From assembly GCA_000182565.2 (NCBI GenBank), contig KQ257453.1: a stretch of DNA of 20,000 bases; one strand, written 5' to 3'. Both the position numbers and the translations under genes were made by a program. This stretch comes from Spizellomyces punctatus DAOM BR117 (Eukaryota). The notes below the pieces were generated by a model. The model saw nothing but the letters and a program-made list of their open reading frames with translations. It was not told the DNA's origin and made no database searches. How positions within the stretch are numbered: the first letter of the stretch is position 1; each line of letters opens with the position of its first letter. Shown here piece after piece: positions 1-20,000 of this stretch.

Positions 1-381
1 GCGGGATTTATATCCTAATGGATCCAACTGTGCATTGCAAACAATGAGAGTAACTTTCATGTGAAACTGGTATAGTTATATGTCATGGCAGTCATATTGT
101 TTGCCACTAATAGAACCATGCCTGTTTGGCATCGGGTCGATGCAAAATCTTGAGCAAAAGGGCAACGGCGGACGTGGTTCTCCCCTTGATACGCTCCAGC
201 CTTTGCATGTTTTGAGGTTTAATGGAGAACTGTACAGCTTCACACAATCCGAGATTATATTTGCAAGCACCGATATCAGGACAATATCATGTGGAGGGAG
301 GTAGTCCTTTGAGGCTAGTACGCGTTTACAGAATCTGACGGTGGCATCAAGGGGGAAGGTCAGGGAGAAGAAGGATGACAT
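1..381 (-). CDS. Putative protein with a divergent ubiquitin-like domain; partial, runs off the window edge; start and splicing uncertain
   Basis: Removing a 41-nt GT..AG segment (230-270) gives MSSFFSLTFPLDATVRFCKRVLASKDYLPPHDIVLIS|FSIKPQNMQRLERIKGRTTSAVALLLKIL. By eye this aligns without gaps to ubiquitin [34 protein letters not shown]...TLSDYNIQKESTLHLVLRL. The intron is short and its donor (GTGCTT) is weak. Confidence 0.35.
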
Positions 382-1039
382 AGGCAAAAGATATGCACGA
401 ATTCCGAATTGCAAAAAAAAAGCGCAGTCCTCAAGGGTTATAAAAAGGCGACCTTTCCTCTCCCCCCCCGGCACTTCTTTACTCCTCACCGACCTCTCCA
501 ACATTCTCTCTTTCTTTTGTGTTCTTGCTTTCTTTCTATGGTTGGAGAGAGGGGGGAGATCGCCCCGGGATTGGCGTTAAACTCGACTCGGTCAAAAACA
601 GATACCGGAAATACGTGTAAGGTCGTCGTTGGAAAGCGACGTGTCGCTCCTGTCGGAGTGTCAGGGATTGTGCCGCGCGGGACGTAAGTGGTAGGAGCGC
701 GGACGTGCTCAGAGCTGCATTTGTAGTGATGACGAGCGCTCCTCTCAGAGGAAGGGCCCGATATTTTTTACAACATAAAGGAAGAAAACTCAAAGAATGA
801 AGACATGATGCTTGACTGTATAAGATGCGAGGTCCATCCGCGCTTTCAACCATTTGCCTTGGCAATGGATATGACGATGATCACGATTACGGACACCCTG
901 CACAGATTCCATCCTGCTTCACGTTATGGTTCAAATATTTATTTACATGTGTGTGTTCAAATAGATACCACTCGATCGTTCCAATCATACAACAATAAAG
1001 TTCAACTGTCGCCTTCCTACTCTAGAGCTAAAGGGCATA

Positions 1040-2890
1040 TCATCTGATCGCCATTCTCCTGTACGCATTAACCAACTCATCCTCAACGTCTTTCTCTCCA
1101 ACAGATTTTCCACACTTTCCGCCCTTTTTCTTGGCCTCCCAAATTTTCCAAAACTTGAGGTTCTCATCGCTTGCGCCGGTCGCTACCGTTTGACCATCAG
1201 GGCTTAAGGCTGTGTGAAGAACACGAGCATCATGGCCTTCCAAATCACCAATCTTGGTCAGTGACGGATATTTCCATATTGAAAGGTGATTGTTGGGAAA
1301 TCCATGAGATGTGAAAAATTCCTTATATTCCAGAGACCACAAGATGGACGTGACTTGAGACCCAGTGTCAACCGAGGCAATTTTTCCAGTGGTGGAAACG
1401 TTCCAAAAGTGAACTGTACGGTCGTGGGAACCTCCTCCTGTCGCCAGAGTGTTCAACTGCCATGGACACCATGCAAGCGCCTAGGTTTGAATAAAGCGGA
1501 GTCAGTACGGTGATGAGTTTTCTAAGAATAGGCGACTTCCTTACCTTTACTGCAGCGGTATGCTCTGCCTTTGTGAACTTAGGAAGACTCGATCTAGCAT
1601 CCCATATGACAACCTGATTGTCATTTCCTCCACTTGCCAGGAACTGTCCATCCGGCCTCCACTTCAGCCCACAGACATCGGACTCGTGAGATAGCAAAGA
1701 GGCCACCCGATGATTAGCCAAACGCACATCATGATTCCAAATACTGCCATCGCGGGCGCCCGAGGAGAGTACATTGGTATCCCAGGCAAGAACACCAACC
1801 CTGCTAGCCCTTCCTCGCATGGTTCGCATCTTTTTCAAACTTTCGAGGCTCCATATTTCTATATCACCCTCGCTCAGACCCACTGCCAAATGACTTCCGT
1901 CGGGTGCCCATTGTAGAGATGCCACGTATGTATCCTCCCGGGTTACCGAGCAAAGTGGCGCTGTTTTACCCGTATTGCCGTTCCAAAGATATACGGTATT
2001 GTCAAGAGCGATTGCTAACATATTGTTCGCCGACCAGTCGATCAAATTCAAGTAGAAATCGTCAGAGAGCCCTGGAGCATCCAAAACCTTCTCCGGTTCC
2101 GATTTCACGCGCCTTGCTGCAACGGTAGAGTTGGGTTTGCGGAGTGGTCTACTCCAGGATGTGCGAAAATCTTGCCGCTGGGCTGCTGGAGGTTCTGCAT
2201 TGAACGCTAAAATGCGCTTATCTAGAGCCACGCCGCACGCTTTAGCGACCTGCTCTTGGTATGCTAAAGTGTCCGGATCCAAAGTTTTCAGCTTTTGCCG
2301 ATCTGTGGTGTCTCGAATATTGAACTGTGAGGATGCTCGATCGATAGCGTCTTGACTTGGCACAAATCGGTCATACTACATAAGGAGAATTGTGCGGTTA
2401 GCTGTCTGAATTGCACAATCAAGGCCTATCCAGTGATCCTCTAATCCATTTCTATATCAAACGAGATGTTCATCTCTTCTATTTAAACAGCTGTGTTCAG
2501 ACCTACCATCCTTTCTTTTGCTTTTCCCCTTTTGCCACCACCACTCGGACTGACAGCCGCGACGCCCAATCGCTGCTTAATAAAGTTCTCTGCATTTCTC
2601 CCACTTATAACAGACGATCGTGGTGAATGCCCTAATCCAGTAGCATTATAGCTGCGCGGAGAGCGGGTATGGGCGACGGACGGTGAAGCACCTCCAGCTG
2701 AAGGACGGGTCGGTGTGCGACCGTGAACATGAAGACGGTCAGCAAAGCTGCGAGTTGGAGTTCCAGCAATCCGGCCAGCTGTACTCTTTCGCCGTGGAGT
2801 TTCCATAGTTTCCCTGACTCTGCGAGCTATCTGAGGGCTCATAGGGTTGAGACCTGTCTGGAGGTCCTTGGAGATGCTTGGGGGCGGCAT
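1040..2890 (-). CDS. CDC20: APC/C activator Cdc20/Slp1/Fizzy family WD40 protein, about 551 aa; exons 2890-2507, 2375-1545, 1480-1040
   Basis: Introns 2376-2506 (GTAGGT..TAG, GCTAAC branch) and 1481-1544 (GTAAGG..TAG) join in frame. Motifs: C-box YDRFVP at the start of exon 2, KILR-like KRILAF, VLDAPGLSDDFYLNLIDWS, HESDVCGLKW, ASGGNDN, HTAAVK|ALAWCPW, DENLKFW and a C-terminal IR tail. The N-terminus is rich in S/T-P sites. Confidence 0.95.
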
Positions 2891-3231
2891 GATCGTATAT
2901 GGATTCCCGCAACGGCAAAGATGGGGCTATAGACGTGTTGGTCCAGCTTTAGAGAGCAAGTATAAGAAGCTTGATGGTCAATGGACGCGCGCAATGACTA
3001 GAAGATGAAGAAAAAACAAAATGGTGAACTCCAGGTTGAAGAGCTCTGAGGTGTGCGGAGTGTTTTCGGACGACGCGCTCGGTTTGTCGAAGTGTCTGCC
3101 AGGTTCGATTCTCGGGGCACACGAAAACGCATCGGCTTTTGGGACGCCGGAAAGCAACTTTCTTTCGAATAGGTTCCCTATGTTAAAAGGATCTTTTTTC
3201 CAATTGGACTGCCAACGAGGTCAACTACCAT

Positions 3232-4039
3232 ATGTCGAACCATTCGATGCGTTTTCAACACATGAGCGATATTGAACAGGGAGCGCTACTGAAGCAAATC
3301 ACGGCTAGGATTACTAGTACAGAGAAAAGACATATCCACAAGACGTCAGTGTTTTGGGAGGTACATCCTTGAAATTGCCTCGTTGAATACTGGTAAAACG
3401 GTGACGACGCCGACCACATTGTAAATAAAATGCGTAGGTATGCTTTTTGTTGCCCCGGCCGGTGTTGACCCGCGCGTTTTCTGACAAGCCAAGATCTCAT
3501 GGGGAACGAGGTGGGGAAGACAGTGAAATGGTAAGGCGGACTATAAAATGAAGTCGTCAGACGGAAAAGACCATGCTCATCCGTTATCCTGTTCATAAAC
3601 GATATAGTCCATAGTTTTTCTTCTCGCTCTTGCCGAATTCGGACTTGCCGTTCGGGCTGGCCATGTCCTCGGCATACTCACAACACTCCTCTGTCTTGCT
3701 CAACTTTATGCTTCTGCAAGGCTTGGCACTGGTGCGGTTTTTATGCTTGCATTTTGCTATGTCTGAGCTTACTATGGCACAATGCCCTCGTGTCATCTTT
3801 CAGGAATCTTGGCGACCACGCTGGTTTATCTCGGCATGATATTGCGAACGTATATAGCCGCACTGGTGTACATTCAGGTCCGATCCGTTTGGAAAGGTAA
3901 AATCTGGACAGAATTCCCGGGGCAATACGATAAAAACGCTGGCAATATCGTTCGCTCCGCACGCGACGACAATGTGAGATGCGGAGCATTGGCTGGGCCT
4001 TTGCGGGTAGGAGAGTTTGTCGCGTATCCCCGCAATTAG
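3232..4039 (+). CDS. Hypothetical small multi-pass membrane protein, about 193 aa; exons 3232-3360, 3438-3530, 3608-3731, 3804-4039
   Basis: Three GT..AG introns of 77, 77 and 72 nt give one continuous frame: MSNHSMRFQHMSDIEQGALL...FWE|VCFLLPRP...EM|SIVFLLALAEFGLAVRAGHVLGILTTLLCLAQLYASARLGTG|ILATTLVYLGMILRTYIAALVYIQVRSVWKG...PRN*. It has about three hydrophobic segments and no recognised family. Confidence 0.55.
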
Positions 4040-5991
4040 GGAAGCTTACCATGGCAATGACATCTTTAGTTTCCTGCATCCAGCGATCGTATTGGAAGCT
4101 TGATATCTCGATGGACAGAGCAAACTGAAGGAGTTCGAGTCAAATCCGTACATCTGGGAAACAAGGAAGGTTTTCGGCATGTAGGTAAAACCTCAGAGTG
4201 GATTACATTCTGTTTGTGTTGTAAGAGCCCTGCTAACTCCCAGCATCATAGAGTACATCACAACTTTTTTTGGTTTTGTGGACGATATCGCGATCCATTA
4301 TTTTCAAGAGCACAGTCATACCGTAGTCGAATGGCATTCACAGTCGAGATGGGCCAGGGATTTCGATAGAAACGCCACGAGATTACGAGAGTTTGTAGAG
4401 TATCTGAGGGCTCATTGTGATTAGCTACTGCGTACCGTAGGACTTTGTCCAGCCATCTGTTTCACCTACTCTGTAACTGCCGGGTTACACCTCAAACTGG
4501 AATGTCATGCGAAGAGCGAGATGAAATCAAAGATTAGGGCGCACACTAGCGTCGGCATTCCAAACGGTAAACCTCGCTTGCGAAATGAAGCTTTTGGCGA
4601 ACGATCGTGTCGCATGATGGCGGCTGTATTTGATTTCTATTATGGTCGCTGCATTTTGAGCCCTTCCCGGCCATATGGTCTCCCCAAAAACTAAATGTAT
4701 AGACACTGGGCCGCTTTCGAGCACATACCCAGCATTTGCCAGGGAAGCAATGCATTTGTTTGCAACGTCTACTTCATTTGCAATATCAGTTTTGCATTAG
4801 TAGAAATATAGAATTTGGGGGTATGGTAACGGAGAACATACCATCCCTGATTTTATGTTCGATAATTTCAAAGAAGTTATTTTGGCTATAAGAGTTGGTT
4901 CACTCTGCGGAGGCAATGCGTCTCAAGGTACTTATCGGACAGATTAACGGGAAATCTTACGGCATAGGGGTGTGTGGTGGTGCTAGTTGCAAGCAAAACG
5001 CTAGAAGTCCCTCATGCATAGCCAGCGCTGGACTGATACCGCTCTTGGCTTCCTCATCAGACGGGAGATTGCGTGGCATGTGCGGATATTTGAAGAGTCC
5101 CTTTCCATCCCGTCGAGAGACATCGTCCCCCATATACCACTCATTGTGGATCGCATGACCTTCGACAACAATATGTGCGGTCGGGATGAATGACCCGATT
5201 TATGACCATAAATAAGTTTGTTCAACATGTGCGCCCTCAGTTATATGACCTTGCGTATTCTAACCACAGGTATACGCATGCGTGTTTTTACTATTTAGAT
5301 TGCGTACGATCTGTTGTCGCAAACGTGCATAGGCGAATGTTATAGTCAATGATCAGAATCCAAATACCAGTCATCCAAAGTGCAAAACAAAGATGCACTT
5401 CCAGAAACCAAGAATATCTACTGCTTATTTTGCTGAGCTGAGACATCCAACCAAAACTTGTGGCGGAATAAAGCATTCTGAAAGTGGACCTGATATCCAA
5501 TTCCTATTGTTCAGAGGGAGACAGATAAGCGTATGGGAGACACATCCAGAAGAATCGTAAAAAAAAAAAAATAACACATACACACGTGAGATGAACAGCC
5601 AGGAGGTTGGTAATAACATGGAGTACCGACAACGGGGCGTCATGAAAGGGATATCGAAAACAAGCCGTAATAACTCGGAGACATTACCAACGGTTCCAGC
5701 TCAATTCCAGATAGTCGGGATTTTGGGGTAGTGTTCTTTATTCGATCCTTGTTTGACCTTTATTCTCTGTGTGGGTGGTAAACTATGAGCGCGCTACCCT
5801 CTTTTTTTTTGTTGTGTGATGGCAACACAAACTCCAGGATGTACAATGGACGCCCATTGAAGTGAGCCTCAGGCGATGGAAGACGAGACGCAAATGTTTG
5901 GCCCCGGATCCCCCATACTGAAAATCCGGTTAAAGCAGATGGCTATGCTGGCGATCCCCCCATCTGCGCGAGAGAGGACTTTATCATACCA

Positions 5992-8900
5992 ATGGTTCGG
6001 ACAGCAAGAGCGAACGTTGCCATTTTGGCAACACTGTTATCCTTGACACTCGACGTAGCGTATGGTCTAGTGGATCTGAAATTTGGTTCCATTCTACCCT
6101 TGAGCTATGCTGGCCTCGCGGATCTTTCCGCCGACATTCAGCTTGCGTTAGATCTCGCGCTTTCTGACTACAATACCCGAGTTTTTAACCCACTCAACGT
6201 GAACGTATCCATTGTCTATGCCGACTCCCAATTTACGCCGGCAGTTGCAAAGTCATATGCGAGGCAATTTGCATCCCAAGGGCTACTGGGTGTCATTGGT
6301 TAGTACTGCATCTTCCGAGGTAACAATCTTCACATTCTGATTAACCAGCTTACCCACCACCCAGGTGAGATGGGCTCCGGAGTCACGCAGCCTATCGCCC
6401 TGGAGTTGGCAGATAGGGAGATTCTGCAGTGTTCGGGGTCCGCAACTTCAGAAGACTTGTCATTGAAACAATATCGTTACTTTTTCAGGTAACTGCGATA
6501 TGCAAGCTCTTTAAAGATAGATACTCGATTTTAGCTAAACTTTGTACAGAACAATCCCTCCTGACAGTGTCCAAGGTTTTGTACTTGGTCAGATCGTCGA
6601 TACCTTTGGCTGGAAGAAACTCGGCCTGATTTACCAGGATACCGCTTACGGCAAAGGCATTATGACGAACCTACGGGCTCACGCAGCGGCAACTGATATA
6701 ACTGTATTGACTAATCAACCGTATGTCAACGCCGATGACTACGAAGATGCGGTAAAAGCCTTGAAAGCGTCCGATGCGAGAATCATCGTCTGGACTGGGG
6801 TCTATGCGGAACTTGTCGATATAGTCCCAATTGCCAGGTAGCCATCTTAGTGACCACGCAATCCTCGTCCTGTTGGATGTAAGTATAACTAAAAAGGCCA
6901 ATCATGTAGGCGTCATGGCTTATTTGGACCAAACTACGTGTGGATCGCAACAGAAAATGCTATATCGGCCATTGACGCCATACGGAGCAGAATTGCGACC
7001 GGAGCAAGCAGTGCTGATGACCTTGCAAGTCTAAGTGGATTGCTCATTAGTACACCTGGTATGGCTGCATGGTCTTCGACACGTATACCGGAATATTGAA
7101 AGAAATTGTTCATTATTCTCCAGTCGAGGGTCAGGGATCCCGATTCGACAATTTCTCTGCCTCATACTCGTCAACTTACCACAATTCCATGGGCCAATAT
7201 TCTGCGGTATAAAGCGCACTTTGACATACGTGCCCCAAAATTGCCGCCATTGCTTAATCTCCTTCTGCATCATAGTTCTTTGTGGACTGTTTGTCAATCA
7301 TGCTAGACGGGCTTACAAAGGTCAGTGTAATCGTTGGAAGGAATTGCATGCAGGGACACCTCCTGAATCACCTATTCATGCAGTACCAAAATACCTCGAA
7401 TTCCACTTGGAACGACATTGCTCAAGGCAAATTTCCTCGCGACTTGACGGTTCTGCTGAAGCCAGTTGACGGGTTGACCGGTCTTACAGGACCAATTCAT
7501 TTCAACACCAATTTTGATCGGATTGGGAGCTACAAGGTCCTCAATTTCCATCAAGGAGATTTGACGAAGATAGGCGAGACAGTCGACGAAACATACAACG
7601 TTCAGCGCAACAATAACACAGTCATTTTTGCGAGCGGTACCCCTGTAGTACCAGCAGATCGGCCTGGTTTGTAATTTGCATAACGTTGTCAAGCCAGCTC
7701 CCTCATCTTTTGTTGCTTACGGTTTCATTTTGCCCCGTAGTGCTTGTCCCGGACTGGTTTGAATACGGACATGCAGTTTCCGTCATTATCATGATCCTAT
7801 ATGGTGCAATGATGGCCATCAACTTCGCATCACTCGTTATCGTATTCCTTTGGCGTCGGCGTAAAGAAGTCAAAGGTATGCTACGTCGCTCATGCCATGA
7901 GGTCGGGAATCACGCATTTAAATGAGTGCTTGAACGTTAGCTCTCAGCCCCGAGTTCATGATTATTATGGGTCTGGGTATGCAGCTGAGTTACGGGGCTG
8001 TTTTCACCCTCATCGGAGAGCAGACTACCGTCAAATGCATGGCAAGACCGTGGCTTTATGGGATTTCTTTTGCAATTGTCATGGGATGCCTCATTGGGAA
8101 GGTCAGTGTTCCATACTTGCCGTGGGAGAACGGTCGTTAATAGAAGACTGATTGGTTTTGAATGCCTGCTCAATAGGCATTCCGTATTTGGAAAGTCTTT
8201 GCAAATGAGGTAGAGTTCACCGTTCTCTTGCGAGTTACTGATAGAGCACAATTCGATAACCCCTCCTGCAGCGACTTGCCGCCCCCATTAGGTTCCTTCA
8301 AATCCTCCGCCTGGCAGGAGCGTTTTCCATTGGAGAATCTGTACGTAGGGAGTGCATTCTTACTCAAGTGCTTCACTAATCCAAAGCAAACAGATTATCC
8401 TGCTTGTGTGGAGTATCTATTCGCCGTTGTCCCCTTTGATGGTAGCGAACAAGGAAAAAGGTGGGGTCTACTTGGCAAATTAAACCTACCAGGAGATGTT
8501 GGAACCTGATCGGTTGTTTTTCGGATTCGCAGGAACATTCACGTACGTTTGCGTTTCCCCGGAGCAATCTGACGTGTTCAACGGAGTGATTTTTGGGTGA
8601 GGATAGGCATTACAAGCACTTGATCTCTGCATTCCCTGCTTACTTACTTGCCGCCAGATACAATGGGCTTTTACTTTTGGCTGCAACTTATTTAGCTGCA
8701 GTGACGCGGAATGTACCATCTAGATACTCGGAATCCAAGGTATTTAGCGAGTAAAGGTGCAATCAAGCGGCCAATAACTAAAACGCACTGCATTGATCGG
8801 CGCTAGTTCATTGCTTTAACGGTGTATTCGGTAATGCCATCCGTTTCCGAGATTGTTGCTGATTTTTTGGCTTACGACCTTCATCCTTCTCAAAATATTG

Positions 8901-9647
8901 TAGCTACTAATTTGGTGCACGCTTATTATCGTCGTGTCATATTCCGCGGGCGCTGCCACAACGCTGGTCTTCTTTATTATCACCTTCGGTGTTCTTTTCG
9001 TGACAACGACCACCTGGGCTCTTCTCATTGGACGGGTCATTCTCAGTCAACTCACTAACGATCCTGCTGATGAGATTGCCAGCCTTCCCAGTACACCAAA
9101 GCTTATGCGGCAAAATGCAGTGGGAGCTGGGGAAGCATTCAAGAGTGCTTCTCAACTGCCAATGTCTGCAAACAGCAGCACAAAGATTCCATCCCCCTTA
9201 GCATCTCAGATGCTTCGTGGAGATATTTCCGAATTTCCTGTGAAAATCACGTCGTCGTGGATCTCCCGATGGGAGCGGTATGAGCTGATCTTTACTCTAG
9301 TACCGGTAGCTCGGTTAGCACTTCGGCCGGTAGCATCCGACAAGGAAGGTGGGCGGAGCTATTGCGTAGACATCAGCAAAGTGCAGGCAACGAAGGCAAA
9401 TGTTAAGGGAGTTAAGAACTGCTTTGAGATTGTCGCTCCTGGTATTACGCTTCTCGTCCAAGCCACCTCTGAGGAACAAGTTCAAGACTGGCTGCGTAGA
9501 ATGAAACAAGCAGGTTGCCTGCGGGGAGAAGATTCTACTGGACGGACCAGTTCAGCTCCTGGTCAAGGCGGCGGCTCGATAAATCGTGCGGACGTCGAAA
9601 CCAAAGGAGGGAAGGATATTTCTAGTGCTGATGTGCTAGGAAAGTAG
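5992..9647 (+). CDS. Class C GPCR-like receptor (signal peptide, Venus-flytrap/ANF-receptor domain, 7TM, C-terminal PH-like domain), about 885 aa, 16 exons
   Basis: Exons 5992-6298, 6365-6488, 6550-6837, 6910-7058, 7124-7206, 7276-7320, 7384-7666, 7741-7875, 7941-8101, 8177-8209, 8272-8340, 8394-8460, 8533-8596, 8658-8739, 8807-8830, 8904-9647; all introns GT..AG and phase-consistent. Flytrap motifs: GVIGEMGSGVT, QCSGSATSEDLS, YFFRTIPPD, FGWKKLGLIY, GPNYVWI, GLTGPIHF. GABA-B-like 7TM motifs: VKALSPEF, CMARPWLYGISF, GKAFRIWKVF, ILLVWSIYSPL, YNGLLLLAATYLAAVTRNVPSRYSESKFI. Confidence 0.9.
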
Positions 9648-9701
9648 CTTCCCATGATAAATGACCCACCATGCCGTAGTTATTAGAACAAGTAGACTCA
9701 T

Positions 9702-9740
9702 GTACAGTCCTATCATACACGACGTACAGTCCTATCATAC
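9702..9740. repeat. Short tandem duplication (17-nt unit x2, period 22) downstream of the GPCR stop
   Basis: GTACAGTCCTATCATAC occurs at 9702-9718 and 9724-9740. Confidence 0.8.
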
Positions 9741-10372
9741 TCGTCGTGTTCATGTTACTGTGTCCCCTCACACTTCGATATCCATATGTCGGTTTATGCT
9801 CTTCGTAAGCATTGCGTGACAGTTTGGTCGACAAGGTATCATCATTAAAGACCAACCGATGGGACTACTGCTGCTTGAAGTTTAAAGAGGACCAATTATG
9901 CCCGACTTGGGTTGGGCAATGAGACTGTGATTAAGACCAAGTCGCTTGACTTTGGACTAGTTAAGCGCAGCATTGCTGATGTTAGTTGGAAAAATACATT
10001 TTTCGTGGTTTTTTATGTTTCGGGCAATGTGCGCTGGATACGGTCATTTATGATGGCATACCCCAAGGATCGCAATGTACGGGGATCCAGTGCACACTCA
10101 AAAAGCTATTTTCGTCGATGCAGCCTAGGGATCCTGATATAGTTCCAGAAGGGGTTTTGACTCGATAACCTGCGAAGTTTTAGAGCGGCTGGTAATCGGA
10201 GCTCAGCGTTGGGGCTAACTTGAAGGCGTTTATAGGCTCACATGGTAATTGCCGTTTGCTTTGGTATGCAGGGCATGTTGTCTTTTACCTCATGTCCTGT
10301 TCTTTTGCCCATCCTAGAGCCAGGTTCACTTCCCTTCTTTATGGCGAAGTGCACTGTCTGTTCACGGTCACC

Positions 10373-11915
10373 ATGGACTGCCCGCAGCTGGACATAAGAA
10401 ATATCGGCCCGTATTCGCTTGAGGATGACTGGTATATTACCGGGAAATGCGTCTCAAACATCGGCCGTCTCAGCCTTTATGGTTTCAATATTATGATATA
10501 CGGAGCTGGCATCTTACTCGGGATATTTGCAGTCGTACTGAATACCCGTGCCCACAAGAATTGGTTGAAGACAATGCCTGCTAAGCCAGTTATTGCCTGC
10601 CTCCTCGTATCGATAGGTAAGTAGCTCTCCATGCTCTGGCATCCACCGTACTGAATCGTGCTCACACTTTGTTTAACTCTGCGTTCGAGGTTATACTGCA
10701 TCGTACCTTTGCTATCTTTTCCAAGTGCCACCAGCAGCTGGAGTAATATGCTGGTGGTTAAGCATTCAGTTCACCAATATCTTTCAGGAATGATCCGCTG
10801 TTTCAAAGCCTGGGTGCGAAACGAAAATGTTATTAATACATATTGTTCAACAGGTGGTGGTTGCAAACGGCTGGCTGGCCCCCGTACGCAGATTCATCGA
10901 GTTGCAGAGTATTGGGTCGGACGTCAAATCATCAATCAACACCGCCGGTACACATCTGGAACGCCATTGTTTTCTCCTACTCGGCGCTTCTATTACATAT
11001 AACATCGGCATCGTTACGGGATGGGCGGTATATATGCAGCTCCATGATGCAGGGAAGGTGTTCCTTTTTCACACCTTGTTTAATTCTGGAACATTTCTGT
11101 GCCTTATCGTACTCCATTTCCTGTGCTCGAGATCGTTCACAAGAATACTAGTGGCATTAGGTGAAGCGGATAATCTTCACAAGCAGGGTATGCATATTTT
11201 CCCTTGTTTTTGGTGAACAGCGACTGTTCTGGTGAGCAGATAACGATCTGATGGTAGTACTTGCTCTTATTGCAGCTCTTGTGGTTGGCGGCAATGTTAG
11301 GCACGCGACCACCAATGCGGGCAACAATGTGATTTCCGGTGACGGAAGGAAAGTTCTTAACGTGATTCGGCTGGTAATGTAGACGGACGAAAGCAATTAC
11401 GAATGCATGGATTAGAAAGTCCCCGACCTAGTGTATTGAAACTCGCAGGTTCCTTTCAGGTGAAGAAAACCCGCCGGGCTGCGTGGGCCTCCGCCGGTCC
11501 ATCATTTCTCATCCAGAGCTCCGTTCTGCTTTGGACAGTGATAGCCCGTACACCAGAAGGCATGAATGGCCAGACATACCTATTCTGCTTTAGATCACTT
11601 GCCACCGCACCCGCTGTGATTGCAAGTTAGTTCTTGGCAGATTTCATATCGCGCGCCTTGTAACACTTGGCTCTTCCAACTGATGTGCTTCTCTGCCTCT
11701 TGGTTGGTCACTCGATAGGTCTGTGGATGTACGGAGTAGTCAAGGGCAGGGAGCGTGCAGATTTCACACCAGAATGCATCAATCACCTATCTCTTCGATC
11801 CACTTCTTTGCATCAGAGCGGAGAGGACCTCAAAGTAACTTCACAAGCGGTAGATAGTTGCATTGAAAGCAAGACGTCAAGGATATTGAATGACGGCTTT
11901 GAAGTGGATGATTAG
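10373..11915 (+). CDS. Hypothetical 7-transmembrane (GPCR-like) protein, about 378 aa; exons 10373-10616, 10690-10787, 10854-11187, 11276-11373, 11460-11625, 11719-11915
   Basis: Phase-consistent splicing gives seven hydrophobic segments, a long loop between TM5 and TM6 and a polar C-tail. The intron 1 acceptor is GAG. The best intron 2 donor is non-canonical (GAATGA at 10788); an alternative GT donor lies at 10743. No family-diagnostic motif was recognised. Confidence 0.65.
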
Positions 11916-12755
11916 TCATGTAGACATATTATGATTGGGAAGGATTCAAGGTGGTGACCGGCAAGGAAAGGTATCCAAGAAAGACAAATAGATATAGACA
12001 AATGGACACAATAGACTATTCTACTTCACGTTAGGGTAGCTCTCATGGTGCTTTTCAGAATATGAGATGGAATAACTTCCACAAGTGTAACTAATACGAG
12101 GCTATAGGGGAACGGGTGAAGTAAAGTAAAACCTGCGAACTGACTCTTTTGGAAAGGGCTTTTATGTCTAGCTACGGCCGTTGCGCACAAATCCCTTTTG
12201 GATGGATCATATCTTACCCAGGCAAGACGTTTAGAAGTGAAGGCGGGTTCGGAATATTGTCCTTTGATAAATAAACTGCCAGAACCCTTGTGTTCTCTCT
12301 ACCTATGGAAAAGATTTTTGGATACTGACTCAACTGCTACACTAAGCTTGCGAACGAGAACTGCTAAGAAGGGACTACCGAAATCTGGGTCTTTGGGGTT
12401 AGAGTGCTCCCGAGAATGTCCAAGAGAGATGAGGTACTCACGAGACAGCCGCCAGGTTAAAGCTGTCCACACTGCTTTCACGTGCAGTTGCGCAATCGGA
12501 TGCAGCAAACTTGATCAAGAGGACTTCGTGTGCATGCAGGCGTTCTGAGACCCGCCAGAAGTCGTCAGTCGTAGATCAGTTTTCAGAGGACCTGTTGCAG
12601 ATGGTTCATCAATCCGAGACCTGAACTACCCGCTAGGTAAAGCGTGCCAGTCATGTTATTTAAGTGGAGCGGAGGTTATGGTATAGCGTACTTCCCACCA
12701 GTGTCCATCTACAAGTACCCTCGACATTTGTCGCCTTTTTAACTCATTTGCGGCC

Positions 12756-15454
12756 TCACAGTTTGTGCACACTGCAATATTTGCGGCCGGAGTATGTGCG
12801 TGTCGGACAAGGCTGGTCTGTACGAGGGCCACTGACAAATACATGATGGCACTGCATGCACGACTTTCTGCCAGGCTTTGCCTCTCGGCTACAAGGTTGT
12901 CGGTCACCTGTTCGATTAATGGAGTAAGAAGTGAATCTCAAAAGGGAAAACTGAACTAAGAATTGCTATGCACTGACCGCACACTTTGTTACACAGTAGC
13001 TGTTGCGTTGCCAATGTTGCTGGAGCACGATGTGAAGCAACCTTCTGTTTCTTCTTGATCTTCTTATCTGACTCGCGTGCTGCGCACACGCGTTTCTTGG
13101 AGTCCGTATCCTTTCCATCGTCCTCTCCATCATCTGCTTCATTGAAGCTATACTCCTCCGGCACATACTTGTCGTCTGCCGTCATATTCGCCAAATCATT
13201 TGGCAGAGTGCGATTCAATCGTTCCTCGTCTTCTTCATCTTCCTCATCTTCATCTTCCTCAATCTCCTCAGAGTTGCTGGCACCAGCGTTTCTCGGACGT
13301 CTTCCAATGGTTGCTGGAGGGTTTACCTTGTAGATTTCGGCTATGTACTTCAACAGCTTCGCATGGCGTTTCTCGAATTCCAAACAAGTCCACTGTTGAT
13401 CGGCTTTCACAAGTGTCATGGTAGTGAGCGCGAAGGGGACCATCTCCCCTTTCCGATTTTCAGTATAGATATCCTTCTTAGTCGCCCATGGGGCGTTCGA
13501 GCACTGAATGTTCGTAGAAGCGGGAAGCAAGCATAGGTTGCCGAGACGATTTGTATTCCCTTGAAAGTCGATTTTGTCCCACGCACGTCCGGGGTTTTGA
13601 GGATAGATGTGTTCGATCTGAACCTTCTCCCAATCATATGCCACTTTAGTGGAAGACATCTCCGCATTAATTCGACGAAGTATATATTGTGTAGCGAAGA
13701 TGCCTGCTCCGCCATATAGATTGCCATTAATGCGCGTAAGGAAAACTTTAATTTCTTGAGGCCTAGGTTCGAGCGCCGTACAGACCATCTCATCACTACG
13801 AGCGGTCGCTATGTCCTGAGGAACATTGAATATTAAACAAAAGAAACTAGTGACTGACTTATATTACCATTACCTTCAGAATGTCATAAAATCGGATGAT
13901 CAGTTTTTCCTTTAGTGAATCCACTCCTTTGCGGGGTTGCTTGTAGCCCACAAACAGGACTGCTATCAGTTTCTCTAGTCTATTCCAAAACTCCTCCTGT
14001 TGGAGAAGCTTAATATTGAACTTTCCGGCCGCCAAGGCTACAGTAAGCCACGTGCGCCAAAGCAAGCCAATATCGAAAGTCGTTTTGAGATGAATGCGCG
14101 ACTTATTTTCTCGAACCTGGGCCCAATCCAAGGCAGTACGACTAGGTTCCATGATGGAACGCCATAAGACTGAGTGCGTCTTGATCTTGTCGATCAGGAT
14201 TCCGGGGGTCAATGTATCGAACATGTAACGGTGATAAGGTGAATTTGTGTTCCCTAATGAGGCAGAGAAACTTAACAGAAAGCTCGACTTCTGTGCAGTA
14301 CCAGCCATTTCGATGCGGTATAGATGGTCAAGAAGTTCGCTGAAATTCTGCAAACTAAGAGTTATAACTATGCCGCCCCTCTGCTTCAGGTAAAAAGTGC
14401 ACATACTGCTGTATTGCCAAGTTGTTTCTCGGCTTTAACCCACTGCCCAACTTTCAATTCATATCCATCTCCGACAGAAGCCTTTAGCTTTCCAAAGGTG
14501 ACGGCTTTGAGATAATCCACTGGCGTTAAAGGTACACCGGGCACGTTTAAAGAAGTGAAAATGCGGTATGCTGAGTCCACGTCATGAGTATAAATAACGA
14601 GAAAGCGACACCGCTTATAAAAATAGTGTGCTAGTTTCTCCCTGATGGCGATGTGGCCTGTTCAGCAACCGTCCAATGCTGCTGATGCTTCAGCACTAAC
14701 CTGCTTTCCCGTTCCATGTTCTCTAGAATGCCCGCCAACTCGCGCACGTTTTCGCTGAGTAACTCGACAACAGGACGAGCATCTCGATCCGGAACAGCGA
14801 GTTCATAATCTTTGTCTAAGTGCTCCTCTAAGTCTGCCGGGTCAAGGAAATGGTCGCAGAAAGCTTGGTGATACGGCGCAGCAAGATTTAACCGATACGT
14901 GAAGTAATCTTTCGGAACCGCACTCTTTATCCATTTGGTATAAACTTGCTTCTGGTTCGGTGGTGCGAAATGCCGGAAGACGGAAAGGAGCAATATCATA
15001 GTAGTTAGGCGTTGTTGACCATCCACTATATCAAGTACTCGTTTGCTGTTCTGCTGAGGAGCCAACACAATTGTACCGAGAGGATGATATGGCGCACGTT
15101 CTTTGCATGCATCGTGCACATCGCTAAGAAGCCGTGTTACCATCTGTGGAGTCCAACAGTATCGTCTTTGGTAAATCGGTACTGAAAGGATAATCTGCTG
15201 ATGTTTTGTTGTTTCACCGAAAATGCCTTTCAAGCGCTTTTCGGTGAACAACTTATCATTGTCCTCACCAAAGAGTTGCGCGAGTGTACAATCTCGTACG
15301 TCTCTTATCGCGGTTTGATGCTTTTAGGTATATAATATGAGTTAATTGCCCTGGGAAGTCCAGCAAAGGAAAAACCATTTACCTGCTGGGCTCCGGCCAT
15401 ATTTCCTTGACCCTGATTTTGGCGACGAGGATGATGTCCATTTGCTGTCCCCAT
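12756..15454 (-). CDS. GmrSD/SspE-like DUF262 (NTPase) + DUF1524 (HNH nuclease) protein with an acidic/NLS/zinc-finger tail, about 796 aa; exons 15454-15383, 15320-14701, 14641-14407, 14347-13874, 13815-12978, 12907-12756
   Basis: Five GT..AG introns (62, 59, 59, 58, 70 nt) join the ORFs into one uninterrupted frame. DUF262 motifs: VPIYQRRYCW (PIYQR at 15165-15179), IVDGQQRLTT (DGQQR at 15009-15023) and AYRIFTSLNVPGVPLTPVDYLK. DUF1524 motifs: IEHIYPQ (EHIYPQ at 13597-13614) and RLGNLCLLPASTNIQCSNAPWATKKDIY (LGNL at 13534-13545). The start may instead be the ATG at 15400. Confidence 0.88.
13222..13269 (-). repeat. Low-complexity GAN repeat encoding the acidic tract EEIEEDEDEEDEEDEE
   Basis: Read directly within exon 5 of the DUF262/DUF1524 gene. 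Confidence 0.85.
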
Positions 15455-15739
15455 CTCATCGGAAAATAGTTGGCCACTCCATTCCCTTACGTAATGACTG
15501 GATACTATATCAAAAGCTCGCACATCTGACACAATCCTGGATGCAGATGTGCCCTCACCACAGGAGAGTTTACCTTAGGGCAAGCTGTCCAATTTCGGTG
15601 TTTTGCAGCCAAAACCATGCATCCTGAGCCAGAATCGTGATTAAACTAGATTTTGACACAATAGAGGCACTCAGTTTGAACATAGCCCTAGATACAAGAC
15701 CACCTTTCAATGCCAGAAAGCCCCAAGTTGTCATATGCA

Positions 15740-16182
15740 CTAATTTCCGATTGCTCTCGAAATATCAGCAACTACATCAGAGGGATCCTTGCCTTCCTCC
15801 ACCTCCAAAACCAGCTTCCCATACGGCCCACTGGCGTTCAACATGATCTGGATGGTGCGCGCTGGGTCATTGGTGTAGATGAAATCTGGCTTTGTCCTCC
15901 AATGATAAAACGTTCCTTTTTTCAAATATGCATAGAATGATGGTGTTAACTTCAGAGGCCGCTACCTGAACAAAATGCCTACCAACCTGCTATAAGACCG
16001 TGAGGTATAACAACCCCATACCTGGTGGTATACCAAGGCACGGAGACATTAGCATCTACCCTAACAGAGTCGATCTCCGAGAGCGGAACGGTGAGATCAG
16101 TAAAACGCCCACACAAGAATTTCTGCAGCATCGTAAGGGACACCGTCAGATGAGAATCAACAAGGGTGATTGCTACGGGCAT
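15740..16182 (-). CDS. Small 123-aa protein resembling bacterial hypothetical proteins (possible bacterial PH-like fold); exons 16182-15987, 15915-15740
   Basis: A 71-nt intron (15916-15986, GTTGGT..AAG) joins two ORFs in phase: MPVAITLVDSHLTVSLTMLQKFLCGRFTDLTVPLSEIDSVRV...GVVIPHGLIAG|TFYHWRTKPDFIYTNDPARTIQIMLNASGPYGKLVLEVEEGKDPSDVVADISRAIGN. The VPLSxIxSV and GxxIPxxxxAGTF/Y pattern is recalled from actinobacterial/cyanobacterial hypothetical proteins and was not checked by search. Confidence 0.75.
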
Positions 16183-16810
16183 CGTGCAATATTGTAGGGC
16201 ACTTGTTCATGACGGCGTCCTTTTATAAAAGGACCAATTCCTTGAGCCCTTGTGTGACTGATCCACATATACCACTCGACCACACAATGACTTTACAGAT
16301 TGACATATTCTTGGGAATTGAAATACGCATCAATTGAAAAATGCGTGAAGTCAGTGGTGGGCCTCAGTAATTACTGCCCAAATTCGCACTTTGCTGTTCG
16401 CTATGAATAATGGTCTTCCTACGTTCGCCGTGTCTTCCATTGCACATAAGTGGCTCATTACCAGTTCGTGGTTGCCACGGTTCAACTGCGGGTGCCGGGG
16501 AGCCACGCCTCACTTGGCTCGCTCTGGCGGTATGGGAATTGCATTGCTTCCAAGTGAACAGTGATTGAGCACTTCCCATGAGGCTTCTTCTACGCCCAAC
16601 TAAACTGTGTTGATTAGGTGAAGACCAATTCGGCTAGTGGCACAGTCATGTTGTCTTTGGCCCAGTCATGGCACATTTAAGGTTTTAAACTTTAAAAGTG
16701 GTATGCCAACCCCGATTTGCGACCGCTGGTGCCAGACGGCTAGAGGCCTTCATTGCTGCACATCCACAAAGCCGACGAACCAACGAACAAGCACCTGCAC
16801 ACAGCATGTG

Positions 16811-16822
16811 CATATAATAAAA
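16811..16822 (+). promoter_or_regulatory. Possible TATA-like element upstream of the antiporter
   Basis: CATATAATAAAA lies about 30-40 nt before the ATG at 16853. Confidence 0.25.
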
Positions 16823-16852
16823 GTAGAGGAGTCACTGCGCTGACGTGTAGTG

Positions 16853-18444
16853 ATGTCCGCAGCTGCCTTTCTTTTCCAAGAAGTACCAGTCTCGACGATC
16901 CTTATCCTGCTCGGTTTCCTCGTTCTTCTCAATTTTGCTCGCACGCTCTTCACGATTGCATTGCGTGCCGGGCTAGTGGGAGAGATTGCCATCGGCCTAG
17001 TGTTTGGCACCCCGCTACTGGATTTGCTTGGTGTTGGGCTTCAGGAGACCTTTGCTGCATTAGGGTATTTGGGGCTTCTTTCCATTGTGTTTGAAGGTAC
17101 GGATATCGTCATTGTTGGTTTGCTTTTGAGTTGGTATCAATAAGTTATTCACCATGGTGTCACTTTCAAGGTGGACTGGGAACGAACCTGAAACAAGCCA
17201 AGCGCAACATTGGGCTATCCCTGTTAGTTGGCACTACAGGCATATGTTTGCCGATCGTAACATGTATCCTTTTCTTTCACTTTGGGTTCAGTTCTACATT
17301 CTTGCAGGGGTTCACTGCTGGTGCGGCTTTGAGTGCCACCTCCCTTGGAACTACTTTCAGCATTCTGGAGGATGCAGGATTAACTAAGACAAGGGTTGGG
17401 ACTGTGCTAATCAGCGCTGCTATGTTTGACGATGTGGTTGGGTTGGTGATATCGCAGGTACCATCAAAGGTTCTGTTTTACAATGAATCGGTTATGCACG
17501 TGCTAATATCAGTATGCATACAGGTCGTCCACGGACTTGCACAAGATGCCCACCACGGCGCAAATGCCATAGGATGGCAAATTGGTCGTCCGATACTCGC
17601 ATCAGCTGGGTTGCTCCTGGTAACCTACGTACTTGTTAAAGTAGGCTTGCTCATCTTACCAGCACTTTTGGCCCGTATGTCATTGAGCAGCCGAGGCCAC
17701 CAATACTGGAGCGTCGTAGCATTGTTCATTTTACTCGTTGCATTCATCGCAATATCGTCCTACAGTGGCACGTCACATCTCCTAGGGACATTCTTGGCCG
17801 GGATATCACTCCGAGCAATTGAATCCGGTCTCACGCAAAAGACAGGAGCAGAACCACATTGTGCCCCGTCACACATATTTGAGCGGCACATTCGGCCGAT
17901 TCAAGAATATGTGTTTGCACCGCTTTTTTTTGCGACGATTGGGTTCGCGATACCTATTCGAACAATGTTTGATGGAGAGACCTTGTGGATGGGGCTTGTG
18001 CTGACAGTTTTGATGACCGTTGCCAAATGGCTGTCAGGGATTTCGGTTTTGGTTTGGAATTTAAGACCGAAAGAGAACTTGATGGATGAAGCAGCTCTGG
18101 AGATCGTCGTGGGGCCAAATTCTTTGGGTGAATTCAATTCCACAAGGGAATTAGTTCCGATGACGGTGCACGAAAATGCAAACCTGGTTAGCCCAGAGTT
18201 TAAGCCCGATACGCGCAATCAGAAAGACGTGAAGCTTCTCCCGTTAATGATTCTCGGATTCTCTATGGTTTCCCGCGGAGAGATAGGGCTCTTGATAGCA
18301 AATATTGCTTACCCTAGTGTATTAGACGAGCGTCTATTCAAAGTTTCCATATGGGCGGTGTTGTTGTGTACTATTATTGGGCCATTTGCCGTTGGGCACA
18401 TGGTAAAAAGTGGAGTAGTGGAGCGCTTGGGCAAGTGGGGATGA
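16853..18444 (+). CDS. Cation/H+ antiporter (Na_H_Exchanger, CPA2-type), about 483 aa; exons 16853-17096, 17171-17457, 17524-18444
   Basis: Introns are 17097-17170 and the in-frame 17458-17523. Motifs: GLVGEIAIGLVFG, LGYLGLLSIVFEG|GL, GAALSATSLGTT, AAMFDDVVGL (ion-binding DD), LLGTFLAG, FAPLFFATIG, MVSRGEIGLLIA. Many transmembrane segments. Confidence 0.9.
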
Positions 18445-18909
18445 ATGGTGTGCCAATCGAAGAAACAAAATAGAAGAAGAACTTCGGATTGTGCGGACTG
18501 GAAGTTCTTCGTTTTCGTAGAGAGCAAATGCATGTATATGATGATTTTGAAATTGAAAGGAGCGCTTTCAATATCAAAGACATTCATTCATGGACGAATA
18601 CTGGTTACTTTGCATCTTGTACTTTGCGAGACACGGGTCAGTCGCTTGACATTTGAAGTCATCAGTCTTCTCACCAGATAATTATGTTACCATAAACGTC
18701 CACCTTATTGAGGAAAAAATTCGGCCGATGTTTGATGCAAGAAATGCTCGATCATGTCAATAATCAATGTCATCCATTTAATTTATGATATTGTTTTCTA
18801 TTTTGGTCGATCAAAGTTCGCTGTCCGGGCTCCTTTTTTACATCCTTGGATCGGAGCTGCGCCAAACACATCAATTTCAAAAGGAAACGAAATCGCAAGA
18901 ATTCAAAAG

Positions 18910-18927
18910 TTAGGGTTAGAGTTAGGG
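18910..18927 (+). repeat. Very short degenerate telomere-like tract TTAGGG-TTAGAG-TTAGGG
   Basis: Read directly; only three units with one mismatch. Confidence 0.4.
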
Positions 18928-19077
18928 TTGTGGCATGATCTTCAAGGTCTGACAGATTCTTTGCATCTTTAAAAATGTTAGTTGAGGGAGCTTCTCTACA
19001 ACTTCAGTCACCCTGATACCAAGGGACGACAGGTATTAGAGAATTCTTTCGACTAGCCATCTTATTATTTATACTAA

Positions 19078-19680
19078 TTATCGGATGACTACATCGATTG
19101 AATAAATGTCATAAACCGATTGATGATGAAAGATGCCGACTCTCGAAGCAAGTGGGAGAACTCCGGGAAGCATGACGAAAGACGCATGCGAGTGGCAGAG
19201 CGTCGTTCCAGGCGCTCCCTTGAAATCGTCAAAAACGCGGTCGTTGTTGAAAGGTCATACTGTGTCACTACGCGGCCGTCGCGGTTGTCGGTGTCGACAA
19301 ACAGCTGTGTTCCGTTCAGGACGAGCAGCCCAGTTCATCGAGACTCTGCCTTTCCCACCAATGCGGAAATCCCTCATGGACGAACCTGCGGCGAGATCCC
19401 AATGTTGGATGAAATGATTAAAGATCGCTGTTGTGGTAGGGCGCATGTGCATTATAGACAGTTTTCTTCCTTCGGGTGATAGATATAGATCGTAGACTCC
19501 GAGTGAATCGAGACTTTGTGGAATGGAATAATTACGGAGAACATTGCCCGTGGTGATCCAATGGGTGACCGGTGTTATTCCAGCTATACTGGTCATTAAC
19601 TGCTGTCAGTCAGCCGTCAGAGCCTTTCTGATCGGACCCACAACCGGGGCGGGCTCGCCATATCTACGAACTACTTCACT
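19078..19680 (-). pseudogene. Probable decayed WD40/beta-propeller gene fragment
   Basis: Blade-like repeats: LTAD*QQLMTS...VTHWITTGNVLRNY, then LYLSPEGRKL...IQHWDLAAGSSMRDF, then in the +1 frame VLNGTQLFV...VTQYDLSTT. There is an in-frame TGA at 19606-19608 where Gly is expected and an apparent frameshift near 19320-19335. Boundaries are approximate. Confidence 0.45.
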
Positions 19681-20000
19681 TATCTATTTGTCCAACAAAA
19701 TCTAGAACCTCACACATCTGGATCATAATACCATCCTTCTTCCAGCTGTTTTGCACACATTGTCGTTTTAGTCGCTAACCAACCTGCCACAGGCCTGAGC
19801 AGCCAACATTGGAGCACCGTAGGCGAAAAACAGCATTTACCCCCTCCGGATGTCATCACAGCTTGCGTACCCCAACCCATCGCGACCAGGTCTCTGACTC
19901 GTTGCCCACAAGCACATTTTTGTGTAGACGCTAATTGAGCCGACACCTCTTCGTACCATCCTCTTCCTATTATCCGCAATGACGCAGGATCCCGAGGATT

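What the first reader, a model, noticed from the sequence alone, without database searches (positions are those of the whole stretch)
12756..12998. Hidden last exon adds a C-terminal Cys/His zinc finger to the nuclease
Seen in sequence: the ORF track ends the protein at 12916, but a 70-nt intron (12908-12977, GTCAGT..CAG, phase 1) joins it to a further exon. This gives LLCNKVC|GDRQPCSREAKPGRKSCMQCHHVFVSGPRTDQPCPTRTYSGRKYCSVHKL*. The last part is a C-x13-C-x10-C-x2-H finger, preceded by a second Cys cluster with a similar QPC...GRKxC repeat. From recall (unverified), CxxxFxxGxRxxxxC...YCxxH fingers are frequent in nucleocytoplasmic large DNA virus proteins. Inference: it is an added DNA- or chromatin-binding module, and may hint at passage through, or domain capture from, a giant virus.
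Basis: partly seen in the sequence, partly recalled or inferred. Interest (0 to 1): 0.75.

Follow-up and report, generated by a model that had tools for sequence, protein, structure and literature searches.

The report
Zinc-finger tail on a chytrid nuclease
The last small exon of a chytrid fungus's bacterial-type GmrSD nuclease gene is real and already in the public gene model, and it encodes two small cysteine/histidine zinc fingers of an unnamed type that otherwise occurs in tandem arrays, with look-alikes mostly in giant-virus proteins.

Summary
On the minus strand, a 70-nt phase-1 intron (12977-12908, GTCAGT..CAG) joins the 290-aa ORF to a last exon (12907-12756).

The exon is not hidden. 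The window is Spizellomyces punctatus, and the public 796-aa model SPPG_03059 already ends with exactly this tail.

The gene is an intron-bearing GmrSD-type nuclease (DUF262 + DUF1524) with all catalytic motifs. After the nuclease come an acidic linker, a basic NLS-like patch and the Cys/His tail.

The last 29 residues (C-x13-C-x10-C-x2-H) belong to an unnamed finger family. A scan of 1.84 billion proteins gave 9 hits, and 7 are tandem arrays of the same finger. A profile built from 27 of their copies scores the tail at 36-42 bits, against a maximum of 18 for shuffles.

The nearest named families, WRC, TRM13-CCCH and KANSL2-type, match only relatives of the tail, mostly below their cut-offs.

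A fold search with one array protein gave 41 giant-virus rows in its top 50. Eight of these are named HNH endonuclease.

Capture from a virus is not shown. The locus is ordinary chytrid DNA, and the intron splits finger 1. Neither splice-junction reads nor the orthologue's last exon could be obtained.

The parts
12756..15454 (-). Coding region of SPPG_03059 (796 aa): 6 exons, 5 introns
   Evidence: The window reproduces P0001 letter for letter with this model. P0001 is 100% identical to the ORF 12916-13788.
12908..12977 (-). Intron 5: 70 nt, phase 1, GTCAGT..CAG. If retained, the protein ends at the stop 12918-12916 without fingers.
   Evidence: RNA depth in the bin holding it is 1.74, against 10.9 in the exon bin beside it. 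No junction read was listed.
12756..12907 (-). Last exon (aa 747 in part, to 796, plus stop): most of finger 1 and all of finger 2
   Evidence: Minus-sense RNA depth is 10.9-15.2 over 12651-12884.
12849..12993 (-). Finger 1 (aa 742-766, interrupted by intron 5): C742-x3-C746-x5-C752-x10-C763-x2-C766. This is the C-x9-C-x10-C-x2-C spacing. C742 and C746 lie in exon 5.
   Evidence: One search gives the positions. The family profile matches only its second half, weakly: 0.6 bits and 4.5 bits. C-x-K-V-C at the exon end is conserved in P0002.
12765..12851 (-). Finger 2 (aa 766-794): C-x13-C-x10-C-x2-H, a full-length member of the array-finger family
13042..13098 (-). Basic patch KKR..KKIKKKQK (aa 707-725), resembling a bipartite nuclear localisation signal
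   Evidence: From the sequence. A similar patch is in P0002. The NLS function is inferred.
13099..13281 (-). Acidic low-complexity linker (aa 646-706; 28 of 61 residues are D or E)
13348..13695 (-). GmrSD_C / DUF1524 HNH-type nuclease domain (aa 508-623) with the E-H (IEH), N (GNL) and N (STN) motifs
   Evidence: PF07510, E=1.4e-17. Motif positions. Motif list from PMC4619093, Table 2.
14500..15203 (-). GmrSD_N / DUF262 ParB-like domain (aa 64-278, spanning intron 2) with the QR, IVDGQQR and FxxxN motifs
   Evidence: PF03235, E=2.4e-31
12385..12441 (-). 57-nt spliced intron (GTGAGT..CAG) downstream of the stop codon. It is either a 3'UTR intron of this gene or part of a separate minus-strand transcript.
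   Evidence: Loose ends of 6 and 7 RNA reads at 12442 and 12384; the loose letters match the sequence across the gap.

Best explanation
SPPG_03059 of Spizellomyces punctatus is a resident, intron-bearing GmrSD-type enzyme. It has a DUF262 ParB-like NTPase domain and a DUF1524 HNH-type nuclease domain.

Its mRNA is spliced at 12978|12907, so the protein ends in a 55-residue Cys/His tail. The tail holds two abutting CCCH-class zinc knuckles.
- Finger 1 has WRC-like spacing (C-x9-C-x10-C-x2-C) and straddles the splice site.
- Finger 2 (C-x13-C-x10-C-x2-H) is a regular member of an unnamed finger family. That family otherwise forms tandem arrays, in places beside HNH, SAP or Rho_N modules.

An acidic linker and an NLS-like basic patch lie just upstream. 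Taken with them, the tail most likely binds zinc (one ion per finger) and holds the nuclease on nucleic acid in the nucleus, probably DNA. It would act as the targeting or tethering part while the GmrSD core does the cutting.

Shown here: the exon and intron, identity to the public model, family membership of finger 2, and intact catalytic motifs.
Inferred: zinc binding, DNA binding, nuclear location, and any effect on nuclease specificity.
For: - Gene model. The window reproduces P0001 exactly with intron 12977-12908. P0001 is the public SPPG_03059.
- Coding signal in the exon. phmmer gave 9 hits at E<=1e-3 in 1.84e9 proteins. Seven of them (E from 6.4e-9 to 3.6e-4) carry 3-6 copies each of the same finger: 29 copies with loose spacing, 27 with exact spacing.
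- Profile score of 36.0-41.6 bits over 31 of 36 positions. Controls: next-best window segment 8.3 bits; shuffles at most 11.7 and 18.2 bits.
- Beyond the ligands, the tail has the residue commonest in the family at 9 of the 26 other positions of the 30-position finger (H3, F5, G8, P9, Q13, G22, Y25, S27 and K30). At 8 more it has one of the next three commonest.
- Company of the finger. P0009 has a borderline HNH_2 hit (20.7 bits, cut-off 21) followed by 4 fingers. P0003 alternates Rho_N/SAP-like stretches with fingers.
- BFVD look-alikes of P0007 include 9 of 50 rows named HNH endonuclease and 1 named Endonuclease VII.
- Analogy. The plant WRC finger (CX9CX10CX2H) binds one Zn with a KD of 14 nM, folds only with zinc, and takes part in DNA recognition. 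This is from preprint 10.1101/2025.01.03.631214, Results 3.1-3.3 and passages read.
- The AF2 model of P0007 (pLDDT 78.6) shows short strand pairs followed by a helix starting after C-x2-H. The preprint describes the same order of elements.
- The nuclease core is intact: QR, IVDGQQR, FxxxN and E-H-N-N are present in P0001. P0002 is 60% identical over 765 aa.
- RNA. Minus-sense depth is 10.9-15.2 over the last exon and drops to 1.74 in the bin holding the intron. So the bulk RNA over the exon does not retain the intron.
Against: - No read or contig was listed across 12978|12907. Depth over exon 5 is only about 1-1.4.
- The roughly 8-fold step at the exon boundary could also mean a separate transcript that starts near 12900.
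- The only orthologue found (P0002, Geranomyces) ends in what looks like read-through of the same intron. So the Cys/His of the last exon could not be checked in any orthologue.
- Pfam finds nothing in the tail at E<=10 except Zn_ribbon_11 at E=0.31.
- The PDB sequence searches gave only chance-level rows.
- AF2 on the tail failed, with pLDDT 51.7.
- Finger 1 matches the family profile only weakly and over half its length. Its fourth ligand, C766, is also the first ligand of finger 2, so the true ligand sets are unresolved.
- Most CCCH fingers bind RNA rather than DNA (stated in the WRC preprint's Discussion).
- Zinc and nucleic-acid binding were not measured.
Confidence: 0.6

Rival explanations
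1. The finger module was captured from a giant virus, or the gene passed through one. The tail would be a viral DNA-binding module grafted onto the nuclease.
For: - The family member P0007 has its BFVD look-alikes mostly in giant viruses. In the top 50 rows, 41 bear giant-virus names (Pithovirus 28, mimivirids 8, iridoviruses 4, Orpheovirus 1). Three are Solivirus, 4 are phage and 2 are unnamed. The best E-values are 2.9e-5 and 8.3e-4.
- Six of these names were checked as Nucleocytoviricota.
- The Atlas gave weak leads (scores 0.76-0.81) to Nucleocytoviricota clusters.
- An earlier AI note (e1-5465414, unchecked) describes a giant-virus nuclease with 15 CCCH fingers.
Against: - The link runs in two steps: tail to P0007 by sequence, then P0007 to viral proteins by fold. 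TM-scores in the second step are only 0.15-0.36.
- The tail's own model gave no match at E<=0.001 in BFVD. It gave 2 rows at E 0.69 and 4.5.
- BFVD holds viral proteins only, so it cannot show that eukaryotes lack the finger.
- The nearest named families are eukaryotic: WRC, TRM13 CCCH and the KANSL2 type.
- No direction of transfer can be read from these data.
- The locus has host-like GC (0.42-0.50) and neighbours such as CDC20/Fizzy, a PH-domain protein and a Na/H exchanger.
- The gene has five host-size introns.
- Intron 5 lies inside finger 1, and C-x-K-V-C upstream of it is shared with Geranomyces. So the tail predates the split of two families of Spizellomycetales.
- None of the 5 array proteins tried had a relative in IMG/VR by the pattern method.
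Confidence: 0.15
2. The tail is an RNA-binding or protein-binding knuckle, for example ubiquitin-binding like A20. It would regulate or localise the enzyme without touching DNA.
For: - The best solved-structure matches of finger 1 of P0007 are A20-type zinc fingers: 3oj3_I (Z 4.3, rmsd 1.3 A over 32 of 33 residues), 3vux_E (Z 3.9) and 2l00 (Z 3.5).
- TRM13-type CCCH hits occur in relatives: P0009 scores 21.4 bits against a cut-off of 20.9.
- Most CCCH fingers act on RNA (WRC preprint, Discussion passage).
Against: - All Z values are under 5. The tool's own note says such values may mean only a common arrangement.
- The match is to a relative, not to the tail.
- The fingers keep company with HNH nucleases, SAP and Rho_N, which fits nucleic-acid binding.
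- The host protein is a DNA nuclease.
Confidence: 0.15
3. The last exon is not part of the nuclease mRNA. It belongs to a separate, more abundant minus-strand transcript that starts near 12900 and runs past 12300, and the public model joined it by prediction.
For: - Depth is 10.9-19.2 over 12300-12884 (apart from one bin at 4.3) but 0-1.7 over all the upstream exons.
- No junction read was listed.
- A further spliced intron (12441-12385) lies downstream.
- An in-frame ATG (M764) precedes finger 2.
Against: - The library looks 3'-biased. It has a poly-T loose end at 15618, with depth 56.7-102.9 next to it. That would give the same step.
- Finger 1 is completed only by the splice, which puts C742 and C746 in register with C752, C763 and C766.
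- The two upstream Cys are conserved at the very end of exon 5 in Geranomyces, where the surrounding linker is not.
- After VC, the P0002 protein reads S-E-C. That fits a GTGAGT donor in the same phase, an inference from the protein letters only.
Confidence: 0.07

Closest known systems
GmrSD type IV restriction enzymes (DUF262/GmrS + DUF1524/GmrD; Eco94GmrSD, GmrSD of E. coli CT596)
   Same: Both Pfam domains are present above their cut-offs. All four motif sets of PMC4619093 Table 2 are present: QR, I/VDGQQR, FxxxN and E/D-H-N-N. It is the fused two-domain form, which that paper reports as the common one.
   Different: This one is eukaryotic. That paper found 3 eukaryotes among 613 organisms with complete genomes that carry GmrSD, in the passages read. 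It has five spliceosomal introns, an acidic linker, an NLS-like patch and a C-terminal zinc-finger tail. 'Zinc' occurs 0 times in that paper's main text. The substrate and any dependence on modification are unknown.
WRC domain of plant GRF transcription factors (PF08879, CX9CX10CX2H)
   Same: Both are CCCH-class fingers with the C-x10-C-x2-[H/C] second half. Finger 1 has the C-x9-C spacing. Both have basic residues around the finger. The WRC binds one Zn and takes part in DNA recognition. Two array relatives score just under the WRC cut-off, at 26.4 and 25.9 bits against 28.6, and carry PF08879.16 in the database's precomputed list.
   Different: The tail has no Pfam WRC hit and no W-R-C tripeptide (it has Q-P-C). 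Finger 2 has x13 rather than x9. The fourth ligand of finger 1 is Cys. The preprint states that the WRC is found strictly in plants.
Unnamed tandem-array finger C-x-[HY]-[IV]-[FYL]-x2-G-x6-C-x10-C-x2-[HC] (metagenomic proteins P0003-P0007, P0009, P0010; giant-virus look-alikes in BFVD)
   Same: Finger 2 has the exact spacing and many of the non-ligand consensus residues. It scores 36-42 bits against the profile. In one relative the finger is attached to a nuclease (P0009; viral rows named HNH endonuclease).
   Different: In the relatives there are 3-6 copies separated by linkers. Here there is one full copy directly abutting a shortened one, at the C-terminus of a large cellular enzyme. All 7 relatives are unnamed metagenome proteins, so their hosts are unknown.
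TRM13 CCCH finger (PF11722), KANSL2/INO80D-type zf-C3Hc3H (PF13891) and DUF5763 (PF19067)
   Same: All are small C..C..C-x2-H knuckles. Relatives of the tail give weak hits to the first two. The Atlas lists DUF5763 clusters among the nearest, at scores of 0.79-0.81.
   Different: None of them matches the tail itself. The Atlas scores are below the tool's reliability bar of 0.9.

Membership tests
GmrSD (type IV restriction enzyme family) | N-terminal DUF262/GmrS (ParB-like) domain | tested here: met
   PF03235, E=2.4e-31, 109.8 bits against a cut-off of 33.2, aa 64-278
GmrSD (type IV restriction enzyme family) | C-terminal DUF1524/GmrD (HNH-type) domain | tested here: met
   PF07510, E=1.4e-17, 64.3 bits against a cut-off of 23, aa 508-623
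GmrSD (type IV restriction enzyme family) | Conserved motifs QR, I/VDGQQR, FxxxN (GmrS) and E/D-H-N-N (GmrD) | tested here: met
   QRRY at 75, DGQQR at 124, FTSLN at 259, IEH at 534, GNL at 559, STN at 567. Motif list from PMC4619093 Table 2.
GmrSD (type IV restriction enzyme family) | Cleavage of DNA that depends on a base modification | not testable with these tools
   Needs an enzyme assay
WRC domain (PF08879) | CX9CX10CX2H ligand pattern | tested here: not met
   Finger 1 is C-x9-C-x10-C-x2-C, with Cys as fourth ligand. Finger 2 is C-x13-C-x10-C-x2-H. Pattern taken from the preprint's Introduction.
WRC domain (PF08879) | Pfam model above the gathering score, and the W-R-C tripeptide | tested here: not met
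   No WRC hit at E<=10 for the tail. The tail has Q-P-C in place of W-R-C.
Unnamed array finger (C-x13-C-x10-C-x2-[HC]) | Exact ligand spacing plus the consensus [HY]3, [IV]4, [FYL]5, G8, G22, [YFL]25 | tested here: met
   Finger 2 has H3, V4, F5, G8, G22 and Y25. It scores 36.0 and 41.6 bits against the profile of 27 copies, with shuffles at most 18.2. The profile was built from hits found with this same tail, so it is not fully independent.
Unnamed array finger (C-x13-C-x10-C-x2-[HC]) | Tandem array of 3 or more copies with linkers | tested here: not met
   There is one full copy and one shortened, abutting copy.
DUF5763 (PF19067) | Pfam model match | tested here: inconclusive
   No hit in the tail, nor in any of the 8 fingers scanned singly at E<=10. 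HMMER's filters drop weak matches. The only sign is Atlas leads at 0.79-0.81.
zf-TRM13_CCCH (PF11722) / zf-C3Hc3H (PF13891) | Pfam model match | tested here: inconclusive
   No hit in the tail. Relatives: P0009 scores 21.4 bits against 20.9 with no single stretch passing; P0004 scores 21.8 against 27.
A20-type zinc finger | Fold likeness to solved A20 fingers | tested here: inconclusive
   Finger 1 of the relative P0007: Z 4.3, rmsd 1.3 A, 32 residues aligned to 3oj3_I. The Z is below the level that separates kin from a common arrangement. The tail itself could not be modelled.
Any zinc finger | Binds Zn(II) through the Cys/His residues | not testable with these tools
   Needs metal analysis of the purified tail

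The most novel reading that the evidence does not exclude
Chytrids keep a bacterial-type, modification-dependent GmrSD nuclease as a nuclear defence enzyme. It is sent to the nucleus by its NLS-like patch and held on DNA by fingers of the same type that giant viruses attach to their own HNH nucleases. It would then be a eukaryotic counterpart of type IV restriction, aimed at invading DNA with modified bases, such as giant-virus or other foreign DNA. The finger type would be shared by host and virus through an old exchange.
Probability: 0.1. Interest if true: 0.7.

Novelty: new member of a known kind. Interest (0 to 1): 0.3.

Why it matters
The exon itself adds nothing new, because the public model already has it. 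Three modest points remain.

1. The tail, which no Pfam model matches, can now be read as two CCCH-class zinc knuckles. One is a clear member of an unnamed finger family that forms arrays and has look-alikes in many giant-virus proteins, several of them named HNH endonuclease.
2. A GmrSD-type enzyme with intact motifs, introns, an NLS-like patch and fingers is shared by two chytrid families. That makes it a tractable case of a bacterial restriction-type nuclease domesticated in a eukaryote.
3. The Geranomyces model probably lacks its last exon.

If the tail does steer the nuclease, it would be a natural zinc-finger-plus-nuclease design in a fungus.

Tried and rejected
- **Whole genome.** None is held for this window.
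- **RNA junction.**
  - X2 and X3 proved to be DNA contigs that run through the introns.
- **Word-index protein searches.**
  - With the tail, only P0001 came back.
  - With the 8-row finger alignment, only the input proteins came back.
I repeated it with the 49-aa tail as first row.
- **Orthologues.** Only P0002 was found, in the 509-2000 aa range. Shorter proteins were not searched.
- **Genomic context of the array proteins.**
  - The search for related loci in viral contigs with A1 was not usable.
  - With P0009, P0007, P0006, P0005 and P0004 it gave no confirmed locus.
  - In metagenome contigs, P0012 and P0004 gave none.
  - This method needs exact 8-residue words, so these misses say little.
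- **Phage records.** tblastn with P0004 found no match. With P0001 it gave 7 weak DUF262-only matches at 24-36% identity.
- **Pfam.**
  - The tail gave nothing beyond Zn_ribbon_11 at E=0.31.
  - Finger 2 scanned alone matched no family at E<=10. Among the 8 fingers scanned singly, five families were each matched by one member.
- **PDB by sequence.** Only chance-level rows.
- **Structure.**
  - AF2 on the tail gave pLDDT 51.7.
  - BFVD with that poor model gave 2 rows at E 0.69 and 4.5.
  - PDB Foldseek with the P0007 model gave no row at E<=1e-3; the best was the MCM10 internal domain at E=0.9.
- **Other hits.** P0008 (WCxxCQGLF repeats) and P0011 (a barley low-complexity protein) were set aside as unrelated, because neither holds the finger pattern.
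- **Literature.**
  - 0 papers for 'DUF5763' and 0 for 'SPPG_03059'.
  - For '2-cysteine adaptor' I saw only the search listing and did not follow it.
  - None of the 4 papers listed for 'DUF262', 'DUF1524' and 'fungi' concerns fungal GmrSD, judging from the listing.
- **Earlier findings of this scan.** Nothing by place or by sequence.
Full report
**1. The observation**

On the minus strand, the 290-aa ORF 12916..13788 ends at a stop at 12918-12916. A GTCAGT begins at 12977 and a CAG ends at 12908. Removing these 70 nt (phase 1) continues the frame into 12907-12759, with the stop at 12758-12756.

I rebuilt the whole gene from the window. Among the GT/AG pairs near each of the five junctions, one combination gives a 2391-nt coding sequence whose translation equals the stored protein P0001 letter for letter. 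The exons are:
- 15454-15383
- 15320-14701
- 14641-14407
- 14347-13874
- 13815-12978
- 12907-12756

The introns are 62, 59, 59, 58 and 70 nt long.

**2. The exon is not hidden**

The ORF is 100% identical to P0001, the public protein SPPG_03059 of Spizellomyces punctatus DAOM BR117. That protein has 796 aa and is named only 'DUF262 domain-containing' or 'uncharacterized'. Its C-terminus already carries the full tail. The exon was missing only from a naive ORF track.

**3. What the gene is**

- Pfam finds GmrSD_N (PF03235, E=2.4e-31, aa 64-278) and GmrSD_C (PF07510, E=1.4e-17, aa 508-623).
- All motif sets listed for the family are present: QR, I/VDGQQR, FxxxN and E/D-H-N-N. The list is from Table 2 of PMC4619093, whose Conclusions section and other passages I read.
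- After the nuclease come three further parts. First, an acidic linker (28 of 61 residues are D or E). Second, a basic KKR..KKIKKKQK patch (aa 707-725). Third, the Cys/His tail.
- The one orthologue found, P0002 of Geranomyces variabilis, belongs to another family of the same order. It is 60% identical over 765 aa and shares this layout up to the end of exon 5.
- The neighbours in the window are ordinary eukaryotic genes: CDC20/Fizzy WD40, a PH-domain protein and a Na/H exchanger.
- GC is flat at 0.42-0.50. The coding sequence has GC 0.474.

This is a resident chytrid gene, not a recent insertion.

**4. What the tail is**

The 49-aa exon peptide has no Pfam match at E<=10 except Zn_ribbon_11 at E=0.31. 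The PDB sequence search gave only chance-level rows.

A full HMMER scan of 1.84 billion representative proteins gave 9 hits at E<=1e-3.
- Seven of them are P0003-P0007, P0009 and P0010, with E from 6.4e-9 to 3.6e-4.
- These seven are built from 3 to 6 tandem copies of one finger, C-x-[HY]-[IV]-[FYL]-x2-G-x6-C-x10-C-x2-[HC].
- That makes 29 copies with loose spacing and 27 with the exact spacing.
- The other two hits (P0008 and P0011) do not hold the pattern and were set aside.

The chytrid residues 766-794 have the same spacing. They also have H3, V4, F5, G8, P9, Q13, G22, Y25, S27 and K30 of the family.

A profile of the 27 copies scores this finger at 36.0 bits and 41.6 bits in the six-frame scan. 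The controls were:
- the next best of 515 six-frame segments of the window scores 8.3 bits;
- 2000 composition shuffles reach at most 11.7 bits;
- 2000 shuffles with the four ligands fixed reach at most 18.2 bits.

The profile comes from hits found with the tail itself, so it is not fully independent. But the seven proteins agree with each other at the positions listed.

Finger 1 (aa 742-766) reads C-x3-C-x5-C-x10-C-x2-C, which is C-x9-C-x10-C-x2-C.
- Only its second half matches the profile, and weakly (0.6 and 4.5 bits).
- It repeats the QPC..GRKxC of finger 2.
- Its last Cys (C766) is also the first Cys of finger 2, so the exact ligand sets are open.
- Its first two Cys lie in exon 5. The splice is therefore needed to complete it.

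**5. Named relatives**

The seven array proteins give only sub-threshold or borderline Pfam hits:
- WRC: 26.4 and 25.9 bits against a cut-off of 28.6
- zf-C3Hc3H: 21.8 against 27
- zf-TRM13_CCCH: 21.4 against 20.9, with no single stretch passing
- zf-primase: 25.5 against 28.8

The database's precomputed list carries PF08879.16 for P0006 and P0007.

According to preprint 10.1101/2025.01.03.631214, the WRC domain is CX9CX10CX2H. It binds one Zn with a KD of 14 nM, folds only with zinc into a beta-hairpin, a loop and a short helix, and takes part in DNA recognition. I read Results 3.1-3.3 and passages of the Introduction and Discussion.

The AF2 model of P0007 (pLDDT 78.6) shows, for each finger, short strand pairs followed by a helix that starts after C-x2-H.

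Against about 48,000 solved chains, its first finger is most like the A20-type fingers:
- 3oj3_I: Z 4.3, rmsd 1.3 A over 32 residues
- 3vux_E: Z 3.9
- 2l00: Z 3.5

These values are too low to claim kinship. The tail is therefore a CCCH-class knuckle pair, close to but not a member of WRC.

**6. The viral link**

- All seven array proteins are unnamed metagenome proteins. Their contigs could not be fetched.
- The Atlas gave only weak leads, with scores of 0.76-0.81, to DUF5763 clusters and Nucleocytoviricota clusters.
- Foldseek of the P0007 model against BFVD gave 426 rows at E<=10 and 2 at E<=1e-3.
- Among the top 50 rows, 41 bear giant-virus names: 28 Pithovirus, 8 mimivirids, 4 iridoviruses and 1 Orpheovirus. 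Three are 'Solivirus sp.', 4 are phage and 2 are unnamed.
- Nine rows are named HNH endonuclease (8 of them Pithovirus), one Endonuclease VII, and one 'CCCH zinc finger in TRM13 protein'.
- I checked 7 names in the taxonomy: six are Nucleocytoviricota, and the seventh, Solivirus sp., is placed under Caudoviricetes. The remaining names I take as giant viruses from recall.
- TM-scores are low (0.15-0.36), as expected for flexible arrays. Identities are 10-31%.
- The chytrid tail's own model was too poor (pLDDT 51.7). It gave only two rows, at E 0.69 and 4.5.

BFVD holds only viral proteins, so it cannot show that the finger is viral rather than general.

Nothing gives a direction of transfer. 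Four things speak against a recent capture:
- the host-like locus;
- the five host-size introns;
- the intron lying inside finger 1;
- the conserved C-x-K-V-C at the end of exon 5 in Geranomyces.

**7. RNA**

One RNA run of the same species label (X8, 60-nt reads) was laid.
- A poly-T loose end at 15618, together with the strand column, shows that in this library the first mate has the sense of the RNA.
- Minus-sense depth is 15.2 at 12651-12767 and 10.9 at 12768-12884.
- It is 1.74 in the bin 12885-13001, which holds 23 nt of the exon, the whole intron and 24 nt of exon 5.
- It is 0-1.4 further upstream.
- The bulk RNA over the last exon therefore does not carry the intron. But no junction read was listed, so joining to exon 5 is not shown directly.
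- The step in depth fits a 3'-biased library. It also fits a separate transcript that starts near 12900.
- Downstream of the stop, reads continue to 12300 and are spliced at 12441-12385 (loose ends of 6 and 7 reads).

**8. The orthologue's end**

P0002 ends ...ICGKVC-SECTGVVCPIMDLCRFGD. The letters S-E-C after VC fit a GTGAGT donor in phase 1 at the same place. The model therefore probably reads into the intron and lacks its last exon. Both are conserved.

**9. Reading**

Most likely (0.6), the tail is a zinc-binding, nucleic-acid-binding module that tethers or targets an active GmrSD-type nuclease in the nucleus. Rivals:
- an RNA- or protein-binding role (0.15);
- an exon that belongs to another transcript (0.07).

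**10. Novelty**

The exon is already public. A full-text search for 'SPPG_03059' found 0 papers, and one for 'DUF5763' found 0. In the GmrSD phylogenomics paper, 'zinc' occurs 0 times in the main text; its additional files were not opened.

What this work adds is an annotation of the tail as CCCH-class fingers of an unnamed array family, on a rare eukaryotic GmrSD. I rate it a new member of known kinds and of modest interest.

Noticed in passing
window 12385-12441 (-), and 12300-12755: Minus-sense RNA continues at depth 4-19 for at least 450 nt past the stop codon. It is spliced at a 57-nt GTGAGT..CAG intron: the loose ends of 6 and 7 reads match the far side. This region has only short ORFs. 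It is either a long 3'UTR with an intron or a separate non-coding or short-ORF transcript.
   Followed up: partly
window 15144-15268 (-), inside exon 2: One 90-nt contig of a root-metagenome RNA run (X1) skips 125 nt with GT..AG ends on the minus strand. Depth is 2 and the shorter side is 29 nt. Two other contigs of the same run read straight through. The skip is not a multiple of 3 and would remove the QR motif. It may be a non-productive splice form or an assembly artefact.
   Followed up: no
window 15618 (-): A poly-T loose end (11 reads, agreement 0.99) marks a poly(A) site of the upstream minus-strand gene. It lies only 164 nt before the annotated ATG at 15454. Depth there is 56.7-102.9.
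   Followed up: no
window 15400-15454 (-): The Geranomyces orthologue starts at the residue that aligns with M19 of P0001. The first 18 residues of the Spizellomyces model have no counterpart, so the true start may be the ATG at 15400.
   Followed up: no
window 13470-13703 (+): Reads of the opposite sense (depth 2.4-2.8) outnumber sense reads (0) over part of the nuclease domain. This may be a weak antisense transcript.
   Followed up: no
P0002 (Geranomyces variabilis HDU89_000947), C-terminus: The public model ends in 20 residues that look like read-through of the intron homologous to 12977-12908. Its last exon is probably missing.
   Followed up: partly
P0009 and P0003 (metagenome proteins): P0009 has an N-terminal HNH_2-like stretch (20.7 bits, cut-off 21) followed by four fingers at its C-terminus. 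P0003 alternates Rho_N/SAP-like stretches with five fingers. The finger thus recurs beside nucleic-acid-handling modules.
   Followed up: partly
taxonomy of 'Solivirus sp.' (taxid 2487772): The local NCBI taxonomy places it under Caudoviricetes, genus Solivirus. Neighbouring taxids 2487770, 2487771 and 2487775 are Mimiviridae. This is probably a clash of names. It would also explain the 'Uroviricota' labels in the Atlas rows.
   Followed up: partly
window 1040-2363 (-), 8934-9647 (+), 17131-18444 (+): The neighbouring genes are a CDC20/Fizzy WD40 protein (two ORF pieces), a PH-domain protein and a Na+/H+ exchanger.
   Followed up: no

Follow-up and report, generated by a model that had tools for sequence, protein, structure and literature searches.

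Whether a nuclease of a bacterial defence type can be taken over by a fungus, and what it might do there, is the question raised by gene SPPG_03059 of the soil chytrid Spizellomyces punctatus DAOM BR117. The ways in which eukaryotes take up bacterial immune proteins and bring them under control are being actively studied; the available text of a 2026 preprint, for example, describes a TIR protein that amoebae have domesticated (PMC13142454), and the accessible part of a giant-virus paper asks which defences zoosporic fungi use (PMC13533422). Here, we analysed the 20-kb stretch of DNA carrying SPPG_03059 (referred to as the window) and found that the chytrid lineage to which S. punctatus belongs has long preserved an intact nuclease of this bacterial defence type. 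On balance, we lean towards reading SPPG_03059 as an old bacterial NTPase-nuclease, still intact, that may attack foreign or aberrantly marked DNA in the nucleus. Since S. punctatus can reportedly be genetically transformed (title of PMC7213984), the question should be testable in the native host.

Gene structure and host locus

SPPG_03059 lies on the minus strand (15454..12756), where a junction-by-junction scan resolved six exons and five GT..AG introns with the donor sites GTAAAT, GTTAGT, GTATGT, GTAATG and GTCAGT for introns 1-5, respectively. The joined CDS of 2391 nt encodes 796 amino acids followed by a stop, and the spliced product is identical, letter for letter, to the database protein SPPG_03059 (P0001) of the same strain, in agreement with the first-pass annotation, which had proposed six exons, five introns of 58-70 nt and an ORF of about 796 aa. 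The features, from the start of the gene to the region beyond its stop, are:

15383..15454 (minus strand): exon 1, aa 1-24, with the start ATG at 15454..15452
15321..15382 (minus strand): intron 1, 62 nt, GTAAAT..AAG; alignment of chytrid orthologues unbroken across the junction
14701..15320 (minus strand): exon 2, aa 25-231 (first part), chytrid-specific N-extension and first part of DUF262, including PIYQRRYCW and DGQQR (the latter at 15009..15023)
14642..14700 (minus strand): intron 2, 59 nt, GTTAGT..CAG; splits DUF262, gap-free against bacterial homologues
14407..14641 (minus strand): exon 3, ending at aa 309, closing part of DUF262 with AYRIFTSLN
14348..14406 (minus strand): intron 3, 59 nt, GTATGT..CAG
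13874..14347 (minus strand): exon 4, aa 310-467, inter-domain linker, aligned to the bacterial linker region
13816..13873 (minus strand): intron 4, 58 nt, GTAATG..CAG
12978..13815 (minus strand): exon 5, aa 468-747 (first part), DUF1524, then the tail's acidic tract and basic patches
12908..12977 (minus strand): intron 5, 70 nt, GTCAGT..CAG; in the lineage-specific tail, from the annotated model alone and the least supported intron
12756..12907 (minus strand): exon 6, aa 747-796 and stop TGA (12758..12756), Cys/His-rich end
12385..12755 (minus strand): transcribed region 3' of the stop, with a read-supported 57-nt GT..AG intron at 12441..12385

Across junctions 2, 3 and 4 the alignment to intronless bacterial homologues is gap-free, and since these introns are not multiples of three, the three splices are independently supported; for intron 1 the support is the chytrid orthologue alignment only. 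The Geranomyces orthologue begins, in the alignment, at the position of Met19, and translation may thus start at either Met1 or Met19.

The neighbouring genes in the window were identified by domain scan as CDC20 WD40, ANF-receptor, PH-domain and Na/H-exchanger genes. The GC content of SPPG_03059 (0.46-0.47) and its GC3 (0.482) compare with 0.45-0.49 in the flanks and 0.472-0.494, respectively, and no repeats flank the gene. Codon usage correlated with that of host ORFs at r = 0.165, which is uninformative given that two host ORFs correlated with each other at 0.147. The introns, the ordinary host neighbours and the flank-like GC bear out the earlier proposal that the gene is integrated into the fungal genome. 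Also as proposed, a scan of 20 ORF pieces of the window turned up no methylase or Ssp/Brx-type domain.

Domains and conserved residues

The predicted DUF262+DUF1524 architecture was recovered with Pfam profiles, both above their gathering scores: GmrSD_N/DUF262 (PF03235) at aa 64-278 (2.4e-31, 109.8 bits against a cut-off of 33.2) and GmrSD_C/DUF1524 (PF07510) at aa 508-623 (1.4e-17, 64.3 bits against a cut-off of 23). The latter, a His-Me/HNH nuclease domain, corresponds to 13348..13695. Taken separately, exon 2 matches GmrSD_N at profile positions 11-108 (4.8e-22) and exon 3 matches it at 148-197 (2.5e-6), so that DUF262 runs on across intron 2, and exon 5 matches GmrSD_C at 6.6e-19. NCBIfam returned no family for the four proteins searched. 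The Atlas model of SPPG_03059 superimposes on bacterial GmrSD clusters with TM scores of 0.62-0.66.

Every catalytic motif that had been named is present: PIYQRRYCW (72-80), DGQQR (124-128) and FTSLN (259-263) in the NTPase part, and EHIYP (535-539, with E535-H536 at 13609..13614), LGNL (558-561), N569 and S573-N574 in the nuclease part. The protein thereby carries the QR, DGQQR and FxxxN NTPase motifs, a set as given in PMC4619093, as well as the D/E-H...N...N nuclease motif. In a 32-sequence alignment with bacterial relatives, SPPG_03059 keeps every invariant residue; the columns invariant in 32/32 sequences include P72, Y74, Q75, R76, W80, D124-R128, A255, R257, F259, N263, E535 and N560, and H536, N569 and N574 are near-invariant (at least 90% conserved). 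We consider it probable that SPPG_03059 is a catalytically active NTPase-nuclease.

Distribution and bacterial origin

An exhaustive search of 1.84 billion representatives gave 5645 matches at E<=1e-3, among which only three are close relatives: Geranomyces variabilis (2.7e-91), a 220-aa fragment (4e-33) and Rhizophlyctis rosea (2.4e-28), the next match following at 7.7e-12. The carriers belong to two families of Spizellomycetales and to Rhizophlyctidales, a distribution that is a lower bound, as the protein library may lack some chytrid proteomes. The chytrid trio is monophyletic (support 99 in a 112-row tree and 100/99 in a 45-row tree) and nested inside a group otherwise bacterial or unnamed, which is itself set apart at 100/99; the trees carry no inferred root, and backbone supports of 39-63 are too low to single out a bacterial donor. 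No bacterial homologue exceeds 28-29% identity. Metagenome contigs contained no chytrid-like match, the best reaching 27-28% identity (best 80 of 376 relatives). A viral origin was considered and rejected, viral contigs giving five weak matches for the chytrid alignment and none for P0089, a member of the sister family described below.

The horizontal acquisition proposed in the first-pass annotation is thus sustained by the position of the trio among bacterial sequences, and SPPG_03059 is very probably a real gene with a bacterial origin. The scarcity of close relatives, the nested trio and the host-like GC make an old bacterium-to-chytrid transfer followed by vertical descent well supported, and it is likewise well supported that the transfer predates the split of Spizellomycetales and Rhizophlyctidales. 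After the transfer, the gene gained spliceosomal introns and the host base composition and kept its family-invariant residues. It also acquired a conserved N-terminal extension of about 45 aa and, within Spizellomycetales, a C-terminal tail of some 165 aa, made up of an acidic tract, basic patches that we read as possible nuclear localisation signals, and a Cys/His-rich end. In the main text of a survey of horizontal transfer in early-diverging fungi, DUF262, GmrSD, restriction and nuclease do not appear; its supplements could list the gene (PMC11291939).

The sister family (P0089 and six relatives) has no recognisable DUF1524 and no E-H pair in the alignment, indicating that non-nuclease roles do arise in this branch. 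Bacterial relatives lie beside restriction-modification or other defence genes at three of the five loci scanned (L007, L022 and L023), and none of the 10 neighbour proteins scanned was of Dnd type. No partner gene is conserved across the family, the most frequent one occurring at 9 of 49 loci and in one subclade, which fits a stand-alone enzyme.

Relation to characterised systems

The gene had been described as GmrSD/SspE-like. Membership in the GmrSD superfamily stood, and likeness to SspE proved imprecise, as the SspE models match only partially and the best solved relative is DndI. In PADLOC, the highest scores came from PDLC02686 'Orf5' (3.6e-51, positions 7-565 of 566) and HEC-06 PDLC04155 (7.7e-48), against 9.4e-26 in two short stretches for the best SspE model. 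In the PDB, the family profile matched the DndI chain 9jfl_B from end to end (2.1e-49, positions 7-553 of 554), and the single SPPG_03059 sequence matched DndI in two stretches (4.4e-17). Among characterised relatives, DndI and the HEC-06-type stand-alone GmrSD-like defence proteins are thus the closest, ahead of SspE and BrxU.

DndI of Salmonella enterica Cerro 87 (PDB 9JFL), the effector of the IscS-DndBCDE-DndI phosphorothioate-based defence, has the same layout of DUF262, linker and DUF1524 in about 600 aa. It shares with SPPG_03059 the YQR motif, DGQQR, the E-H pair and an Asn equivalent to N541, its D83GQQR87 and N541 aligning with D124-R128 and N569. According to the available text of PMC11662687, nicking is reduced and defence abolished in the N541A mutant; modified DNA is not what DndI cuts, as it nicks DNA and is let go from marked self DNA; and it requires marking of self DNA by DndBCDE, being toxic without it. 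In contrast to DndI, which aligns directly only in parts, SPPG_03059 has introns, an N-extension and a long tail, and the phosphorothioation module that DndI needs has no counterpart among the genes of the 20-kb chytrid window. The HEC-06/'Orf5' proteins, encoded by defence genes that occur either alone or embedded, are bacterial, intronless, about 560 aa long and without the tail. Mutations in DGQQR and in the E-H of EHICP are described, in the accessible part of a preprint, as causing loss of HEC-06 phage defence (bioRxiv 2024.01.29.577857); in SPPG_03059 DGQQR is conserved and EHICP corresponds to EHIYP.

Both Pfam families matched here were founded on GmrSD (Eco94GmrSD/EcoCTGmrSD), a type IV enzyme that restricts glucosyl-hydroxymethylcytosine DNA and has the same motif set (available text of PMC4619093). 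SPPG_03059 groups with a different bacterial subfamily, however, and a specificity for sugar-modified hydroxymethylcytosine is not inferable for the chytrid protein. SspE (PDB 6JIV/7DRS) likewise combines DUF262 and DUF1524 in an NTPase-gated nickase, as in SspABCD-SspE, but its PDB match is confined to aa 69-140 (4e-10), and at about 770 aa it has another C-terminal domain organisation and needs SspABCD. The BREX-associated BrxU, whose structure is PDB 7P9K, has the same superfamily membership and motif logic in the accessible part of bioRxiv 2024.01.29.577857; no BrxU chain appeared in the PDB sequence searches at E<=0.01 or 0.001, and SPPG_03059, at a eukaryotic locus, has no BREX context.

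The novelty of the locus had been rated too highly. Reports of GmrSD homologues in eukaryotes date back to 2015, from three genomes, in Bacillariophyta, Chlorophyta and Heterolobosea (PMC4619093), and in 2017, 263 eukaryotic DUF1524 sequences were counted and a transfer between Agaricomycetes and Agromyces was suggested (PMC5714182). Chytrids are absent from the available portions of both accounts, and public databases already list SPPG_03059 itself as a DUF262 domain-containing protein.

Proposed function

SPPG_03059 comprises, as predicted from its domains, an N-terminal ParB/Srx-like NTPase (DUF262), a linker and a C-terminal His-Me (HNH) nuclease (DUF1524). By analogy with DndI, HEC-06, SspE, GmrSD and BrxU, it may act as an NTP-gated DNA nickase or endonuclease, in which DUF262 would read a chemical feature of DNA and hydrolyse NTP via DGQQR, and the NTP step would decide whether the HNH domain (E535/H536/N560/N569) stays on DNA and cuts. 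Most speculatively, the enzyme would work alone in the fungal nucleus against viruses, incoming DNA and possibly transposons. A genome-defence role is, in our view, a real possibility that falls somewhat short of likely, and a role in antiviral or modified-DNA restriction is something we infer and no more. The available text of the study of giant viruses in zoosporic fungi names no virus from Spizellomycetales or Rhizophlyctidales (PMC13533422).

According to the accessible part of PMC12695648, 6mA marks expressed genes and 5mC marks transposons in the DNA of S. punctatus, so that a type IV enzyme with a broad dependence on 5mC or 6mA would destroy the DNA of its own host. A further reading, which we regard as quite improbable, is that SPPG_03059 is the effector of a eukaryotic discrimination between self and non-self DNA following a DndI-like logic. 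A constitutively competent nickase would then scan nuclear DNA; the host marks (6mA on genes and/or 5mC) would stimulate the NTPase and release the enzyme; and the enzyme would hold on to, and nick, any DNA that does not show the host pattern (incoming giant-virus, virophage-like or transforming DNA, for instance). If this were true, a fungal immunity resembling restriction-modification would have been put together from a nuclease of bacterial origin and methylation machinery that the eukaryote already had. If SPPG_03059 does read DNA marks, it could also account for barriers to bringing foreign DNA into chytrids.

Alternative explanations

Instead of serving defence, SPPG_03059 may have been domesticated for an endogenous DNA transaction, for example modified-base processing or repair, cleavage that helps to control transposons at 5mC-marked repeats, or a function in chromatin, with the tail as a chromatin tether; we consider this unlikely. 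The N-terminal extension and the tail, fungal additions that are conserved among chytrid proteins and that bacterial relatives do not have, would suit such a role. The tail is, however, poorly conserved, with 47% identity between Spizellomyces and Geranomyces as compared to 71% for DUF262, 74% for DUF1524 and 58% for the linker, and it is largely missing in Rhizophlyctis (118/166 gap positions). The confinement of 5mC to transposons, together with 6mA on genes, as given in the text cited above for host DNA, would offer an endogenous substrate landscape, and the neighbours of SPPG_03059 are of housekeeping type with no defence-island context. Long vertical retention, in at least three genera, is also consistent with an endogenous role, but the narrow taxonomic range speaks against a core housekeeping function, and the characterised two-domain members in the partly available literature are all defence nucleases.

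Another reading is that the gene is a relic, in slow decay or without function, whose frame has stayed open by chance and which is hardly expressed; the transcript data bear upon this. None of the five CDS junctions was found in the RNA raw reads (about 6/100 of one run), as expected from a depth of 0-2.4 over most of SPPG_03059, and this very low depth over the coding exons would suit a relic. Minus-strand RNA depth is nevertheless 3-14 over 12400-12969 and 14 over 12742-12855, and the GT..AG junction at 12441/12385 confirms the strand; the RNA check proposed in the first-pass annotation thus established minus-strand transcription of the 3' end, and not the CDS junctions. The region 12385..12755 is probably a 3'UTR with an intron, or else a separate non-coding transcript. 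A root metatranscriptome, moreover, contained three short contigs near-identical to SPPG_03059. Although SPPG_03059 has no known function and the P0089 sister family has lost the nuclease motif, a relic is very improbable in view of the intact ORFs of 686-796 aa in three genera and two orders, the retention of all family-invariant residues and the stronger conservation of the catalytic domains than of linker and tail. Even if SPPG_03059 proved to be an ordinary relic or repair factor, it would still be a clean, datable case of a gene that passed from a bacterium to a fungus and there gained introns and eukaryotic tails.

Bacterial contamination or an assembly artefact, which the exclusively bacterial or unnamed nearest non-chytrid relatives might suggest, is hardly conceivable given the five introns of spliceosomal type (three fall within conserved domains or the linker, at positions gap-free against bacterial proteins), the eukaryotic flanking genes with a longest contig of 1.74 Mb (protein record), a GC content equal to that of the flanks, the low identity to any bacterial homologue, and genomic contigs from two other runs with the same organism label that cover 13140-15448 contiguously, introns included.

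The end of the tail, encoded by exon 6, contains two C-x10-C-x2-[C/H] units. This Cys-rich part gave no Pfam match at E<=0.1, and the Atlas leads for it, to zinc motifs of the DUF5763/WRC/KANSL2 type, are sub-threshold with a score of 0.77; it may be similar to WRC-type motifs.

Gene structure

The minus-strand gene SPPG_03059 of Spizellomyces punctatus encodes a 796-aa protein in which DUF262 and DUF1524, the two domains assigned to it in the first-pass annotation, both scored well above the curated Pfam cut-offs when the whole protein was searched (GmrSD_N, 109.8 bits, aa 64-278; GmrSD_C, 64.3 bits, aa 508-623), and all of the motifs that had been listed are present. In a junction scan, successive open frames were in every case separated by a single frame-compatible GT..AG intron (58-70 nt, consensus-like donor), giving the following gene model.

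Exons and introns of SPPG_03059
15454..15383, minus, exon 1
15382..15321, minus, intron 1, 62 nt, GT..AG (junction scan)
15320..14701, minus, exon 2
14700..14642, minus, intron 2, 59 nt, GT..AG (junction scan)
14641..14407, minus, exon 3
14406..14348, minus, intron 3, 59 nt, GT..AG (junction scan)
14347..13874, minus, exon 4
13873..13816, minus, intron 4, 58 nt, GT..AG (junction scan)
13815..12978, minus, exon 5
12977..12908, minus, intron 5, 70 nt, GT..AG (junction scan)
12907..12756, minus, exon 6

The joined CDS comprises 2391 nt (796 codons and a TGA stop). Because its translation is identical to P0001, a database protein from an independent homology search, everything originally given is correct: the coordinates, the number of exons, the sizes of the introns and the length of the protein. 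The source of P0001 names it 'uncharacterized protein SPPG_03059 [Spizellomyces punctatus DAOM BR117]' or 'DUF262 domain-containing protein', with a longest contig of 1,741,622 bases. The DUF262 Pfam profile is divided between exon 2 (positions 11-108, 4.8e-22) and exon 3 (148-197, 2.5e-6), and exon 5 carries DUF1524 (6.6e-19). Exon junctions 2/3, 3/4 and 4/5 lie in gap-free stretches of a 32-sequence alignment with intronless bacterial homologues (three chytrid, six unnamed and 23 named bacterial sequences), and none of introns 2-4 has a length divisible by three, which means that read-through would break the frame. Contigs from the genomic runs X2 and X3 read through these three introns. Intron 1 falls within a chytrid-specific N-extension, where continuity with the Geranomyces and Rhizophlyctis proteins is its sole support, and intron 5 falls within a lineage-specific tail, where it follows the annotated model. 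The Geranomyces model diverges from that of Spizellomyces in its ending, after a common C-x-K-V-C, and hence an error may lie in either 3' model.

Origin and distribution

We consider it well supported that chytrids took up a defence-type nuclease gene from bacteria long ago and that eukaryotic additions were made to it. An exhaustive HMMER pass with exon 2 over 1.84 billion cluster representatives (E<=1e-3) matched 5645 of them, and just three were close: P0002 of Geranomyces variabilis (2.7e-91), the 220-aa fragment P0003 (4e-33) and P0004 of Rhizophlyctis rosea (2.4e-28), the next match falling to 7.7e-12. According to NCBI taxonomy, the three genera represent Spizellomycetaceae, Powellomycetaceae and Rhizophlyctidaceae, in two orders of Chytridiomycetes. 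Among the 80 relatives retained of 452 confirmed, the best prokaryotic matches showed 26-29% identity across aa 50-631 and came from Nostoc, Leptolyngbyales, Limnohabitans, Caulobacter and many other Pseudomonadota.

P0001, P0002 and P0004, the chytrid trio, formed a monophyletic group in a 112-row tree and lay inside a 67-row group (both 99*) that otherwise held bacterial or unnamed sequences. A 45-row tree supported the trio at 100/99 as ((Spizellomyces, Geranomyces), Rhizophlyctis), in agreement with taxonomy; a further 100/99 branch split an actinobacterial subclade and the outgroup from the chytrid-containing group, within which the placement of the trio received supports of 39-63. With a distant GmrSD-like clade as outgroup, the root itself not being inferred, the nesting of the chytrids in bacterial diversity points to bacteria as donors, without singling out a phylum. 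At ~1.9 changes per site, the chytrid stem is long, and the transfer is therefore old, in line with a GC content of 0.46-0.47 and a GC3 of 0.482, which equal the values for the flanks and three nearby host ORFs. The gene has no flanking direct or inverted repeats, and it is surrounded in the window by ordinary eukaryotic genes.

Neighbouring host genes
1368-2375, minus, CDC20/Fizzy WD40
6539-6841, plus, ANF-receptor/periplasmic-binding-like piece
8904-9647, plus, PH-domain protein
17095-18444, plus, Na/H exchanger

Bacterial contamination is excluded, and the initial proposal of horizontal acquisition and integration is supported.

A small, AT-rich family with Asn/Lys/Ile-rich proteins (P0089, P0193, P0109 and P0194-P0197) is sister to the chytrid clade (100/98) on a very long branch and has chytrid-specific motifs, e.g., W-x-x-W-[LI]-T-[VI]-A-L. 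Only DUF262 was recognised in these proteins, with no recognisable DUF1524 and the HNH E-H pair missing. They could represent the donor lineage or further eukaryotes, in which case the chytrid clade would widen.

GmrSD homologues were reported in 2015 from three eukaryotic genomes, of diatom, chlorophyte and heterolobosean lineages (PMC4619093), and 263 eukaryotic DUF1524 sequences in 2017, when a bacterium-fungus transfer was suggested for another subgroup (PMC5714182). In the portions of the literature on GmrSD in fungi that a limited search reached, we found nothing on chytrid GmrSD-like genes, and the main text of an HGT survey of 44 early-diverging fungi makes no mention of this gene. Eukaryotic GmrSD/DUF1524 homologues were known earlier, and the chytrid member is well supported as an old bacterial transfer.

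Relation to defence nucleases

The top defence model was PADLOC PDLC02686 'Orf5' (3.6e-51, positions 7-565 of 566), followed by three HEC-06 models (7.7e-48 to 9.6e-42); SspE defence models matched in short stretches only. The top solved structure was 9jfl_B (single sequence, 4.4e-17; family profile, end to end, 2.1e-49), followed by two other 'DUF262 domain-containing' chains and then SspE, and neither search matched a BrxU chain. 9JFL is Salmonella DndI, the effector of the IscS-DndBCDE-DndI system, an ATPase via D83GQQR87 and a nickase via its HNH motif, in which N541A reduces nicking and abolishes defence (PMC11662687). In the GmrSD-like HEC-06, mutants of Q79/R80 (DGQQR) or E471/H472 (EHICP) lose phage defence (bioRxiv 2024.01.29.577857). 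Invariant columns of the 32-sequence alignment include YQR...W, DGQQR, AxRxF...N, E535 and N560, while H536, N569 and N574 are conserved in >=90%; the E-H pair of DndI aligns with E535-H536 and its N541 with N569. The chytrid protein thus retains all residues whose importance has been demonstrated experimentally in relatives.

From family biochemistry, the protein would be an NTP-gated nickase or endonuclease, in which DUF262 would bind DNA, sense a chemical feature and hydrolyse NTP, the NTP step governing access of the HNH domain to DNA. The sequence does not reveal which feature is sensed, and this varies among relatives: modified-cytosine DNA is the substrate cut by GmrSD and BrxU, while phosphorothioate activates SspE and restrains DndI. 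In DndI, DNA phosphorothioate boosts the ATPase and frees the protein from self DNA (PMC11662687). In the host, expressed genes bear 6mA and transposons bear 5mC (PMC12695648), so that an enzyme cutting generally at 5mC or 6mA would be self-toxic; either the target modification is absent from the host, or the host marks serve to signal 'self', or some other control acts on the enzyme.

No partner gene was conserved across bacterial relatives (at most 9/49 loci), and three of the five loci inspected adjoin restriction-modification or other defence genes.

Defence-island-like surroundings of bacterial relatives
Locus L007, 1508-5892, N6/N4 DNA methylase and ResIII helicase
Locus L022, 1034-3832, large methylase
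Locus L023, 4983-5900 and 8058-10481, REase_MTES_1575 nuclease and SIR2-STAND protein

A stand-alone defence nuclease would be the most economical reading. Giant viruses infect zoosporic fungi, whose defences are an open question (PMC13533422); that text mentions neither Spizellomycetales nor Rhizophlyctis.

Fungal additions

All three chytrid proteins, and partly P0003, have a conserved stretch before DUF262 that bacterial relatives are without, opening with 'TAI[RK]D[VL]RDC.LAQL' in Spizellomyces and Geranomyces. In the Spizellomycetales proteins, DUF1524 is followed by a tail of ~165 aa. The Spizellomyces tail is rich in the residues E, D, K and R and includes an acidic run and two basic patches (KKRV, KKIKKKQK), candidate nuclear localisation signals that are retained in Geranomyces and persist, reduced, in Rhizophlyctis. 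The Cys/His-rich end of this tail (P0001 aa 735-796; 12756-13014 including intron 5) holds two C-x10-C-x2-[C/H] units, a putative WRC-like zinc module. The tail had no Pfam match, and Atlas leads for this end were sub-threshold (0.77), being small DUF5763/WRC/KANSL2-type zinc-motif proteins, many of which belong to Nucleocytoviricota. The Spizellomyces and Geranomyces proteins are 71% identical in DUF262 and 74% in DUF1524, but the figure falls to 58% for the linker and 47% for the tail, as would be expected under constraint on the catalytic domains.

Transcription

RNA-seq confirmation of the CDS junctions, as proposed at first, was not obtained: ~6/100 of X8, an RNA run with the same species label, placed 522 reads; the depth over most of the gene was 0-2.4, and among the joints listed, none fell at a CDS intron. 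First-mate-minus reads span 12400-12969 (depth 3-14), and six minus-strand reads skip from 12442 to 12368-12384, defining a 57-nt intron (12441..12385), GT..AG on the minus strand only, 315 nt past the annotated stop. Exon 6 and no fewer than 370 nt past the stop are thus transcribed on the minus strand. No minus-strand ORF >90 aa was found downstream, and this RNA is either a long, intron-containing 3'UTR or a distinct non-coding transcript. The stop codon lies in a donor-like context (AAA CT/GTGAGG).

The root metatranscriptome X1 yielded near-identical contigs over 14939-15322. One of them (depth 2) shows an alternative GT..AG joint of 125 nt within exon 2 (15144-15268, minus) that would delete the YQR motif and cause a frameshift; a contig of greater depth (4) shows no splicing at this position. 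Just upstream of the gene's start, a polyadenylated minus-strand transcript ends at 15618 (11 poly-T loose-end reads; depth 68-103 over 15592-15800), with no minus-strand ORF >90 aa within 15618-16700. Sparse plus-strand reads of the stranded RNA run lie antisense to exon 5 (13426-13767, depth 1.5-2.4).
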